DNA of 64,000 bases, taken from assembly GCF_032380675.1 (NCBI RefSeq), contig NZ_JAWDIX010000004.1, positions 95,560 through 159,559 on the forward strand, written 5' to 3'. Under the pieces are notes generated by a model. It saw nothing but the letters and a program-made list of their open reading frames with translations, was not told the DNA's origin and searched no databases. Below are positions 1 to 64,000 of the stretch, piece by piece. The translations under genes were made by a program, and so were the position numbers. How positions within the stretch are numbered: position 1 is the stretch's first letter; each line of letters starts with the position of its first letter. The DNA comes from Anaerolentibacter hominis (GTDB lineage: Bacteria; Bacillota; Clostridia; Lachnospirales; Lachnospiraceae).

Positions 1-10
1 TCATACGCAT

Positions 11-529
11 ATGCAGGAAGCATTTCCACAGGCTGAATTAAAGCCGCTGAAAACAATTCTGATGCTTATGGAACTGAATTTATATGAGGGCTATGGACTT
101 TTTGAAGAAGGCAGGCTGCTGGCATATGCACTGCTTGTACGAAGCAGGACAAGTTCCTGTACCCTGCTGGATTATTATGCCGTCTGCAGAGAGTACCGGG
201 ACCGTGGGCTGGGCAGCACCTTTTTGCAGAAACTTCGGGATGCCTATCAGGATACCCAGGGTATTCTGATTGAGACGGAGGATATTGACCGGGCAGAGAA
301 CGAGGAGGAAAAAAATATAAGGACCCGCAGAGTACAGTTTTATGAGAGAAACGGTGCGGTGCGCACCGGCATTAAAGCCTGTGTATTCACAGTTGACTAC
401 CGTGTTTTCTACCTGCCTGTTGCAGGGAAACCCGATGATGAAATGCTGTTCCGGGAATTTGAGGATATCTATCATACCCTGGTGCCTGAGAAATACTATG
501 AAAGCAACGTGTTTATCACGATGGATTAA
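11..529 (+). CDS. GNAT-family N-acetyltransferase (5' end may extend beyond window start)
   Basis: ORF open to the window edge; acetyl-CoA-binding-like segment (YRDRGLGSTFL) typical of GNAT folds; followed by an intrinsic terminator. Confidence 0.55.
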   Translation: MQEAFPQAELKPLKTILMLMELNLYEGYGLFEEGRLLAYALLVRSRTSSCTLLDYYAVCREYRDRGLGSTFLQKLRDAYQDTQGILIETEDIDRAENEEEKNIRTRRVQFYERNGAVRTGIKACVFTVDYRVFYLPVAGKPDDEMLFREFEDIYHTLVPEKYYESNVFITMD

Positions 530-545
530 AAATCGTTCACGAAGG

Positions 546-578
546 AAAACCCCGCAGACAGAATCTGCGGGGTTTTCC
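546..578 (+). terminator. rho-independent terminator
   Basis: aaaaCCCCGCAGAcagaaTCTGCGGGGtttt hairpin plus T-run. Confidence 0.7.
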
Positions 579-746
579 TGATTATATCTCAATTCATCAA
601 ACCATATCTAAACCATATAATGGATTAGCCTAATTTAGTATAAGCAATCCGGCCTGCCGGACTGTCTCATTTATAAACAATACCTATACCAATTTAAGTA
701 TAAATTCTCTCTCTGTATATGTCAACCAGATTCGAATAAAGTTTCA

Positions 747-2546
747 TCAGATCCTCTTTTTTATCGCGTCAAAGGGAGAAGGCCCCATATCCAAAAAGAA
801 AGTGTGGAACTTCATATCACTGTAATCGGACCAGCTTTTCTTCGCCTGTTCTTTCAGATCCAGTATCTCACAGTAACCGACAATGTATTTCAGATAGTTG
901 CCGGGATCTTCCACAATACGCTTATAGATCCGCTCTATACTGTCCTTATCTTTAATACCAAATTTGGCCAGGAATTGTTCTGCCTCTTTTAAACTCCAGC
1001 CATAGTAATGGATGCCGATGTCGGTAATCCCGTGTACCGCCAGGGTTGCTTCCATATTATTAGAAAGCATGCCCGCCACATTTTCCTTTAAACCGGCCAT
1101 ATTATAAGAAGACATTTCCGCATAGGTTCCCCAGCCTTCGCTGTAACCGCCAAAACTCATGACCTTTCTCAGCGGACTCACATCCTGGGAAGAAAAGTAG
1201 AGATCCTGGTACAGATGCCCCGGATATCCTTCGTGCGCCAGAGTGGTGAACAGAGAGGCCGCGTCATAATCGCTGCCGCCGTTGATATAGATGGCGTGCT
1301 CGGAGGCCTCGTCAATTGGGGTCATAAGGTAAAAAGCCGGGCTCAGATACTCTTCCAGAGAGGGATGGACATAATTTACCTTAATAGCAGTCTGCGGGGT
1401 TCCCGGGAAATTGACCGCACAAGCTTCCTTTAACTCATTTAAAAGTTCATCTGGCTTGGCATCCGGAAAAACAGAGGTCAGGATCTCGTCATATACATCC
1501 GGATCGGCGGTAGCAATTTCTTTCATCTGCCCCAGACTGTCGGAGAGCAGTTTTTCCAGCCGTTTTTCCATCTCCTCCACCGACTTGGAAGAACCGGTGC
1601 TGCCCTGGACCAGGCTGGTATAATATTCCTTGCCGAGAGGATAGTGGCATAACCCTTCCTCGTTGGTCCCGGTTCCTTTTAATTCTGTCAGCGTGTCAAT
1701 TAAGAGTTCATAGGCGGGGATTACAGATTCTTTCACCGCTTTTTTATTTTGTTTTATGTAGCCGCTCTTTTCCTTGTCGGTGAGTTCCAGTCCTTCCAGA
1801 CGGTCGGAAAAGGTTTCCAGCAGAAAGTTGGAATCGGGACTGGATATAAACCCGCTGCACTGCTTAATGATATCATCTGCAGCAAAATCACTCATAAACA
1901 GCCCGGCTTCCGATTTTTCCTTTTCAAATGCGGCAATTTCTTCGAAATACGGATAGATCAGAGGAAGAATCTCAAGATATTCTTCTACATCTGCAGAGGA
2001 AGAAAAATGATATTCTGCCAGCAGAATCGGAAGCTGTGCCTGGAGACCGGTCGTAGGCCCCAGAGCTTCATAATAATAGATAAAATCTTCCGATTTGGGA
2101 TCGGTCTGATAGGAAAACTTGAGAGAATCGTAAATCAGCTGCTGCTCATCAGTCAGCTTCTTATATGGAAAATTTTTTAACGCAGCCTGGATATTTTCGC
2201 TGGACGCCAGCTGAGCGCGCAGCTCATCCGCTGAAAAACTGCCCAAAGTAGGCGCAAAATCGGTAATTCCAAAGGCTTCCGGGTCCGACAGGTAACAGTT
2301 CAGTGAAATACTGTCCCCCTGAACCTTTGATAAAAAGATATCGTTAACAAAGGAATCGAATTCTTTCTGAACCTCTTCCGAACCGGAGGGACGGAAAGAA
2401 AATAGATTGCAGGCTGTCACTGAAACCACAAGAAGAATGACCAGGAGAATACCGAATACTATTTTATTTTTCCAAGTTCCTTTTTTCCTTCCGGTGACGG
2501 GGGCTTTACCCCGGGCAGCCGCAGCTCTCAAACTATTTTTTTTCAT
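747..2546 (-). CDS. DUF885-family secreted or lipoprotein-like protein
   Basis: N-terminal hydrophobic signal/TM segment ending VTAC; HEGYPGH (HExxH-like) motif characteristic of DUF885. Confidence 0.65.
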   Translation of the reverse strand: MKKNSLRAAAARGKAPVTGRKKGTWKNKIVFGILLVILLVVSVTACNLFSFRPSGSEEVQKEFDSFVNDIFLSKVQGDSISLNCYLSDPEAFGITDFAPTLGSFSADELRAQLASSENIQAALKNFPYKKLTDEQQLIYDSLKFSYQTDPKSEDFIYYYEALGPTTGLQAQLPILLAEYHFSSSADVEEYLEILPLIYPYFEEIAAFEKEKSEAGLFMSDFAADDIIKQCSGFISSPDSNFLLETFSDRLEGLELTDKEKSGYIKQNKKAVKESVIPAYELLIDTLTELKGTGTNEEGLCHYPLGKEYYTSLVQGSTGSSKSVEEMEKRLEKLLSDSLGQMKEIATADPDVYDEILTSVFPDAKPDELLNELKEACAVNFPGTPQTAIKVNYVHPSLEEYLSPAFYLMTPIDEASEHAIYINGGSDYDAASLFTTLAHEGYPGHLYQDLYFSSQDVSPLRKVMSFGGYSEGWGTYAEMSSYNMAGLKENVAGMLSNNMEATLAVHGITDIGIHYYGWSLKEAEQFLAKFGIKDKDSIERIYKRIVEDPGNYLKYIVGYCEILDLKEQAKKSWSDYSDMKFHTFFLDMGPSPFDAIKKRI

Positions 2547-2717
2547 GTGAACCTCCCAAGATTATTCTCTGCTACTATTATACATAGACAAGTCCAAGTA
2601 TAGCACAAAAACCGCGGGCAACCTTGACAAAGTCCTGCGGATTCGCTACATTGGTTATATTATATTCGTTCTTTATATAGGAAAGAACTTGCTCTGAATT
2701 GAAAGGGGATTACGGGA

Positions 2718-4670
2718 ATGGAGAAGAAACCGTATTATATTACTACAGCAATTGCGTATACGTCCGGCAAACCACACATCGGAAACACGTATGAGGCGGT
2801 TCTGGCGGACAGTATTGCCAGATATAAAAGGGCACAGGGGTATGATGTGTTCTTTCAGACCGGGACGGACGAGCATGGACAGAAGATTGAGCAGAAAGCA
2901 GAGAAAGCAGGGGTCACGCCTCAGGAGTTTGTAGATCAGGTCTCAGAGACGATACGGACAATCTGGGATATGATGGATACATCCTATGATAAATTCATCC
3001 GGACCACCGATCCTTATCATGAAAAACAGGTGCAGAAGATATTTAAAAAGCTCTATGAAAAAGGTGATATTTACAAGGGATACTATGAGGGGATGTACTG
3101 TACGCCCTGTGAATCCTTCTTTACGGCTTCCCAGCTGGCAGACGGCAAATGTCCGGACTGCGGAAGAGAATGCCAGCCGGCCAAGGAAGAAGCCTATTTT
3201 CTGAAACTGAGCAACTATACGGACCGGCTGATCAAACATATTGAGGAACATCCGGAATTCATCCAGCCGGAGTCCCGCAAGAACGAAATGATGAATAACT
3301 TCATCAAAGCGGGCCTTCAGGATCTGTGTGTGTCCCGTACCTCGTTCAAGTGGGGAATCCCGGTGGATTTTGATGATAAGCATGTAGTCTATGTGTGGAT
3401 TGACGCTCTGAATAACTATATTACAGGTCTGGGCTATGATGTTGACGGCAATCACGGTGAGAACTTTAAGAAGTTCTGGCCTGCGGACCTGCAGTTAATC
3501 GGCAAGGATATTCTCCGCTTTCATACGATCTACTGGCCGATTATGCTGATGGCGCTGGATCTGCCCCTTCCAAAACAGATTTTTGGACATCCCTGGCTTC
3601 TTCAGGGAGAAGGCAAAATGAGCAAATCCAAGGGAAATGTGATCTATGCGGATGATCTGGTCCGTATGTTCGGAGTGGACGCCGTCCGCTATTTCGTGCT
3701 TCATGAAATGCCTTTTGACAATGACGGAACGATTACCTGGGAGCTGATGGTAGAGCGGATGAATTCCGACCTGGCCAATACTCTGGGCAATCTGGTAAAC
3801 CGGACAATCTCAATGACCAATAAGTATTTTGACGGCGTGGTAACACGTACCGGTGAAGCGGAACCTGTGGATGAAGAGTTAAAGGCTCTGACTCTGGAGA
3901 CGCCGAAGAAGGTAGAAGCCAAGATGAATTCTCTGCGGGTGGCGGATGCTATCTCTGAGATATTCACGCTGTTTAAACGCTGTAATAAATATATCGACGA
4001 GACAATGCCATGGGCGCTCGCCAAGGATGAGGCTAAGAAAGACCGCCTGGCGGAAGTTCTCTATAATCTGACGGAGAGCATTACAGCCGGGACCAGCCTG
4101 CTGGCTTCCTTTATGCCGGAAACCGCGCAGAAGATTTTCACCCAGCTGAATACTGCCTGCCGCGGCCTGGATCAGATGGATCAATACGGGCTGTATCCGT
4201 CGGGAAATAAAGTGACGGACAAACCGGAAATCCTGTTTGCCCGTTTGGATCTGAATGAGGTGCTGGCCCAGGTCGAAGAACTGAAGGCAGACCAGGCAAA
4301 ACCGGAAGAACCGGAAGAACACGTAATTGATCTGGAGCCGAAGGCGGAGATTGCCTATGATGACTTTGCCGCCATGCAGTTTCAGGTAGGAGAGATTATT
4401 GCCTGTGAGGAAGTGAAGAAGTCGAAGAAACTTCTGTGCTCCCAGGTAAGAATCGGCAGTCAGGTTAAGCAGATCGTATCCGGCATCAAGGCGTTTTATA
4501 AACCGGAGGAAATGGTTGGCAAGAAGGTTATGGTTCTGGTGAACTTAAAACCTGCCAAGCTGGCCGGGGTTCTTTCCGAGGGGATGCTCTTATGTGCAGA
4601 AGATGAAAATGGCAATCTGGCTCTGGTTGTTCCCGAGAAGGACATGCCGTCCGGAGCGGAGATCTGTTAA
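2718..4670 (+). CDS. metG: methionine--tRNA ligase
   Basis: class I aaRS motifs (PHIGN, KMSKS), Zn-knuckle Cys pairs, C-terminal tRNA-binding EMAP-like domain. Confidence 0.95.
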   Translation: MEKKPYYITTAIAYTSGKPHIGNTYEAVLADSIARYKRAQGYDVFFQTGTDEHGQKIEQKAEKAGVTPQEFVDQVSETIRTIWDMMDTSYDKFIRTTDPYHEKQVQKIFKKLYEKGDIYKGYYEGMYCTPCESFFTASQLADGKCPDCGRECQPAKEEAYFLKLSNYTDRLIKHIEEHPEFIQPESRKNEMMNNFIKAGLQDLCVSRTSFKWGIPVDFDDKHVVYVWIDALNNYITGLGYDVDGNHGENFKKFWPADLQLIGKDILRFHTIYWPIMLMALDLPLPKQIFGHPWLLQGEGKMSKSKGNVIYADDLVRMFGVDAVRYFVLHEMPFDNDGTITWELMVERMNSDLANTLGNLVNRTISMTNKYFDGVVTRTGEAEPVDEELKALTLETPKKVEAKMNSLRVADAISEIFTLFKRCNKYIDETMPWALAKDEAKKDRLAEVLYNLTESITAGTSLLASFMPETAQKIFTQLNTACRGLDQMDQYGLYPSGNKVTDKPEILFARLDLNEVLAQVEELKADQAKPEEPEEHVIDLEPKAEIAYDDFAAMQFQVGEIIACEEVKKSKKLLCSQVRIGSQVKQIVSGIKAFYKPEEMVGKKVMVLVNLKPAKLAGVLSEGMLLCAEDENGNLALVVPEKDMPSGAEIC

Positions 4671-4695
4671 ACACAGAACTGAAAAAAGAGATGAT

Positions 4696-4733
4696 CAGAC
4701 TTCACAGCCTTTTGGGCTGTGAAGTCTGTTTTT
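4696..4733 (+). terminator. rho-independent terminator after metG
   Basis: CAGACTTCACAGCC-ttttg-GGCTGTGAAGTCTG followed by TTTTT. Confidence 0.75.
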
Positions 4734-4780
4734 ACCATAGGCGTTAACGCATCAGAATAGGAAAGACAACGGAGGCTGAC

Positions 4781-5578
4781 ATGATATTTGAAACACATGC
4801 GCATTATGATGACGAACAGTTTGATCCGGACAGGGAGGAGCTCTTAAACCGCCTTCATGCTTCCGGCATAGGGCCGATTGTCAACGTAGGGGCTAATTTG
4901 CAGGGGTGCCGGGATACAGTGGAATTAACGGAGCAATATCCTTTTATATATGGAGCGGTTGGTGTCCATCCCAGCGAGACGGGGGAGCTGAATGAGGAGA
5001 ATTTCGGCCTTCTGCGGGAGCTGCTTTTTAGAGAGAAAATAGTAGCGGTAGGTGAGATCGGGCTGGATTATTACTGGGATGAACCGGATCACGATACACA
5101 GAAGAAATGGTTTATCAGGCAGCTGAATCTGGCCAGGGAGCTGAAAATGCCAGTCATTATTCACAGCAGGGATGCGGCCCAGGATACTTACAATATTCTG
5201 AAACAGGAAAAAGCAGAGGAGATCGGCGGCGTCATTCACTGCTTTTCTTACTCGGCAGAGATGGCACAAAGATATGTAGACATGGGATTTTATATCGGTG
5301 TGGGCGGAGTGGTCACCTTTCAGAACGCGAAAAAACTGAAAGAGGTAGTTGTGAGCGTGCCGCTGGAACGAATCGTTCTGGAGACGGACAGCCCTTATCT
5401 GGCTCCTGTACCCAACCGGGGAAAAAGAAACTGTTCCGGCAACCTGTCTCTTGTCGTCGGGAAAATAGCGGAGCTGAAAGGGATAACGGCGGAACAGGTA
5501 ATAGATACCACCCGAAAGAATGCCTTTAAGCTATACCATATGGAAGAAGAGACAGTCAATACAATCAGAAAGGTTTGA
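4781..5578 (+). CDS. tatD: TatD-family metal-dependent hydrolase/DNase
   Basis: N-terminal ETHAHYDD metal-binding motif and overall TatD architecture; follows metG as is common. Confidence 0.85.
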   Translation: MIFETHAHYDDEQFDPDREELLNRLHASGIGPIVNVGANLQGCRDTVELTEQYPFIYGAVGVHPSETGELNEENFGLLRELLFREKIVAVGEIGLDYYWDEPDHDTQKKWFIRQLNLARELKMPVIIHSRDAAQDTYNILKQEKAEEIGGVIHCFSYSAEMAQRYVDMGFYIGVGGVVTFQNAKKLKEVVVSVPLERIVLETDSPYLAPVPNRGKRNCSGNLSLVVGKIAELKGITAEQVIDTTRKNAFKLYHMEEETVNTIRKV

Positions 5579-5587
5579 GGAACGCGG

Positions 5588-6463
5588 ATGGCGACACTTG
5601 GAAATCCCCAGAATACAATTGAGATTCTTCAGAAGTATAAATTTAACTTTCAAAAAAAGTTTGGTCAGAATTTTCTGATCGACACCAGGGTGCTGGATAA
5701 GATTATCGCGGCAGCAGGACTTACAAAAGACGATATGGTGCTGGAGATCGGACCGGGAATCGGCACCATGACCCAGTATCTGTGCGAGAGTGCAAGAGAA
5801 GTCGTGGCGGTGGAGATTGATCAGAATCTGATCCCTATTCTGAAAGACACCTTATCCGGCTATGACAATGTGGAAATTTTGAACCAGGATATCCTGAAAA
5901 TGGATATTCAGGAACTGATCGACCGGAAAAACGGCGGGAAGCCGATTAAGGTCGTCGCTAACCTGCCTTATTATATTACAACGCCTATCATAATGGGTCT
6001 TCTGGAAAGTCATGTGCCGGTGGAGAACATCACAGTCATGGTGCAGAAAGAAGTGGCGGAGCGAATGCAGACCGGCCCGGGGACCAAGGATTATGGGGCA
6101 CTGTCCCTGGGTGTCCAGTATTACGCCAGCCCATATCTGGCGGCCAATGTACCGCCGAACTGTTTTATGCCCAGACCAAATGTGGGTTCGGCAGTGATCC
6201 GGCTGACCCTGCATGAAAAGCCAGTGGTCGAGGTAAAGGATGAGAAATTAATGTTTCAGATTATCCGGGCGGTATTTAACCAGAGACGGAAAACCCTGGT
6301 CAACAGCCTGAACAATTCCCCTGTGATCTCCATTCCCAAGGAGAAAATCGAACAGGCGGTCCGTAAGATGGGTAAAAGTCCTACCGTGCGGGGAGAAACC
6401 TTTACGCTGGAAGACTTTGCAGCCTTTACTAACTTGCTGACAGCCGACAGAACCGAGGTATGA
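5588..6463 (+). CDS. rsmA: 16S rRNA (adenine1518/adenine1519-N6)-dimethyltransferase RsmA/KsgA
   Basis: KFGQNFLID SAM-binding N-terminus, ANLPYYITTPI motif. Confidence 0.9.
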   Translation: MATLGNPQNTIEILQKYKFNFQKKFGQNFLIDTRVLDKIIAAAGLTKDDMVLEIGPGIGTMTQYLCESAREVVAVEIDQNLIPILKDTLSGYDNVEILNQDILKMDIQELIDRKNGGKPIKVVANLPYYITTPIIMGLLESHVPVENITVMVQKEVAERMQTGPGTKDYGALSLGVQYYASPYLAANVPPNCFMPRPNVGSAVIRLTLHEKPVVEVKDEKLMFQIIRAVFNQRRKTLVNSLNNSPVISIPKEKIEQAVRKMGKSPTVRGETFTLEDFAAFTNLLTADRTEV

Positions 6464-6470
6464 AAGTAAC

Positions 6471-6938
6471 ATGAAAGACGATATCTACTATATGAAAGAA
6501 GCGCTGAAACAGGCCAGGAAGGCGGGTGATCTGCTGGAGGTTCCAATCGGCTGCGTGATCGTTCATGAAGATAAAATAATAGCAAGGGGCTATAATCAGC
6601 GGAATACGAAGAAGAGCACGCTGGCTCACGCGGAGATCCTGGCAATCGGAAAAGCAAGTAAAAAGCTGGGGGACTGGAGGCTGGAAGAGTGCACCATGTA
6701 TGTGACGCTGGAACCATGTCAGATGTGCGCGGGGGCAATCATTCAGGCCAGAATACCAAGGGTTGTTATCGGATGTATGAATCCTAAGGCCGGCTGCTGC
6801 GGGTCTATATTAAACCTGCTCGAAATGGAACAATTCAACCATCAGTCGGAAGTGACCAGAGGAGTGCTGGAAGAAGAGTGCAGCGGGCTATTGAAGGAAT
6901 TCTTCAGGAAGCTGAGGAAGGGAAAGAGCAGCAAATAA
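6471..6938 (+). CDS. tadA: tRNA adenosine(34) deaminase
   Basis: CDA-fold zinc motifs HAEI...PCQMCAGA. Confidence 0.9.
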   Translation: MKDDIYYMKEALKQARKAGDLLEVPIGCVIVHEDKIIARGYNQRNTKKSTLAHAEILAIGKASKKLGDWRLEECTMYVTLEPCQMCAGAIIQARIPRVVIGCMNPKAGCCGSILNLLEMEQFNHQSEVTRGVLEEECSGLLKEFFRKLRKGKSSK

Positions 6939-7075
6939 GGAAGAATGAAGAAGGAAAAACGTAGTAAGATTATAATAGCTAACTCTTGAAGAAACACTCT
7001 TTCTCCCGTTCTTCATTTTTCATTATTCACTCTTCCTTCTTCACTATTCCTTAGATTATTTTAAAATTAATATTC

Positions 7076-7104
7076 TTGACATACTATAATAAAGCGGTTA
7101 TACT
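7076..7104 (+). promoter_or_regulatory. sigma-70-type promoter (TTGACA-17-TATACT) upstream of SRP RNA
   Basis: consensus -35 and near-consensus -10 with 17-nt spacer about 30 nt upstream of the SRP RNA 5' helix. Confidence 0.55.
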
Positions 7105-7133
7105 GTAAACCACGTGTTATTTTGTCATAAAGT

Positions 7134-7399
7134 TTCCGTGCAGCCGGGGAGATAGCGGTGCCCTGTACCTGCAATCCGCTACAGCAGGGGTGATATTCTG
7201 CCGAGGGTCTTTTTTTGTGGGGCCGGCCTTTATAAGTGATGTTGACGTTTGGGTCTTGCGCAACAGGAATTCGTGAACCGTGTCAGGTCAGGAATGGAGC
7301 AGCACTAAGCGGAACCTTCTGTGTGCCGTAAGGGTGCCTGAGCCGAGTTAACTGTAAAGGTATCGCCTATGAAAGGGATTCGAAGCAGAATGCACGGAA
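7134..7399 (+). ncRNA. ffs: signal recognition particle RNA, long Bacillus/Clostridium type (about 265 nt)
   Basis: domain IV core GUGUCAGGUCAGGAAUGGAGCAGCAC...GUGUGCCGUAAGGGUGCC closely matches the conserved 4.5S helix-8 region; terminal helix CCGUGCAG/CUGCACGG closes the molecule; Alu-like 5' segment GGGGAGAUAGCGGUGCCCUGUACC; tadA-ffs synteny is common in Firmicutes. Confidence 0.7.
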
Positions 7400-7554
7400 T
7401 TTAAATTAAATAGATTTATCATGGAAGTAGATAAGACTCCCACCTCAATAGGTGGTGAGTAAATAACAAATACGTCTTGGTGGGAGCTCAGTCTCCTTCC
7501 GAGATAAAGCCTCCGGCGGCTCGCAGCAAGTACGCCGAGGCGTACTTGAAAAAA

Positions 7555-7583
7555 CTCTGCGCATTGATGTGCAGAGTTTTTTC
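7555..7583 (+). terminator. rho-independent terminator
   Basis: CTCTGCGC-attgatgt-GCAGAG followed by TTTTTT. Confidence 0.65.
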
Positions 7584-7741
7584 TTTATATAAGATGGCTC
7601 TCTCCGTGTGCGGCGCCAGTCGTTTCAGAGAGTTTAGGAGAAAAAAGTTGTCTGATAACTGGTTCTAATCAGAAGGATTAATTGAAAGAATATTCTGAAA
7701 ACTGATGTAAATAGATAAAATGAATTATTTTAGAAAAATGT

Positions 7742-7770
7742 GTTGACAAATAAAAAGCACTATACTATAA
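7742..7770 (+). promoter_or_regulatory. perfect consensus sigma-70 promoter TTGACA-17-TATAAT
   Basis: exact -35 and -10 hexamers with 17-nt spacer; no CDS downstream on either strand for about 650 nt. Confidence 0.6.
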
Positions 7771-7776
7771 TCAAGA

Positions 7777-8424
7777 TAACAAAGAACAAACACTTAATAA
7801 CAACAGAGTTGAAGTAAAAGAAAGGTAAGGTGATTCCCTTGGCAACGATAGATGAACATTTAAAAGGTGAATCAATGAAGTCAGAAAGAATGGCCTTCGC
7901 AAAGTAAAACATCTCGTATATAACAATATACAAAAGTCGGAGTGACAAGATGGATTTTAAGAAGGACTCATTGATTCATCTAATTAAAAAAAGAGGTTTC
8001 ATTATTCCGGTAAGAGAGTAGATTTAACATAGACGTTTCCCTATGTTAATGAAGTTAGTGTGAGAGTCGTTGATAAACGATTGATGGCAGAGCCGTTAGT
8101 AAGGTCAATGACAGAACATTAAGTGGATAAGGACAAATTCAATTAAGGAGTTTGGACAGAAGATCAGAGATTAGAAACTCATAAGAACACTTTGGAAGTG
8201 ATGTGAATCAGGACTGAAGAGCAGAAGATGATGTGAAGATTGAAGGATTAAAAGACTCTCATAAAACAGTAAGATATGGAAAAGAGGAATAATAAAATCA
8301 GTAAGGAAACAACATTCATAGAATGGCCTTAAAAATAATCCTCCGGCTTATTAAATATAGTACAATTAAATAAACTGAATAAAAAACTAAAAGCCCTCCG
8401 TCAAACACACGGAGGGCTTCTTTT
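7777..8424 (+). ncRNA. candidate large non-coding RNA: purine-rich, ORF-free transcript unit, unclassified
   Basis: bounded by a consensus promoter (7742-7770) and a strong hairpin-plus-T-run terminator (8391-8424); no + strand ORF of at least 60 aa; + strand very A/G-rich with few C; internal local hairpins. Confidence 0.3.
8391..8424. terminator. bidirectional rho-independent terminator
   Basis: AAGCCCTCCG-tcaaacaca-CGGAGGGCTT flanked by A-run 5' and T-run 3'; also serves the convergent minus-strand gene. Confidence 0.8.
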
Positions 8425-8442
8425 CGCTCGTTTACCATCTGC

Positions 8443-9165
8443 TCAGGCAGCCCCATGCTGTTTGCGATTGGGCAGATGTTCCATGATCCTGTTTCTGAAA
8501 TGAAACAGCAGAAGAACCCCGATTAATTCCAGAACAGCCAGAACTCCGGCAAGGATAAAATGTCCCTGCAGTAAAAGCCTTCCGCAGAATACAAAAATAA
8601 AAATACTAGGGAAACTGCCGCAGGCAACTGCCAGAGTGAACTCCTTTAAAGTGATTTCTGTCTTTGCGGCGATATGAGGGATCATGCCATTGGGAACCAT
8701 TGGAATCAGACAGGCCAGAAATACGGTATATGCCGGATCTTTTGTATGTAAGAGCATGGTTTCGAACCGGCCGTTGCTCTTGGCCGGAAACATTCCGTCG
8801 ATAAGGCTGCCCAGTTTGCGGGAAAGTAAAAAGACAAACAAATTAGCAGCTATATGGCTGATCAGACACAGCAGTGTGCCGATTATGACACCGTATAACA
8901 GCCCGGCGACTATATGTATCGGAGAACCCGGAAAGACAACGGTTACAATTTGCAGAAATTGCAGCAGCGCCAGAAATATATAGCCAAGATTTCCGGCATT
9001 TCTCAGATAATTTTCAATTTCCTGTTCATTACCGTGCTCAAGCAGCGGAATCAGATCCGGAGCAACAATGGACACGAAATAAACGACAGCGGCCATAATC
9101 ACAATAATAGTCACTGCCAGAAGCAGATAACGGACAAACTCCATCTTTGTTTTTTTCTTCTTCAT
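8443..9165 (-). CDS. TVP38/TMEM64 (DedA-related) family membrane protein
   Basis: multi-TM ORF with a VFPGSPIHIVAGLLYG motif; start set at MKKKKTKMEF (ATG 9165) preceded by AGGGGG SD, not the upstream track start. Confidence 0.65.
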   Translation of the reverse strand: MKKKKTKMEFVRYLLLAVTIIVIMAAVVYFVSIVAPDLIPLLEHGNEQEIENYLRNAGNLGYIFLALLQFLQIVTVVFPGSPIHIVAGLLYGVIIGTLLCLISHIAANLFVFLLSRKLGSLIDGMFPAKSNGRFETMLLHTKDPAYTVFLACLIPMVPNGMIPHIAAKTEITLKEFTLAVACGSFPSIFIFVFCGRLLLQGHFILAGVLAVLELIGVLLLFHFRNRIMEHLPNRKQHGAA

Positions 9166-9716
9166 ATAACCCCCTGTTTTCAGTTTGCCATATAACAAAC
9201 CTGCCGCCATCTGACAGAATACCCCTCCTGACCCTGACGGCAATAAACAGCCCTTGTACCGTAACTCATTCTAATTAAAAATCCCGTACTATTAATTTAT
9301 GAATATCGGGTTTGTCTTGATTATGTTATAAAATTATAACACGGGAAAATCGGAAAAGGAAGAAAAATATAGCTGCCTCTGCTACTTGTAAAAAGTGGTT
9401 TTTTGTGTTTGTCCTTGTTTTTCCGAATGTCCGATGGTACTATATGCTTAATAATGGCTGCCTGATCCTTTTGATTTTCCTGTATTGCTGCAGGATATCC
9501 AGATGCGGAGAATAGACATGGGGAGATGGATGGCCCGATAAAATTAAGAAATGTACGACGAACGCCCGGCCGGTCCCAGGGATATATTAAAGTATCAAGG
9601 TTTATGTGCACAGAAATCAGCCGGTTTGTCTACATAAGAAGATACAGGGAAAGCTGCCGGTTCTGGATGGGAACTTTGGCAGGCGGCTTTCGGATAGAAT
9701 AAAGGAAGGAAATAAG

Positions 9717-10307
9717 ATGGAGAAGAAGGTCTGGAAACCGGGCAATATGCTGTATCCGCTGCCTGCTGTTATGGTAAGCTGCGCTGATTTGGAGGGCAGG
9801 CCCAATATCATTACAGTGGCGTGGACGGGAACTGTTTGCTCTGATCCGCCGATGGTATCTGTATCGGTGAGGCCGTCCAGATTTTCCTATCATATGATTC
9901 AGGAGACACAGGAATTTGTGATAAATCTGACGACGAAGAAGCTGCTGCGGGCCGCGGATTATTGTGGCGTTGCATCGGGCAGAGACGTGGATAAATTCAG
10001 TAAGATGGGATTAACCGCCCGGCCGGCTGAGAAAGTGAAGGCTCCGCTTATTGAGGAGAGTCCGGTTAACCTGGAATGCAGGGTAAAGCAGGTGATTCCT
10101 CTTGGAAGCCATGATATGTTTCTGGCGGAGATCGTGTGTGTGGATGTGGATGCAGCGTATCTGGATGATAAGGGGAAATTTCATCTGGATGCGGCAGAGC
10201 CGGTTGTTTACTCGCACGGAACTTATTATGGATTGGGCAAAGGCCTGGGGACGTTTGGATTTTCCGTTCGCGGCGCACAGAAAATTGTACGAAGAAAGAA
10301 AGGCTGA
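9717..10307 (+). CDS. flavin reductase-like (FMN-binding split-barrel) family protein
   Basis: ORF with LYPLPAVMVSC...ITVAWTG flavin-reductase-like N-terminus; start at MEKKVWK (ATG 9717) with AGGAAGGA SD. Confidence 0.7.
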   Translation: MEKKVWKPGNMLYPLPAVMVSCADLEGRPNIITVAWTGTVCSDPPMVSVSVRPSRFSYHMIQETQEFVINLTTKKLLRAADYCGVASGRDVDKFSKMGLTARPAEKVKAPLIEESPVNLECRVKQVIPLGSHDMFLAEIVCVDVDAAYLDDKGKFHLDAAEPVVYSHGTYYGLGKGLGTFGFSVRGAQKIVRRKKG

Positions 10308-10379
10308 ATGAAATTTTCAGCCTGCACCATAAAAGATCGAAGATACGGGGCCGGCAGTTTTGCCGGCAGGAGAAGAAAA

Positions 10380-10916
10380 GTGGAGAACAATAATATTGTA
10401 CTGATTGGTATGCCTGCGGCGGGAAAGAGTACGATAGGGGTTATACTCGCCAAGGCGATGGGGTTTCGGTTTGTGGATTCAGATCTGCTGATTCAGGAGA
10501 CGGAAGGACGTCTGCTGAGTGAAATTATAGTAGAAGAAGGAATTGATTCATTTATTGCAATAGAGAATCGGATCAATGCGGGTATTCTGGCAGAACGCAG
10601 CATTATCTCGCCGGGAGGCAGTGTAGTCTATGGAGAAGAAGCCATGGAGCACCTGCGGGAGATTGGGACGGTGGTGTACTTAAGACTGAGCTATACGGTA
10701 TTGAAAAAGAGAATCGGTAACCCGAAAAAACGGGGAGTCGTATTAAAAGATGGCCAGTCATTGAAGGATCTGTATAAGGAACGGTGTCCTCTTTATGAGA
10801 AATATGCACATATTATCGTGGATGCGGACGGACTGAGCGTTGGCCAGCTGATGCAGAAGACGAGGGAAGCAATTGAAACCTTCCGGAATGGGAAGGAAAA
10901 ACTGGGCGGTACCTGA
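10380..10916 (+). CDS. aroK: shikimate kinase
   Basis: Walker A GMPAAGKST right after the start; size about 178 aa; GTG start with AGGAGA SD. Confidence 0.8.
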   Translation: MENNNIVLIGMPAAGKSTIGVILAKAMGFRFVDSDLLIQETEGRLLSEIIVEEGIDSFIAIENRINAGILAERSIISPGGSVVYGEEAMEHLREIGTVVYLRLSYTVLKKRIGNPKKRGVVLKDGQSLKDLYKERCPLYEKYAHIIVDADGLSVGQLMQKTREAIETFRNGKEKLGGT

Positions 10917-11051
10917 AGTTTTTAGGGCCGGGAAATGCCGGATACTGCCATGTTTTTGACAAAAAGTGTTTTCATATGCGGGCCTGTGTGCTATAATGGG
11001 AAAGCTGTTAAATTTTTGGAACGAAAAAAGAGATTATATTCGAGGTGTGCA

Positions 11052-12350
11052 ATGGACCAATATATTATAAAAGGGGGGAAACCCCTTGCAGGTGAGGTTG
11101 TAATCGGCGGCGCGAAGAATGCTGCTCTTGGCATTTTGGCTGCAGCGACAATGACCGATGAAACTGTGACCATTGATAACTTACCAAATATACGAGATAT
11201 AAATGTTTTGATTCAGGCCATTGAGGGCATTGGCGCTACGGTGGAAAAGACAGAAAAGCATGTAGTGAAAATCAATGCCAGAAATATCCACGCCTGGGAT
11301 GTAGACAATGAATATATCAGAAAAATCAGAGCTTCCTATTATCTTCTGGGAGCGCTGCTGGGAAAATACAAGAAAGCCAGAGTTGCTCTTCCGGGTGGCT
11401 GCAATATCGGCAGCAGGCCGATTGATCAGCATATAAAGGGTTTTAAAGCGCTGGGTGCGGAAGTTACGATTGGGCAGGATATGATCTGTGTGGAAGCGGA
11501 ACACTTAAAGGGTAATCATATTTATCTGGATGTGGTCAGCGTCGGCGCTACGATTAATATTATGCTGGCTGCCTGTATGGCAGAAGGTAAAACGATACTG
11601 GAGAATGTGGCTAAGGAACCTCATGTTGTTGATGTGGCGAACTTTTTAAACAGCATGGGCGCCAATATAAAAGGTGCGGGGACTGATGTCATCCGTATTA
11701 CAGGCGTGCCGAGCCTGCATGCAACAGAATATTCTATTATTCCGGACCAGATAGAGGCGGGAACCTTTATGTTTGCCGCGGCAGCTACCAAGGGAGATAT
11801 CCTGATTAAAAATGTTATCCCGAAGCATCTGGAGTCCATAACGGCCAAGTTAATTGAGATTGGCGCTAATGTTGAAGAATTTGATGATGCCGTCAGAGTT
11901 GTTGCGACCAAGCGTCTGGGACATACGCAGGTGAAAACACTGCCCTATCCGGGATTTCCCACGGATATGCAGCCTCAGATTACAACACTCCTGGCTATGT
12001 CAGGCGGGACCAGCATTGTGACGGAAAGTATTTTTGAAAACCGTTTTATGTATGTGGATGAGCTTTTCAAGATGGGAGCTGATATCAAGGTAGAGGGAAA
12101 TACGGCCATTGTCAGCGGTGTGAACGGGCTTACCGGAGCAACGGTATGTGCGCCTGATCTGCGCGCGGGTGCGGCACTTGTCATTGCAGGCCTGGCGGCG
12201 GACGGTTATACAATGGTTGAACAGATACATTTTATTGAACGGGGCTATGAAACATTCGAGAGAAAGATGCAGATGCTGGGAGCCGATATGGCAAAGGTAA
12301 ATGTGGAAGACGAGCGGGCAATCCGCAAGTTCAAATTTAAAGTAGGCTAA
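11052..12350 (+). CDS. murA: UDP-N-acetylglucosamine 1-carboxyvinyltransferase
   Basis: EPSP-synthase-fold enzyme, about 432 aa, with the active-site Cys loop (LPGGCNIGSRPID); start MDQYIIKGG at ATG 11052 with GAGGTG SD. Confidence 0.9.
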   Translation: MDQYIIKGGKPLAGEVVIGGAKNAALGILAAATMTDETVTIDNLPNIRDINVLIQAIEGIGATVEKTEKHVVKINARNIHAWDVDNEYIRKIRASYYLLGALLGKYKKARVALPGGCNIGSRPIDQHIKGFKALGAEVTIGQDMICVEAEHLKGNHIYLDVVSVGATINIMLAACMAEGKTILENVAKEPHVVDVANFLNSMGANIKGAGTDVIRITGVPSLHATEYSIIPDQIEAGTFMFAAAATKGDILIKNVIPKHLESITAKLIEIGANVEEFDDAVRVVATKRLGHTQVKTLPYPGFPTDMQPQITTLLAMSGGTSIVTESIFENRFMYVDELFKMGADIKVEGNTAIVSGVNGLTGATVCAPDLRAGAALVIAGLAADGYTMVEQIHFIERGYETFERKMQMLGADMAKVNVEDERAIRKFKFKVG

Positions 12351-12417
12351 TAAGTATTGGGGTTTGAATAAAAGGGGAGGGAAATGCGTCAAAGAAATTT
12401 GCTGTGTTTCCCGGGAA

Positions 12418-12459
12418 AGCGCCTGCAGGTCATAGAGTGGCCTGCAGGCGCTTTTCTTT
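12418..12459 (+). terminator. rho-independent terminator after murA
   Basis: 11-bp perfect stem GCGCCTGCAGG...CCTGCAGGCGC followed by TTTTCTTT. Confidence 0.8.
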
Positions 12460-12579
12460 ATTTAAGGCAGTTTGCCGGCATTTGTTACAATAAGACGGGC
12501 TGCGAAATGACCGGCGCGATTGTTTTGCAGGGAATCGGGGCATACTGAGGCATATTGAAAGAAAAAATCAGCGTTGCTA

Positions 12580-12624
12580 TTGACAAAATACGAAATACAG
12601 CGTAATATACCTAATAGGGGTATA
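12580..12624 (+). promoter_or_regulatory. copA promoter (TTGACA-17-TAATAT) with overlapping CsoR-type operator TATACC-N7-GGTATA
   Basis: promoter hexamers with 17-nt spacer; GC-cored inverted repeat overlapping -10 and +1, resembling CsoR operators; csoR encoded in the same operon. Confidence 0.6.
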
Positions 12625-12658
12625 TAGTATATGCCAAAATGATTGAAGAAAGCAGGGG

Positions 12659-14920
12659 ATGAATTTGAAAGAAGAAATTTATATAATCGAAGGTATGACC
12701 TGTGCCGCCTGCTCCAGCGGCGTGGAACGGGCCACCAGGAAGATAGACGGAGTAGAGCGCAGCGATGTGAATCTGACAACCGGCAGAATGACCATTGTGT
12801 ATGATGATTCGAAAGTAGATGAAGAACTGATCAAGGCAAAAGTGGTAAAGGCCGGATTTGGTATTCATAAATATGAGGCGCCGGGGGCTGATGAAAAGAA
12901 GCTGACAGCCATGGAGCAAGAAAAAGAGCATAAGAATTTTAAGAGACGGCTGATCACCGCTATAGTATTTTCAGTGGGACTGCTCTATCTTGCTATGGGG
13001 CACATGCTGCCCTTTGAGCTGCCGGTACCGGATATTATTCATATGAATACGCACCCGCTGAATTTTGCTTTGCTGCAGCTGGTCTTAACAATCCCGGTTC
13101 TCTACTGCGGACGGCAGTTTTATCTGATTGGATTTAAGACACTGTTCCACGGGAATCCCAATATGGATTCTTTGGTAGCAGTGGGAACAAGCAGTGCATT
13201 TATTTACAGTCTGGTTCAGACGATTCTGATTCCATCCAATCCAATGAATGCACATCATCTTTATTATGAATCGGCGGCGGTTGTGGTCACACTTGTCATG
13301 CTGGGCAAATATTTGGAGAGCAACAGCCAGAGAAAGACATCCGGAGCTATTCAGAAGCTGATGGAGCTCACTCCGGAGACTGCGATTGTGGAAAAAGACG
13401 GAAAAGAAGTCACTGTTTCGATCAGTGAGCTGAGAAAAGGCGACATTATTGTCATTAAGCCAGGTTCACGGGTACCCCAGGATGGTATCGTCGTACGAGG
13501 CGGGAGCAGCGTGGACGAATCCATGCTGACCGGTGAGAGTATACCTGTGGAAAAGAGCGCGGGAGACGAAGTGATCGGCGGAAGCATGAATTACAATGGG
13601 GTTATGTATGTGGAAGTCAGCCGTACCGGTGAAGACACTACCCTTGCAAAGATCATAAAGCTGATTGAGGATGCGCAGGGCAAAAAGGCCCCTATTTCCA
13701 AGATTGCAGATAAAGTGGCCGGCTACTTTGTGCCGGCGGTTATGATCATTGCCCTGGCAGCTTCCGTAATATGGCTGCTGCTTGGCTATGATCTGGCCTT
13801 TGTGCTGAAAATATTTGTTTCTGTTCTGGTTATCGCCTGCCCCTGTGCCCTGGGGCTTGCCACTCCTACGGCAATTATGGTAGGAACCGGACTTGGCGCC
13901 AGCAATGGTATTTTAATTAAGAGCGGAGAAGCACTGGAAACAACACACAAGGTTGATACCGTTGTCCTGGATAAGACCGGTACGATTACGGAGGGTAAAC
14001 CTCAGGTAGTGGATATTGTAAGCCAGGATATGGAGCCGGATGAACTTCTCCAGCTTGCTGCCGCCGTTGAGGCCGGGTCGGAGCATCCTCTGGCGCAGGC
14101 TATTGTAGCAAGAGCCAGAGAAAAACGGGAGGACGGCGTTCTTTATCCTGCGGAAGAGTTTGAAAGCATTACCGGTATGGGCGTACAGGCAAAGGTTCAG
14201 GACCATATGGTGCTGGTGGGCAATATAAAGCTGCTGGAGGGCCATAATGGGATTGAAGAGGCCGGTGAATATAAAGAGCAGGCCGCGGTTTTGGCAGGCC
14301 GGGGACAGACGCCGATGTTTGTTTCTGTGGATCAGAAGGTTCAGGGTATCATTAGTGTGGCCGATACAGTAAAGGAAACAAGTATCGAGGCGATTGAGAA
14401 AATGAAGGGCCTGGGCATTGAAGTATATATGCTGACCGGTGATAACAAGCTGACGGCAGATTACATCGGACGGCAGGTTAAAGTGGACGGCGTTATCTCC
14501 GAGGTACTCCCGGGAGACAAGGCGCAGGTAGTTGCGGACTTGCAGGCGAAGGGTAAAAAAGTTATGATGGTGGGAGACGGTATCAATGATGCACCGGCGC
14601 TGGTGCAGGCGGATATCGGAACAGCCATTGGAAACGGCAGCGACGTGGCGATAGAGTCCAGTGATATTGTGCTGATGAAATCAGATCTTCGGGATGTCTA
14701 TAAGTCAATTAAACTGAGTAAGCTGACAATCCGCAATATCAAGCAGAACCTGTTTTGGGCGTTCTTTTATAATACGATCGGTATTCCGGTAGCGGCCGGG
14801 CTTCTGTTCCCGATAAACGGAATGCTGCTGAGTCCTATGATCGGCGGATTTGCTATGTCGCTGAGTTCGATCTGCGTTGTGGGCAATGCACTTCGTCTGC
14901 GCACAAAGAAGCTGGATTAA
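12659..14920 (+). CDS. copA: copper-translocating P1B-type ATPase
   Basis: N-terminal HMA domain GMTCAACSSG, TM CPC motif (ACPCALGLATP), DKTGTIT phosphorylation site, GDGINDAP hinge. Confidence 0.92.
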   Translation: MNLKEEIYIIEGMTCAACSSGVERATRKIDGVERSDVNLTTGRMTIVYDDSKVDEELIKAKVVKAGFGIHKYEAPGADEKKLTAMEQEKEHKNFKRRLITAIVFSVGLLYLAMGHMLPFELPVPDIIHMNTHPLNFALLQLVLTIPVLYCGRQFYLIGFKTLFHGNPNMDSLVAVGTSSAFIYSLVQTILIPSNPMNAHHLYYESAAVVVTLVMLGKYLESNSQRKTSGAIQKLMELTPETAIVEKDGKEVTVSISELRKGDIIVIKPGSRVPQDGIVVRGGSSVDESMLTGESIPVEKSAGDEVIGGSMNYNGVMYVEVSRTGEDTTLAKIIKLIEDAQGKKAPISKIADKVAGYFVPAVMIIALAASVIWLLLGYDLAFVLKIFVSVLVIACPCALGLATPTAIMVGTGLGASNGILIKSGEALETTHKVDTVVLDKTGTITEGKPQVVDIVSQDMEPDELLQLAAAVEAGSEHPLAQAIVARAREKREDGVLYPAEEFESITGMGVQAKVQDHMVLVGNIKLLEGHNGIEEAGEYKEQAAVLAGRGQTPMFVSVDQKVQGIISVADTVKETSIEAIEKMKGLGIEVYMLTGDNKLTADYIGRQVKVDGVISEVLPGDKAQVVADLQAKGKKVMMVGDGINDAPALVQADIGTAIGNGSDVAIESSDIVLMKSDLRDVYKSIKLSKLTIRNIKQNLFWAFFYNTIGIPVAAGLLFPINGMLLSPMIGGFAMSLSSICVVGNALRLRTKKLD

Positions 14921-14951
14921 GAGAGTAATCAGTAACCAGGAGGAGAAATGT

Positions 14952-15248
14952 ATGTCTGAGGAAAGCGGTAAAAAGAAGCACAGAGACACAGATGAATATA
15001 CCAGACTGATTCACAGGCTGAACCGGATCGAGGGTCAGGTCAGGGGAGTCAGAAGGATGGTGGAGGAAGAGGTTTATTGTGTGGATATCCTCACCCAGGT
15101 ATCCGCGATTCAGTCTGCGCTCAACAGCTTCAGTAAAGAATTGCTGGAAGATCACATCCGCACCTGCGTTGTCCGGGATATAAAGGATGACAAGGAAGAT
15201 GAGGTCATAGATGAATTGATGAAAACATTGAGAAAACTTATGAAATAA
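14952..15248 (+). CDS. csoR: copper-sensing transcriptional repressor CsoR
   Basis: 98-aa CsoR/RcnR-fold protein with C-H-C signature (YCVDIL...HIRTC); GGAGGA SD; ATG 14952 preferred over the longer track ORF. Confidence 0.85.
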   Translation: MSEESGKKKHRDTDEYTRLIHRLNRIEGQVRGVRRMVEEEVYCVDILTQVSAIQSALNSFSKELLEDHIRTCVVRDIKDDKEDEVIDELMKTLRKLMK

Positions 15249-15261
15249 GGAGGATAAGAAA

Positions 15262-15459
15262 ATGACAGTATTAAATGTGAAGGAAATGGCGTGTGAGCAT
15301 TGCGTAAAGAGGATTACAGACGTCTTAACAGCCGCAGGCCTTAAGTTTGAGGTGAATCTGGCCGATAAGACCGTGAGCGTGGACGGGGATGAGGCGGCGG
15401 TTAAGCTGGCGATCTCCGAGATGGACGATATTGGTTTTACTGCACAGGCAGCGAACTAG
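15262..15459 (+). CDS. copZ: copper chaperone CopZ (HMA domain)
   Basis: 65-aa ferredoxin-like HMA protein with MACEHC metal-binding motif; AGGAGGA SD. Confidence 0.85.
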   Translation: MTVLNVKEMACEHCVKRITDVLTAAGLKFEVNLADKTVSVDGDEAAVKLAISEMDDIGFTAQAAN

Positions 15460-15464
15460 AGAAA

Positions 15465-15507
15465 AAGGCCGGACGGATTTTGTTTAATCTGTCCGGCCTT
15501 TCTTTTA
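15465..15507. terminator. bidirectional terminator between copZ and metK
   Basis: AAAGGCCGGACGG...CTGTCCGGCCTTT with T-runs on both strands. Confidence 0.75.
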
Positions 15508-15515
15508 TTCTGATA

Positions 15516-16703
15516 TTATTTATCAGCAGCGAGCTTCTTTAGCTCATCCGCCTTGTCAAGTTTTTCCCATGGAAGATCCAGATCAGATCTGCCAAAATGA
15601 CCGTAGGCCGCGGTCTGCTTATAGATCGGCCTCCTTAAGTCCAGCATCTGTATAATACCAGCCGGACGCAGATCAAAGGCTTCCCGTACGATATCGCTTA
15701 ATGCTTCATCGCTTATTTTGCCTGTGCCGAATGTATCAACCATGACAGAAGTGGGCTGTGCAACGCCGATGGCATAAGAAAGCTGCACCTCACATTTATC
15801 GGCCAGGCCGGCTGCTACTACATTTTTGGCCGCATAGCGGGCGGCGTACGCAGCAGAACGGTCTACCTTGGTACAATCCTTGCCTGAAAAGGCCCCGCCG
15901 CCGTGGCGGGCAGCCCCGCCGTAAGTATCAACTATAATCTTCCTGCCGGTAACGCCGCTGTCCCCGTTGGGACCGCCGATAACAAAACGGCCGGTGGGGT
16001 TGATGTAGAATTTTGTATCCTCATCGATCATTTCACCGGGAAGAACCGGGTCAAATACATATTTTTTGATATCTTCATGAATCTGTTCCTGTGTCACATC
16101 AGATTTATGCTGGGTGGAAAGAACTACCGCATTCAGATGGATCGGTCTGCCCTGTTCATCGTATTCCACTGTTACCTGTGACTTGCCGTCCGGACGCAGA
16201 TAAGGCAGCGTGCCATCCTTGCGGACCTTGGTAAGCTGTCTGGTGAGCCGGTGTGCAAGGTGAATCGGATATGGCATATATTCTGGTGTTTCATTCGTGG
16301 CATAGCCGAACATCATGCCCTGATCCCCGGCGCCGATTGCCTCAATATCTTCATTAGACATTCTGGCTTCCAAAGCCTTGTTGACCCCCATTGCGATATC
16401 AGGGGACTGCTCGTCCAGCGCAACGATTACGCCGCAGGTATCTGCATCAAATCCGGCATTGGAAGAGGTATAGCCCACCCCCCGAATCGTGTCCCGGACA
16501 ATTTTCTGAATATCAACATAACCTCTGGTAGTTACTTCTCCCATTACCAGGACCAGTCCGGTGGTAACAGCTGTTTCACAGGCCACGCGGCTCATGGGGT
16601 CCTGCTCCAGCAGAGCATCTAATATGGCATCGGAAATCTGATCACAGATTTTATCGGGATGCCCTTCTGTAACTGACTCAGAAGTAATCAGTCTTTTGTT
16701 CAT
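15516..16703 (-). CDS. metK: S-adenosylmethionine synthetase
   Basis: motifs GHPDK, GAGDQGxMFGYA, [12 protein letters not shown]; start MNKRLITSE (ATG 16703) with AAGGAGA SD. Confidence 0.95.
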
Positions 16704-16797
16704 TTGTAAATCTCCTTTCATATCTCTGGTCTCAGGCCCTGTACAGGCCTGAACATATAGCTATAACGATACAACCTTTCCTATATTCAGTCAAGCA

Positions 16798-17310
16798 TTA
16801 CTGGATCTCCTGTCGAATTTGATTGAAATTATAGGCAATAAGCAGAATCATAAGCAGGTTAATCACACCCAGAATCATGGCGAGAATCTCAATATAAAAC
16901 AGATTGGCCGTTATAAAGAAGCAGATCTGGAAGATACAATAAAAATTCCGTATCCCCGCCAGTGTGTTGGCCCGCGCGGTAAGCCCGCTCTGCCGGCAAA
17001 GAGCGCTGATTCCGGCCAGCAGCATAAACCAGAAGGCCACATTGATAAAATATACAATTGCATGAACCAGATAGATGTTAATAGGAACCACCCACGTAAC
17101 AGCGCTATAGCAGATCAGTACGATACAGACCGGTTTGAATTTCCTGAAACCGGAGGAAAGCTTTTCAAAATCGCACAGTGCCAGAAAGATCAGGATATAC
17201 CCGATGAAGTTCGGCAGAATATCCAGTGAGGCGCCTCCCAGACCAATATTAAAATCTAAATGAATCAACAGCATGGCAACGATAAGTTTCATAAATGTTT
17301 TCTTGTTCAT
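16798..17310 (-). CDS. hypothetical multi-pass membrane protein
   Basis: 170-aa ORF with 4-5 hydrophobic helices; weak GGGG SD; antisense purine-rich ORF 16819-17229 disregarded. Confidence 0.45.
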   Translation of the reverse strand: MNKKTFMKLIVAMLLIHLDFNIGLGGASLDILPNFIGYILIFLALCDFEKLSSGFRKFKPVCIVLICYSAVTWVVPINIYLVHAIVYFINVAFWFMLLAGISALCRQSGLTARANTLAGIRNFYCIFQICFFITANLFYIEILAMILGVINLLMILLIAYNFNQIRQEIQ

Positions 17311-17483
17311 ATCCCCGTAACCCTTCTCTTATGTAAACTATAGTCCGGGATAAATCCCGCAGTAAAGAACAGTATAACATAGTTTGGGGACGTTAAAAAC
17401 CCTAATAGCTCCGTCAAATAACAGAAAATATAAAATAAGTTTATACTTCATGAAATGTTTATAAAGTTTCCCGACAGCCGGTG

Positions 17484-17705
17484 GAAATATGGTATAATAT
17501 TCGAAAGCCAAGCCATGCAAGACCAGGAGCCGGAAGAATCCTATGCTTGCATAAAGGATTCTTCCGGCTCCTGGTCTTATAGGGCGCAGCCCGAAACCGA
17601 GCCGACCGGAGGAAGGCGAGGTTGCATGGCTTGCGGATAGCAGACAGGGCGCAGCCCGAAACCGAGCCGACCGGAGGAAGGCGAGGTTGCATGGCTTGCA
17701 GCGGC
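17484..17705 (+). promoter_or_regulatory. extended -10 promoter (TGgTATAAT) plus about 200-nt highly structured leader upstream of the two-component system
   Basis: perfect 24-bp hairpin (17519-17578); 12-nt strand CAAGCCATGCAA (17509-17520) complementary to TTGCATGGCTTG in each copy of a 54-nt tandem direct repeat (17581-17634, 17646-17699). Confidence 0.5.
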
Positions 17706-17736
17706 ATACTAATTTACTTCGACCTGGAGGTTTTTC

Positions 17737-19308
17737 ATGAAACTGCGGGAACGTCTGATGACGGCTTTTTTAATCACGATGCTATTTCCAATTTTGCTGC
17801 TGGCAGTTGCCGGCGGCCTGATTTACGTGCTGCAGAATAATTCGATTGAGAAACATTATGATGTAAATGACGGTGTTACGCAGGTCCTATACAGCCCGAT
17901 CCGGATTTTTGATAAAGCGACAAAGGAAACCTTTGCACAGGTTCAGAAGACGGCAGCAGAGAACCCTGAGAAGTTTGAAGATATGGAATATCTCACCGGG
18001 CTTGATCAGGAGTTAAACACCTGCTCATCCTTCCTGCTGGTGCGAAAGGGAAACGAAATTTTTTATAATGGCGATGCTTCCGCTTACCGCACAATGGAAG
18101 CGGAGCTGCCCGACTATTCAGGGCCGGATTCCTATGAAGGAAGCTATTACATGAGCGGGGAGAAGGCGTTTCTGCTCAAGCAGCAGGATTTTTTATTCTC
18201 GGATGGATCAGAGGGATCGCTTTTCCTGGTGACGGATGTGAATACGCTCCTGCCCCAGGCTAAATCTTTTATCAGCCAGATACTATTTTCGATTGTTTTG
18301 ATTCTCTGCATCACGGCATTGATCCTGACCTACTGGATCTATCAGGGAATTTTCCGGCCGCTGAGCGAGCTGTGGAAGGCTACCAATGAAATACAGAAGG
18401 GAAACCTGGAGTATTCGATTAAGGCGGAGTCGAACGACGAGATCGGCATGCTGTGCAGAGATTTTGAGAAGATGCGTATCCGCCTGAAAGCGATGATTGA
18501 CCGCCAGATACAGTATCAGGAGGACTCCAGGGAACTGGTGGGGAATATTTCCCATGATCTGAAGACTCCGCTGACGGCGATAAAGGGATATACAGAAGGC
18601 ATCATGGATGGTATCGCAGATACTCCCCAGAAGCAGGAGAAGTACCTGAAAACGATTTATGCCAAAGCGAATGACATGACCTATCTGGTGGACGAACTGG
18701 CTGATTTTACGAAAATCGAGAGTGATGCCATGGTTTATAATTTCAAGGAATTAAATGTTGCGGAATTTTTCTCGGACTGTATTAATGAACGCAGCCTGGA
18801 TATGGAGGTAAAAAATATAGAACTCTGCTACTATAACGAGATTCCGCAGGATGTGACGGTTATGGCCGATGGAGAGCAGCTAAAGAGGGTAATTAATAAT
18901 ATTTTCGGGAATTCTCTGAAATATATGGACAAGAAGAAAGGGATTATCAATATACGGATCAAAGACCAGGGTGACTTTGTGGCAATTCAGATAGAGGACA
19001 ACGGCAAAGGGATTGCCAAGGATGAAGTGGATCATATTTTTGAGAGATTTTACCGGACGGATGCTTCCAGAAATTCGGCAAAAGGTGGAAGCGGACTGGG
19101 GCTTTCCATTGCCAAGAAGATTATTGATGATCACGGGGGAAAAATATATGCGAAGAGCGGAGAGGGCATGGGAACTGCGATCTGCTTTACGCTGAAAAAA
19201 TACGGAGCCAGAGGGGAGAAGGCTGAGGCTGAAATTCCGGTGCCTCCGCCGAAGAAACGAATTATAAGGATTCCTTCCAATCCATTTAAAAATCATGAAA
19301 GGATGTGA
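17737..19308 (+). CDS. sensor histidine kinase (TM sensor + HAMP + HisKA + HATPase_c)
   Basis: two TM segments flanking an extracytoplasmic domain; H-box SHDLKTPLT; N/G1/G2 boxes (DNGKGI, GGSGLGLSI). Confidence 0.9.
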   Translation: MKLRERLMTAFLITMLFPILLLAVAGGLIYVLQNNSIEKHYDVNDGVTQVLYSPIRIFDKATKETFAQVQKTAAENPEKFEDMEYLTGLDQELNTCSSFLLVRKGNEIFYNGDASAYRTMEAELPDYSGPDSYEGSYYMSGEKAFLLKQQDFLFSDGSEGSLFLVTDVNTLLPQAKSFISQILFSIVLILCITALILTYWIYQGIFRPLSELWKATNEIQKGNLEYSIKAESNDEIGMLCRDFEKMRIRLKAMIDRQIQYQEDSRELVGNISHDLKTPLTAIKGYTEGIMDGIADTPQKQEKYLKTIYAKANDMTYLVDELADFTKIESDAMVYNFKELNVAEFFSDCINERSLDMEVKNIELCYYNEIPQDVTVMADGEQLKRVINNIFGNSLKYMDKKKGIINIRIKDQGDFVAIQIEDNGKGIAKDEVDHIFERFYRTDASRNSAKGGSGLGLSIAKKIIDDHGGKIYAKSGEGMGTAICFTLKKYGARGEKAEAEIPVPPPKKRIIRIPSNPFKNHERM

Positions 19309-20006
19309 AAGACGTGGATCGAGTTCTGATTATTGAAGATGAGATTACGATCGCAGAGCTGGAGAAGGACTATCTGGAGCTGAGTGATATTCAGGTGGAT
19401 ATTGAGTGCAACGGGCCCGCCGGACTGGAGGCGGCTCTGGCTGAGAACTATAATCTGATTATACTGGATTTAATGCTGCCGGGACTGGATGGGTTTGAAA
19501 TTTGCAGGGCTATCCGGGAGAAGAAGAATATTCCGATTATTCTGGTTTCTGCCAAGAAAGAGGATGTAGACAAAATAAGGGGGCTTGGACTGGGAGCGGA
19601 CGACTATATGACGAAGCCGTTCAGTCCCAGTGAGCTGGTCGCCAGGGTGAAGGCCCATCTGGCGAGGTATCAGCGGCTGATAGGTTCCGGCATAAAGGAA
19701 AACGAGATTATTGAGATCAGAGGACTTAAGATTGATAAAACAGCCCGCCGTGTGTATATTCACGGAGAGGAGAAGCAGTTTACCACGAAAGAATTTGATT
19801 TGATTACATTTCTGGCACAGAATCCCAACCACGTTTTTACGAAGGAAGAGTTATTTGAAAAGATCTGGGACATGGAGGCGATCGGCAACGATACGGCCAC
19901 GGTGACGGTTCATATTAAGAAGATTCGGGAAAAGATTGAGGTGGACACTTCAAAGCCTCAGTATATAGAGACGATCTGGGGTGTGGGATACCGGTTCAAA
20001 GTGTAG
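19305..20006 (+). CDS. OmpR-family response regulator
   Basis: REC domain (DLMLPGLDG, phospho-Asp) plus winged-helix C-terminus (WGVGYRF); GTG start overlapping the kinase stop (GTGA). Confidence 0.9.
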   Translation: MKDVDRVLIIEDEITIAELEKDYLELSDIQVDIECNGPAGLEAALAENYNLIILDLMLPGLDGFEICRAIREKKNIPIILVSAKKEDVDKIRGLGLGADDYMTKPFSPSELVARVKAHLARYQRLIGSGIKENEIIEIRGLKIDKTARRVYIHGEEKQFTTKEFDLITFLAQNPNHVFTKEELFEKIWDMEAIGNDTATVTVHIKKIREKIEVDTSKPQYIETIWGVGYRFKV

Positions 20007-20051
20007 GAAAGATAAGAAAGGGACGGGAGGGCGGGGAGATTACCTCCGGGA

Positions 20052-20753
20052 TTGAAGATGAACTTGAAAATAGTAATGGAAGATACCCATTTTATCGTGT
20101 GTGAGAAACCGCCGGGAGTGCCGTCTCAGGGGGACCGGTCCGGAGCTCTGGACATGATCAGCCTTCTTCGCAATTATAGAATGGAGAATGAAAACTCAGA
20201 CGGCATTCCTGAGATTTATCCGGTACACCGGCTGGACCGCCCGGTGGGAGGAGTAATGGTATATGCCAAGACTCCGTTTGGCGCCAGGGAACTGAGCCGG
20301 CAGGCGGCCGGGGAAGGAATGAAAAAGAAGTATCTGGCTGTTGTGGGACAGGATCTGAGCAGCAGGCAGGGAGAAAATCCCGTACTGCTGATTGACTGGC
20401 TCGTCAGAGACGGGGCCAGGAATATGTCAAGGGTGGTGTCCGCGGATACTCCGGAAGCAAAAGAGGCAAAGCTCTATTATCAGGTCAGGCAGGTACAGGA
20501 TGGCTGTTCCCTGCTGGAGGTGACGCTGCTTACCGGCCGGCATCATCAGATAAGGGTACAGCTTGCAAACGCAGGAATTCCCATTTACGGTGATACAAAA
20601 TATAACTCGTCCTTTCAGGCCTACAGAGGGAAAAATCAGCTTGCCCTGTTTGCATATGAACTGAAATTCAGGCACCCAAAGACCGGAAGAGAATTAAAGT
20701 TCAGACAGAAGCCGGAGTACGGAATATTCCGTGATTTTACGGCGGGCGTATGA
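20052..20753 (+). CDS. RluA-family pseudouridine synthase
   Basis: catalytic motif HRLDRPVGG with the conserved Asp; about 233 aa. Confidence 0.8.
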   Translation: MKMNLKIVMEDTHFIVCEKPPGVPSQGDRSGALDMISLLRNYRMENENSDGIPEIYPVHRLDRPVGGVMVYAKTPFGARELSRQAAGEGMKKKYLAVVGQDLSSRQGENPVLLIDWLVRDGARNMSRVVSADTPEAKEAKLYYQVRQVQDGCSLLEVTLLTGRHHQIRVQLANAGIPIYGDTKYNSSFQAYRGKNQLALFAYELKFRHPKTGRELKFRQKPEYGIFRDFTAGV

Positions 20754-20816
20754 TGGCGGATAGACTATGATGCGGTACAGATGGATTGAAAAATGCATGA
20801 GAGAGAAGATCTATCG

Positions 20817-20852
20817 GGGAGAAAATTAGTAATAATTACTAATTTTCTCCCC
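20817..20852. promoter_or_regulatory. perfect 36-bp palindrome (16-bp arms) abutting the -35 of the ABC transporter promoter
   Basis: GGGGAGAAAATTAGTA-ataa-TACTAATTTTCTCCCC with no U-tract, so not a canonical terminator; candidate operator or transcript-end hairpin. Confidence 0.45.
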
Positions 20853-20858
20853 GAACTG

Positions 20859-20887
20859 TTGACGGCCGTGTGCTGTTAAGATATAAT
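20859..20887 (+). promoter_or_regulatory. sigma-70 promoter TTGACG-17-TATAAT for the ABC transporter operon
   Basis: near-consensus hexamers with 17-nt spacing. Confidence 0.6.
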
Positions 20888-20951
20888 AAGCTCGATAGAT
20901 CTGACCGGACGCCCAGGAGGCTACCGGGAAGAAAGAAAGGAAGAGATAACT

Positions 20952-22025
20952 ATGAAAAGCAACATGAAAAGACTACTGGCACTGATCCTTGTGTGCGCGA
21001 TGGCAATGGCTATGTTAACCGGCTGCGGCAAGAAGGAGGAAAACCAACCTGAGAACACTCCATCTGAGTCTCAAACAAATCAGGATGACGGTGATCAGAC
21101 ACCGGAACCGAAGGTTGAGGACGAAGAAAAAGAAAAGCTGGATATTAACGTAGCTGCATTAAAAGGGCCGACTATCATGGGTATGGTTAAGCTGATGAAA
21201 GACAGTGACGACGGCACAACTGCAAATAACTACAATGTTACGGTTGCAGGAGCAGCGGATGAGGTAACTGCGGGCCTTATGAAAGGTGATATCAGTATTG
21301 CCGCGATTCCCAGCAATCTGGCATCGGTTTTGTATAACAAATCCGAGGGAAAAGTTAAGGTTGCGGCGATTAATACCCTGGGAGTTCTCTATATTCTGGA
21401 AACAGGAGACTCCATCCAGTCAGTGGAAGATTTAAAGGGCAAGACGATTTATACGACCGGTAAGGGAACGACGCCGGAATATACATTGAATTATCTGCTC
21501 ACATCCTATGGGCTTGATCCGGAGAAGGATGTGACGATTGAATTTAAGTCAGAGGCAGCAGAGGTTGTATCCCTGCTGGCCGGGACAGAGAATGCAATCG
21601 CTATGCTGCCCCAGCCCCAGGTGACCATTGCCATGAGCCAGAATGAGAAGCTCAGAGTCGCGCTGGATGTCACCAAAGAGTGGGAGGCGAAAGCAGAAAA
21701 CGGCAGTACGATAACGACCGGTGTAATTGCGGTGAATGCTAAATTCCTGGAAGAGCATCCGGAGGCCGTGGAACAGTTTCTGACCGAATATGAAGCTTCT
21801 GCTAAATATGCAAATGAGAATATAGATGAAACAGCTGCACTTTTAGAGCAGTATGATATTTTTAAAGCCGGTGTGGCGAAGAAGGCAATACCTATGTGTA
21901 ATATTACCTTTATCCGCGGTGATGAAATGAAAACAAAACTAAATGGTTACCTGGAAGTTTTATTTGAACAGAATCCTCAGGCCGTTGGCGGGAAATTGCC
22001 GGCGGATGATTTCTATCTTAAATAA
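20952..22025 (+). CDS. ABC transporter substrate-binding lipoprotein (NitT/TauT / NMT1-like family)
   Basis: signal peptide with lipobox LTGC; periplasmic-binding-protein type 2 architecture. Confidence 0.75.
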   Translation: MKSNMKRLLALILVCAMAMAMLTGCGKKEENQPENTPSESQTNQDDGDQTPEPKVEDEEKEKLDINVAALKGPTIMGMVKLMKDSDDGTTANNYNVTVAGAADEVTAGLMKGDISIAAIPSNLASVLYNKSEGKVKVAAINTLGVLYILETGDSIQSVEDLKGKTIYTTGKGTTPEYTLNYLLTSYGLDPEKDVTIEFKSEAAEVVSLLAGTENAIAMLPQPQVTIAMSQNEKLRVALDVTKEWEAKAENGSTITTGVIAVNAKFLEEHPEAVEQFLTEYEASAKYANENIDETAALLEQYDIFKAGVAKKAIPMCNITFIRGDEMKTKLNGYLEVLFEQNPQAVGGKLPADDFYLK

Positions 22026-22064
22026 AGTGAGGACTTAATGAAAAGCTAAAGGACAGGAGTGACC

Positions 22065-22814
22065 ATGAAAAAGTATCATTATAAGATCATTACGGTCTGC
22101 TTCTGGCTGGCCGTGTGGCAGATTTTAAGTGTGGTTATTCAGGAGGAGATGCTTTTTGCATCTCCTCTTATCACAATAAAGACATTGTTTCGCCTTCTGG
22201 CGCAGTCAGATTTCTGGAAGGTTATTGCCAGCTCATTTCTCCGCATTACAGGAGGCTTTTTTCTCGCGCTTCTGGCGGGGATTTTACTGGCGGCATTTTC
22301 TTATTACAGCCGGCTGGTTAGAGAGCTGATGAGCCCGGTTATGAAGGTGATACAGGCTACTCCGGTTGCATCGTTTATTATTCTGGCGTTAATATGGATT
22401 AATTCCAAAAATCTGGCGGTGCTGATTTCATTTCTAATTGTGCTTCCTGTAGTGTATTCTAATGTCCTCCGGGGATTTCTGGAAACTGACAGGAAACTTC
22501 TGGAGATGGCCAGAGTATTTAACATCCCGTTCTTCTTAAAAATGCGCTATATTTTTCTGCCCTCTGTGCGGCCCTATCTGATCTCCGCGATTTCTGTAGG
22601 GTTAGGTTTATGCTGGAAGGCGGGTGTGGCGGCTGAGGTGATCGGCCTGCCTGCGAATTCCATCGGAGCAGAATTATACGATGCTAAGCTGTATCTGCTG
22701 ACGCCGGAGCTGTTTGCCTGGACGTTTGTGATTATACTGCTGAGTATGGGATTTGAAAAACTGGTGATGTATCTGATCAGACGTATATCCGGGAACAGAG
22801 TGAAAAATGTGTAG
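22065..22814 (+). CDS. ABC transporter permease (NitT/TauT-family, BPD_transp_1)
   Basis: 6-TM permease with an EAA-like loop; ATG 22065 preferred because of GGAGTG SD spacing. Confidence 0.8.
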   Translation: MKKYHYKIITVCFWLAVWQILSVVIQEEMLFASPLITIKTLFRLLAQSDFWKVIASSFLRITGGFFLALLAGILLAAFSYYSRLVRELMSPVMKVIQATPVASFIILALIWINSKNLAVLISFLIVLPVVYSNVLRGFLETDRKLLEMARVFNIPFFLKMRYIFLPSVRPYLISAISVGLGLCWKAGVAAEVIGLPANSIGAELYDAKLYLLTPELFAWTFVIILLSMGFEKLVMYLIRRISGNRVKNV

Positions 22815-22932
22815 GTGCATACGGGGCGATATGCAGGGAGAATAAGGGTTGAAAGAGATCTTTCAACTCTGCGTATTAGGGTCTGTTCCCGTTTTGGAAG
22901 CAGCTCAAAACGGGAAAGGCAGGGGAAGAGAT

Positions 22933-23517
22933 ATGAAACAGAATGAGATTGTTCTTGAACATATAAAGAAAGCATATGGCCAGCTGACCGTTTTTCGGGA
23001 CCTGAATCTGACTATTCCCGGCGGAAAGATAACTGCTCTGATGGGAGCGTCCGGAATCGGCAAGACGACGCTTCTGCGCATTCTGATGGGTCTGGAAAAG
23101 CCGGACAGCGGCCGGATTACCGGGATGGCCGGCCGGCGGATGACGGCAGTATTTCAGGAAGACAGGCTCTGTGAGGAAGAGGATGCCTTTGTGAATGTGA
23201 AGCTGGGATGCGGATTTGACCGGTCTGACGAGATGATCCGGAAAGAGTTTGAACGGGTTGACTTGAAGGACTATGAGAAAAAACCGGTCAGCAGCCTGTC
23301 CGGAGGAATGAAACGCCGGGTGGCTATTGTGCGGGCAATGCTTGCACCAGGTGATCTGGTGATTCTGGATGAGCCGTTTCAGGGGCTGGATAAGAACTTA
23401 AAGGAACTGGTAATGGACTATGTCGCGGCAAAAGTACAGGGGAAAACGGTCATAATGGTAACCCATCAGCGGGAAGAGGCGGAGAAATTGGCGGAGCAGA
23501 TACTTACCCTGGAATAA
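22933..23517 (+). CDS. ABC transporter ATP-binding protein
   Basis: Walker A GASGIGKTT, signature LSGGMKRR, Walker B LVILDEP; start MKQNEIV (ATG 22933) with AGGGGAAGAG SD. Confidence 0.85.
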   Translation: MKQNEIVLEHIKKAYGQLTVFRDLNLTIPGGKITALMGASGIGKTTLLRILMGLEKPDSGRITGMAGRRMTAVFQEDRLCEEEDAFVNVKLGCGFDRSDEMIRKEFERVDLKDYEKKPVSSLSGGMKRRVAIVRAMLAPGDLVILDEPFQGLDKNLKELVMDYVAAKVQGKTVIMVTHQREEAEKLAEQILTLE

Positions 23518-23530
23518 GAAAAAGGCTATT

Positions 23531-23566
23531 GGACACAGAGTGATAAAAACACTCTGTGTCTTTTTC
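23531..23566 (+). terminator. rho-independent terminator after ABC operon
   Basis: GACACAGAGTG-ataaaaa-CACTCTGTGTC followed by TTTTTC. Confidence 0.8.
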
Positions 23567-23645
23567 TTTGCTTAGGAAGATTCTAAACTTAACTTAGTAA
23601 CAAAAAGACCTGGTGGGGATGCGTACTTCTTTTATTGACAGATGC

Positions 23646-23690
23646 ACACGACTGTGGTAGTGTAGAGATAGATAAACTACTGGAGTCGTG
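23646..23690 (+). promoter_or_regulatory. imperfect 45-bp dyad, candidate BlaI/MecI-type operator upstream of the repressor gene
   Basis: ACACGACTgtggTAG...CTActggAGTCGTGT, with 11 of 15 positions symmetric, between a TTGACA-like -35 and the blaI-like start. Confidence 0.45.
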
Positions 23691-23704
23691 TAAAGGAGAA
23701 TGAG

Positions 23705-24064
23705 ATGGATATTAAGCTGTTTGATTCTGAATTAAAAGTTATGTCTGTGCTCTGGAATGAGGGAGACACTACCGCCAAGCATATTTCTGATGTGCTGAAA
23801 GAGGAGACAGGCTGGAATATGAATACGACCTATACACTGATTAAAAGATGCATTAAGAAGGGGGCAATCAGCCGCAGCGAGCCTAATTTCATGTGTCATG
23901 CGCTGGTGCCCAAGGAAGCGGTACAGGAGGCGGAGACGAATGAACTGATTAACAAGGTGTATGATGGATCTGCTGATAAATTATTTGCGGCGCTGCTGGG
24001 GAGAAAGAAACTCTCACCGGAACAGATTGAGAAACTGAAACAGATTGTTGACGGTCTGGAATAA
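23705..24064 (+). CDS. BlaI/MecI/CopY-family transcriptional repressor
   Basis: 119-aa winged-helix penicillinase-repressor fold (N-terminal LxxxELxVMxxLW motif). Confidence 0.85.
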   Translation: MDIKLFDSELKVMSVLWNEGDTTAKHISDVLKEETGWNMNTTYTLIKRCIKKGAISRSEPNFMCHALVPKEAVQEAETNELINKVYDGSADKLFAALLGRKKLSPEQIEKLKQIVDGLE

Positions 24065-24118
24065 GAGGACAAGGCTGGTTAAAACGGACAGCGTAAATGC
24101 TTCGGAATGGAGGGAAAT

Positions 24119-25651
24119 ATGAATCTTCTGCAAATGAGTATTGCCGGCGGGGTGATGATACTGGCGGTTGCCGTGATACGTGCGCTGTTCCTTCATAAGC
24201 TGCCAAAGAAGACCTTTGTTATTTTATGGGGTATTGTACTGCTGCGGCTGATGATTCCCGTTTCACTGCCGTCAACTTTCAGTATTTATTCGTTTACCCC
24301 GGCGATGGATGCGGTAAAGGATACCCCGGCGGAGAGATACCTGCCGATTTTTCAGGAGGCAGAGACCGTTTCGCAGCCGGAGCAGCCGATCCCGGAGCGG
24401 AATCGATTTCCTCTTTGGACATTTATTTGGGCGGCCGGAGCCGTTCTCAGCGCCTTGTTCTTTGTCTTGTCTTATATCCGGTGCCGGCTTGATTTCCGCA
24501 CTTCTCTTCCGGTCAATCATGAATATGCGGACAGATGGCTGAAAGAGCATTCTCTCCGCAGAATGATTTCCATCCGGCAGTCCGGCTGCGTAGCAGCTCC
24601 GCTTACTTACGGGATCATCCATCCGGTTATTCTGATGCCGAAATCAACGGATTGGACAGATACCGGGCAGATGGAATATGTTCTGGCACATGAATATACC
24701 CATATCAGGAAAATGGATGGGATAAGGAAACTTGCGCTTACAGCGGCTCTGTGCGTTCATTGGTTCAATCCGGTGGTCTGGCTTATGTATTATCTGGCTA
24801 ACAGGGATATTGAACTGTGCTGTGATGAGGCCGTGGTCCGGATGTTTGGACAGGGAACCAGATCTGCTTATGCCTTTACACTGATCAGCATGGAAGAAAA
24901 GAAAAGCAGTATTCAGCCGCTTTGCAGTAATTTCAGCAGGCCTGCCATTAAAGAAAGGATAACCGCAATTATGAAAATAAAAAAGAAATCATTGTCAGCC
25001 GTTTTGGCTGCAGCCGGACTGATCATTGCAGTATCTGCAGTGTTTGCCACGTCCGCTGTCGCTGCAAATGAACCTGTTTTACAGCTGGGGCAGAAGATGA
25101 GCCAGCCGCTTTCCCATATCGGCAAATGGAAACCTGGTTCAAAGGCGGAGACGGAATCCGGGCAGATTTTTTCTGTTGACAGCGTAGAACTTCGCAGCTA
25201 TGAACCTGGATATCCTTATCTTCATCCGGTCTATACCAACAGAACAGATCAAACTGTAACAAAGATTCAATATAGTATGCTGGCCTTTGATAAGGATGGC
25301 CAGCCGCTGAAAATCAAATGGTTCCCGATGGATTCATCCTTCCGGATTGCCTATAGCTATATGACAGACGAGGAACTGAACCTAAAGCCGGGCAAGACCT
25401 ATGATGTGAGGGGAGGCTGGTCTCTGTATCCGAGCGGGGACTGGGCGGAACTGACTAGGGAGGAAAAGAAGGAGGAAGGATCTGCCAGAGTGGTTTACTC
25501 TATGTACTGCATCAGTCAGATTACATTTAAGGACGGAAGCAAGTGGGTGAATCCGGACTTTGAGAACTGGAAAGATACTTATACGGGGAAAAAAGCAGAA
25601 GTTTCATTTCTGCAAAATTATTACCCCAGGGAATATGCGGTAACACAGTAA
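24119..25651 (+). CDS. BlaR1-like M56-family membrane metalloprotease/signal transducer with a non-canonical C-terminal domain
   Basis: 4-TM N-terminus with HEYTHI (HExxH) zinc motif; C-terminal roughly 220 aa lack the class-D beta-lactamase-like SxxK sensor motifs. Confidence 0.75.
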   Translation: MNLLQMSIAGGVMILAVAVIRALFLHKLPKKTFVILWGIVLLRLMIPVSLPSTFSIYSFTPAMDAVKDTPAERYLPIFQEAETVSQPEQPIPERNRFPLWTFIWAAGAVLSALFFVLSYIRCRLDFRTSLPVNHEYADRWLKEHSLRRMISIRQSGCVAAPLTYGIIHPVILMPKSTDWTDTGQMEYVLAHEYTHIRKMDGIRKLALTAALCVHWFNPVVWLMYYLANRDIELCCDEAVVRMFGQGTRSAYAFTLISMEEKKSSIQPLCSNFSRPAIKERITAIMKIKKKSLSAVLAAAGLIIAVSAVFATSAVAANEPVLQLGQKMSQPLSHIGKWKPGSKAETESGQIFSVDSVELRSYEPGYPYLHPVYTNRTDQTVTKIQYSMLAFDKDGQPLKIKWFPMDSSFRIAYSYMTDEELNLKPGKTYDVRGGWSLYPSGDWAELTREEKKEEGSARVVYSMYCISQITFKDGSKWVNPDFENWKDTYTGKKAEVSFLQNYYPREYAVTQ

Positions 25652-25665
25652 AATTAATTGGAGCT

Positions 25666-25708
25666 TAAAACACACCGGGCGGCTAACAGCCGCCCGGTGT
25701 GTTTTATT
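25666..25708. terminator. bidirectional terminator between blaR1-like and aroC
   Basis: AAAACACACCGGGCGGC-taacag-CCGCCCGGTGTGTTTT. Confidence 0.8.
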
Positions 25709-26811
25709 TATGATACATAGAAGTCTTTCAGGCGATCCAGCCTGCTGTGCATGTTTAAAAACAGCTGGTCCACAAGAGTGACGGCAACCATAGATTCCAC
25801 CACTACAACAGCACGGGGGACAATAACCGGATCATGACGGCCTTTGATATTAACCGTAATGTTTTCACCCTGTTTATTTACAGTTTCCTGCGTACGGGCA
25901 ATGGAAGGGGTGGGCTTTATGGCCGCCCGGAGGATAAGAGGGGAACCATCGCTCATTCCGCCCAGAATACCGCCCGCATGGTTTGTACGCTTCTGCAATT
26001 TTTCATCCTTATCAAAATAAAAACTGTCGTTGTTTTCAGAGCCGGTTCTCTGTGAGACCTGGAACCCATCTCCGATTTCCACTCCCTTGACTGCACCGAT
26101 CGACATCACTGCCCTGGCCAGACAGGAATCCAGTTTGTCAAATACCGGCTCTCCTATTCCCGGCGGCATGCCGGTCACAATACATTCAATTACACCGCCG
26201 GCGGAATCCATCTCATTCATTTTCTCACGAAGATAGGCATCCGTCCGCTCCGCTGCCAGAGAATCCGGCATGGAGAAGGGATTTCTAGAAATCTCATCCC
26301 AGTCAAATTTGCTATAGTCGACAGCCACAGGGCCGATGGAACGGGTATAGGCTCTGACGGTTATATGAAGCTCTTTTAAGATCTCGGCGGCGATTGCGCC
26401 GGCTGCGACCCGGGCAATGGTCTCCCGGCCGGAAGAACGGCCGCCTCCCCGATAATCCCGAAATCCATATTTCGCATCGAAGGTATAGTCGGCGTGTCCC
26501 GGACGATAGCAGCCTGCTATCTCGGAATAATCCCTGGAACGCTGATCTTCATTCCAAACCGCTATGGAGACAGGCGTGCCGGTAGCACGGCCTTCAAAGA
26601 CACCGGATAAAATATGAGCCTTATCCCCTTCCTGACGTTTTGTAGTGAACCGGGAAGTTCCGGGCTTTCTTCTATCTAAATAATTCTGAATCATATCTTC
26701 ATTTAACGCAAGGCCGGCCGGCACCCCGTCCACGACTACGCCGATACCCTGACCGTGGGATTCTCCCCAGCTGGTGATGGTAAATAATCTTCCATATACT
26801 GAACCCGACAA
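25708..26811 (-). CDS. aroC: chorismate synthase
   Basis: signatures GESHG, RPGHADY, GGRSSGRET; TTG start per ORF track. Confidence 0.9.
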   Translation of the reverse strand: MSGSVYGRLFTITSWGESHGQGIGVVVDGVPAGLALNEDMIQNYLDRRKPGTSRFTTKRQEGDKAHILSGVFEGRATGTPVSIAVWNEDQRSRDYSEIAGCYRPGHADYTFDAKYGFRDYRGGGRSSGRETIARVAAGAIAAEILKELHITVRAYTRSIGPVAVDYSKFDWDEISRNPFSMPDSLAAERTDAYLREKMNEMDSAGGVIECIVTGMPPGIGEPVFDKLDSCLARAVMSIGAVKGVEIGDGFQVSQRTGSENNDSFYFDKDEKLQKRTNHAGGILGGMSDGSPLILRAAIKPTPSIARTQETVNKQGENITVNIKGRHDPVIVPRAVVVVESMVAVTLVDQLFLNMHSRLDRLKDFYVS

Positions 26812-26976
26812 AACAGCACCTCATTTCTCTTCCTGATATCAATTTATTCTTTTGTCATTATAGATGAAAAGAAAAAAGAGTACAACCATATTCTTTGGCA
26901 CCTTGTACTTATTTTTGCATATTATAAAGCAGAAGGACAAAAATCCTTTCGACCAGGAAAACGTAGGAGGTACCAT

Positions 26977-27153
26977 ATGGAACTGTGGAAACAGGATGAT
27001 GATGCGACTCAGCTGGTGGTAGAAGATAACACCATCTATGAAATAGATTTGAACTGTCTGTGGTGCAGAGAGCACCAGAAAGCAAGGGAAGAAGCTATGT
27101 GCGGCTGTCCGGCGGCCGATACGGATCGGCATGCGGGGCGTGTCCCGAATTAG
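26977..27153 (+). CDS. 58-aa Cys-containing micro-protein (CxxC...CxC), hypothetical
   Basis: not in ORF track (under 60 aa); ATG preceded by AGGAGG SD at 6-7 nt; MELWKQDDDATQLVVEDNTIYEIDLNCLWCREHQKAREEAMCGCPAADTDRHAGRVPN; convergent with the Cys/Gly-rich gene. Confidence 0.45.
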   Translation: MELWKQDDDATQLVVEDNTIYEIDLNCLWCREHQKAREEAMCGCPAADTDRHAGRVPN

Positions 27154-27201
27154 AGCAGAAATACGACACCGGCTTACGCCGGTGCCGTAAATTCCAATTT
27201 C

Positions 27202-27414
27202 TTAGCAGAAGCCGTTGCCGCCACAGCAGCAGAGGATAAGTATAATCCAGATGATGGAACCGCAGTCATTGCCGCCACAGCCGGAATTGCCACAACCAAA
27301 ACCGTTGCCGCCGCAGCAGCACAGAAGGATCAGAATCAGCCAAATACAGCTGTTGCCCCCTTCACATCCACATCCACATCCGCTGCCGCAGTTTGTTGCT
27401 GCTAAATCACTCAT
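27202..27414 (-). CDS. 70-aa Cys/Gly-rich tandem-repeat micro-protein (candidate RiPP-like precursor or YjcZ-like small protein)
   Basis: ATG with AGGAGG SD at 7 nt; about 15 Cys and 18 Gly in 70 aa; two repeats of the form GNxC-(I)IW(L)ILIL-CCCGGNGF(G)C; repeat also visible at DNA level. Confidence 0.6.
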   Translation of the reverse strand: MSDLAATNCGSGCGCGCEGGNSCIWLILILLCCCGGNGFGCGNSGCGGNDCGSIIWIILILCCCGGNGFC

Positions 27415-27509
27415 GTTAAATCCTCCTAATTTTCATTACACTTCATCATATGTACCTTGGCTTGACTAATTTCGCAAAATATCAGAAGAAAATAAAAACT
27501 TCTCTGAAA

Positions 27510-27552
27510 TACAGAAAAAGATGCCGGAAAACATGGATTTTCCGGCATCTTT
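27510..27552 (-). terminator. rho-independent terminator after the MATE gene (minus strand)
   Basis: AAAGATGCCGGAAAA-catgga-TTTTCCGGCATCTTT with T-run on the minus strand. Confidence 0.75.
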
Positions 27553-27586
27553 AATAGGAATGATTTAAAATGAACTGCGGATCTCC

Positions 27587-28966
27587 TTAAACCTGCGACG
27601 GCTGGGAGAGCGGTTTGATCATCTGGTGAAAAATACGTTTCAGGAAGAGCAGGCTGAGCAGAAGGGATACCACTTCGGCGATCGGGAAGCACCACCATAT
27701 CATGTCAAGCCCCAAGGTTTGAGCAAACACCCATGCAACAGGCAGGAGCACAAAAAGCTGTCTGCACAGGGACATGATGAGACTTAAGACGCCGTTGCCC
27801 AGAGCCTGAAAGACAGAACTGAGCACAATGGAGACCCCGGCCAGGACAAAATGGACACTGATAATCCTCAGAGCCGTGATCCCGATGGTCATCATTTCTT
27901 CGGAAGCCTTGAAAAATCCCAGAAGCACATCGGGCAATAACTGAAACACTGCCAAACCAACGACCATAATAGCAGTAGCACCGATGACACTGTATTTGAT
28001 CGTGTCGGTAATCCTTTTTTTGTTTTTCGCACCATAATTATAAGCGACAATAGGAACCATACCATTATTTAATCCGAATACCGGCATGAAGATAAAGCTC
28101 TGCAGCTTAAAATATACGCCGAATACAGATACGGCAGTTGTGGAAAACATCAAGAGGATACGATTCATTCCATAAGTCATAACCGACCCTATTGACTGCA
28201 TAATAATAGAAGGAAGTCCCACTGAGTAAATTTGCCGTATCGTACGGCCGTGGGGCCTGAATCCCTTCAGAGACAGGGAGATCTCTTTATTCTTGGTAAC
28301 ATTAAACATCAGGGAAAGTGACATTCCCAGAAGCTGGCCTATGACAGTGGCCAAAGCCGCACCCGCCGCTCCCATGCGGGGAAATCCGAAGAAACCGAAT
28401 ATAAGGATAGGGTCCAGAATAATATTCGTAATCGCTCCGGCTCCCTGGGTCAGCATATTATAAAAAGTTTTACCGGTGGACTGCATCAGACGTTCACTGG
28501 TGATCTGCATAAAAATACCAAAGGATGCGATCGTACAGATGGACAGATAGTCGACACCGTGACGTATAATCTCCACATCACTGGTCTGGGACTGAAAATA
28601 CATCCTGACAAAGAAGATGCCAAATATGGCAAATGCGATATAGCTGAGCACCGCTAAAAAGAGTCCGTTCACAGCCGCCAGGTTTGCCTCTTTCTGCTTT
28701 TTCTCTCCCAGGCTTCTGGACAGGAGTGCATTGACGCCCACTGCGGTTCCCACGCCGACAGCTATCATTAAATTTTGTATGGGGAAAGATAAAGATACTG
28801 CCGTGAGGGCGTCTTCACTGAAATGTGAGACAAAGACTGAATCCACTACGTTATACATTGCCTGTACCAGCATCGAGATTATCATCGGTGCGGCCATTGT
28901 TACCAGCAGCTTTTTAACAGGCATAATGCCCATTTTGTTTTCTTGTTGTACGGTGTTCCCCGCCAT
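27587..28966 (-). CDS. MATE-family efflux transporter
   Basis: 12-TM, 459 aa, typical MATE N-terminus (MPVKKLLVTMAAPMIISMLVQAMYNVVDSVFV). Confidence 0.85.
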   Translation of the reverse strand: MAGNTVQQENKMGIMPVKKLLVTMAAPMIISMLVQAMYNVVDSVFVSHFSEDALTAVSLSFPIQNLMIAVGVGTAVGVNALLSRSLGEKKQKEANLAAVNGLFLAVLSYIAFAIFGIFFVRMYFQSQTSDVEIIRHGVDYLSICTIASFGIFMQITSERLMQSTGKTFYNMLTQGAGAITNIILDPILIFGFFGFPRMGAAGAALATVIGQLLGMSLSLMFNVTKNKEISLSLKGFRPHGRTIRQIYSVGLPSIIMQSIGSVMTYGMNRILLMFSTTAVSVFGVYFKLQSFIFMPVFGLNNGMVPIVAYNYGAKNKKRITDTIKYSVIGATAIMVVGLAVFQLLPDVLLGFFKASEEMMTIGITALRIISVHFVLAGVSIVLSSVFQALGNGVLSLIMSLCRQLFVLLPVAWVFAQTLGLDMIWWCFPIAEVVSLLLSLLFLKRIFHQMIKPLSQPSQV

Positions 28967-29093
28967 TTGTTACCCCTCCATGTCCCAGCAGCCAATTATA
29001 AAATCAGCACTTTTCGTATTCTCCCGCACTTTTTGTCGATTAGTAAGGAAATAAGGCTATTTTAAGGGAAAGTAAAGAAGCTGTCAAGGTTCA

Positions 29094-29123
29094 TTGACAC
29101 AGAAGAGGAGTTAATTGTATAAT
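29094..29123 (+). promoter_or_regulatory. sigma-70 promoter TTGACA-18-TATAAT; -35 embedded in TGTCAA-N6-TTGACA inverted repeat
   Basis: hexamers with 18-nt spacer upstream of the ATC-hydrolase-like gene. Confidence 0.5.
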
Positions 29124-29236
29124 CAATAATAGTATATTTGTCAGAAATTGAGTCGTTTTGGCGAATTTTGCTAAAAGGAACAGTCCGGCAGCTAACAGCC
29201 GCCGTGGCCTATAAATTATTTCAGGAGGAGATACAT

Positions 29237-29734
29237 ATGTCAGACATTAAAAATTTATCACTGGTATTCAGCGATGAAAAGGTAGCAATCAACAGAAAGG
29301 CAATTGAGCACAGAGCAACCTGGATGGGCCTTACCTATGACGAGGGAATCAAAGCAGGTGTGGATGCGGAAGCGATTGCAAGAAAAGCAATTACCCGTAC
29401 CGGCCATGTACACGGAGCTAACTTTAAAGCAGCCTGTCAGGATTCCACAGATTGCAGCCAGTTCTGTGCAGCTTTCCTGGACGATCTTGGAAAGACAACC
29501 TTCCAGATGGACGTTACAGAGTGCACAAAAGACGACTTAAAGATCGAATTCCATTACTGCCCGCTGGTAAGTGCATGGCAGAAGCTGGGCTTTGACGATG
29601 AGACCTGTGCAAAGCTTTGTGATATGGCTATGGACGGCGATAGAGGGATCGCGGCAGAGAACGGCTTAAAGCTGGATCTGACCGATACGATTGCGAAGGG
29701 ATGTCCAACCTGCAAACTGCATTTCCATAAATAA
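29237..29734 (+). CDS. L-2-amino-thiazoline-4-carboxylic acid hydrolase-like family protein
   Basis: 165-aa ORF with a Cys-rich C-terminal half (CxxC pairs); start MSDIKN (ATG 29237) with AGGAGG SD; family assignment from recollection. Confidence 0.5.
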   Translation: MSDIKNLSLVFSDEKVAINRKAIEHRATWMGLTYDEGIKAGVDAEAIARKAITRTGHVHGANFKAACQDSTDCSQFCAAFLDDLGKTTFQMDVTECTKDDLKIEFHYCPLVSAWQKLGFDDETCAKLCDMAMDGDRGIAAENGLKLDLTDTIAKGCPTCKLHFHK

Positions 29735-29760
29735 AAGAACCGAAGTGATAAATTGATCGA

Positions 29761-29791
29761 AAGCCCTCTGCGTTAAAAACGCAGGGGGCTT
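29761..29791. terminator. hairpin between convergent genes (terminator-like, weak U-tract)
   Basis: AAGCCCTCTGCGTT-aaaa-ACGCAGGGGGCTT. Confidence 0.45.
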
Positions 29792-29827
29792 CAATTATAG
29801 AAAAAACTGTCTCAAATATGGCTTAAT

Positions 29828-30364
29828 TCATTGAATTTTTTCATCCAGCATCAGGAAGGCTTCCATCTTCAGTTCCCGGCTGGAGTATATCCCATTCTGG
29901 GACAGGCGGATAACTGCTTTTGCATGTCCGGCAGCCGCGTCCTGGTTCCCCAGTTCTTTCTTTTTCTTCGCAAGTGCCAGGTGGCTGTGGGCCGACAGGG
30001 CGCAGGCCTCATCATACAGTGGATCATCATCGGACAGATGGGGCTCCATCAGGGATATCACCTGTTCAAACCGTCCGAAATGATAGTGTTCTTTTGCCCT
30101 CAGCAATTCTGCGGCCAGGCCGGAAGGGGAGGGACCGGGTTTGCCCTCATACCATGCCAGATCTTCAGGAGATACCAGCGAAGCAACCGGAACACCGAGC
30201 TTCCCTGCGATATATTCCAGAGTATTAATAGATGGAAGAGCAGTACCGCTTTCAATCTGGCTCAACATATTTCTTGTAATAAAATCTCCTACCACTTCAC
30301 TCTGTGTCATTCTTTTTGAAAGCCGAAGCTCCTTAATCCGTTTCCCCAATTCTCTGGAGTCCAT
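29828..30364 (-). CDS. XRE-family HTH transcriptional regulator with C-terminal helical (TPR-like) domain
   Basis: HTH_3 motif (LGKRIKELRLSKRMTQSEV...LSQIESG); ATG 30364 with GGGAAG SD preferred over upstream TTG. Confidence 0.75.
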   Translation of the reverse strand: MDSRELGKRIKELRLSKRMTQSEVVGDFITRNMLSQIESGTALPSINTLEYIAGKLGVPVASLVSPEDLAWYEGKPGPSPSGLAAELLRAKEHYHFGRFEQVISLMEPHLSDDDPLYDEACALSAHSHLALAKKKKELGNQDAAAGHAKAVIRLSQNGIYSSRELKMEAFLMLDEKIQ

Positions 30365-30598
30365 GTTATCACTTCCCAATCTGCAGCCTGTCTGAAACAG
30401 GATATTCGTGCGTAAATAATATTTACCTTACAGAAAGTCTAGCAGAATAAAGGAAAAAAAGCAACACCGTTCAACAAATTTACAAAAGATTTACTGGGGA
30501 TATCTTGACAGAAACAGGGAACCTGTTATAATGAAGGTAAATAAAATTTACTTATAGATGAGACTTATTCATCTGCAATGACCGGGGGAGGTGATTGT

Positions 30599-31255
30599 AT
30601 GGCTGCGTGGTGGGATAGTCTGGATATGTTGCTCAGAGTGTTGTATTGTATTGCGATTCCGGCGACTCTGCTGTTGATCATACAGACTGTATTGATTCTG
30701 TTTGGACTGGGAGACGGCGGGGAGGGAGTGGAAACCAGTGATACATCCGGCCTGGATCTGGATACGGATGTGGACCTGGATGCAGACTTTGATGTCGATG
30801 CAGATCCGGATGCGTTTTCTTCCGAGGGAAGCAATCCGGGGGATTTTGCTACTCTGAAATTGTTTACATTTCAGGGGTTTGTGGCTTTATTCAGTGTGTT
30901 CGGCTGGACTTCAATCGCTATGGTAAAAAACGGGATAAACACCGGTATGTCTCTTATTTCCGGTTTGGTCCTCGGATTTTTGTTTATGTATATCATTGCG
31001 AAGCTGTTCCAGGTATTTTCAAGACTTACATCCAATGGAACGGTAAATACGAAAAATGCGCTGGGATTAAGCGGTACCGTTTATCTGCGTATTCCGGGAA
31101 AAGGCGGCGGCCATGGCAAAGTAAATCTGAATATCCAGGGACAGTTTATGGAGTTTGATGCTATAACGGAGAGCAGTGAACCGATTCCCACGGGAGAAGC
31201 GATCCGGGTTACTGATATCCGCGGTGATTGTCTGGTTGTGGAGAGAGATATATAA
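30599..31255 (+). CDS. NfeD-like membrane protein (flotillin-associated; YuaF/YqeZ-like)
   Basis: TM segments plus acidic linker plus C-terminal OB-fold; directly upstream of a flotillin gene; GGGGGAGGTG SD. Confidence 0.7.
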   Translation: MAAWWDSLDMLLRVLYCIAIPATLLLIIQTVLILFGLGDGGEGVETSDTSGLDLDTDVDLDADFDVDADPDAFSSEGSNPGDFATLKLFTFQGFVALFSVFGWTSIAMVKNGINTGMSLISGLVLGFLFMYIIAKLFQVFSRLTSNGTVNTKNALGLSGTVYLRIPGKGGGHGKVNLNIQGQFMEFDAITESSEPIPTGEAIRVTDIRGDCLVVERDI

Positions 31256-31273
31256 GAGAGAAGGAGGAGAAGT

Positions 31274-32728
31274 ATGGAACTTGAGGTGTTAATTGCGATA
31301 TGTGTGGGTGTTGTCGTTTTATTTGTTTGCCTGATCGGCATCCTGTCCAGATATCGGAAGTGTCCGTCCGACAAGGTTCTGGTTATTTATGGTAAGGTGG
31401 GAAACGACAAGGATGGGAGCCGGTCGGCAAAATGTATTCACGGCGGGGCGGCATTTATTGTGCCGGTGCTGCAATCCTATCAGTATATGGACCTGACCCC
31501 TATATCCATCAATGTGGATTTGAAGAAGGCCCTGTCCAAACAGAATATCCGTGTGGACGTTCCTTCCCGGTTCACGGTAGGTATTTCCACGGAAGACGGA
31601 GTCATGCAAAACGCGGCGGAGCGTCTTCTGGGGCTGAAATTGAGTGAGATTCAGGAGCTTGCCAGCGATATTATCCTGGGTCAGCTGCGTCTGGTTATTG
31701 CAACCATGGACATTGAGGAGATTAACTCGGACCGTGATAAATTCCTTCTGGCGGTCTCTAACAATGTGGAGATAGAGCTGAAGAAGATTGGTCTGCGTCT
31801 GATTAACGTAAACGTGACGGACATTAACGATGAATCCGGCTATATTGAAGCACTTGGAAAAGAAGCGGCCGCAAAGGCGATCAATGATGCCAAGAAGAGC
31901 GTGGCTGAGAAGGACAGAGACGGTGAGATCGGTCAGGCGAACGCAAGAAGAGATCAGCGTATTCAGGTATCGGCCGCAAATGCGGATGCGATCCAGGGTG
32001 AGAATACTTCTAAGATTGAGATTGCTCAGTCGGATGCCGCCAGACGTGAGAAGGAGGCGGAAGCCCTGCGTATTGCCACTGCTGCAGAGGCAGTACAGGC
32101 TGCCAAGGCTAAAGAAGAAGCTTATGAAGCGCAGAAGCAGGCGGAGACAGCCCGTGCCCAGCTGGAACTTGCCACACAGCAGGCTGATATTCTGACTAAG
32201 GCCAAGACGGAGAAGGAACGGGTACAGATTGAGGCGGAGGCAGAGGCTGAAGTAATCCGCAGGAAAGCAAAAGGTGAGGCTGACGCGATCTTTGCCAAGA
32301 TGGAAGCCCAGGCCCGCGGTATTCAGGAGATGCTGTCCAAACAGGCGCTTGGTATGAAAGAACTGGTGGATGCGGCAGGCGGCAGGCCGGATGATGCAGT
32401 TAAGCTGATCGTGGCCGATAAGCTGCAGGATCTGATGCAGATTCAGGTGGAAGCCATCAAGAACATTAAGATTGATAAGGTTACAGTTTGGGATTCCATG
32501 GGCGGAAAGGATAATTCCCCCACAACTGCCAACTTCCTGTCCGGCATGTTAAAGTCGGTTCCTCCGTTAAACGAACTGTTTAAGCAGGCGGGGATGGAAC
32601 TTCCGGCTTTTCTGGGCAAAGATCTGGAGACTTTGGCCAGAGAGCAGGAGGCTGAGAAAACGGAAGCCGAGGAAATTCAGGCGGAACGGCCGAAGGATGA
32701 AGACGAAGAGAATAAATTCGATTTTTAA
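31274..32728 (+). CDS. floT: flotillin-like SPFH/band-7 protein
   Basis: N-terminal TM, SPFH domain, long EA-rich coiled-coil; AGGAGGAGAAG SD. Confidence 0.85.
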   Translation: MELEVLIAICVGVVVLFVCLIGILSRYRKCPSDKVLVIYGKVGNDKDGSRSAKCIHGGAAFIVPVLQSYQYMDLTPISINVDLKKALSKQNIRVDVPSRFTVGISTEDGVMQNAAERLLGLKLSEIQELASDIILGQLRLVIATMDIEEINSDRDKFLLAVSNNVEIELKKIGLRLINVNVTDINDESGYIEALGKEAAAKAINDAKKSVAEKDRDGEIGQANARRDQRIQVSAANADAIQGENTSKIEIAQSDAARREKEAEALRIATAAEAVQAAKAKEEAYEAQKQAETARAQLELATQQADILTKAKTEKERVQIEAEAEAEVIRRKAKGEADAIFAKMEAQARGIQEMLSKQALGMKELVDAAGGRPDDAVKLIVADKLQDLMQIQVEAIKNIKIDKVTVWDSMGGKDNSPTTANFLSGMLKSVPPLNELFKQAGMELPAFLGKDLETLAREQEAEKTEAEEIQAERPKDEDEENKFDF

Positions 32729-32744
32729 AAAGACAGGTATAGAA

Positions 32745-32779
32745 AAAACCCCGGAGATGTGTTTCTCCGGGGTTTTCAT
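32745..32779. terminator. bidirectional terminator between floT and guaB
   Basis: AAAACCCCGGAG-atgtgtttc-TCCGGGGTTTT. Confidence 0.8.
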
Positions 32780-32792
32780 ATTATAGAATCTA

Positions 32793-34304
32793 TTAATTCA
32801 TCTGAGCAATATTGTTATCCTTCACAACTACATCGTGAGCGCCGCCCTCCACAATACTTACAGAGGAAACCAGAGTAAGTCTGGCTTTATCCTGGAATTC
32901 CGGTATACTTAACGCACCGCAGTTGCACATGGTGGAACGAATCTTGCTTAAGGTGATATTTAAATTGTCATGGAGACTTCCGGCATAGGGAACATAGGAA
33001 TCCACGCCTTCTTCAAAGGATAGTTTTTTAGATCTGCCCATATCATAACGCTGCCAGTTTCTGGCTCTGGCGGAACCTTCTCCCCAGTACTCCTTCATAT
33101 AATTGCCGTTTAACATTACCTTGTTGGTGGGGCTTTCATCAAACCGGGAGAAGTATCTGCCCAGCATGCAGAAGTCAGAGCCCATAGCCAGCGCAAGAGT
33201 GATATGATAATCATATACGATACCGCCGTCCGCGCAGATCGGAACATAGATACCGGTTTCTTCAAAATACTCATCTCTGGCTTTGGCCACTTCAATCACT
33301 GCTGTGGCCTGGCCGCGGCCGATGCCCTTCGTCTCACGGGTGATACAGATGGAGCCCCCGCCGATACCGACTTTAACAAAATCAGCGCCTGCTTCAGCCA
33401 GGAAACGGAATCCGTCCCGGTCAACCACATTGCCGGCGCCCACCTTTACTGTCTCTCCATAGTGTTCCCGAATCCACTGAATGGTAATTCTCTGCCATTC
33501 TGTATAGCCTTCGGAAGAATCGATGCACAGCACGTCCGCGCCCGCTTCTACAAGAGCAGGTACCCGTTCTGCGAAATCTCTGGTATTAATACCTGCGCCC
33601 ACCATATAGCGTTTGGAGGAATCCAGAAGTTCTGTCGGATTATCTTTATGAGAATCATAGTCTTTTCGGAATACAAAGGATACCAGTCTCTGATTATCAT
33701 CCAGAATCGGCAGCGCGTTCAGCTTGTGATCCCAGATTACATTGTTGGCTTCCTTTAGTGTGATACCTTCTTTTGCGTAGATCATCTTCTCGATCGGGGT
33801 CATAAACTCACTGATCAAAGTAGACGGGTCCATACGGCTGACACGGTAATCCCTGCTTGTCACGATACCTACAAGCTTTCCGTTCGGGGTCCCGTCATCT
33901 GTTACGGCTACCGTGGAATGTCCGGTTTGTGCTTTTAATTCCAGAATATCGGCCAGTGTCTGATCAGGACGGACATTGGAATCGCTGGAAACAAAGCCTG
34001 CCTTATAGCTCTTTACACGGCCTACCATCGCCGCCTGCTGTTCCACGGTCTGGGAACCGTAGATAAAGGAAAGACCGCCCTCTTTTGCAAGAGCAATCGC
34101 CATCTTATCATCAGATACGGATTGCATAATTGCAGAAACGAGCGGAATATTGATAGAAATTGCGGGTTCTTCGGTTCCTTTTCTGTACTTTGTAAGAGGG
34201 GTTTTCAGTGTAGCATTTGCAGGAATACAATCGGCGGAAGAATAGCCGGGTACCAATAAATACTCACTAAACGTATGGGATGGTTCTTCGTAATAGAATG
34301 CCAT
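32793..34304 (-). CDS. guaB: IMP dehydrogenase
   Basis: catalytic loop [14 protein letters not shown], tandem CBS insert, 503 aa. Confidence 0.9.
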
Positions 34305-34580
34305 TTCATCTACTCTCCTTCATATGATTTTAATTTATATCGTAAGACTTTTTTGTCATAAAGGCAAGGTTTATTTCTCTTTCCGGTAAATTTTCATCAC
34401 ATTGTCCCTGGCAGCGCAGCTTATCCTGTGATTTTTCGCACTTCTGACCAAGAATTTTCCTTCTACCCCTATGTTCGGAGTGAAAAGAAAGGACAACTTG
34501 TCCGCCGCAGACGGAGAAGAGTGTTCCGCAACCGGGCAGCCGCGAATATGATAATAGAAAAAAGGCGGATGTAATATGAC

Positions 34581-35486
34581 ATGAGTTGGTTTCAGGAGGT
34601 GGGCCTTGATGAGGTTCACCGAAGGGGCGTTTATGGAGCCGGAGTCGGAGTTGCCGTTCTGGATACGGGGCTCTATCCCCATCCGGATTTTGGGAATCGG
34701 ATCACGGCTTTTTACGATGCATTGAAGAAAAAAGACAGCCCCTATGATGATGCATCCCACGGAACACATGTGGCGGGACTGATCGGCGGAGACGGTTCAG
34801 CCTCCGGCGGCAGATATATCGGAGCGGCTCCGGCCTGCTCCCTGATCGGCGTCAAGGTATTAAATCACCAGGGAAACGGTATGATACCCGACGTATTAAT
34901 CGGACTCAACTGGATATTGGAAAACAAAACCAAATATAATATCCGGATATTAAATATTTCAGTAGGAACTAAAGGAGATACACTGGCAGACGAAGATTCC
35001 GTGCTGGTAAAGGCAGTAGAAGAGGTGTGGAACGCTGGAATTGTAGTGGTGGCCGCAGCGGCTAATAACGGTCCGCTGCCCGGTTCAATCGGCTCTCCGG
35101 GCATCAGCCGGAAGATTATAACCGTAGGAGCTTCCAACGACTATGTTCCCATCGAGTCCAGAGGAAGGAAATTGAAAAATTACTCCGGAAGAGGACCCAC
35201 GGCGTCCTGCATCCGAAAACCGGATATTGTGGCGCCGGGAGCAAAGATGATCTCCTGCAATGTACCCAATTCCGCGAATCGGAATCTCTATGCGGTAAAG
35301 AGCGGAACCTCTATGGCCACGCCTGTGGTTTCGGGGGCAATTGCCCTTCTTTTGTCCCGGTATCCGGAGATGACAACCAGAGAAGTGAAAATTCGGCTAA
35401 AAGAAAGCGCGGTCGATCTGGGACTTCCAGGAAACCAGCAGGGCTGGGGACAGCTTGACGCAGGACGGCTGGTGTTCGGCTCCTGA
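34581..35486 (+). CDS. subtilisin-like S8 serine peptidase without recognizable signal peptide
   Basis: catalytic triad contexts VAVLDTGL, HGTHVAG, GTSMATP; no N-terminal signal sequence. Confidence 0.8.
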   Translation: MSWFQEVGLDEVHRRGVYGAGVGVAVLDTGLYPHPDFGNRITAFYDALKKKDSPYDDASHGTHVAGLIGGDGSASGGRYIGAAPACSLIGVKVLNHQGNGMIPDVLIGLNWILENKTKYNIRILNISVGTKGDTLADEDSVLVKAVEEVWNAGIVVVAAAANNGPLPGSIGSPGISRKIITVGASNDYVPIESRGRKLKNYSGRGPTASCIRKPDIVAPGAKMISCNVPNSANRNLYAVKSGTSMATPVVSGAIALLLSRYPEMTTREVKIRLKESAVDLGLPGNQQGWGQLDAGRLVFGS

Positions 35487-36521
35487 TTATCTGGTATCTG
35501 TGACGGTAACTGCCTGCTCAAAGCCGGCTGAACAGTGAAGCTCATAATCCTCGGTGATAAAAACCGCGTAGATATCAGGCAGAGAGTCGATCAGCGCCAT
35601 TCCTTTTTCCATTCCGAGAACAAAACAGGCGGTACTGAGCGCATCACCATCCACCGACTTTTCAGAAATTATTGTTACGGATACCAGATTATTATCTGTG
35701 GGATAACCTGTGGCCGGATCTAATATATGGTGGTAAAACGTACCATCCTGGGTAAAGCACCGTTCATAAATCCCGGAGGAAACCACAGAACAATCACTTA
35801 AATCCATCAGAGCGATTGTCTCGTTTCTATTCTGAAAGGGGGCCTGTATTCCGATCTGGAAGGGCTCCCCTTTTTTGTCTCCGATGCACAGTACATTGCC
35901 GCCCAGATTGATTACGGCCGAGGTGATTCCATGTTCAATGAGAAATTCCTTGATCCGATCTGCAATATAACCCTTTGCAATGGCCCCCAGATCCAGTTTC
36001 GTGTCCGGGTCGGAGAAGGTAAGCTTTTCGTCTTTTATTGTAAGAGACTGGTAATCAACATGCTTTAAGCCTTCCCGCAGCTGATCCTGGCTGGGCACAT
36101 GAGGCGATGAGGAAGTAAAGTCCCACAGAGAACTGACGCTTCCAATGGCAGGATTAAACGCTCCGCCGGACAGCCGGGCATAGGCAAGCGCATCGGATAA
36201 AAGGGGTTCAAGGTCTGCGCTCAGGCGGACAGAGTCTGACTTGCGGTTATTGACCTGAAACAGTTCGCTGCCCTCCATAGTGCGGGAAAAAATCCTCTCA
36301 TAATAACGGCACAGATCAAAGCTCTGTTCAATCAGCTGTTCGTCAAGACGGTGGTTTTCCGAGGCATAGAGCGTAATGGAACAGGCTGTATTCAGCACAA
36401 AGGCATTGCCGGTTACCGGATCAGGGTATACTATTTTTCGAATTCCCAGATAAAACAGGGAGACGAACAGGAGAAGGATTGCTATATAGAGTGGAAAATT
36501 CTTTTTGAACCGTGCTTTCAA
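35487..36521 (-). CDS. apbE: FAD:protein FMN transferase ApbE
   Basis: N-terminal signal/lipoprotein-like anchor, ApbE-family architecture, 344 aa. Confidence 0.8.
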   Translation of the reverse strand: MKARFKKNFPLYIAILLLFVSLFYLGIRKIVYPDPVTGNAFVLNTACSITLYASENHRLDEQLIEQSFDLCRYYERIFSRTMEGSELFQVNNRKSDSVRLSADLEPLLSDALAYARLSGGAFNPAIGSVSSLWDFTSSSPHVPSQDQLREGLKHVDYQSLTIKDEKLTFSDPDTKLDLGAIAKGYIADRIKEFLIEHGITSAVINLGGNVLCIGDKKGEPFQIGIQAPFQNRNETIALMDLSDCSVVSSGIYERCFTQDGTFYHHILDPATGYPTDNNLVSVTIISEKSVDGDALSTACFVLGMEKGMALIDSLPDIYAVFITEDYELHCSAGFEQAVTVTDTR

Positions 36522-36667
36522 ATATTTTCCCTCCTGTCTTTTAATGTATGAGCTATATTTTATATGATAGGATCAGTGCTGTAAAGCAGGAGCTTGAAAA
36601 GGCCATGTTGTAATCCCGGCCGGTTTGAGATAAAATAAGACAAGAATTCCAGGAAAGGATGACACGG

Positions 36668-37231
36668 ATGGAGAGACAGATACCGAGACCGGGAGAAGTA
36701 TACAGACATTTTAAAAATAAATTATATCAGATTATGACAATTGCAGAGCACAGCGAGACAGGGGAAACATTGATTATTTATCAGGCCCTTTATCCGCCTT
36801 TTTCTGTCTATGCACGGCCTCTTTCCATGTTTATGGAGCCGGTGGATCGGGAGAAATATCCCGGGGTGAAAGCCAGGTATCGTTTCAGCAGGATCGATAA
36901 AGATGAACTTAAGCCTTGGGATCAGACTCTGAAAACTGGCCAAAAAGTCGAACCTTCGGGAGAGCCTGCCAGTACGGTTCAGGTGGATACGGAGGAGAGA
37001 GAGGACATTGATCCGGTCCTCCTTGCGTTTCTTGAGACCGACGACTTGAAAGAGAAAAGGGAAATTTTGCAGAACAGGATGAAAGAGCCCTACGATGAAA
37101 AGATTCTGAACGCTATGGCCGCCTCCCTGGAGGTGGAGATAAGTGATTCTGCGGAGGAAACATTCCGGCAGATCAAGAGAAACCTGGACATCCGAAACCG
37201 GTACGAGATCAGGAGAAGAGACAGGGAATAG
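36668..37231 (+). CDS. DUF1653-domain protein
   Basis: N-terminal GEVYRHFKNKLYQI...AEHSETGE motif typical of DUF1653; start at second ATG (36668) by SD spacing. Confidence 0.65.
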   Translation: MERQIPRPGEVYRHFKNKLYQIMTIAEHSETGETLIIYQALYPPFSVYARPLSMFMEPVDREKYPGVKARYRFSRIDKDELKPWDQTLKTGQKVEPSGEPASTVQVDTEEREDIDPVLLAFLETDDLKEKREILQNRMKEPYDEKILNAMAASLEVEISDSAEETFRQIKRNLDIRNRYEIRRRDRE

Positions 37232-37237
37232 CATATT

Positions 37238-37279
37238 AAAAAGAATCGCCCTGATGGATGGTCAGAGCGATTCTTTTTT
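37238..37279. terminator. bidirectional terminator
   Basis: AAAAAGAATCGC...GCGATTCTTTTTT. Confidence 0.8.
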
Positions 37280-37323
37280 AATATACCAGTAGGCGTTTAG
37301 TGCAATAAGCCAGTAGGCGTTTG

Positions 37324-38019
37324 CTATTCACCCGGCACATTGCCGGAAAGTATATTTTTGATTCCTTTTCTGGTTATATTGTCCAGGCTGTTCTGAATGT
37401 GTTCATGAGCTAACTCCTCGGCGCGGTCCGGATTTCCGGAGCGAAATGCCTCCACGATAGCCGCATGTTCACTGATGCAGTCCCGGGACCTTGTGGTGGA
37501 TGATAAGGTATGTGTCCGGATGCGGTGTACGTAGCTGTGAAAATCAGTCAGAACCCGCCGGAGCATTTTGCTCCCGGAGGCTTCATAGATAATGTTGTGG
37601 AATTTATCATCCAGCTCCACCAGCTGCTCCGTATTTTTCTTATCCGCATGAAATTTGGCCAGATAGATTATTTCATCCAGCTCTGTCAGCTGTTCCGGCG
37701 TGATTTTCTCACACGCCCACCGGCAGCACAGCCCTTCCAGATAAGAACGGATCGCATAGATATCATTGATATCCCGCTCTGTAATACCGGTGACATAGGC
37801 ACCTTTATTGGGAATGATGGTAACGAGACCCTCCAGCTCCAGCTGCCGCAGGGCTTCCCGGACCGGAGTCCGGCTTACTCCCAGTTCTTTCCCGATTGCA
37901 GATTCTTTTAATTCTTCATTTTCCTGGTATTTCCCATCCAGAATATCATCCCGTATCCGTGCGAAAACCCTGCCACGGAGGGAATACTTATCGGCGGAAT
38001 CTCTGCCGTCTTCAACCAT
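37324..38019 (-). CDS. GntR-family (FadR/FCD subfamily) transcriptional regulator
   Basis: N-terminal winged HTH (ESAIGKELGVSRTPVREALRQLELEGL) plus C-terminal FCD-like helical domain. Confidence 0.8.
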   Translation of the reverse strand: MVEDGRDSADKYSLRGRVFARIRDDILDGKYQENEELKESAIGKELGVSRTPVREALRQLELEGLVTIIPNKGAYVTGITERDINDIYAIRSYLEGLCCRWACEKITPEQLTELDEIIYLAKFHADKKNTEQLVELDDKFHNIIYEASGSKMLRRVLTDFHSYVHRIRTHTLSSTTRSRDCISEHAAIVEAFRSGNPDRAEELAHEHIQNSLDNITRKGIKNILSGNVPGE

Positions 38020-38037
38020 CCTGCTGCCTCCTGTATT

Positions 38038-39432
38038 TTATTGCAGAGTTACTCCAAGTGTTGAGCAGTATTCATCAATAATTGTTGTCAGTTCGGCATC
38101 CGTAATAACTGTTATTCTGCCGTCCTCATACTGGCGGTCCACCCATTCTTTTACCTTTGCAATCAAAGGATGCGCCTTATCGAGAGCTTTCTCTCCCGTC
38201 AGGCTGTAATAGGAGTTAATCCAGTGAGCGATGCCGGCCAGGCCGGATGTATTGGAAACAGCCACTCTTACAGGACGGTTCAGGAATTTTGCCGTATCAA
38301 AAATATTATAAATTTCTTCGTTCTTTAAGAGGCCATCCGCGTGGATACCCGCACGGGTCACATTAAAGTTGCTGCCCACAAACGGAGTTCTGGAAGGCAC
38401 TCTGTAGTTCAGCTCCTTCTGATAATACTCTGCCAGCTCTGTGATGACTGTAGTGTCCATTCCGTCCAGAGTGCCCTTTAACTGAGCGTACTCAAATACC
38501 ATTGCCTCCAGAGGGGTATTGCCGGTACGTTCTCCGATGCCGAATAAAGAACAGTTAACGCCGGATGCTCCATAGAGCCATGCGGTAGTAGAGTTGACAA
38601 CCGCCTTGTAGAAATCGTTGTGTCCATGCCACTCCAACTGAGAGGAAGGAACGCCGGCATGGGTCAAAAGACCATAAATAATACCCTGAACAGAACGGGG
38701 GATAACGGCTCCTGATAAGTTGACGCCGTAGCCCATGGTATCGCAGGCACGGATTTTAACCGGAATACCATATTCTTTGCTTAATTTCATCAGTTCCAGA
38801 CAAAATGGAATGACAAAGCCATAGATGTCGGCCCGGGTAATATCTTCCAGATGACATCTGGCTGAAATGCCGGTCTCCAGACATTCCTTCACTACGCTGA
38901 GATAGTGTTCCATCGCCTGTTTTCTGGTCATTTTCATTTTATAGAAAATATGATAGTCGGAACAGCTGACCAGAATACCGGTCTGTTTCATCCCGATCTC
39001 TTTGACCAGCTCAAAATCCTTCTTGTTGGCACGAATCCAGGAAGTAACCTCAGGGAACTCATAACCTCGTTCCATACATTTATAAACCGCATCCCGGTCT
39101 TTCTTGCTGTAAAGGAAAAATTCACTCTGGCGAATCAGGCCCTTCGGGCCGCCCAGACGGTGCAGGTAATCGAAAATGGTCACGATCTGTTCCGTGGTAT
39201 AAGGGGTTCTGGACTGCTGCCCGTCCCGGAATGTAGTATCGGTGATCCAGATATCCTCCGGCATATTATGGGGAACAATTCTGTCATTGAAAGCAATTTT
39301 CGGAATCTCATCATAAGGGAACAGGTTCCTGAAAACGTTTGGCAGTTCAACATCTACCAGTGGATAAATATGTTCTTCCAGCGTAAGGAGATGTGTATTG
39401 GGATTTAATGTTACTTTTCTGTCTTGCATCAT
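38038..39432 (-). CDS. HMGL-like (DRE-TIM) family synthase related to 2-isopropylmalate/homocitrate/Re-citrate synthases
   Basis: hallmark ITDTTFRDGQQ motif and TIM-barrel metal ligands (HGHND); 464 aa, lacks the LeuA regulatory domain. Confidence 0.65.
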   Translation of the reverse strand: MMQDRKVTLNPNTHLLTLEEHIYPLVDVELPNVFRNLFPYDEIPKIAFNDRIVPHNMPEDIWITDTTFRDGQQSRTPYTTEQIVTIFDYLHRLGGPKGLIRQSEFFLYSKKDRDAVYKCMERGYEFPEVTSWIRANKKDFELVKEIGMKQTGILVSCSDYHIFYKMKMTRKQAMEHYLSVVKECLETGISARCHLEDITRADIYGFVIPFCLELMKLSKEYGIPVKIRACDTMGYGVNLSGAVIPRSVQGIIYGLLTHAGVPSSQLEWHGHNDFYKAVVNSTTAWLYGASGVNCSLFGIGERTGNTPLEAMVFEYAQLKGTLDGMDTTVITELAEYYQKELNYRVPSRTPFVGSNFNVTRAGIHADGLLKNEEIYNIFDTAKFLNRPVRVAVSNTSGLAGIAHWINSYYSLTGEKALDKAHPLIAKVKEWVDRQYEDGRITVITDAELTTIIDEYCSTLGVTLQ

Positions 39433-39516
39433 AATTCCTCCCTTTTGAATACAGCGGTTTCAATAAATGCCGCCGGGATTATCCAGTCAGTTTATTTCAA
39501 ATAATGATTTTGTATT

Positions 39517-39528
39517 ATTGTATACAAT
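39517..39528. promoter_or_regulatory. perfect 12-bp palindrome ATTGTATACAAT in divergent intergenic region (candidate GntR-type operator)
   Basis: sits in the 340-bp divergent region between the HMGL-like synthase and carbamate kinase; GntR/FadR operators are typically GT-N-AC palindromes. Confidence 0.4.
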
Positions 39529-39770
39529 TATACGTTTTCTGTCAATAACAGAACCGGCGTTTTTTGGAAAATTCTGTAGTTTCGTTTATTTCACTAACTC
39601 TTTCTTTTGCATACCCATGAAGTATGTTAAAATAGACAAAACTATTTAAGAGTTGCATGTATCATATCATGGTAAGATATATAGGAAAAGCAGATATCTT
39701 TCATATATATTATAGGTTAATTAAATATTCCGGATGCGTGACGGCAGACAGGATAGAAGGAGGAAGTGTT

Positions 39771-40712
39771 ATGAACAGGGGAAGAAAAATTGTAGTGGCA
39801 TTGGGACGGGGAGCATTTGGCACGATATTTCCAGATCAGAAAAAGGCGGTAAAGCATGCGGCGGCAGCTATAGCCGACCTGGTGGAGGAAGGTTTCCGGG
39901 TTGTCGTCACTCACAGCAATGGCCCCCAGGTAGGCATGATTCATACTGCGATGACAGAGTTTCATCGTTTGGACACCTCCTATCCGGTGGCGCCCATGTC
40001 CGTCTGCGCTGCTATGAGCCAGGGCTATATCGGCTACGATCTTCAGAATGCCATTCGGACTGAGTTGATTGACAGAGGGCTGTTCTGTCCGGTTTCCACC
40101 GTGATTACCCAGGTTAAGGTGGATGCGTTTGACAAGGCTTTTGCCAATCCGACCAAGCTGATAGGAAGGCTGATGTCGGCGGAAGAAGCAAAGGAAGAGG
40201 AGAAGAAGGGCAATTACGTTACGAATGTGGGAGAAGGGCAGTACCGCCGGTTGGTTGCAGCGCCGGAGCCGCTGGAAATATATGAAATAGACGCGATTAA
40301 AGCTTTGACGGATGCCGGACAGGTGGTAATTGCTGCCGGCGGAGGGGGCATTCCTGTGCTGGAACAGGGTTCCAGGTTAAAGGGTGCCAGCGCGGTGATT
40401 GAAAAAGATCTTACCGGAGGAAAGCTGGCGGAGGACCTGGACGCGGATGTCCTGCTGTTCTTAACTGGAGTGGAACGGGTTTCACTGAACTTTGGGTCGG
40501 CAGCGCAGGAGCCGCTGGAGCGGATGACTGCGGCGCAGGCAGAAGAATATAAGGCGCAGAACCAGTTCATGCCGGGAGCGATGCTGCCGAAGATAGAGGC
40601 AGGTATCCGGTTCGTAAAGGAACATCCGGACAGAAAGGCAATTGTTGCCCATCTTGACCAGGCGCTGGAAGCCCTTAAGGGCAGAACGGGTACAGTAATT
40701 ACGGAGGCATAA
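39771..40712 (+). CDS. arcC: carbamate kinase
   Basis: amino-acid-kinase fold; N-terminus MNRGRKIVVALGG...THSNGPQVG typical of carbamate kinases; start ATG 39771 with AAGGAGGA SD. Confidence 0.75.
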   Translation: MNRGRKIVVALGRGAFGTIFPDQKKAVKHAAAAIADLVEEGFRVVVTHSNGPQVGMIHTAMTEFHRLDTSYPVAPMSVCAAMSQGYIGYDLQNAIRTELIDRGLFCPVSTVITQVKVDAFDKAFANPTKLIGRLMSAEEAKEEEKKGNYVTNVGEGQYRRLVAAPEPLEIYEIDAIKALTDAGQVVIAAGGGGIPVLEQGSRLKGASAVIEKDLTGGKLAEDLDADVLLFLTGVERVSLNFGSAAQEPLERMTAAQAEEYKAQNQFMPGAMLPKIEAGIRFVKEHPDRKAIVAHLDQALEALKGRTGTVITEA

Positions 40713-40751
40713 AAAAGGGGATGCTGCGGCAGGGCAGCATCCCCTTTTTTT
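40711..40751. terminator. bidirectional terminator
   Basis: GGGGATGCTGC-ggcaggg-CAGCATCCCC followed by TTTTTTT. Confidence 0.8.
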
Positions 40752-42660
40752 ATCCTTCCAGTTCTTCCCACTCTGAGAAAAGCGTCTCCAGCGTGGAAGT
40801 GATTTCTTCTTTCCGGTTATTTAGTTCGATTAGCCTGGCAGGATTCGTATAATTTTCTTCCAGTGACAGCGCCGCGTCCAGCTTTTCGTTTTCCTCTTCC
40901 AGAGCCTGAATTTCCTCTTCAATTTTTTTCAGCCGGTTTTCGATTCTCCGTCTTGCGGCCTGCTCTTCCTTTTTCTGCTGCCAGGTCAGCTTTCCGTCCG
41001 GCTCCCTGGCATCTGTCCTGCACGAGGCTTCCTGATTAAGCAGTCTTGCCTCCAGCTCCTCTTTCTTTTCCAGATAGTAGTCATAGTTACCCAGATAATT
41101 AATCAGCTGCGTCTGTGTCAGATCCAGGATGCGGGTGGCCGTTTTATTGATAAAATACCTGTCGTGGGATACATAGAGAACCGTACCGGTATAGTGATTC
41201 AGCGCATTCTCCAGTATTTCCTTTGACGTGATATCCAGATGGTTGGTCGGCTCATCCAGAATGAGCAGGTTTGCCTCGGAAAGCATCAGCTTGGCCAGAG
41301 ATACGCGCCCTCTCTCCCCGCCGCTTAAATCTCCGATCCGCTTGAATACATCGTCGCCGGTAAAGAGAAATGAGGCCAGCAGATTGCGGATCTTTGTATT
41401 ATCAAGCCAGGGATACTCGTCCTGAATTTCATCAAAGACAGTCTTATCCATATTGAGAACGTGATGCTCCTGATCGTAATAACCGATTTTAACCTTGGAA
41501 CCCAGGCGGATATCCCCTGCATCCGCGGGCAGCAGACCATTTATTATTTTTAATATTGTGGTTTTGCCGGTGCCGTTTTTACCGATGATCGCTACCTTTT
41601 CCTCGCGTTTAATGGAGAATGATAAGTCCCAGAACAAGGTCTGACTGCCGAAAGCTTTTGCCAGCCCTTCCACATCCAGAACATCGGTTCCGCTGACGAT
41701 GGATGGAGTCAGCTCTATGGATATCTGCGCTTCCTCGGTAACGGGCTTATCCAGCACGTCCATTTTGTTCAGCAGCTTTTCGCGGCTTTCCGCCCGCCGG
41801 ATGGATTTTTCCCGGTTGAAGGAGCGCAGCTTTGCTATCACTTCCTCCTGATGGCGGATTTCCCTCTGCTGATTCAGGTATTGTTTAATCTGAGCGTCCC
41901 GAAGCATCGCTTTCTTTTTGGCGTAGTCGGTGTAATTTCCTATATAACAGGAAGCACTGCACCGCTCAATTTCCACAACCTTGCCAACTACCTTATCCAG
42001 AAAATACCGGTCATGAGATACAATGACAACCGTACCTTTATAATTCAGAAGATAATTTTCCAGCCAGGCGATGGACACGAGATCCAGATGGTTGGTCGGC
42101 TCGTCCAGAAGGATGATATCCGGCCTGGAAAGGAGAAGCTTACCCAGGAAAACCCTGGTTTTCTGACCGCCGGAAAGAGTAGAAACAGATTTGGTAAATT
42201 CCTCTTCCTCAAACCCCAGTCCTTTAAGAACCCCGGTTACTTCACTTTTATACGCATAACCGTTCTGCTGTTCAAATTCATGGTTCAATCTGGCGTACCG
42301 ATCCAGCGCATCCTTAAGTTCCGGCCCGGAGAGGGAGGCCATCTCGTTTTCCAATGTGCGGATACGGTCATTCAATGCAATAACGTCCGCCTTAACGGAA
42401 AGAAGTTCCTCATAGATGGACCGTTCTGATGTCAGATCCTGATGCTGGGCCAGATAACCGATGGTGGTATCCTTGGCTAAAATCACTTCCCCTGCATCCG
42501 CAGCCAGTTCGCCCATGATGATTTTAAGAAGAGTCGATTTGCCGGCCCCGTTCATTCCGATAACGGCGGCCTTTTCCCGTTCATTTATATGAAAAGATAT
42601 ATTCTCTAAAATTTTGTCTGTTCCAAACGATTTACATATCCCCTGGCATGCAAGTATCAT
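40750..42660 (-). CDS. ABC-F family ATPase (two ABC domains, no TMD)
   Basis: duplicated Walker A (GMNGAGKST / GKNGTGKTT), duplicated signature LSGGQ/LSGGE, inter-domain linker and C-terminal coiled coil. Confidence 0.85.
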   Translation of the reverse strand: MILACQGICKSFGTDKILENISFHINEREKAAVIGMNGAGKSTLLKIIMGELAADAGEVILAKDTTIGYLAQHQDLTSERSIYEELLSVKADVIALNDRIRTLENEMASLSGPELKDALDRYARLNHEFEQQNGYAYKSEVTGVLKGLGFEEEEFTKSVSTLSGGQKTRVFLGKLLLSRPDIILLDEPTNHLDLVSIAWLENYLLNYKGTVVIVSHDRYFLDKVVGKVVEIERCSASCYIGNYTDYAKKKAMLRDAQIKQYLNQQREIRHQEEVIAKLRSFNREKSIRRAESREKLLNKMDVLDKPVTEEAQISIELTPSIVSGTDVLDVEGLAKAFGSQTLFWDLSFSIKREEKVAIIGKNGTGKTTILKIINGLLPADAGDIRLGSKVKIGYYDQEHHVLNMDKTVFDEIQDEYPWLDNTKIRNLLASFLFTGDDVFKRIGDLSGGERGRVSLAKLMLSEANLLILDEPTNHLDITSKEILENALNHYTGTVLYVSHDRYFINKTATRILDLTQTQLINYLGNYDYYLEKKEELEARLLNQEASCRTDAREPDGKLTWQQKKEEQAARRRIENRLKKIEEEIQALEEENEKLDAALSLEENYTNPARLIELNNRKEEITSTLETLFSEWEELEG

Positions 42661-42775
42661 ATCGTCACCTGTTATTCTTAATTTACGCGCGGCCGGCCCG
42701 GATGCAGGTTTCCTCCGTCCGAAACAGCCGCTGTTCTGTGCATTCGTACTTGATTATACTGGCAAAAATACAGGC

Positions 42776-42811
42776 TGTCAAATTGACAACAGTATTCCTT
42801 TCTTATATAAT
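42776..42811 (+). promoter_or_regulatory. rex promoter TTGACA-17-TATAAT with TGTCAA-a-TTGACA palindrome overlapping -35
   Basis: exact hexamers with 17-nt spacer; 6-bp inverted arms centred on the -35. Confidence 0.55.
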
Positions 42812-42903
42812 GAAACATAGTATTCAGGGGCAATAGAGGCTGGCCTGTGATCTGTACGGTGTAAGAAGAGAAGAAAGCCGGAGCGTTTGTACGGGAGGGA
42901 AAC

Positions 42904-43548
42904 ATGAGCAGTAAATATATTTCTTTGGCAGTGATTCGGAGACTGCCCACCTATTATAGGTATCTGGGCAGATTAATGGAGAATAATGTGGAACGGATTT
43001 CCTCCAAGGAACTGAGCGAGGAACTGCAGATGACTGCTTCCCAGATCCGTCAGGATCTGAATAATTTTGGCGGGTTTGGCCAGCAGGGATATGGTTATAA
43101 TGTAGAAAATTTATATAACGAGATTGGAAAAATCCTGGGCGTGGATCAGCCGCACAATATGATCATTATTGGAGCCGGAAACCTGGGCCAGGCGCTTGCA
43201 AATTATACAACTTTTGAGAAAAGGAACTTTAAAATAATCGGTATTTTTGATGTGAATCCTAAATTTATCGGAATGACGATAAGAGGGGTTGAGATCAGAG
43301 ACGTGGACGAGCTGGAGGAATTTATCAAGAGCAATGAGGTCCATATGGCGGCTCTTACGATTCCGAAGAATCATGCGCCGAAGGTGGCTTCTGACATTGT
43401 GAAATGGGGCGTTAAGTCAATCTGGAATTTTGCGCCCGTGGATTTGAAACTGCCGTCAGATGTACTGGTAGAGAATGTCCATCTGCTGGACAGTCTGATG
43501 CGTTTGTCCTACAGTCTGAAGGCACTGGAGGAAGAGAAGAGAGTATAA
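42904..43548 (+). CDS. rex: redox-sensing transcriptional repressor Rex
   Basis: N-terminal winged helix (VIRRLPTYYRYL) plus Rossmann NADH-binding domain (GAGNLG). Confidence 0.9.
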   Translation: MSSKYISLAVIRRLPTYYRYLGRLMENNVERISSKELSEELQMTASQIRQDLNNFGGFGQQGYGYNVENLYNEIGKILGVDQPHNMIIIGAGNLGQALANYTTFEKRNFKIIGIFDVNPKFIGMTIRGVEIRDVDELEEFIKSNEVHMAALTIPKNHAPKVASDIVKWGVKSIWNFAPVDLKLPSDVLVENVHLLDSLMRLSYSLKALEEEKRV

Positions 43549-43577
43549 GCCCGGGAATAGCCGGATTTGGAGAAATT

Positions 43578-43937
43578 ATGATTCTGGGACTTGGAACAGA
43601 TTTGATTGAGAACGGCAGAATTGAAAAGGCTTGTGAAAAAGAACGGTTTCTTGCGAAGTATTACACGGAACAGGAAATGGTTCTTCTTCAATATAGGAGG
43701 GCAAGTGCCGCGGGAAACTTTGCCGTGAAGGAAGCGGCGGCGAAGGCTCTGGGGACGGGATTCCGCACATTTTCACCCATTCATGTGGAGGTGCTCAGGG
43801 ATGAGCTTGGCAAACCCTTCGTCACATTCCGCGGCGAAGCGGCTAAGATTGCTGAAAGGATGGGAGTCCGGAAGATACATGTTTCGATTTCTGATACCGC
43901 GCTCTATGCGGTGGCGGTGGTGATACTTGAAGATTAG
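43578..43937 (+). CDS. acpS: holo-[acyl-carrier-protein] synthase
   Basis: 119 aa, MILGLGTDLIE N-terminus and 4'-phosphopantetheinyl transferase fold. Confidence 0.85.
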   Translation: MILGLGTDLIENGRIEKACEKERFLAKYYTEQEMVLLQYRRASAAGNFAVKEAAAKALGTGFRTFSPIHVEVLRDELGKPFVTFRGEAAKIAERMGVRKIHVSISDTALYAVAVVILED

Positions 43938-43981
43938 GGAAATGCAGGCATGCATTTCCCTCTGACATAGAAGCAGGGATT

Positions 43982-45466
43982 ATGGAAATGAACATTTTAG
44001 TCGATGAAAAAGAAATGAAAGATATTGATTCCTACTCCATCCATACGGCGGGTATTCCCTCGCTGGAGCTGATGGAGCGGGCGGCGGCAGCAGTTGCCGA
44101 CTGTGTTGAACAGAGCATTCATGTACAGGACCGGATACTTGCTGTCTGCGGGTCGGGAAACAACGGCGGAGACGGCGTTGCGGCGGCCAGAATTTTAAAG
44201 AACCGGGGTTATCAGGCGGATGTACTTTATTGCGGCAGCAGAGAGCATGCCAGCGCGGAGAACAGAGAACAGATCCGAAGGGCAGAACTTTCAGGGGTTG
44301 CCATCTATGACAATATTGCTCTGGAAGAATATACTGTAATTGTGGATGCTGTTTTTGGCATCGGGCTCTCAAGACCGCTGGAAGGAAAATACCGGGAGTT
44401 GGCAGAGCAGATTAATGGCTCGGGACTGCCGGTTTTTGCTGTGGATATCCCTTCCGGTATTCACGGAGGAAGCGGTTTAACGCTTGGCACAGCGATCAGG
44501 GCAACGGAGACCATAACATTTGGTTACGAGAAGACCGGACTGGTTCTATATCCGGGGAGAGAGTACGCTGGAAAAGTGACCGTTGCGGATATTGGATTCT
44601 CGCCGGAAGGAGAGAAGCGGGTAAATCCTGCCTGTTTTACTTATGGCAGGGAAGATATCAGCAGACTGCCGGCCCGTCCGGCCTATTCAAACAAAGGGAC
44701 ATTCGGGCGGGTGCTGGTCATTGCCGGAAGCAAAACTATATCCGGCGCCGCCTATTTATCTGCTGCCGGCGCTTACCGGATGGGAGCGGGACTGGTACGG
44801 GTGCTGACCAGACCGGAAAACAGAACAATTCTGGGCACGCTGCTGCCGGAAGCTTTGCTGGACACCTATGAAAATCCCGTGCTGGAGGAGCAAAAGATCC
44901 TGGATGCACTGTCCTGGGCAAGTGCGGTTGTAATCGGGCCTGGCATAGGCAGGGATCAGACAGCGGAGGATCTGGTGGAGCTTGTCATAAGCCGGGTTTT
45001 AGTACCGATCGTGATTGATGCGGACGCCCTTTATTTTCTGAACGGGCCGATCCCTGATCAGGCAATCCTGACTCCCCACCTGAAAGAGATGGCTGCACTG
45101 GCAGGCACAAGCGTGCAGGATATCGCGGGAGACTTAAGAGGAACAGCCTGGAGATTCACAAAAAATAATGGGGGAATTCTGGTTCTGAAAGACGCGGCCA
45201 CACTGGTTGCCAACGGCCAACGGATGTATATCAATAAGTCCGGGTGCAGCGGCATGGCGACGGGAGGCTCGGGAGACGTTCTGACCGGGATTCTGGCCGG
45301 ACTTCTGGCCCAGGGAATGGAACCTTTTGACGCGGCCTGCCTGGGAGTATATCTGCATGGCAGTGCAGGAGAGGCGGCAGCCGGGCAAAAGACGGAATAC
45401 TGTATGATGGCAAGTGATATCATCGAATTATTGCCGAGGATAATAAAGGAGAGCATAAACCAATGA
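43982..45466 (+). CDS. nnr: bifunctional NAD(P)H-hydrate epimerase/dehydratase (YjeF_N + YjeF_C)
   Basis: N-terminal YjeF_N (GSGNNGGDG) and C-terminal carbohydrate-kinase-like domain (GGSGDVLTG). Confidence 0.85.
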   Translation: MEMNILVDEKEMKDIDSYSIHTAGIPSLELMERAAAAVADCVEQSIHVQDRILAVCGSGNNGGDGVAAARILKNRGYQADVLYCGSREHASAENREQIRRAELSGVAIYDNIALEEYTVIVDAVFGIGLSRPLEGKYRELAEQINGSGLPVFAVDIPSGIHGGSGLTLGTAIRATETITFGYEKTGLVLYPGREYAGKVTVADIGFSPEGEKRVNPACFTYGREDISRLPARPAYSNKGTFGRVLVIAGSKTISGAAYLSAAGAYRMGAGLVRVLTRPENRTILGTLLPEALLDTYENPVLEEQKILDALSWASAVVIGPGIGRDQTAEDLVELVISRVLVPIVIDADALYFLNGPIPDQAILTPHLKEMAALAGTSVQDIAGDLRGTAWRFTKNNGGILVLKDAATLVANGQRMYINKSGCSGMATGGSGDVLTGILAGLLAQGMEPFDAACLGVYLHGSAGEAAAGQKTEYCMMASDIIELLPRIIKESINQ

Positions 45467-46647
45467 AAGAATATTACCGGGTATGTGCCGACATCGATCT
45501 GGATGCCATTTATGACAATATAGAAGAGACAAGAAAACGACTGAATCCACAAACACAGATAATGGCGGTGATCAAGGCGGATGCCTATGGGCACGGGGCG
45601 GTTCCTGTGGCCGGGATGCTGGAGCGGATTACGGACAGTTTTGGCGTGGCTATTGCGGAGGAAGCGCTGGAACTGCGCAGCGCAGGCATACGCAAACCGG
45701 TATTGATCTTGGGATATACGCCGGCGCCTTTTTATGAAGAGCTGGCAGAGCAGGATATTTCCCAGACTGTATTTCAGTATGAAATGGCCTGTAAATTATC
45801 TGAGGCGGCTATAAAAGTAGGAAAGCCGATTAAGATACACATTAAGGTGGATACCGGGATGAGCCGGATCGGATTTATGCCGGCGGAAGAAAGCCTCAGG
45901 ATAATCGGGCAGATTCAGAAGCTGCCGGGACTGATTCTGGAAGGAATATTTACGCATTTTGCAAGTTCAGACTCTGCAGACAAGACACAGGCCAGAGAGC
46001 AGCTCAGAAAATTTCTGGATTTTACGGCAGATCTTGAGAACAAGGGAATCAGGATTCCTGTCCGGCATGCGGCCAACAGTGCGGCGATTATGGAGATGCC
46101 TGAGTCACAGCTGGAGATGGTGCGCAGCGGTATCTCCACTTATGGTATGTATCCGTCCGATGAAGTGGATCAAGGCAGACTTAAATTGTGTCCGGCCATG
46201 TCGGTGCACGCGTATGTATCTTATGTTAAGACGCTGCCGGAAGGAGTGGGAGTCAGCTACGGGAGTACCTTTATCACCGGCCGGGATACGGTGGTGGCAA
46301 CGATTCCGGTGGGGTATGCGGACGGCTATTCCAGACAGCTGTCCAATCAGGGCCGTGTACTGATTCATGGGAAATCCGCTCCCATTATCGGAAGGGTATG
46401 TATGGATCAGTTTATGGTGGATGTGACCGATATTCCTGATGTGAAGGAGGGGGATACGGCTACTCTGATGGGGCGGGACCAAGATGAAATAATTACTGCC
46501 GAAGAAATAGGTTCCATGACACATTCCTTTAATTATGAGGTTGTATGTGATGTGGGAAAGAGGGTCCCGAGAGCTTACTACAGGCATGGAGAGAAGGTGG
46601 CGACGTACGATCACTATGAATACAGCCCCTTGTCGTACTCCAAGTAG
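45463..46647 (+). CDS. alr: alanine racemase
   Basis: PLP-Lys motif AVIKADAYGHG, 394 aa; overlaps nnr stop (ATGA). Confidence 0.9.
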   Translation: MKEYYRVCADIDLDAIYDNIEETRKRLNPQTQIMAVIKADAYGHGAVPVAGMLERITDSFGVAIAEEALELRSAGIRKPVLILGYTPAPFYEELAEQDISQTVFQYEMACKLSEAAIKVGKPIKIHIKVDTGMSRIGFMPAEESLRIIGQIQKLPGLILEGIFTHFASSDSADKTQAREQLRKFLDFTADLENKGIRIPVRHAANSAAIMEMPESQLEMVRSGISTYGMYPSDEVDQGRLKLCPAMSVHAYVSYVKTLPEGVGVSYGSTFITGRDTVVATIPVGYADGYSRQLSNQGRVLIHGKSAPIIGRVCMDQFMVDVTDIPDVKEGDTATLMGRDQDEIITAEEIGSMTHSFNYEVVCDVGKRVPRAYYRHGEKVATYDHYEYSPLSYSK

Positions 46648-46746
46648 AAAAGAAAACCGGCATTTTATAGAATACGTGAGAAAAAACAGGGAATACTGTT
46701 ACTAGCAAAATGCTAGATCGTAGCTATAAAATGGAGTGTGAAAAAA

Positions 46747-47094
46747 GTGGTCATTCGACGAGGTGATATATTTTATGCAGATCTGCGTCCGGTAATCGGT
46801 TCGGAGCAGGGAGGGGTAAGGCCGGTTCTGATTGTTCAGAATGATACCGGCAACAAACACAGCCCCACTGTAATCTGTGCGGCGATTACATCCAGGATGA
46901 ATAAGGCAAAACTGCCGACTCATGTGGAGATCAGCGCAGAAAAGTATGGTATCGTAAAAGATTCTGTTATATTATTAGAACAAGTACGTACAATTGATAA
47001 ATCAAGGCTGAAGGAAAAGGTGTGCCATCTGGACGATCAAATCCTGAAAAAGATCGACAGGGCGCTGATGATTAGTTTTTCCCTTGATACATAA
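46747..47094 (+). CDS. mazF: MazF/EndoA (NdoA)-type endoribonuclease toxin, no cognate antitoxin gene adjacent
   Basis: very high similarity to B. subtilis EndoA along the whole length ([31 protein letters not shown]...); GTG 46747 with GGAGTG SD (track start 46738); only about 99 nt separate it from alr. Confidence 0.8.
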
Positions 47095-47105
47095 GAGAAA
47101 GGAAG

Positions 47106-48311
47106 TTGAACATGGAAGACCCGTTGCTATACGGCGTATTAATTATAGTGATTCTTATTTTGACGGCGGTATTAAACAGCGCCCGGGAGGGCTGCGAGGA
47201 AACCAGTGAGAGCCGGTACATAGGTATTATAACCGGCTGGCTGATTTCACTGAATGTTGCACTGGGAGTCTGCATTGTGCTGCTGGCGCAGCAGTTTGAG
47301 CTGGCGGCAGGTATTGGAATCGGCCTCCTTGTTTTGTTTGTTGCACTATTTTTCTGTAATGCGCTGCCTCAGAAACTGGCACTGCGTGATCCTGGGAGAA
47401 TAGTGGAGCGAACCCGCGGGTTGGTTAAACTGTTAAATGTACTGGCCTCTCCGTTTCATTTCATAGGCAAAAAGCTGCTCAGGCTGATTTATCTGATTGC
47501 CAGGATTAATCCGGAAGAATTGGAAGACAACGTGACAGAAGAAGAGATTATCTCCATGGTGAATGAGGGATACGAGCAGGGTGTGCTGGAAGACAGCGAA
47601 GCGGAAATGATCTCCAATATAATGGAGTTGGACGATAAAGAAGTAAAAGATATCATGACTCACCGCAAGAAGATTATCGGAATCGACGCGGATATGAGTA
47701 TTGAAGAGGCATTAAAATTTATACTGGGCAAAAGCTATTCCCGCTATCCGCTTTATGAGGAAGATATAGACAATATCGTGGGAATCCTGCATCTGAAGGA
47801 CCTGACAAAATGGTATGTCATGGGGCAGGATACGAAACGGTCACTCAGAGATATAGCCCGGAAACCATTTTTTGTACCAGATACACAGGATATCAACGAT
47901 CTGTTTCATCAGATGCAGATGAAGAAGATACATATGGCAATCGCAATTGACGAATACGGACAGACGGCCGGACTGGTTGCCATGGAAGATATTCTGGAGG
48001 AAATCGTCGGGAATATTCTGGATGAATACGATGTAGATGAGAAATTTATAATAGATCTGGGTGATGGCCGGTATATCATGAGAGGCCTGGCAAATCTGGA
48101 AGATGTAGAAGAAACGCTGGATATCTCGGTAGAGGAAGAAGAGTACGATACCTTAAACGGCCTTCTGGTATCACTTCTGGGCCGCATACCTGCGGAGGGA
48201 GAAAAAGCCGTAATAGACTATCAGGGTTACCGTTTTCAGATCATGGATGTGAGAGATAAGACGATCCGGTTCGTCAGAGTGACAAAGGAAGGACTGGACG
48301 ACGAAGAATAA
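47106..48311 (+). CDS. CNNM/CorC-family protein (DUF21 TM + CBS pair + CorC_HlyC)
   Basis: N-terminal 4-TM DUF21, tandem CBS, C-terminal transporter-associated domain. Confidence 0.85.
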   Translation: MNMEDPLLYGVLIIVILILTAVLNSAREGCEETSESRYIGIITGWLISLNVALGVCIVLLAQQFELAAGIGIGLLVLFVALFFCNALPQKLALRDPGRIVERTRGLVKLLNVLASPFHFIGKKLLRLIYLIARINPEELEDNVTEEEIISMVNEGYEQGVLEDSEAEMISNIMELDDKEVKDIMTHRKKIIGIDADMSIEEALKFILGKSYSRYPLYEEDIDNIVGILHLKDLTKWYVMGQDTKRSLRDIARKPFFVPDTQDINDLFHQMQMKKIHMAIAIDEYGQTAGLVAMEDILEEIVGNILDEYDVDEKFIIDLGDGRYIMRGLANLEDVEETLDISVEEEEYDTLNGLLVSLLGRIPAEGEKAVIDYQGYRFQIMDVRDKTIRFVRVTKEGLDDEE

Positions 48312-48509
48312 AGAATAGCTAAGCAGAGCGAAGCTATTCGCTACTTCTCAAAAAGCGAAGCGTTTGAGAAGGGGCCCGATCTTTTTATGAAGTGAGGAAC
48401 GAACGTAATAAAGAATAGCTAAGCAGAGTGAAGCTATTCGCTACTTCTCAAAAAGCGAAGCGTTTGAGAAGGGCCCCGTTTTTTTTTATGAAGTGAGGAA
48501 CGAACGTAA
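48309..48509 (+). repeat. tandem direct repeat, 2 x about 100 bp, unit begins with a copy of the last about 25 nt of corC
   Basis: units 48309-48408 and 48409-48509 near-identical; each holds hairpin AGCGAAgctaTTCGCT, 9-bp hairpin CTTCTCAAA...TTTGAGAAG, a GGGCCC element plus T-run; unit ends GAACGAACGTAATAAAGAATAGC echo corC 3' end GACGACGAAGAATAAAGAATAGC. Confidence 0.7.
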
Positions 48510-48515
48510 TAAAAA

Positions 48516-48552
48516 AGCCAGAAAAAAAGCAGCGGTAGGGGCCGCTGCTTTT
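48516..48552 (+). terminator. rho-independent terminator
   Basis: AAAAAAGCAGCGG-tagggg-CCGCTGCTTTTTT. Confidence 0.75.
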
Positions 48553-48753
48553 TTCCTGGTAACTAAATACCAAAGTGTATAATAGGGTGGGAGTAGAAAG
48601 TGTTTATCCACTATCTAAACTTAAATATAGCCCCCAAATGTGTTCTCCCTGTGACTAAAATATGAACATTTTCTAAACTGAGCCCCGCATAATCGGAAGC
48701 GGAAGATGGTCGGAAAGCTAGCTTTCCAGACATCTTTCGCTTTTGATTATATG

Positions 48754-48891
48754 TGGCGAAGCCACGAAGCGAGCATCCCGTCAGGGATGCGTAGCTTAGC
48801 GAGGCGGAAAGCCCGCAAAACAGAGGCGAAGCCCGTTTAACATTGGCGAAGCCACGAAGCGAGCATCCCGTCAGGGATGCGTAGCTTAGCG
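48754..48891 (+). repeat. second direct-repeat family: two 48-bp copies 90 bp apart
   Basis: TGGCGAAGCCACGAAGCGAGCATCCCGTCAGGGATGCGTAGCTTAGCG at 48754-48801 and 48844-48891; contains 7-bp hairpin GCATCCC-gtca-GGGATGC and GCGAAGC motifs. Confidence 0.65.
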
Positions 48892-48929
48892 GGGCGGTAA
48901 GCCTTGCTATGGCGACTTACAGCACTGTC

Positions 48930-50078
48930 CTATTGAAAATTCACTACAATGGAGACCGTCTCTTCACCAAAGAAATGTTTTGATACCCTATATGTCCCGG
49001 GTACCAACCTGGCGTATTCCGCCAGGTTCAGATAAAATGTCTGCCTTTTATTCCCTTCCAAAGGATAGAGAATAAAAGTTTTTGAAGTCTCATACTCCAC
49101 GTTGGCAAACCGCCTGGGAACCCGGTACCAGCTGCCATCGTTCCGATAATCCAGAATGATTTCTCTGCTGTAATTATATGTATTGCTGGTTTGGTTCTTC
49201 AGGTACAAGATTATTTCTTTATCCTCAATGGAATACACTTGTTTATCTGTCTGACAGGAAATATTCGGATTGCCTGCCGCATCTGCCGGGATATCGGAGA
49301 TCTCCAGGTGAAGATCCGGATCGGCAATACTGGAAGCGATACCTGGTATGCCCAGACATTCATAGGAAAAATCTTTGCCTGGATTACATATCGTTTCACT
49401 CAGCCAACGCTCCATTTCCTCATTCATATAACAAACAGCTAAGGTACAGTGGTCAGGAGCATCATTGATATAAGCCGAAATTTCATCCACCCCGTCAAGA
49501 CCAAATGTCTGGATACGTACCGGTCCATTCCAGGCGAGGGAGACAGCGCCGGGATGTTCCGATTCGTAACGGCGCAGTCCTTCGTAAAGAGACATAAGGG
49601 CCGGAGAAGGCGGATTCTGTCTTACGTACAATGGATACTGTATCCCGGACTCCGGGATCTGTCTTATCTGAAAATCTGAATGTGAGAAAACGGCGTCCGA
49701 AAGTATAGTTTCTTTTATCCACTGTTCACGTTCTTTATTCAGAGAGAACACCGGCAGAATATAGAGTCCGGATGCTTCCTCGTACTGAATGGGGAGCATG
49801 GCAATGTTCTGACTCAGGATTCCATAGGCTTCTTCTGAAAAGGAACCCGAGAGGGGATACCGATACCTGCTTTCTTCCTTAACAGGGTATGACACATCCA
49901 GTGGATGGGATTTGTCATAGGATTGAAGCGCCATGTCAAACGTCTGCTGCAGCCGGCCCAGCAAGTCTGGATCTGGCTCCGGTAAAGAGGCTTCCCCTGG
50001 CTGGTTATAAGACACAGAACATGAGGAGATAAATACCATGAATAAGATAAACACGGATATAACTTTTGTTTTCTTCAT
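48930..50078 (-). CDS. hypothetical lipoprotein
   Basis: signal peptide with lipobox FISSC; 382 aa, no recognizable catalytic motifs. Confidence 0.6.
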   Translation of the reverse strand: MKKTKVISVFILFMVFISSCSVSYNQPGEASLPEPDPDLLGRLQQTFDMALQSYDKSHPLDVSYPVKEESRYRYPLSGSFSEEAYGILSQNIAMLPIQYEEASGLYILPVFSLNKEREQWIKETILSDAVFSHSDFQIRQIPESGIQYPLYVRQNPPSPALMSLYEGLRRYESEHPGAVSLAWNGPVRIQTFGLDGVDEISAYINDAPDHCTLAVCYMNEEMERWLSETICNPGKDFSYECLGIPGIASSIADPDLHLEISDIPADAAGNPNISCQTDKQVYSIEDKEIILYLKNQTSNTYNYSREIILDYRNDGSWYRVPRRFANVEYETSKTFILYPLEGNKRQTFYLNLAEYARLVPGTYRVSKHFFGEETVSIVVNFQ

Positions 50079-50228
50079 AAATTGCAGCCTCCCGCTAATT
50101 CAATATTGATAATCAGGAATCTTTTAACTCAGGTACGAAGGCCTTTTCTTTTATAATACAGCAGAAAAAACAGCAAATAAAGTTCTAAATATCCTCCTGT
50201 TCCCCTCCTTTTCCTCCGCCACATTATC

Positions 50229-50257
50229 TTGCAAAAACCACCACCCTTGTCTATAAT
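50229..50257 (+). promoter_or_regulatory. sigma-70 promoter TTGCAA-17-TATAAT upstream of adenine deaminase 1
   Basis: near-consensus hexamers with 17-nt spacing. Confidence 0.55.
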
Positions 50258-50322
50258 GAACAGTAGCAATGAAATAGAGGGAAAAATCCCGAAAAATGTG
50301 ATCAATCAAAGGAGAAAACAGG

Positions 50323-52086
50323 ATGAGAGTTTCAGAAAAAGCAGACCGCAGCAGGCTGATTGCGGCAGCGATGCAGAAAATTCCATGTGATTTAACCGTT
50401 GAAAACGTCAAGCTGGTTAACGTGATTACCGGAGAGATTTATCCGGCCAGTGTGGATGTACTGGATGGAACCATTGTAAGAGTCAGAGAAGAGGGAGAGA
50501 CTACTGAAGTCCCTTCCAGGACTGTTTATGATGGTAAGGGCGCTTATTTAATGCCCGGATTTATTGACGCTCATATGCATGTGGAAAGCACAATGATGAT
50601 ACCGGAGAATTTCGCAAGGGTAGCGGTTCCCTGGGGCACAACTACGGTGTGTACAGATCCTCATGAAATCGGCAATGTCATGGGAATTCCGGGTGTGAAA
50701 TTTATGCTGGAGAGCGGCCGTCAGGCGGCGCTTCGTCATCTGGTTCTGGCTCCTTCCTGTGTGCCTGCTGTTCCGGGGCTTGAGAGCACCGGTGCCGATT
50801 TCTTTGCAAAAGAAGTGGGTGAACTGCTGGATATGGACGACGTGGTTGGTATCGCGGAAATTATGGATTATGTTGGTGTATATAATGATACGGACCGTAT
50901 GCATACCATTATCGACGAAGGAATAAAGAGAAATCTTCTGCTTCAGGGACATGCTCCCAGCGTGACAGGCAAAGAGCTGGCAGCGTACCGGATCGGCGGA
51001 CCTGTAACGGATCACGAGAGCAACACGGCAGAGGAAATCAATGAGAAGCTGCGCATGGGTATTCATGTTAACCTGCGTGCAAGTTCGATTGTGGATAATC
51101 TGGGAACTCTTCTGGGCGGCCTGAAAAACCACAAATTCTATGATTTCGTATCGGTCTGCACCGATGATGTCCATGCGAAGGATATCCTGGAGAAGGGGCA
51201 TCTTAACAGTGTGATCGGCAAGGCAATCAAGAAAGGTATTGAACCTCTGGATATTATCAAGATGGCAACGCTGAACGCGGCAAGAGAGTATGGTTTTGAT
51301 GATCTGGGAGCAATTGCGCCTGGCTATCTTGCGGATATGCAGCTGGTGGATGAGCTGGACGGCCGCCGTCCGAACGCGGTATTTATCAAAGGACAGCTGG
51401 TTGCTGAGAACGGAAACTACATAGCAAAAGATCCTGCTGAGAAAAAATATGATTTCCCGAATACGGTCAATATGGAGCAGCTTCAGACAGCGGATGATTT
51501 CCGCCTGAAAGCACCGGAAGGCTGCGGGGATAAAGTAAAGACCCTGATTATGGAGCCGGTGACAAAGGGTATTGTAATGAAGGGTTCCATGGAAGAACTG
51601 CCTGTTGTCAATGGCTATGTTACTCTGGGAGATCATGATGACCTGCAGTTTGTGTGCATAGCAAATCGTTATGGTACCGGAACCAAGAGTATAGTTGTAA
51701 TGAGAAATTATGGGCTGAAAGAAGGGGCGGTTGCTTCTACCGTATCCCATGACAGCCATAACTTTACGGTTATATATAAGGACGCTGAGGATGCCCTTGC
51801 GGCGGCTCAGGAACTGAAACGTACCGGCGGCGGTATGTGCGCAGTAAAGGAAGGCAAGATCTTATATACCCTTCCTCTGCCGGTAGCGGGGCTTATGTCC
51901 ACCCTTCCCTGTGAGCCTCTGGCAAAGGAGATTGAGACGATGGAGAAGGCAATGCTGTCTCTGTGTCCGGACGAGTCCTCTATTCTGATGATTGCCTGCC
52001 TTGCCCTGCCGGTAAGACCAGGCCTGATTATGACGGATATAGGCATTGTTGACGGTCTGACCCAGGAATTTGTCAGCCAGTTTTAA
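50323..52086 (+). CDS. ade: adenine deaminase (amidohydrolase superfamily), paralog 1
   Basis: 587 aa; metal-binding GFIDAHMHVESTMM and downstream His/Asp ligands typical of adenine deaminase. Confidence 0.85.
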   Translation: MRVSEKADRSRLIAAAMQKIPCDLTVENVKLVNVITGEIYPASVDVLDGTIVRVREEGETTEVPSRTVYDGKGAYLMPGFIDAHMHVESTMMIPENFARVAVPWGTTTVCTDPHEIGNVMGIPGVKFMLESGRQAALRHLVLAPSCVPAVPGLESTGADFFAKEVGELLDMDDVVGIAEIMDYVGVYNDTDRMHTIIDEGIKRNLLLQGHAPSVTGKELAAYRIGGPVTDHESNTAEEINEKLRMGIHVNLRASSIVDNLGTLLGGLKNHKFYDFVSVCTDDVHAKDILEKGHLNSVIGKAIKKGIEPLDIIKMATLNAAREYGFDDLGAIAPGYLADMQLVDELDGRRPNAVFIKGQLVAENGNYIAKDPAEKKYDFPNTVNMEQLQTADDFRLKAPEGCGDKVKTLIMEPVTKGIVMKGSMEELPVVNGYVTLGDHDDLQFVCIANRYGTGTKSIVVMRNYGLKEGAVASTVSHDSHNFTVIYKDAEDALAAAQELKRTGGGMCAVKEGKILYTLPLPVAGLMSTLPCEPLAKEIETMEKAMLSLCPDESSILMIACLALPVRPGLIMTDIGIVDGLTQEFVSQF

Positions 52087-52092
52087 AATAGA

Positions 52093-52131
52093 ACAGGCAT
52101 CGGACTTATGAGCCGGTGCCTGTATTTATTT
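52093..52131 (+). terminator. terminator between the two ade paralogs
   Basis: ACAGGCATCGG...CCGGTGCCTGT followed by ATTTATTT. Confidence 0.6.
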
Positions 52132-52160
52132 AAAAATACAAAGGAGGAGGGGACTGCGCT

Positions 52161-53936
52161 ATGAGAGTAATTGAAAATAGAGACCGAAGCCGTCTGATTG
52201 CGGCGGCTATGCAGAAAATACCCTGTGATCTGACCATTGAAAACGTAAAGTTTGTGAATGTGATTACGGGTGAAATTTATCCCGCCAGCGTGGATATCCT
52301 GGACGGCATTGTCATCCGGGTGCGCACAGAAGGGGAAATGACGAAGAAGCCCAGTAACGAGATTTATGACGGCAAAGGAAATTATCTGGTGCCGGGATTT
52401 ATTGATATTCATATGCATATTGAGAGTACAATGATGATACCGGAAAACTTTGGCCGGGCTGCAATTCTGTGCGGAACGACAAGTGTGTTTGTTGATCCGC
52501 ACGAGATTGGCAATGTAATGGGTATTCCCGGTGTAAGATTTATGGTGGAGAATGCAAGGAAATCTCCGGTCCGCCAGTTCAATTTGGCTCCATCCTGTGT
52601 GCCTTCTGTTCCCGGAGTAGAAGGGGCGGGGGCCGAATTTAATGCGGGAGAGATCGCTGATTTGCTGGGTATGGATGGAGTTTACGGCATTGCGGAGGTA
52701 ATGGATTTTGTCAATGTGGTGCAGGATGCGCCTAGAATGCATGATATCGTGGAAGAAGGGCTTAAGAGAGACTGTCTGATCCAGGGCCACGCGCCGGGCG
52801 TGCTGGGCAAAGAACTGGCGGCTTATATACTGGCCGGGCCTACCGATAACCACAGTCTGAGCACGGCGGAGGAAGCCTGCCAGGATCTGCGGGCGGGGCT
52901 CTACGCCAACTTCCAGGAAAGCTCCCTCTCTGCCAGAAGAATGCCGGAACTTTTAAAGGGGATCAAAAACCACAGATGGCACGATCATGTAACGCTCTGT
53001 ACGGATGATGTCCATGCCAAGGACCTTATGGAGACAGGTCATGTCAACAGACTGATCAAGTCTGTACTTATGGAGGGAATTGATCCTGTAGAAGCAATCC
53101 GCTGGGCTACCTATAATTCGGGCCGGGATTCCGGCTTTAGGGATCTGGGAGCAATTGCGCCAGGGTATGTCGCGGATATCCAGCTGCTAGGGGAGCTGGA
53201 CGGAAGAAATCCGGAGGCAGTCTTTGTGGCAGGAAAACTGGCTGCCGAGCATGGAGTACTTGTCGGCGAATACAAAGAAGACGAAGGTTCCGCGTTCCAG
53301 CCGGAAAATACGGTGCATATAGACTACATTACAGGGCCTGACATGTTCCGCCTGAAAGCGCCGGTAGAAAATGGCACCGTACGGGCAGCTGTGATGGACT
53401 ATGATTATAACGGCACCGGGAAAACAGAAGTTGTGTATGAGGAAGTGCCTGTCCGGGACGGATATGTAGATATCAGCGGCAAAGATGAACTGCACTATAT
53501 GAGTGTATGGAACCGCCATAAAAGTACGGATCACACCATTACTCTCTGCAGGAACTTCGGACTTTTAAAGGGAGCTATGGGCAGCACAATAGCCCATGAC
53601 TGCCATAATCTGGTCTTGGCTTACCGGGACAGGGAGGATGCGCATCTGGCCGCCAGAGCTCTGGCCGAATGTGGAGGAGGTATCTGCGCGGTACATCAGG
53701 GTGAGGTGAAGGGTCTGCTGAAGCTTCCGGTAGCCGGCCTGATGAGTACGCTTCCATGCGAGAAACTGGTTCCGGAGATCGGGGCGGCGGAGGCAGCGGT
53801 AGATCAGCTGTGCGACCGAAAGGGAAAATTGATGAAGGCGGCCATTCTTTCCCTGGCCTGTATCCCGATGGCGGTTATTACAGACAGGGGATTAGTCGAT
53901 GGTCGGACCCAGAAATTCTATGAGTTGTTTCAATAA
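52161..53936 (+). CDS. ade: adenine deaminase paralog 2
   Basis: 591 aa; same domain organisation; first about 50 aa nearly identical to paralog 1 at protein level but diverged at synonymous DNA sites. Confidence 0.85.
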   Translation: MRVIENRDRSRLIAAAMQKIPCDLTIENVKFVNVITGEIYPASVDILDGIVIRVRTEGEMTKKPSNEIYDGKGNYLVPGFIDIHMHIESTMMIPENFGRAAILCGTTSVFVDPHEIGNVMGIPGVRFMVENARKSPVRQFNLAPSCVPSVPGVEGAGAEFNAGEIADLLGMDGVYGIAEVMDFVNVVQDAPRMHDIVEEGLKRDCLIQGHAPGVLGKELAAYILAGPTDNHSLSTAEEACQDLRAGLYANFQESSLSARRMPELLKGIKNHRWHDHVTLCTDDVHAKDLMETGHVNRLIKSVLMEGIDPVEAIRWATYNSGRDSGFRDLGAIAPGYVADIQLLGELDGRNPEAVFVAGKLAAEHGVLVGEYKEDEGSAFQPENTVHIDYITGPDMFRLKAPVENGTVRAAVMDYDYNGTGKTEVVYEEVPVRDGYVDISGKDELHYMSVWNRHKSTDHTITLCRNFGLLKGAMGSTIAHDCHNLVLAYRDREDAHLAARALAECGGGICAVHQGEVKGLLKLPVAGLMSTLPCEKLVPEIGAAEAAVDQLCDRKGKLMKAAILSLACIPMAVITDRGLVDGRTQKFYELFQ

Positions 53937-53977
53937 AACATAGAATTCGACAATATTCGGAATAATGAATGAAGCTG

Positions 53978-54024
53978 ACAGGTTCCCGGAGACAGACACT
54001 GTGCTTTGCGGGAACCTGTTTTTA
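53978..54024 (+). terminator. rho-independent terminator after ade paralog 2
   Basis: ACAGGTTCCCG...CGGGAACCTGT followed by TTTTTATT. Confidence 0.8.
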
Positions 54025-54074
54025 TTACATAGAAAGTTCTCCAAACTTTCCTATGTTGCCCGCTTTGTTACGGG

Positions 54075-54114
54075 AAAAAAGGATTCTGCCGCGGATACGG
54101 CAGAATCCTTTTCC
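54075..54114. terminator. second terminator-like hairpin (bidirectional)
   Basis: AAAAAAGGATTCTGCCG-cggata-CGGCAGAATCCTTTTCC. Confidence 0.65.
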
Positions 54115-54262
54115 AAATTAATGTATTAAAATGGGGAGAAGAAATAAAAAACAAAAAATCATCTTATCTAACAAGCTAGTTATATTGTAAACAACAAATA
54201 TGAGGAAAATATGACTTCATTGAATACAATTTGTGAACAATTGAGTTCATAAATTGTACTAT

Positions 54263-54400
54263 AGACGCAATAGGAATAGGGTGGAAAAACAGAGCTTTGC
54301 ACTGGGAGCATACCATATGTTGATATGTGAGCGAGATTATATATCAACATATGGTATAGAGCGTAGCGCCGCAGGCGCTTTTGCCGCCCTGTTCCTATTG
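54263..54400 (+). ncRNA. candidate small structured RNA/element (three nested helices), unclassified
   Basis: 14-bp outer helix CAATAGGAATAGGG / CCCTGTTCCTATTG (one G-U) enclosing a perfect 14-bp hairpin CCATATGTTGATAT...ATATCAACATATGG and a GC hairpin AGCGCCgcaGGCGCT plus TTT; upstream TTGTGA...TACTAT promoter-like hexamers. Confidence 0.35.
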
Positions 54401-54425
54401 GAAAATGCCTCTTTCCTGGTTCATT

Positions 54426-54454
54426 CTTGCAGACAGAACCAGTTTAGGGTATGA
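54426..54454 (+). promoter_or_regulatory. sigma-70 promoter TTGCAG-17-TATGAT for rlmH
   Basis: hexamers with 17-nt spacing about 45 nt upstream of rlmH. Confidence 0.5.
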
Positions 54455-54499
54455 TAATTCAAAAGACAGACAAGAGAAAGAACCGGAGGACGGCGCCAG

Positions 54500-54982
54500 A
54501 TGAAAATTACCATATTGTGTGTGGGGAAGATAAAAGAAGCTTACTTTACAGGAGGAATCCGGGAATATGAAAAGAGGCTGAGCCGTTACTGCAAACTGGA
54601 TATTATCGAGGTAGCAGATGAGAAAACTCCGGATGGAGCGAGTGAGGCCCAGGAGACTGCGATCAGAAGAAAAGAGGGAGAACGCCTGTTAAAGCAGCTT
54701 AAGGATGAGAACGCCTATGTGATAGCGCTTGCTATCGAGGGGAAACAGAGGGATTCTCTGGAGTTTGCAAGGCTTATAGATGAGCTGGGAATCAGAGGTG
54801 TCAGCCATCTGGTGTTTATCATAGGAGGTTCGCTGGGGCTTGACGAGGCGGTGCTTGCACGGGCGGACGAGAAATTAAGTTTTTCCAATATGACATTTCC
54901 CCATCAGCTGATGCGGGTGATTCTGCTGGAACAGATCTATCGGGGCTATCGGATTATAAAAGGGGAGCCCTACCATAAATAG
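54500..54982 (+). CDS. rlmH: 23S rRNA (pseudouridine1915-N3)-methyltransferase
   Basis: SPOUT-class 160-aa protein, MKITILCVGKIKE N-terminus. Confidence 0.85.
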   Translation: MKITILCVGKIKEAYFTGGIREYEKRLSRYCKLDIIEVADEKTPDGASEAQETAIRRKEGERLLKQLKDENAYVIALAIEGKQRDSLEFARLIDELGIRGVSHLVFIIGGSLGLDEAVLARADEKLSFSNMTFPHQLMRVILLEQIYRGYRIIKGEPYHK

Positions 54983-55002
54983 ACAGATTGAGGAGGAAAA
55001 TC

Positions 55003-55689
55003 GTGGAGCATAAGTTCAGAACATTACTGTTGGATGTGGATGGAACACTGCTGGATTTTAAAGCCTGTGAAAAGGCGGCGCTGGAGCAGGTTTTTAAAAA
55101 ATACGGCATTGCCCTTACTGAGGAAGTCAGGAAGACCTATCATGAAATAAATAATGAACTCTGGGGCAGATATGAAAAGGGAGAGATTGACCGTGATACG
55201 GTGATTTATACCCGGTTTGGCCGGCTTTTTGAACTGACCGGCGTGGACGGAGACGGTATTGCTTTTGAGGATGATTATCAGGAGCTGCTGGGCGAAAGCC
55301 ACGTCCTGATGGACGGAGCGCTGGAGGTCGTGGATTATCTCTCAAAGCGTTATGATTTATATGTGGTAACAAACGGCGTTACACAGACCCAGATACAGAG
55401 ACTTTCTGACTCCGGCCTTATGCCCTATATGAAGGAGGTGTTTGTTTCTTCCGATACCGGTTATCAAAAGCCGCAGAAAGAGTATTTCGATTATTGTTTT
55501 GTGCGTATTCCGGACTTTGACGGCTCCAGGGCCCTGATCGTGGGAGACTCGCTCTCTTCCGATATTCTGGGAGGAAACCGGGCGGGGATTTCAACCTGCT
55601 GGATGAATCCGGAGGGGCAGCCAATCGAAGATGGAATAAAGGCCGATTTTGAAATAAAGAATCTGAGAGAGTTGATGGAATTCCTGTAG
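55003..55689 (+). CDS. HAD-superfamily hydrolase (YjjG-like 5'-nucleotidase subfamily)
   Basis: HAD motif I LLLDVDGTLLDF, motif IV GDSLSSDI; GTG 55003 with GAGGAGG SD. Confidence 0.75.
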   Translation: MEHKFRTLLLDVDGTLLDFKACEKAALEQVFKKYGIALTEEVRKTYHEINNELWGRYEKGEIDRDTVIYTRFGRLFELTGVDGDGIAFEDDYQELLGESHVLMDGALEVVDYLSKRYDLYVVTNGVTQTQIQRLSDSGLMPYMKEVFVSSDTGYQKPQKEYFDYCFVRIPDFDGSRALIVGDSLSSDILGGNRAGISTCWMNPEGQPIEDGIKADFEIKNLRELMEFL

Positions 55690-55756
55690 CCGCGGGTATA
55701 TAAACCGGGCTGCCTGTGAAACGGTCAGGAAAGAGACGGAAGGGATGGGTATAAAG

Positions 55757-56260
55757 ATGGCAAGAAAAGAAGAATTGATCCGGGAAATGATAATGTATTA
55801 CAACCGTGATCCGAAGAGAATCCAGCATTTTATGAAGGTGTATTCCTTTGCCCGAACCATCGGCATACTGGAAAATATTCCGGAGGAAGAACAGGAGATT
55901 CTGGAGACAGCAGCGATCGTTCATGACATTGGAATCCGGATCAGTGAAAAGAAATATCACTGCAGTACGGGCAGCTATCAGGAGCTGGAAGGTCCGCCTG
56001 CCGCACGGCCTATGCTGGAAAGGCTGGGTTATGGAGATGAGATCATTGGCAGAGTATGTTATCTGATCGGGCACCATCACACTTACTCCAATATCAAAGG
56101 AATGGACTATCAGATTTTGGTAGAAGCGGACTTCCTGGTAAATATTTATGAGGATGAAATGCCTGAAACGACGATACGAAATGTAAGAAGCAACATTTTC
56201 CGTACGCAGGCCGGGATTTTTCTGCTGGATGAAATGTACCTGAAACCTCGTACAAATTGA
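55757..56260 (+). CDS. HD-domain phosphohydrolase
   Basis: HDIG and HHH metal-binding motifs; start MARKEEL at ATG 55757. Confidence 0.7.
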   Translation: MARKEELIREMIMYYNRDPKRIQHFMKVYSFARTIGILENIPEEEQEILETAAIVHDIGIRISEKKYHCSTGSYQELEGPPAARPMLERLGYGDEIIGRVCYLIGHHHTYSNIKGMDYQILVEADFLVNIYEDEMPETTIRNVRSNIFRTQAGIFLLDEMYLKPRTN

Positions 56261-56270
56261 GGGGAGACTT

Positions 56271-56825
56271 TTGATGGAATTGTTTGACCTGCTGGATGAG
56301 CGTGGCGCTAAGACAGGATATAAAAAGGAGCGGGAAGCGGTGCACCGGGACGGAGACCGGCATGGTACGGTACATATCTGGTTAACCCGGAGAAATCAGG
56401 ATACAGGAAGGCATGAACTTCTGCTGCAGAAACGAAGCAGTGAGAAAGATGCATTCCCAGGATGTTATGATATTTCATCTGCCGGTCATATCCAGGCGGG
56501 AGACGAACCGCTGCCGTCAGCCCTGAGAGAGCTTGAGGAAGAGCTGGGAATTGTAGCTTCGCCGGAAGAACTGCGGCTGGTATTCGTATATGAGGACTAT
56601 ATCAATACTTTTTTTCATGGAAAGCCGTTCGTAAATCTGGAATGGTCCTACGTTTATCTGTTGGAACTGGATGTGAATCCAGCGGAATTAAAGCTTCAGG
56701 AAGAAGAGGTTTCCGCAGTGAAATGGATGGCCTGCACCGAACTGGAGCGGGAGATTAAGACGGGAAATCCGGACTATTGTGTTTCTGAAGAAGAATTTTT
56801 CCGCCTGATGGAATATTTGAAATAA
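56271..56825 (+). CDS. NUDIX hydrolase
   Basis: Nudix box GHIQAGDEPLPSALRELEEELGI. Confidence 0.85.
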   Translation: MMELFDLLDERGAKTGYKKEREAVHRDGDRHGTVHIWLTRRNQDTGRHELLLQKRSSEKDAFPGCYDISSAGHIQAGDEPLPSALRELEEELGIVASPEELRLVFVYEDYINTFFHGKPFVNLEWSYVYLLELDVNPAELKLQEEEVSAVKWMACTELEREIKTGNPDYCVSEEEFFRLMEYLK

Positions 56826-56842
56826 CTATATGCTTATAGCTG

Positions 56843-56883
56843 GAACCTTTACGGAGCGTGATGCTCGGAAGGTTCTTTTTTTT
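56843..56883 (+). terminator. rho-independent terminator
   Basis: GGAACCTT...AAGGTTC followed by TTTTTTTT. Confidence 0.7.
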
Positions 56884-57004
56884 ATTTATGCAAACGTTAA
56901 AAAAGTGAGCCTTTTTGAAGATAAGTGACGTCTTAATTTATAAAGAGAGAATTGTAAATGGTTATATGACGGATTGCGTCGTTCTTCTAAGAGGAGGAAT
57001 TGCT

Positions 57005-59467
57005 GTGAGAAAATTTATGAAAGGATTATCCCTGTTTCTTGTCCTGTTTCTGGTCAGCGGGGCCGTGTTGCCGCCGGTTTCTGCGAAGGCAGATGAACTG
57101 GAGCCGGAACCTGGTCCTGAGGTTACCTATACGGTTACCTATAAGCAGGGGACTGCGGCAGATGGAGAGGCGCCTGTTGATGAAACCCTGTATACAGAGG
57201 GCGAATCGGCAGTGATACAGGATAATATAGGAGGCCTGGTCCACAATAAGGGGAATGATAAGTTTTCGTTTGCCGGCTGGACCGCATCACCTGGCAGTCA
57301 GGATGTGGAATACGTTCCGGGGGAATCGTATGAAATGTACGGGAATCTGACATTATACCCGGTATTTATAAAAGACAATGACGAAGGCGGGACGGACCCT
57401 GTTTATTATACGGTCCGGTTTGCGGCAGGTGCGGGCGGATCGGTGGAAGAATTATCCTATCAGGCAGAGCCGGGCTCTGTGCTGAGTGAAGCGGTGACTT
57501 CAGTGCCGGTGCCCAGCCCTGATGAGTTTTTTGGATTTTCCGGCTGGTATCTGGAAGGCAGCAGGATCGCAGGCAGCAATGATGAGCTTCTGGCAGTACT
57601 TCGTGAAATGACGGCTGACCAGGACTATACCTTCACGGCTGTATTTGAGATTATCAGCAATAAGCCTACCCATCAGCTGACCATACGATATGAATTCTGC
57701 CCGGAATGCAGAGGGGATGAAACTCTCCTTCCAATCGAACATATTTCCTATGAAAAAGAAGGTTCGAGGTATTTTGTGTCAGTTCAGTCCATTGACGGAT
57801 ATATCAGTGATCCGGAAAATATGGTCATTGGAGAGATGGGAACGGAAGATGTAGTCAGAACGGTGGTTTATCATAAGGATGCCGACGGCAACAATGAGGC
57901 GGACTGTAAAAAAGAAGAGGCTTATTATACTGTCGAATACATTCTGGACCCGGAGCTGGCGGATGAGTATGTCCTGACCAAGGGCAGTGAAGGTACCAGA
58001 TATGCGGAGCAGAAAAAGGTCGGAGACAGAATGACGGCTTTTGGAGTCTGGCTTTTTGACAAAGAGACGAAAAAGATCCCGACCTACGCCGTCTCTATGA
58101 CTCTGTTGGAAACGGTAAGCGGGACGAAGAGCGGCAGCCCGATTACGTTTGACGCGGGCCAGGTACTGTCCGTAAATGCATCAAATGCCCAGGAGGACGC
58201 CATGGTCGATTATACTACCGGCTTTGGCCACACTCTGTTTGAAGAGGGAACTACCGTCCGAATCATGGTAACCGCGCTTCATACAAATGCTTATAAGGTG
58301 GAATATGTGCTGGATGAAGAGCTGAGGGACCGCTATGTTCTCTCTGCCGGAACAGATGGAATAACCTGCACACAGAAAAAGAAAACCTCTGATAGAATCA
58401 CTTCATTCAATGTATTTCTGAGGGATAAGGAAACAGATAAGAATTTCTTTGCCGTATCCATGGAGCTGCAAAATGATGTGGCAGGAACGAAGGACGGGAA
58501 AGAGTATCACTATGAAAAAGGCACGATTGTATCGGTTAACGCAGATAACGAACGCGGTGATGCAAAAGTAAACTATGATATTAATTTTGGCCATGTATAT
58601 TTTAAAGAGGGAACTGTAATTCAGATATTGGTCAAAGCAGTTTCCCATACGGTGAAGTTTTATGACGGAGAGACGGTTCTGAAGTCTCAGAATGTACTCC
58701 ACGGCGGTACTGCTGCTGCACCGGATGCACCGGAGAAAGAGGGAAAGAAATTTAAAGACTGGGATTCCAGAGATTATGAAAAGGTCTTAAAGGACACGGA
58801 TATTCATGCGGTTTATGAAGATAAGGAAGACGATTCCGGTTCCGCAGGCCCGGTTCCTGTCGTCCCCGGACCAGATACGTCGAATACGCCGGACACACCA
58901 AATACACCAAACATCCCGAATGTGCCGGATACACCGGACACAAGTCCAACAGATCCGCAACAGCCAGGGCAGGAGCCATCCGGCGGAGAGCCGTCTGATA
59001 CACCGTCAAACGAGGAGAATCCAGTCAGTATTGATACTCCTGCAACCGATATAATCGAAGGCGCGGATCAGCCTGTTAATCAGCCGGCAGTGACTCGTCC
59101 CGTTGGTGTGGCAGGTGTGACGGTTACCAATCAGACACCGGCTTTGCCGGAAACAGTGACAATTCCGGATAACGAAGTGCCCCTTGGCAATTCTCCGGCA
59201 GCCGATGAACTTCAGGTCGCCGGCCAGTCCAATAACACTGGCTATGATCTGAATGTAAATAATCTGGAGAAACTGGAGGATGGACCGATACCGCTCGGAG
59301 CGGGCCCGGAGGGAATGGAAGAGAGCCAACCTGCCTGCATCCTGCATTTTATACTGATTCTGGCCGCTTTTCTGGTGCTTGGTGCAAATTCATTGAATCT
59401 GCACATCAGGGAAAAAAAGATAAAGAAGCTGGAAGAACTGCTGAAAGCAATGGAATATAACAGATAG
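57005..59467 (+). CDS. large cell-surface protein with Flg_new (Listeria-Bacteroides) repeats, PT-rich linker and C-terminal TM anchor
   Basis: GTG 57005 with GAGGAGGA SD gives signal peptide MRKFMKGLSLFLVLFLVSGAVLPPVSAKA; F-GW...PG repeat signatures; two about 130-aa internal repeats; PDTPNTPN linker; C-terminal hydrophobic helix plus KK-rich tail; no LPXTG. Confidence 0.75.
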   Translation: MRKFMKGLSLFLVLFLVSGAVLPPVSAKADELEPEPGPEVTYTVTYKQGTAADGEAPVDETLYTEGESAVIQDNIGGLVHNKGNDKFSFAGWTASPGSQDVEYVPGESYEMYGNLTLYPVFIKDNDEGGTDPVYYTVRFAAGAGGSVEELSYQAEPGSVLSEAVTSVPVPSPDEFFGFSGWYLEGSRIAGSNDELLAVLREMTADQDYTFTAVFEIISNKPTHQLTIRYEFCPECRGDETLLPIEHISYEKEGSRYFVSVQSIDGYISDPENMVIGEMGTEDVVRTVVYHKDADGNNEADCKKEEAYYTVEYILDPELADEYVLTKGSEGTRYAEQKKVGDRMTAFGVWLFDKETKKIPTYAVSMTLLETVSGTKSGSPITFDAGQVLSVNASNAQEDAMVDYTTGFGHTLFEEGTTVRIMVTALHTNAYKVEYVLDEELRDRYVLSAGTDGITCTQKKKTSDRITSFNVFLRDKETDKNFFAVSMELQNDVAGTKDGKEYHYEKGTIVSVNADNERGDAKVNYDINFGHVYFKEGTVIQILVKAVSHTVKFYDGETVLKSQNVLHGGTAAAPDAPEKEGKKFKDWDSRDYEKVLKDTDIHAVYEDKEDDSGSAGPVPVVPGPDTSNTPDTPNTPNIPNVPDTPDTSPTDPQQPGQEPSGGEPSDTPSNEENPVSIDTPATDIIEGADQPVNQPAVTRPVGVAGVTVTNQTPALPETVTIPDNEVPLGNSPAADELQVAGQSNNTGYDLNVNNLEKLEDGPIPLGAGPEGMEESQPACILHFILILAAFLVLGANSLNLHIREKKIKKLEELLKAMEYNR

Positions 59468-59479
59468 GAGGATGGACAT

Positions 59480-59659
59480 ATGTTGAATATAGTATCACTT
59501 GGTTTTTGTATGTGGGATATTCCGGCTCTCGTTGTTTTATTGCTGGCAATCACCGTATTTATCGTATACAATCGCCAGATGAAAAAGAAAGAACAGGAAC
59601 TCAGCGAATTACTCGCGCAAAACATGGCGGATCAGGCGGTGGATGAAAGCTATAAGTAG
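59480..59659 (+). CDS. 59-aa single-TM small membrane protein, hypothetical
   Basis: not in ORF track; ATG preceded by TAGGAGGA SD; hydrophobic helix IPALVVLLLAITVFIVY followed by charged tail. Confidence 0.45.
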   Translation: MLNIVSLGFCMWDIPALVVLLLAITVFIVYNRQMKKKEQELSELLAQNMADQAVDESYK

Positions 59660-59702
59660 ATATATTTAAGCTGCAGTTAAAAACCTGATAGAAAATAAGC
59701 GA

Positions 59703-59745
59703 AAGGCCGGGGACAGATTACGGATTACTGCCCCGGCCTTTTTGT
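59703..59745 (+). terminator. rho-independent terminator
   Basis: AAAGGCCGGGGACAG...CTGCCCCGGCCTTTTT. Confidence 0.8.
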
Positions 59746-59924
59746 TTTAGATAAAGATCTGCGGATTAACTTGTCAACTAATGGTAAAATATTATAAGAT
59801 AGAGCTATGGTTGGCTGCATAAATGGAAAAACTACAGGAATTCCTTAGCAGCGGGAGGATAAGCGGAAGTAGTATAAAAAATAAAACGGATCGAAAGAAC
59901 GTTGCAGAGAAAGGAATGTAGGAA

Positions 59925-60869
59925 ATGATTAAAATTTTATTGGATGCGGATACTGGAGTGGACGATTCGATTGCATTATTGTATGCGCTGAAAAATCCTG
60001 ACGTTCAGCTGGTGGGAGTGACAACCGTACTGGGCAATACCGACCCGGTGCAGGCTGCGAAAAACAGTCTGGCGCTGATAGCTCTTGCGAAGCCGGATTA
60101 TGAGGTGCCGGTGGCAATCGGCGCAGGGCAGACGCTAAAAGGTGTTGTAACAAAGTCAGATACCCACGTACACGGCAAAAATGGCATCGGAGATGCGGAG
60201 CTGCCCCCGGCTGAGCAGAAACCGATTGAGCGGGGTGGTGTGGACTTCATGATCGAACAGGCCAGAAAGTATGCCGGAGAGCTGGTGATTGTCGCAACAG
60301 GCCGCCTTACTAATCTGGCACTGGCGATTCAGAAGGATGCGTCCTTTGTTAAAAATGTGAAGAAAGCAGTGATTATGGGAGGAACTGTATTTGCTCCGGG
60401 TAATGTAAGCCCGGTAGCGGAAGCCAATATATACGGTGATCCGGAAGCTGCTGATCTGGTTCTCACATCCGGTATGGATGTGACAATCGTGGGATTAGAT
60501 GTCACGAAGAAGACAATACTTACTTATGATGATGTACTTAAACTGGAGAGGCACTGCCGGGAAGAAAATCAGCCCATTGTCCGGTATTTAAAAGACTGCC
60601 TGGGTTTTTATATGAGTTTTTATACAGATACTGTAAATACCCTGGAGAGCTGCCCCATGCATGACCCGCTGGCTATGCTGGTTGCGGTGAACCCTGCGCT
60701 TGTGACGACACGGAAGTGGAAGGCAAGAGTGGAGTGTACGGACGGCCTGTGCAGAGGCATGATTGTCACTGACCGGAGGGAGCATACCTTTAAGGCGGAG
60801 TTTGTGGAATTCTGCATAGAAGTGGATGGGGATAAAGCAGTGGCCGAACTGCTGGCCGCATTTCTTTAA
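59925..60869 (+). CDS. nucleoside hydrolase (IUNH family)
   Basis: N-terminal Ca-binding DTGVDD motif (LLDADTGVDDSIAL), 314 aa. Confidence 0.85.
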   Translation: MIKILLDADTGVDDSIALLYALKNPDVQLVGVTTVLGNTDPVQAAKNSLALIALAKPDYEVPVAIGAGQTLKGVVTKSDTHVHGKNGIGDAELPPAEQKPIERGGVDFMIEQARKYAGELVIVATGRLTNLALAIQKDASFVKNVKKAVIMGGTVFAPGNVSPVAEANIYGDPEAADLVLTSGMDVTIVGLDVTKKTILTYDDVLKLERHCREENQPIVRYLKDCLGFYMSFYTDTVNTLESCPMHDPLAMLVAVNPALVTTRKWKARVECTDGLCRGMIVTDRREHTFKAEFVEFCIEVDGDKAVAELLAAFL

Positions 60870-60937
60870 TACCGGAATACAAGCCGGGAGTGGCAGAATC
60901 GAACTGCCCGTACAATGATGGAGAAAGGATCAAAGAT

Positions 60938-61600
60938 ATGAACATATATCTGGTGCGGCATGGCAGACAGTCATCGACATTATGCAATGTGGATGTTTCT
61001 CTTTCCGCTGAGGGAAGGGAGCAGGCCAAACTGGCTGGGAGAAGGCTGGCCGCTTACGATATCGACTGCATTTATACAAGCGATATGCTGCGGGCCGTGG
61101 AGACTGCCGAGCTGATAAAAGGAGAACTGGAGGCCGTTTACGGCAGGAACCTTCCTTTTGAAATTCGTCATGATATAAGAGAATACTACTGCGGCGATAT
61201 GGAAGGGCTGACGATCGAAGAACAGCAGGAGAAGTACGGCGGCTTTCTGGAAGAGAGAGAACTGTTCCGGGATGTCCCCTATCCGGGAGGCGAAAGCGGA
61301 CAGGATGTATTTGACCGTTTCTATCCGGTGCTGCTGGAGATCGCCCGAAGCGGCTTTCAAAATGTAGCTGTGGCTACCCATGGCGGTGCTATCCGGGCGG
61401 TATTGGCCGGGATTTTTTTCGGAGACGAAGACCGCAAGCTGTTATTCTGCAGGAATATGGAGAATACTGGAATTACAGAACTGCGCTACAATGAAGAGAA
61501 TCAGGTATTTTATCTGGAACGGCTGAACGACTATGCACATCTGGAACGCAGGCCGGAGCTGCTTCGAAGAAGCTGGAGAAAGGATCTGAAAGAGACCTGA
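60938..61600 (+). CDS. histidine phosphatase family protein (phosphoglycerate-mutase-like)
   Basis: RHG catalytic motif LVRHGRQ near N-terminus; start MNIYLVRHG at ATG 60938 with GGAGAAAGGA SD. Confidence 0.75.
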   Translation: MNIYLVRHGRQSSTLCNVDVSLSAEGREQAKLAGRRLAAYDIDCIYTSDMLRAVETAELIKGELEAVYGRNLPFEIRHDIREYYCGDMEGLTIEEQQEKYGGFLEERELFRDVPYPGGESGQDVFDRFYPVLLEIARSGFQNVAVATHGGAIRAVLAGIFFGDEDRKLLFCRNMENTGITELRYNEENQVFYLERLNDYAHLERRPELLRRSWRKDLKET

Positions 61601-61616
61601 GCAAATGGAGATTACT

Positions 61617-62201
61617 ATGAGACGGATTATACTGGCGTCAGCTTCCCCCAGAAGAAGAGAGATCTTGGAGCGGATGGGGATTGCATTTGAGATAATGCCC
61701 AGCACGCGGGAGGAAGTAATAACAGAAAAAGAGCCCTGCGAGGCAGTGAGACGGCTGGCTTTGCAGAAGGCGGAAGATATTGCAGAGAAAACATCCGGGG
61801 ATGTGATTGTGCTGGGAGCCGATACGGTCGTGGCTCTGGACGGAAAAATACTTGGAAAACCGGTGGATCAGGAAGATGCAGTCAGGATGTTAGAAAGTCT
61901 GCAGGGAAGGGAACACCAGGTCTACACCGGAGTTGCCGTCGTACTGCGAAGAGCAGGCGAGGAACAGATTATAAGCTTCTATGAGGCATCCAGGGTGAAG
62001 GTCGGGCCGGTGAGTGAGAGTCAGATCAGAGCGTATGTGGAAACAGGGGAGCCTATGGATAAGGCAGGGGCGTATGCCATTCAGGGCCGTTTCGGCATAT
62101 TCGTGGACGAGATAGAGGGGGACTATTACAATGTGGTAGGGCTTCCGGTTTCAAAAATATATCGGAAACTTTTGGAATATGATGTGGATTTACTGAAATA
62201 A
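61617..62201 (+). CDS. maf: Maf-family nucleoside triphosphate pyrophosphatase
   Basis: ILASASPRRREIL N-terminal motif; about 194 aa. Confidence 0.85.
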   Translation: MRRIILASASPRRREILERMGIAFEIMPSTREEVITEKEPCEAVRRLALQKAEDIAEKTSGDVIVLGADTVVALDGKILGKPVDQEDAVRMLESLQGREHQVYTGVAVVLRRAGEEQIISFYEASRVKVGPVSESQIRAYVETGEPMDKAGAYAIQGRFGIFVDEIEGDYYNVVGLPVSKIYRKLLEYDVDLLK

Positions 62202-62222
62202 TAAGAAGGGAGTCAATGCATA

Positions 62223-63107
62223 ATGAAAATTTTAAATCTGGGATCTGTCAACTTTGATAATGTATATTCTGTTGACCATATGGTACAGCCGGGGGAGACA
62301 CTTTCCTCCCTGCAGGTGGAAGTATTTCCTGGCGGCAAGGGACTGAACCAGTCGATTTCACTGGCCAGGGCCGGAGCGGAGGTTTATCATGCCTGCATTA
62401 TGGGCGAGGACGGCGGTCCGCTGTTAAGCGTATTTACGGAAAATGGCGTGGATACCAGCCTGATTCAGACGGCAGCGGTTCGGCAGGGACATTCTGTTAT
62501 TCAGGTGGATAAAAACGGGCAGAACTGTATTATACTGTTCGGCGGCAGCAATACAAGCCTGACCAAAGACTATATTGACCAGGTGATTGGACGGTTTGAG
62601 GAGGGAGACCTGATTCTTCTGCAGAATGAGGTGAACCTGATGGATTACATTATTGACAGGGCCTATGAAAAAGGACTTGTGATTGCCTTAAATCCTTCGC
62701 CCTATAACAGTGCTATGGAGGCCTGTGATCTGTCTAAGGTGACCTATTTCCTTATGAATGAGATCGAAGGCGGACAGATAACCGGCAAAACAGAGCCGGC
62801 GGAAATTCTGGATGCAGTTCTGGCGATGTACCCGGCGGCACGCATTGTGTTAACACTGGGCAAGGACGGCGTGGTTTATAAGGATAAAGACGGATATTAT
62901 GAACAGAGCAGTTTCCTCGTTAAGGCAGTGGATACCACCGCGGCAGGCGATACCTTTACCGGTTATTTTCTGGGAGCCGTCTTAAAGGGTGAGGATGTGC
63001 CTACCGCTCTGAGAAGAAGCTGTAAGGCCTCCGCAATCGCAGTTACCAGGGAAGGGGCGGCAAGTTCGATTCCCACCTTTGAAGAGGTTGAGAAGGCCGA
63101 GTTTTAA
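62223..63107 (+). CDS. rbsK: ribokinase (PfkB family)
   Basis: GGKGLNQS and DTTAAGDTFTG motifs. Confidence 0.8.
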   Translation: MKILNLGSVNFDNVYSVDHMVQPGETLSSLQVEVFPGGKGLNQSISLARAGAEVYHACIMGEDGGPLLSVFTENGVDTSLIQTAAVRQGHSVIQVDKNGQNCIILFGGSNTSLTKDYIDQVIGRFEEGDLILLQNEVNLMDYIIDRAYEKGLVIALNPSPYNSAMEACDLSKVTYFLMNEIEGGQITGKTEPAEILDAVLAMYPAARIVLTLGKDGVVYKDKDGYYEQSSFLVKAVDTTAAGDTFTGYFLGAVLKGEDVPTALRRSCKASAIAVTREGAASSIPTFEEVEKAEF

Positions 63108-63393
63108 ATATTCGTCCTGATATAGGAAACGGCATTCCCTATATCATAAAGATGCTTCGCCGGATGTACCCTTTGTATGCAGAAGGCACAAGGCGGTATT
63201 TTACCGGGGAAATACCTTGAAATTTTTCCCAAACTATAATATAATCAATGGACTGGATAGCTCAAAATGGCGGACTTTGTCTGAAATATGCCGGTATATT
63301 GGAAAACTGCCGGATAAAGTACTGTGATACCGATAAAGATATATTGAAGGAGAGTATAGGGCAGACATGAACAGAAGGAAAGGAGAAACTACT

Positions 63394-64000
63394 ATGTCAG
63401 GTAGTGATATTGGAATTGATTTGGGGACAGCCAACATCCTGGTGTATGTAAGGGGCAAAGGTGTAATTTTAAAAGAGCCCTCTGTCGTTGCAATTGACAG
63501 AGATACGAATAAAATTAAGGAAATAGGAGAAGAGGCCAGGCTGATGCTGGGCAGGACTCCGGGCAATATTGTGGCAGTCCGTCCGCTGAGACAGGGCGTT
63601 ATTTCCGATTACACCGTTACAGAGAAGATGTTGAAATATTTTATACAGAAGGCTGTTGGAAAGAAAACATTCCGGAAACCCCGAGTTGCTGTTTGTGTCC
63701 CCAGCGGAGTAACTGAGGTAGAGAAAAAAGCAGTTGAGGATGCGACTTATCAGGCAGGCGCCAGAGAGGTTGCTATTATAGAGGAGCCCATTGCTGCGGC
63801 GATCGGAGCGGGTATTGATATTTCCAGACCCTGCGGCAATATGATCGTAGACATCGGAGGCGGTACTTCTGATATTGCCGTAATCTCTCTGGGAGGGACG
63901 GTTGTCAGCACTTCCGTTAAGGTCGCAGGAGATGATTTTGACGAGGCGATCGTACGCTATATGCGGAAGAAACACAGTCTTTTAATCGGCGAGAGAACCG
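63394..64000 (+). CDS. mreB: rod-shape-determining protein MreB (3'-truncated by window end)
   Basis: actin-fold N-terminus DIGIDLGTANILVY, phosphate-2 motif MIVDIGGGTSDIAV; ORF runs off the window; ATG 63394 with AAGGAAAGGAG SD. Confidence 0.85.
   Translation, partial: MSGSDIGIDLGTANILVYVRGKGVILKEPSVVAIDRDTNKIKEIGEEARLMLGRTPGNIVAVRPLRQGVISDYTVTEKMLKYFIQKAVGKKTFRKPRVAVCVPSGVTEVEKKAVEDATYQAGAREVAIIEEPIAAAIGAGIDISRPCGNMIVDIGGGTSDIAVISLGGTVVSTSVKVAGDDFDEAIVRYMRKKHSLLIGERT

Follow-up and report, generated by a model that had tools for sequence, protein, structure and literature searches.

Species-specific independent intergenic transcripts, a group defined by measured expression, have been described in tiling-array or RNA-seq studies of Bacillus subtilis and other Firmicutes, reportedly among them Nicolas et al. 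2012. The known ornate RNAs OLE, ROOL and GOLLD are defined by deep conservation together with elaborate covarying structure (PMC12286853, PMC11332333, PMC12265935). RNAIII is 514 nt long and forms 14 stem-loops, and its 5' region encodes a 26-aa peptide; VR-RNA is 386 nt long (PMC12612679). The two RNAs demonstrate that a layout consisting of a tiny peptide plus a structured body exists in Firmicutes. A sequence-only reading of a 64-kb stretch of DNA (the whole stretch analysed here, referred to as the window) had proposed a candidate large ncRNA downstream of the SRP RNA. Our analysis supported the proposal with a very probable promoter pointing into ~640 gene-free nt and with a predicted local structure at 7998-8128 that outperforms composition-matched shuffles on the + strand alone; the likeness to an ornate RNA was not supported. 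Our tentative reading is that the unit represents an orphan, lineage-specific regulatory or dual-function transcript of ~640-650 nt.

The source species is the human-gut bacterium Anaerolentibacter hominis (Lachnospiraceae); the TVP38-family protein and TadA are each 100% identical to NCBI proteins of this species. The local gene order is tatD, rsmA, tadA, SRP RNA, the candidate unit, TVP38 (convergent), flavin reductase, aroK and murA. A ~190-nt trailer, closed by a 16-bp terminator at 7548-7583, comes after the SRP RNA; the body of the unit occupies 7778-8390. Its downstream neighbour had been taken for a convergent TVP38-family gene, and this assignment was confirmed by a match to PF09335 (8443-9165, - strand). 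No second copy of the unit was found within the 64-kb window. The coordinates of all features are reported in Table 1.

Table 1. Features of the candidate unit and its immediate neighbourhood (positions within the window).
Feature	Position	Strand	Remarks
TadA gene	6471-6938	+	100% identity to A. hominis protein
SRP RNA	7136-7397		Rfam RF01854, 203.7 bits
A/T-rich tract gaattattttagaaaaatgtg, directly 5' of the -35 hexamer	7722-7742	+	UP-element-like; putative function
Sigma-70-type promoter, TTGACA-17 nt-TATAAT	7743-7771	+	12/12 match; predicted RNA start ~7778
CA/A-rich, weakly structured 5' leader	7778-7818	+	Five AACA in the first 28 nt
Shine-Dalgarno-like site AGAAAGGTAAGGTGAT	7819-7834	+	Predicted 14 bp with 16S 3' tail, 2-nt bulge
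sORF1, 22 codons, MATIDEHLKGESMKSERMAFAK	7839-7907	+	TTG start 4 nt past the Shine-Dalgarno-like site; TAA stop
Predicted 5' domain	7865-7981	+	14-bp closing helix 7865-7878/7968-7981; pair probabilities 0.8-0.96
sORF2, 23 codons, MDFKKDSLIHLIKKRGFIIPVRE	7950-8021	+	GGAG at 7939-7942, 7 nt, ATG; TAG stop
Predicted central domain	7995-8299	+	Closing helices 7995-8019/8255-8299; pair probabilities 0.9-0.98; single-sequence prediction
9-bp perfect hairpin TTAACATAG/CTATGTTAA, loop ACGTTTCC	8024-8049	+	-8.2 kcal/mol; equal on both strands
Three-tier 73-nt hairpin	8053-8125	+	Predicted, -26.7 kcal/mol; 25 bp including six G-U pairs; purine-rich internal loops
Bidirectional intrinsic terminator, common to the unit and the convergent TVP38 gene	8391-8425	both	Stem 8391-8401/8409-8419
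TVP38/TMEM64-family membrane protein gene	8443-9165	-	Convergent; PF09335; its terminator closes the unit

The promoter had been described as a perfect consensus, and its sequence does match at all 12 positions, but its coordinates lie one base to the right (7743-7771) of those given originally (7742-7770). Sites with at most one mismatch to this consensus are found nine times in the window, compared with 0.33 expected from shuffles. Each of the other eight precedes a long ORF by 65-105 nt, the SRP RNA by 32 nt or an mreB-like start by ~150 nt. Since all of them precede a gene or the SRP RNA, a consensus match is a good predictor of a working promoter in this genome. Judged by its sequence, the site is very probably a genuine sigma-A promoter that drives transcription into ~640 nt. 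The A/T-rich tract directly upstream of it may act as an UP element, and a comparable ATTATTTTA tract is present upstream of the SRP RNA promoter. A duplicated SRP promoter or a decayed copy of the SRP RNA was also considered and rejected, as only a 14-nt AT-rich match is shared.

At the 3' end, the unit had been thought to close with a strong terminator. The hairpin is indeed present, but its stem measures 11 bp and not 10, it is bidirectional and its U-tract on the + strand is weak. On the + strand the stem includes 7 G-C pairs and a 7-nt loop (-19.7 kcal/mol) and its tail is just CTTTTC, with four U. The stronger of the two hairpins is that of the minus strand, with 13 bp, -23.3 kcal/mol and T6 behind it; it is found 22 nt past the TVP38 stop at 8443. 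The terminator primarily serves the convergent TVP38 gene and, being accounted for by that gene, does not constitute independent evidence of a + strand unit. Given the short + strand U-tract, some read-through antisense to TVP38 is probable.

The absence of ORFs on the + strand was borne out, with none of at least 30 aa between 7772 and 8424 and a longest stop-free segment of 37 codons. The same strand had been called purine-rich and stop-dense. The purine bias is real, but it represents the top of a general trend (64% purine in the unit, compared with a range of 51-64% among ORF-free + strand gaps in the window), and stop codons occur at random expectation, with 15, 20 and 24 in the three + frames versus 17.9 expected from composition. 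Overall the unit consists of 43% A, 24% T, 21% G and 12% C, corresponding to a GC content of 33%, and the purine and GC skews both point to + as the sense strand of transcription. There was no clear three-base periodicity and the composition by codon position was nearly flat. Six-frame tblastn against 84 related loci revealed no protein similarity, and a Pfam search at E<=10 returned no domain match for the unit. Similarly, HMMER found nothing resembling the 37-aa open segment among 1.84 billion representative proteins, the three concatenated + frames had no match at E<=10 among 5.8 billion proteins, and a collection of 15 billion proteins contains none of the region's ORFs or sORFs, so that none turned up as an annotated protein. 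An alternative genetic code was rejected because all three types of stop codon are present in each frame. The possibility of a decayed gene, which had been raised as an alternative, received no positive support from these analyses, as there was neither a frame signal nor protein or Pfam homology. The RNA is neither the mRNA of a normal gene nor a recognisable gene remnant.

Several translation signals are clustered at the 5' end of the unit, and these had been overlooked in the sequence-only reading. The tetranucleotide AACA occurs 14 times in the unit versus 6.5 times expected, a count reached in none of 500 shuffles, and its leader copies are found at positions 7778, 7785, 7789, 7799 and 7802. 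The Shine-Dalgarno-like site that follows the leader has a predicted pairing energy of -17.9 kcal/mol with a 16S 3' tail assumed to be the generic Firmicute sequence, versus a mean of -8.5 and a best value of -13.4 kcal/mol for 19 real genes of the window, and it ranks 4th strongest of 42,656 sampled sites. The TTG codon at 7839 sits 68 nt from the -10 hexamer, a distance that is 65-105 nt for real genes of the window. Within sORF1 there is also an ATG at 7875 with its own AAGGTGA Shine-Dalgarno sequence. The site preceding sORF2 reaches -8.1 kcal/mol, and the two sORFs lie in one frame, parted by a single TAA. No homologue of sORF2 was found among 1.84 billion representative proteins; a degenerate pattern of ten of its residues gave two metagenome matches, which is close to chance given the information content of the pattern, and no similarity was seen in the flanks. 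Taken alone, each sORF signal is modestly significant and was judged post hoc. As a set, they suggest 7839 as a present or former translation start. With 5' signals of this strength, an RNA that encodes a tiny peptide or has a dual function, or the remaining stump of a gene since lost, becomes as plausible as a pure ncRNA.

Folding of the whole unit gave z = -5.9, much of which is due to the terminator; removal of the terminator left z at -2.96 for the + and -1.54 for the minus strand. As genomic background we used twenty 608-nt segments distributed over the 64 kb (mean z -2.2, sd 2.2), of which 5 were at or below -2.96. The value for the unit falls inside this background and its global fold is thus unremarkable. 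Local structure gave a different picture: the three-tier hairpin is the best structure of up to 80 nt and was equalled once among 300 dinucleotide shuffles of the unit, and the best structure of up to 130 nt (7998-8128, -37.3 kcal/mol) was equalled in 0 of 300. The long hairpin relies on G-U pairs and collapses from -26.7 kcal/mol on the + strand to -8.1 kcal/mol on the minus strand, which identifies it as a + strand feature at the RNA level and not a DNA palindrome. A smaller hairpin, ACATAG...CTATGT, had been pointed out earlier; it is real and extends to 9 bp (8024-8032/8041-8049), although it is only mildly unusual, with 9 bp reached in 8 of 500 shuffles. The predicted 5' domain has an energy of -31.5 kcal/mol and z of -5.4, for a stretch picked post hoc, and is nearly as stable on the minus strand (-27.7 kcal/mol). 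Its helix would bury both the ATG at 7875 and the ATG at 7950. The architecture of 5' and central domains is a prediction from one sequence.

We then compared the unit with known RNA families. Across the 64 kb, Rfam 15 returned the SRP RNA as the sole significant match (gathering score and E<=0.05), and a sensitive scan of 7380-8480 at E<=10 produced just hairpin- or terminator-driven noise, far below every gathering score. The covariance models run against the unit included OLE, ROOL, GOLLD, raiA, 6S, tmRNA and RNase P, and no family matched; this excludes all of them, together with RNAIII and SR1, as families to which the unit could belong. HEARO and other large Rfam ncRNAs likewise gave no covariance-model match to the unit, and ARAGORN detected no tRNA or tmRNA in the window. 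There is no oapA or oapB beside the unit, its neighbours being the convergent TVP38-family gene downstream and the SRP RNA and tadA upstream. The resemblance to OLE or ROOL that had been suggested on the basis of size did not survive: there was no Rfam match at E<=10, the z of the global fold was ordinary and no homologue appeared in the collections searched.

A number of other element types were considered and rejected. A sponge of the CsrB/RsmZ type, titrating CsrA, would not fit the motif counts (GGA 13 versus 12.1 expected, AAGGA 5 versus 2.4), and an RNA with Hfq (ARN)n motifs or C-rich seeds was dismissed because such motifs are no more frequent than in dinucleotide shuffles. The best predicted duplex between the unit and 48 translation-initiation regions of the window had an energy of -37.9 kcal/mol versus a null mean of -36.1 kcal/mol, a value not above the null, and no persuasive target emerged among these regions. 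A type I toxin-antitoxin locus was rejected since the + strand peptides are hydrophilic and the hydrophobic ORFs of the minus strand (7760-7948 and others), which start with TTG and result from the pyrimidine-rich composition, have neither a Shine-Dalgarno sequence nor a promoter. Similarly, we found no sign of a mobile element, MITE or island scar, as the unit occurs once in the window, shows neither terminal nor direct repeats of significance and has no blastn match to phages or plasmids, and a replication origin was rejected given a single DnaA-like box and no skew switch. Finally, the repeated box AGAATGGCCTT reported previously is present at 7887 and 8320, 433 nt apart, but at chance level, as 94 of 500 dinucleotide shuffles hold an exact repeat of at least 11 nt. 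The GAATGGCCTT box was accordingly rejected as a functional element, and no two-box pattern was found in viral contigs.

A. hominis is a phylogenetic singleton whose next-best TadA is 80-83% identical and whose next-best TVP38 homologue is 46% identical and located in another gene context. The region 7590-8440 was searched by blastn and nhmmer against 80 tadA loci of other Lachnospiraceae, a comparison that had been proposed for the candidate, and no match was found; nothing similar is carried by these loci or by the 4 loci of the nearest TVP38 homologue. Gene order 3' of the SRP RNA varies in almost every Lachnospiraceae locus examined (genes for HD-domain, RelA_SpoT and 776-aa proteins, among others), and the best syntenic relatives, L049 and L063, contain ordinary genes in the matching interval. 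At locus L048, the SRP RNA and a terminator come before a perfect TTGACA-17-TATAAT promoter, behind which a THF riboswitch precedes a truncated ORF resembling folT. Phage and plasmid collections gave no blastn match, an exact 22-mer of the unit had 0 matches in metagenome contigs, and a scan with the hairpin pattern returned 2 viral sites, both unrelated. With no homologue found, there is no covariation to draw on and no proof of selection.

Several explanations can be weighed against this evidence. The main rival reading is that the unit could be a transcribed relic, in which 7743-7841 would be the surviving 5' end of a gene after rearrangement or deletion beside the SRP RNA and the remaining ~500 nt would be functionless. 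Such an origin would explain why a complete, strong gene start runs into a stop after just 22 codons and why sORF1 and sORF2 share a frame with one TAA between them. It also agrees with the differing gene order 3' of the SRP RNA in almost every Lachnospiraceae locus examined, with the unconserved, AT-rich nature of the region and with the like layout of L048, where a perfect promoter precedes the THF riboswitch and truncated folT-like ORF. We nevertheless regard it as somewhat unlikely: no frame has a deficit of stop codons, and a strand-specific 25-bp hairpin is unexpected in junk DNA. Moreover, there is no protein or Pfam similarity, which would require old decay or replacement of the body, even though the promoter still matches at 12 of 12 positions. 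Alternatively, the unit might be a small-protein mRNA alone, making one or two peptides of 22-23 aa, with the rest serving as a long 3' UTR. The Shine-Dalgarno-like sites (-17.9 and -8.1 kcal/mol) are correctly spaced to TTG 7839 and ATG 7950, the leader is CA-rich and the distance from promoter to start is typical of genes. But the peptides have no homologue and lack the marks of known peptide classes, with no hydrophobic helix, no Cys and no genes for modification, a receptor or export beside them. In addition, ATG 7950 lies in a predicted helix, and the significant hairpin in a 370-nt 3' UTR would have no explanation; we consider this quite unlikely.

A large ornate ncRNA in the manner of OLE, ROOL or GOLLD, or the founder of a new class like theirs, would suit the size of 600-650 nt, the unit's own promoter and the local structure, which is significant and has nested long-range helices predicted with high pair probability. 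Weighed against the lack of an Rfam match at E<=10, a GC content of 33%, a global z that is ordinary for the genome and the failure to find relatives in 80 Lachnospiraceae loci, in phages and plasmids or by metagenome pattern scans, this interpretation is very unlikely. We attach slightly less credence again to an antisense or transcriptional-interference device, in which the promoter would drive polymerases through the weak + side of the terminator into TVP38 and lower its expression. The convergent gene arrangement and the four U of the + strand (CUUUUC) versus U6 on the minus strand would allow it, but the + strand hairpin is still strong (-19.7 kcal/mol) and a 620-nt spacer would be unnecessary. 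An orphan regulatory or dual-function transcript remains our preferred, if tentative, reading. Weighing against it are the failure to find a homologue, a global fold inside the background range, a terminator that belongs primarily to TVP38, motif counts that do not exceed composition, the lack of a persuasive target in the window and the post hoc choice of the sORF signals. A more specific version of it, a new lineage-restricted dual-function RNA of the RNAIII type, ~650 nt long and highly expressed, with one or two 22-23-aa peptides and a structured body (hairpin 7998-8128), is in our view unlikely; under that version no relative would appear in databases because the genus has been sampled once.

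For the orphan regulatory or dual-function transcript, the following course of events can be proposed. Going by its full consensus and by the placement of the other consensus promoters, the sigma-A promoter at 7743-7771 would start transcription near 7778. The RNA would extend to the bidirectional terminator at 8391-8419, and some transcripts would probably continue antisense to the TVP38 gene. The first 130 nt, where a CA-rich leader free of structure leads to a very strong Shine-Dalgarno sequence and then a TTG, resemble an efficient start for a 22-codon peptide, and a second reading frame of 23 codons has a start that a predicted helix would bury. The long hairpin specific to the + strand is predicted to form in the central part of the RNA. 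The 5' end would then yield one or two tiny peptides and the structured non-coding body might act via base-pairing or protein binding. The likeliest role would be regulatory or dual-function, in a transcript that is not conserved and is laid out like RNAIII or VR-RNA. If expressed and functional, the unit would be among very few large regulatory or dual-function RNAs from gut Lachnospiraceae, opening a way into post-transcriptional control in a genus that has hardly been studied. Should the unit be a relic, it would illustrate how consensus promoters survive beside a rearrangement-prone SRP RNA locus. As a single-genome candidate without relatives, it cannot be made into a structured-RNA family by sequence analysis alone.

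How does the unit compare with known systems? It shares with OLE, ROOL and GOLLD a length of ~600 nt, a Firmicute host and the absence of a normal protein product, but differs from them in having no covariance-model match, no oapA or oapB, no conservation, low GC and ordinary predicted stability. With the THF-riboswitch/folT remnant of L048 it has in common a location just 3' of the SRP RNA and its terminator, a perfect promoter and an ORF that stops after ~20 codons. In L048, however, the lost gene can be recognised from the riboswitch and the FolT-like N-terminus, whereas the A. hominis unit contains nothing recognisable. Species-specific intergenic transcripts provide another parallel: like the unit, they run for hundreds of nt from a sigma-A promoter to an intrinsic terminator, contain no ORF and are not conserved beyond the species, although expression of the A. 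hominis unit is deduced from sequence signals alone. The candidate is a legitimate one that falls in no known family: a probable species-specific transcript that does not extend the OLE/ROOL/GOLLD class and shows no sign so far of being a new class.

Finally, we compared the unit with Staphylococcus aureus RNAIII (hld, 26 aa), Clostridium perfringens VR-RNA and Bacillus subtilis SR1. In contrast to these RNAs, it has no quorum-sensing or two-component system beside it, its C-rich loop motifs are not enriched, and it is longer and more A-rich; with RNAIII and SR1 it shows no sequence or covariance-model similarity (E<=10). On the other hand, it resembles all three in being a promoter-to-terminator unit of hundreds of nt, and the promoter and terminator expected of a dual-function RNA are both present as consensus signals, the terminator being common to the TVP38 gene. 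It also resembles them in its putative tiny frame, which lies close to the 5' end behind a good ribosome-binding site, and in a long non-coding stem-loop body in which the predicted fold would allow 5'-3' pairing over the ribosome-binding site.

The SRP RNA upstream of the candidate RNA unit is followed by a trailer that closes on a 16-bp terminator (see table below) and that may represent a precursor 3' extension. Within this trailer, CTCCCACC (7437–7444) has two alternative pairing partners, GGTGGTGAG (7451–7459) or GGTGGGAG (7480–7487), and a GTACGCCGAGGCGTAC hairpin is also present.

Coordinates of features in the window and in a related SRP RNA locus
Feature	Location	Strand	Remark
SRP RNA	window 7136–7397		
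Trailer, ~190 nt	window 7398–7590		3' of SRP RNA
16-bp terminator	window 7548–7583		ends SRP RNA trailer
Perfect consensus promoter	window 42753–42781	minus	
Perfect consensus promoter	window 42783–42811	plus	
ORF-free gap	window 48312–48929		Enterococcus-1 RNA match below Rfam threshold
Nested inverted repeats, ~135 nt palindromic element	window 54268–54400		ORF-free gap
SRP RNA, terminator, promoter, THF riboswitch, short ORF	L048 13149–13850		Lachnospiraceae MAG SIG319

Among the 608-nt windows sampled for folding, the strongest z-score (-8.2) was obtained for that starting at 54200. The ORF-free gap here, upstream of an rlmH-like gene (54500–54982), holds a palindromic element lacking an Rfam match, in which a perfect 17-bp hairpin (54310–54326/54341–54357) sits between outer arms of 22 nt each that are 86% complementary to one another. 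The 608-nt segment from 48000 reached -5.5, and an Enterococcus-1 RNA match at 48325–48464 (+) scored 29.8 bits (E = 0.049), below the family's gathering score of 71.4. Segments of this length from 23200 (-4.6) and 17000 (-4.5) cover ORF-free gaps at 23518–24106 and 17311–17736 respectively, neither of which has a match in Rfam. Elsewhere, two consensus promoters lie back to back, each 93 nt from the start of one of two divergent genes (40750–42660, minus; 42904–43548, plus).

One metagenome contig (OBXO01003777.1, L086 4016–4045, minus strand) carries at its end a second occurrence (MLIHLIKKRGFIQKRELFIK*) of the LIHLIKKRGFI stretch of sORF2, the 23-codon frame inside the candidate unit. This match has no Shine-Dalgarno sequence and no similarity in flanking DNA; it was judged to reflect an AT-rich pattern matching by chance.

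In one related Lachnospiraceae MAG (L051), an Rfam SECIS_4 element (15368–15405, 56.8 bits) is located upstream of the SRP RNA, and no ORF of at least 100 aa occurs in the ~1.5 kb downstream. In L048, the SRP RNA (13221–13481) is followed by a terminator and then by a perfect TTGACA-17-TATAAT promoter (13580–13608), which drives a THF riboswitch (13630–13725, 83 bits). The ORF behind the same promoter, apparently a truncated folT-like gene, stops after ~20 codons (MKKLKETKTLTVVAMLTAIG*) and is succeeded by ~600 nt without a long ORF.

Follow-up and report, generated by a model that had tools for sequence, protein, structure and literature searches.

The 70-aa Cys/Gly-rich open reading frame on the minus strand of the window, the stretch of 64,000 nucleotides of Anaerolentibacter hominis DNA analyzed here, is a genuine monocistronic protein-coding gene that belongs to an uncharacterized, Lachnospiraceae-specific family. 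Its upstream region matches a promoter of the sigma-K type, and this match makes the product (hereafter the 70-mer) most likely a component of the spore envelope and not a precursor of an antibiotic. As an explanation of the locus as a whole we propose, with about even confidence and on the basis of sequence motifs and analogy, that the 70-mer is a late-sporulation, disulfide-prone spore-envelope microprotein, that a convergently encoded 58-aa microprotein (the 58-mer) is its partner, and that the adjacent MATE gene is unrelated. The features on which the argument depends are the following.

26900..26926, plus strand: complete sigma-K-type promoter of the 58-aa gene, AC-N16-CATATTATA, 50 nt before ATG
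26965..26970, plus strand: ribosome-binding site (RBS) AGGAGG of the 58-aa gene, 6 nt before ATG
26977..27153, plus strand: 58-aa microprotein gene (WP_343210357.1, hypothetical protein, Anaerolentibacter hominis), with the conserved motif LVVEDNTIYEIDLNC
27162..27189, no strand assigned: hairpin between the convergent stop codons, with a stem of 12 bp (dG -26.9 kcal/mol, z = -4.86)
27202..27414, minus strand: 70-aa Cys/Gly-rich microprotein gene (stop codon included; N-terminal MSDLAATNCG)
27422..27427, minus strand: Shine-Dalgarno sequence AGGAGG of the 70-aa gene, 7 nt 5' of ATG
27436..27440, minus strand: TGTAA box, 4-5 nt 3' of the -10 box
27445..27452, minus strand: -10 box CATATGAT of a putative mother-cell (sigma-K/sigma-E type) sporulation promoter, by sequence motif and footprint
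27469..27474, minus strand: -35 region of the 70-aa gene (family consensus gaAAC; window copy cgaaAT, C replaced by T)
27517..27552, minus strand: terminator of the MATE gene, a stem of 16 bp and then a T tract
27587..28966, minus strand: MATE gene (TIGR00797, E = 1.5e-60)
34581..35486, plus strand: S8 family peptidase of 301 aa (WP_343210365.1), about 7 kb from the 70-aa gene

The 70-aa reading frame is present with exactly the sequence quoted in the initial annotation, and the well-spaced Shine-Dalgarno sequence described there was recovered. The estimate that nearly half of the residues are Cys or Gly is accurate, since 18 Gly and 15 Cys account for 33 of 70 residues (47%); Cys alone makes up 21% of the protein, and CxC and CCC motifs are numerous. 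The build from two repeats with Trp-containing hydrophobic cores was likewise confirmed: the cores IWLILILLCCC (residues 24-34) and IIWIILILCCC (54-64) both run into CCCGGNGF, and the internal duplication can be traced at the DNA level in two 39-nt segments that are 77% identical and 90 nt apart. A period-6 repeat detected by TRF at 27363-27381 corresponds to the GGATGT codons that encode (CG)n and is no separate feature. The AF2 model of the 70-mer, with short helices at residues 24-33 and 51-63, is of low confidence (pLDDT 52) and too poor for use. Scans of the window protein against Pfam and NCBIfam matched no family, and profile searches of PDB sequences found no relative. The exact product was absent from a collection of 15 billion proteins in which 7 of 12 other A. 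hominis products looked up were present (AroC counted once, with an M start); consecutive A. hominis WP accessions leave a gap large enough for a 70-aa RefSeq entry. Rfam matches around the locus were sub-threshold chance matches only (His_leader, E = 0.23; L20_leader, E = 0.009), both below gathering.

The existence of hundreds of homologues of equal size and architecture places the reading frame far beyond chance. A word search (E<=0.01) returned 215 homologues, and 436 clusters (50% identity) came from an index-free profile search (E<=1e-3). Reference genomes contain at least 212 loci, nearly all of them in Lachnospiraceae. Family members share the N-terminal sequence MSDL(A/S)ATNCG and two W-I/L cores with Cys/Gly flanks; exactly two hydrophobic cores occur in 80 of 81 loci, and protein lengths range from 66 to 96 aa. 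An RBS with a conserved GGAGG-type core precedes the gene in 79 of these 81 loci, and across the set the genes vary at synonymous codon positions while the amino acids stay constant. The family averages 22.6% Gly and 16.8% Cys (median Cys 16.9%), with about 1% Lys plus Arg and a net charge of -3 or -4. The HMM search that had been suggested for the 70-mer (YjcZ, TOMM precursors and NHLP) thus revealed a large family and no known model: none of 31 members (alignment A1) matched any NCBIfam or Pfam model, including those three, at E<=10, a result to be read with the caveat that HMMER bias filters may penalize low-complexity sequence. Some members carry the NCBI name "chorion class high-cysteine HCB protein 13". 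A literature search for this product name led to a Bombyx mori paper only, with no description of a bacterial family, and searches by the N-terminal peptide string or for Cys-rich coat proteins of Lachnospiraceae found no description of the 70-aa family.

Phylogenetic footprinting of 77-78 divergent, non-redundant upstream regions of family genes bears on when the gene may be expressed. The footprint has the form AC-N15-17-CATAnnAT(a). Its CATAnnAT(a) element is common to the 78 aligned regions, 33-59 nt (mostly 38-43) before ATG, and columns of the position matrix that flank CATAnnAT(a) carry about 0 bits. CATAnnAT lies within 75 nt of ATG in 71 of 77 family loci, compared with 52 of 777 other ORFs at the same loci; AC-N16/17-CATAnnAT is found in 54/77 and 13/777, respectively. 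A -35 'AC' occurs at a spacer of 15-17 from CATA in 65 of the 77 loci, and the sigma-E-type 'ATA' in 4. The published consensus places AC at -35 and CATATAAT at -10 for sigma-K, and ATA at -35 for sigma-E (PMC3789822). From this motif we infer that the family promoter is a late mother-cell sporulation promoter of the sigma-K type. Note that the window copy combines a perfect -10 box with a degenerate -35 region (AAAT for AAAC), being one of 12 such variants among the 77 loci. Downstream of the -10 box, [T/c][G/a]TAA is common to all 78 of 78 non-redundant loci, with an invariant A at +16. The transcription start probably falls within this TGTAA box, which promoters of the 58-aa family lack and which might be a sign of additional or different regulation.

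The 70-aa gene is closed off on both sides. The terminator behind the upstream MATE gene makes it an isolated, monocistronic unit, and the initial annotation was right both about that gene and about its having a terminator of its own. At the other end, the stop codons of the 70-aa and 58-aa genes are separated by 48 nt, and both the convergent arrangement and the shared hairpin noted earlier were found. No shuffled sequence folds as stably as this hairpin, which is likely a bidirectional terminator.

The 58-aa reading frame is a second conserved microprotein and a real gene. Its AGGAGG is as good an RBS as had been claimed, and conservation of the gene pair in related genomes, which had been put forward as a check, was found: the motif LIIDGNxVYEIDxxC is encoded convergently, 3' of the 70-aa family gene, in 60 of 81 loci. 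The 58-aa family comprises at least 3151 proteins, every one annotated 'hypothetical'. The CxxC...CxC cysteines to which attention had been drawn are present in the window ORF but do not characterize the family, in which the first Cys (C27) alone is invariant, CxxC appears in a subset and CxC is not conserved. The predicted fold is a beta-hairpin (residues 11-24) followed by a helix (25-42), with an AF2 pLDDT of about 80 over residues 11-40 and 68 overall. Foldseek found no PDB match to this model at E<1, a profile search of PDB sequences with the family returned nothing, and 32 members compared with Pfam and NCBIfam retrieved no meaningful family. The sigma-K-type promoter of the 58-aa gene is the sole plus-strand match to AC-N16/17-CATAnnAT within the 64-kb window. 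Across 60 loci of the 58-aa family CATAnnAT is found in 28 and the full motif in 17, against backgrounds of 6.7% and 1.7%. A sigma-70-like promoter upstream of the gene was rejected, its 9/12 matching positions being no better than those of shuffled sequences. The 58-aa gene is co-inherited with the 70-aa gene, and the two probably share a role late in sporulation.

The proposed role can be set out as a series of steps, suggested by the promoter, the composition and analogy. Late in sporulation, mother-cell RNA polymerase with sigma-K would transcribe the 70-aa gene from the AC-N15-17-CATAnnATa promoter, beyond which lie a short leader (about 25 nt) and a strong RBS. The acidic product, in which Lys and Arg are nearly absent and Cys makes up about 17-21% of the residues, may then be deposited on the developing spore, as its composition and the comparison with known spore proteins suggest. 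Its two short hydrophobic helices could drive self-association, or adsorption to a surface or membrane, and its invariant N-terminus could act as a tag for targeting or processing. On exposure of the spore to an oxidizing environment, the Cys residues would form intermolecular disulfides and so harden or seal an outer spore layer. The 58-mer, with its acidic beta-hairpin motif, helix and, in most members, basic tail, would be a second microprotein under sigma-K-type control.

The closest parallels are found among proteins of the spore surface. CdeC and CdeM of C. difficile are Cys-rich exosporium morphogenetic proteins whose lineage-specific, monocistronic genes are sigma-K-dependent and lie among housekeeping genes; both are absent from Lachnospiraceae (PMC6101409). 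Like them, and broadly like the Cys-rich crust and exosporium proteins CotY, CotZ and ExsY, the 70-aa family is Cys-rich and lineage-restricted, with monocistronic genes set among housekeeping genes behind a sigma-K-type promoter. It also shares Asn/Gly/Cys repeats with CdeM, in which they read, for example, NGNNGGNNNNC and CNCCNCC (PMC6101409). By analogy, the role proposed for both is to cross-link the outermost layer of the spore through disulfides. However, members of the 70-aa family are much smaller, with 66-96 aa where the other two proteins reach 161 and 405 aa. Their Cys content is higher, at 17-21% compared with about 9%, and they have two strongly hydrophobic W-I/L cores where CdeM and CdeC have none. 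Two features of the spore-surface class were found here, namely a sigma-K-type promoter (-35 in 65/77 and -10 in 71/77 loci) on a monocistronic gene with terminators on both sides in the window, and a high Cys content. The best reading is that the 70-mer would be functionally analogous to CdeM, CotY or YjcZ, a likeness of function and not homology, and we infer from this analogy a role in the coat or exosporium.

The name carried by some family members invites a further comparison. Silkmoth chorion proteins harden the eggshell through disulfide cross-links, and chorion Hc-B proteins have a similar composition, with Cys/Gly-rich arms around a hydrophobic centre. The resemblance is best taken as a functional metaphor. 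Identity with Hc-B was rejected, given that Hc-B proteins are insect proteins, the family is bacterial and no member has a Pfam match; the NCBI label is a compositional mis-annotation.

The 70-mer could alternatively be a tiny, membrane-embedded sporulation protein resembling YjcZ, which would form a helical hairpin in the mother-cell or outer forespore membrane, expose its Cys/Gly arms at the surface and serve as a membrane organizer or anchor. We regard this as possible, though on the unlikely side. The sigma-K-type footprint fits it equally well, and so do the two hydrophobic cores, the AF2 helices and the 19-residue Kyte-Doolittle windows, whose maxima reach 1.9-2.0; the maximum of 2.0 leaves room for a membrane location. 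The cores, however, have a median of 11 residues (range 7-13, Cys included), too short for a canonical span, and, with Lys and Arg nearly absent, there is no positive-inside signal for a topology. YjcZ proteins are about 50 aa long with a single hydrophobic core. The 70-aa family shares with them tiny size, a Gly-rich flank and a hydrophobic core, but differs in its two cores, extreme Cys content, distinct invariant N-terminus and occurrence in Lachnospiraceae instead of Bacillaceae. Furthermore, none of the 31 members matched the YjcZ models (which we take to be TIGR01732 and PF09680) or any other membrane-protein model at E<=10, and with two cores and 66-96 aa the family was rejected as a member of YjcZ. 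The earlier suggestion of a novel small Cys-rich protein reminiscent of YjcZ therefore pointed in the right direction, given the conserved sigma-K-type promoter and the assignment of B. subtilis yjcZ to the sigma-K regulon (PMC517825), but failed as a statement of family membership.

The abundance of thiols also raises the idea of a metallothionein-like redox or metal buffer, in or on the spores of strict anaerobes, whose CxC and CC clusters would bind metals or act as sacrificial antioxidants. The 15 Cys in 70 residues, the late mother-cell promoter and the presumed need of spores of obligate anaerobes to survive oxygen all suit this proposal. The W-I/L cores are, however, more strictly conserved than single Cys positions of the arms, which is atypical of metallothioneins, and family members matched no metal-binding family in Pfam, NCBIfam or PDB sequences. 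We consider such a function improbable.

The genomic neighbourhood bears on the proposal of the initial annotation, a TOMM-like RiPP with a MATE exporter. Recurrent neighbours of the family gene are two uncharacterized proteins (X and Y), an S8 peptidase, a Csp-like germination protease and aroC. Homologues of the S8 peptidase lie directly upstream of and divergent to the family gene in 20 other loci of the 81-locus set, and a link of the window S8 peptidase to the 70-aa gene is tentative. In 8 loci the gene immediately upstream, in the same orientation, encodes the Csp-like protease, and in 19 of 43 loci a sigma-E-like ATA...CATAnnAT motif precedes the X-Y operon that lies downstream; both observations fit a spore context. 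In the window itself, tblastn detected no homologues of X or Y. No spo genes were seen among the roughly 40 larger window ORFs scanned. Of 80 related loci, a single one has a MATE homologue near the family gene, at a distance of about 6 kb; MATE was therefore rejected as a linked exporter of the 70-mer and is read as an unrelated neighbour.

As a RiPP or bacteriocin precursor, the 70-mer would consist of a leader (MSDLAATN) and a Cys/Gly/Ser/Asn core heterocyclized or cross-linked by enzymes encoded elsewhere, with export by MATE or processing by the S8 peptidase. The invariant N-terminus followed by variable Cys/Gly/Asn-rich arms does recall TOMM/LAP precursors such as microcin B17 and heterocycloanthracin, in which Gly/Cys/Ser/Asn-rich stretches follow a conserved N-terminal segment. 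The recurrence of the S8 peptidase beside the gene and the two conserved neighbours X and Y, which have no assigned function, also speak for it. Set against this are the 'leader' of only about 8 residues, a putative core in which conservation is highest in hydrophobic helices, and a sporulation-type promoter unlike that of a typical bacteriocin regulon. Tailoring genes are also lacking nearby: no YcaO, dehydrogenase or radical-SAM gene appears among the roughly 40 larger window ORFs, as the initial annotation had already observed, and no family of modification enzymes (YcaO, LanM/B/C, radical-SAM or other) recurs near the family gene in 80 loci. With the NHLP, TOMM and heterocycloanthracin precursor models unmatched by all 31 members, and MATE as rarely linked as described, the proposal was not borne out and is highly improbable.

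Finally, one might take the 70-aa ORF for no gene at all but for a chance reading frame, or for an antisense shadow cast by a plus-strand feature. An overlapping Pro/Gln-rich ORF of 84 aa (27215..27469, plus strand) and similar antisense ORFs of at least 90 aa in 24 related loci prompt this idea, which is effectively refuted: promoter, RBS, start, stop and terminator all fit the minus-strand frame and are conserved, the amino acids persist under synonymous drift, and the antisense ORF, a mirror image to be expected from GGN/TGY-rich codons, shows no conservation of its start site.

Among the spore-forming commensals of the human gut, Lachnospiraceae rank with the most abundant; they pass from host to host by means of their spores, and spore-derived biotherapeutics are built on these spores. 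To our knowledge, almost nothing has been established about their spore surface, and the coat and exosporium proteins of C. difficile and Bacillus are, as far as we know, largely missing from the group. What is new is a family-wide pair of microprotein genes with what appears to be a textbook late mother-cell promoter, a pair easily overlooked or misnamed, with one product labelled an insect chorion protein and the other always 'hypothetical'. Clearing away the false lead of a RiPP with a MATE exporter leaves the two products as concrete candidates for spore-envelope components of Lachnospiraceae, and the promoter could serve as a ready-made sigma-K reporter in these organisms. A bolder extension of the spore-envelope proposal, speculative and rather unlikely as a whole, is that both microproteins are building blocks of a previously unrecognized, Lachnospiraceae-specific outer spore layer. 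The N-terminally tagged 70-mer, perhaps trimmed by an S8 or Csp-like subtilase, would polymerize through its cores and oxygen-triggered disulfides into a self-sealing, hydrophobin- or chorion-like shell, with the 58-mer as assembly partner and the TGTAA box as the site of a dedicated late regulator. If this were true, the self-sealing shell would protect strictly anaerobic spores in transit between hosts.

The 70-aa gene on the minus strand is bounded by terminators on both sides and is therefore a self-contained unit. The initial annotation's description of the locus holds in its particulars. Gly (18) and Cys (15) make up 47% of the product (the 70-mer), nearly half as was claimed, and AGGAGG precedes the gene at good spacing. 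The repeat visible in its DNA is a 39-nt pair of 77% identity at an offset of 90 nt. A convergent 58-aa ORF (encoding the 58-mer) has an equally good ribosome-binding site, 48 nt and a hairpin separate the two stop codons, and a MATE gene with its own terminator lies upstream. The features of the window are as follows:

27414..27202, minus strand: 70-aa microprotein gene, sequence as first quoted
27427-27422, minus strand: its Shine-Dalgarno sequence AGGAGG, 7 nt 5' of the ATG
27440-27436, minus strand: its TGTAA box, perfect
27452-27445, minus strand: its -10 element CATATGAT, perfect
27552-27517, minus strand: terminator belonging to the MATE gene
27587..28966, minus strand: MATE transporter gene, 5' of the 70-aa gene (TIGR00797, E = 1.5e-60)
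27162-27189: hairpin with 12-bp stem, bracketed by both stop codons (dG -26.9 kcal/mol, z = -4.9)
26977..27153, plus strand: 58-aa ORF, AGGAGG 6 nt before the ATG, product identical to WP_343210357.1 of Anaerolentibacter hominis (six further products of the window match A. hominis RefSeq proteins exactly)
26900-26926, plus strand: candidate promoter of the 58-aa gene, AC-N16-CATATTATA, complete
34581-35486, plus strand: S8 family peptidase, 301 aa, WP_343210365.1

Opposite the microprotein gene, the plus strand carries an 84-aa Pro/Gln-rich ORF (window 27215-27469), a mirror of GGN/TGY codons with no conserved signals. Antisense ORFs of at least 90 aa were found in 24 related loci and could displace the true microprotein gene in gene-finder calls. 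The exact 70-aa product was not found in a collection of 15 billion proteins that does contain products of neighbouring genes of this RefSeq genome. WP accessions follow gene order, and those ending in 358 to 362 provide five numbers for four large ORFs and the 70-aa ORF.

The microprotein gene of 70 aa is monocistronic and conserved, and it looks translated. At E<=0.01, a word-indexed search recovered 215 homologues, almost all of them 66-96 aa long and from Lachnospiraceae (genera include Blautia, Roseburia, Dorea, Eubacterium and Hespellia); NCBI names several of them 'chorion class high-cysteine HCB protein 13'. When 1.84 billion representatives were searched with an index-free profile, 436 clusters matched at E<=1e-3, of which 125 reached E<=1e-10, and scanning a single genome for each species revealed at least 212 loci with a family gene, 80 of which were fetched for locus analysis (81 loci with the window). 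The alignment revealed two hydrophobic cores, each (I/L)W(I/L)I(I/L)LL then CC(C)GGNGF, with variable arms of Cys, Gly, Asn and Asp between them, and an invariant start, M-S-D-L-(A/S)-A-T-N-C-G, whose invariance in the scanned loci is partly circular because the motif was included in the scan pattern. This motif was present in 106 of 129 index-free matches, the rest being mostly close variants (e.g., MSDI, MSDV or MSEL). Exactly two cores were found in 80/81 loci and a GGAGG-type ribosome-binding site in 79/81, and codons 2-9 vary synonymously across the 81 loci while their residues remain constant. Database entries of greater length proved to be read-through junk or versions with three repeats and not domain fusions. 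The family is rich in G (22.6%), C (16.8%), L (11.8%), N (10.9%) and I (8.7%), with K+R of ~1%, a net charge of -3 or -4, and cores of median length 11 residues (Cys counted). The gene pair was also seen in a few loci attributed to non-Lachnospiraceae bins, L017 (record titled Prevotella sp. P5-108) and L068 (Oscillospiraceae); for these short contigs of 6-7 kb, mis-binning of Lachnospiraceae DNA is likelier than a true occurrence.

The HMM comparison proposed for the 70-mer (YjcZ, TOMM and NHLP) led to homologues and to no known model: nothing in Pfam or NCBIfam matched the window protein or any of 31 family members at E<=10. These libraries presumably include the YjcZ sporulation family and RiPP precursor families. 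A profile search found no PDB relative, the AF2 model was of low confidence (pLDDT 52) with only two short helices, at the cores, and we found no mention of this bacterial family in the literature. The family is present in databases, misnamed, and uncharacterised by HMM and literature search; by HMM the 70-mer is not a member of the YjcZ, chorion or RiPP-precursor families, and it is probably distinct from CdeC/CdeM, the Cys-rich exosporium proteins of C. difficile.

When the 110 nt before the ATG were aligned for all loci of the 70-mer family, a sharp footprint emerged from otherwise unconserved sequence, gaAAC-N16/17-CATAnnAT(a)-N4/5-TGTAA(a)...GGAGG...ATG, with CATA starting 38-43 nt 5' of the ATG in most loci. 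CATAnnAT within 75 nt of the ATG was present in 71/77 non-redundant loci, compared to 52/777 (6.7%) other ORFs of the same loci, and the full AC-N16/17-CATAnnAT in 54/77 compared to 13/777 (1.7%). The AC element occurred in 65/77 loci when spacers of 15-17 nt were allowed, and the sigma-E-type ATA in just 4/77. The footprint, the prevalence of AC over ATA and the consensus of Saujet et al. (PMC3789822), with AC as the -35 element for sigma-K and ATA for sigma-E, point to a sigma-K-type late mother-cell promoter, from which sigma-K RNA polymerase would transcribe the 70-aa gene late in sporulation. In the window the -35 element reads AAAT for consensus AAAC, a variant common to a minority of loci. 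All 78 non-redundant loci have the TGTAA(a) box 4-5 nt 3' of the -10 element; one of its A residues never varies (78/78), and the box is absent from promoters of the 58-aa partner gene. It probably includes the transcription start site, and may represent that site, the initial transcribed sequence or a site for a regulator.

The 58-aa ORF is a real and conserved partner of the 70-aa gene. A single-sequence search with the 58-mer matched only itself; tblastn against the loci revealed the motif L(I/V)I(D/E)(G/D)N.(V/I)YE(I/L)D..C on the opposite strand, just 3' of the microprotein gene. Conservation of the pair in related genomes, which the initial annotation had proposed to check, was evident in 60/81 loci, where the motif sits inside ORFs of 33-74 aa (one exception, 108 aa) and stop codons are 19-245 nt apart. 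A profile search extended the family to at least 3151 proteins, all 'hypothetical', all of 34-100 aa, and with no Pfam domain. Only residues Y21, E22, D24 and C27 are invariant, with L13 and N18 also so in the larger set; of the CxxC...CxC pattern noted initially, CxxC occurs only in a subset of the family and CxC is not conserved. For the 58-mer, AF2 predicts a beta-hairpin at residues 11-24 and a helix at 25-42 (pLDDT ~80 over this part); the model had no structural match. The candidate promoter of the 58-aa gene is the sole plus-strand motif match in the 64-kb window, and across loci CATAnnAT (28/60) and the full motif (17/60) were well above background. Both microprotein genes carry predicted mother-cell sporulation-type promoters.

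Neighbours, defined as recurrent clusters among all ORFs of the 81 loci, revealed that the pair is often near other spore-related genes. In 8 loci (L001, L028, L043, L052, L064, L067, L076 and L077; ~4.1-5.9 kb, plus strand) the gene of a ~600-aa Csp-like subtilase, which matches the germination-protease models CspBA (E = 2e-71) and CspC (E = 5e-64) below their trusted cut-offs, lies immediately 5' of the microprotein gene in the same orientation and ends ~60-100 nt before it. A ~300-aa S8 peptidase was found in 20 other loci, usually divergent and immediately upstream; the window homologue lies ~7 kb further upstream, with MATE, ATC-hydrolase-like, HTH, unknown 225-aa, flotillin and IMPDH genes between. 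In 43 loci the microprotein gene is followed, in the same orientation, by a gene for protein X (~110-200 aa, motif LQMLK.A.PY), and in 30 loci X is followed by protein Y (~93 aa); examples of this conserved two-gene unit are L013:4764-5412, L012:6560-7184 and L021:5356-6160. Neither has a Pfam or NCBIfam family, and neither was found in the window. A sigma-E-like ATA-N15-18-CATAnnAT precedes X in 19/43 loci, compared to 0/16 for aroC, which neighbours the microprotein gene in 16 loci, the window among them. The MATE gene does not belong to the unit, as a homologue occurs in 1/80 loci, ~6 kb distant, and a role for it as an associated exporter is not supported. Elsewhere in the window, at 23705-25651 on the plus strand, a 119-aa repressor of the BlaI/MecI/CopY type precedes a BlaR1 M56 peptidase-sensor whose C-terminal domain is DUF5780. 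Tandem paralogous adenine deaminases (Amidohydro_1 and Adenine_deam_C; 50323-52086 and 52161-53936, plus strand), with a nucleoside hydrolase gene (59925-60869) and a PfkB kinase gene (62223-63107) in their vicinity, look like a purine or nucleoside salvage cluster.

We further infer that the spore envelope would be the destination of the 70-mer. In clostridia, coat and exosporium proteins dominate the known sigma-K targets (PMC3789822), and the outermost spore layers of C. difficile and Bacillus species have Cys-rich proteins among their morphogenetic components (PMC6101409). The cdeC and cdeM genes are monocistronic, sigma-K-driven and lineage-specific, cdeM is flanked by housekeeping genes, and both are reported absent from Lachnospiraceae (PMC6101409). 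With 21% Cys, hardly any basic residues and cores shorter than a canonical membrane span, the 70-mer would fit better as a self-associating, disulfide-cross-linkable shell component than as a classical membrane protein. The last two properties also argue against a YjcZ-like membrane hairpin, a serious rival given that B. subtilis yjcZ has been assigned to the sigma-K regulon (PMC517825); the early likening to YjcZ sporulation proteins agrees with the sporulation-type promoter and fails on membership, with no HMM match. A thiol or metal buffer is possible. A RiPP (TOMM-like) precursor, as first proposed, is unlikely given the rarity of MATE homologues, the lack of a precursor-model match among the 31 members, and the absence of cyclodehydratase, lanthipeptide synthetase or radical-SAM genes both as recurrent clusters in related loci and among the ~40 window ORFs scanned. 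As a putative shell component, the 70-mer would be best described as a Lachnospiraceae-specific variant among small or Cys-rich sigma-K-dependent spore-envelope proteins, to which the TGTAA box and the conservation of the convergent pair add new details.
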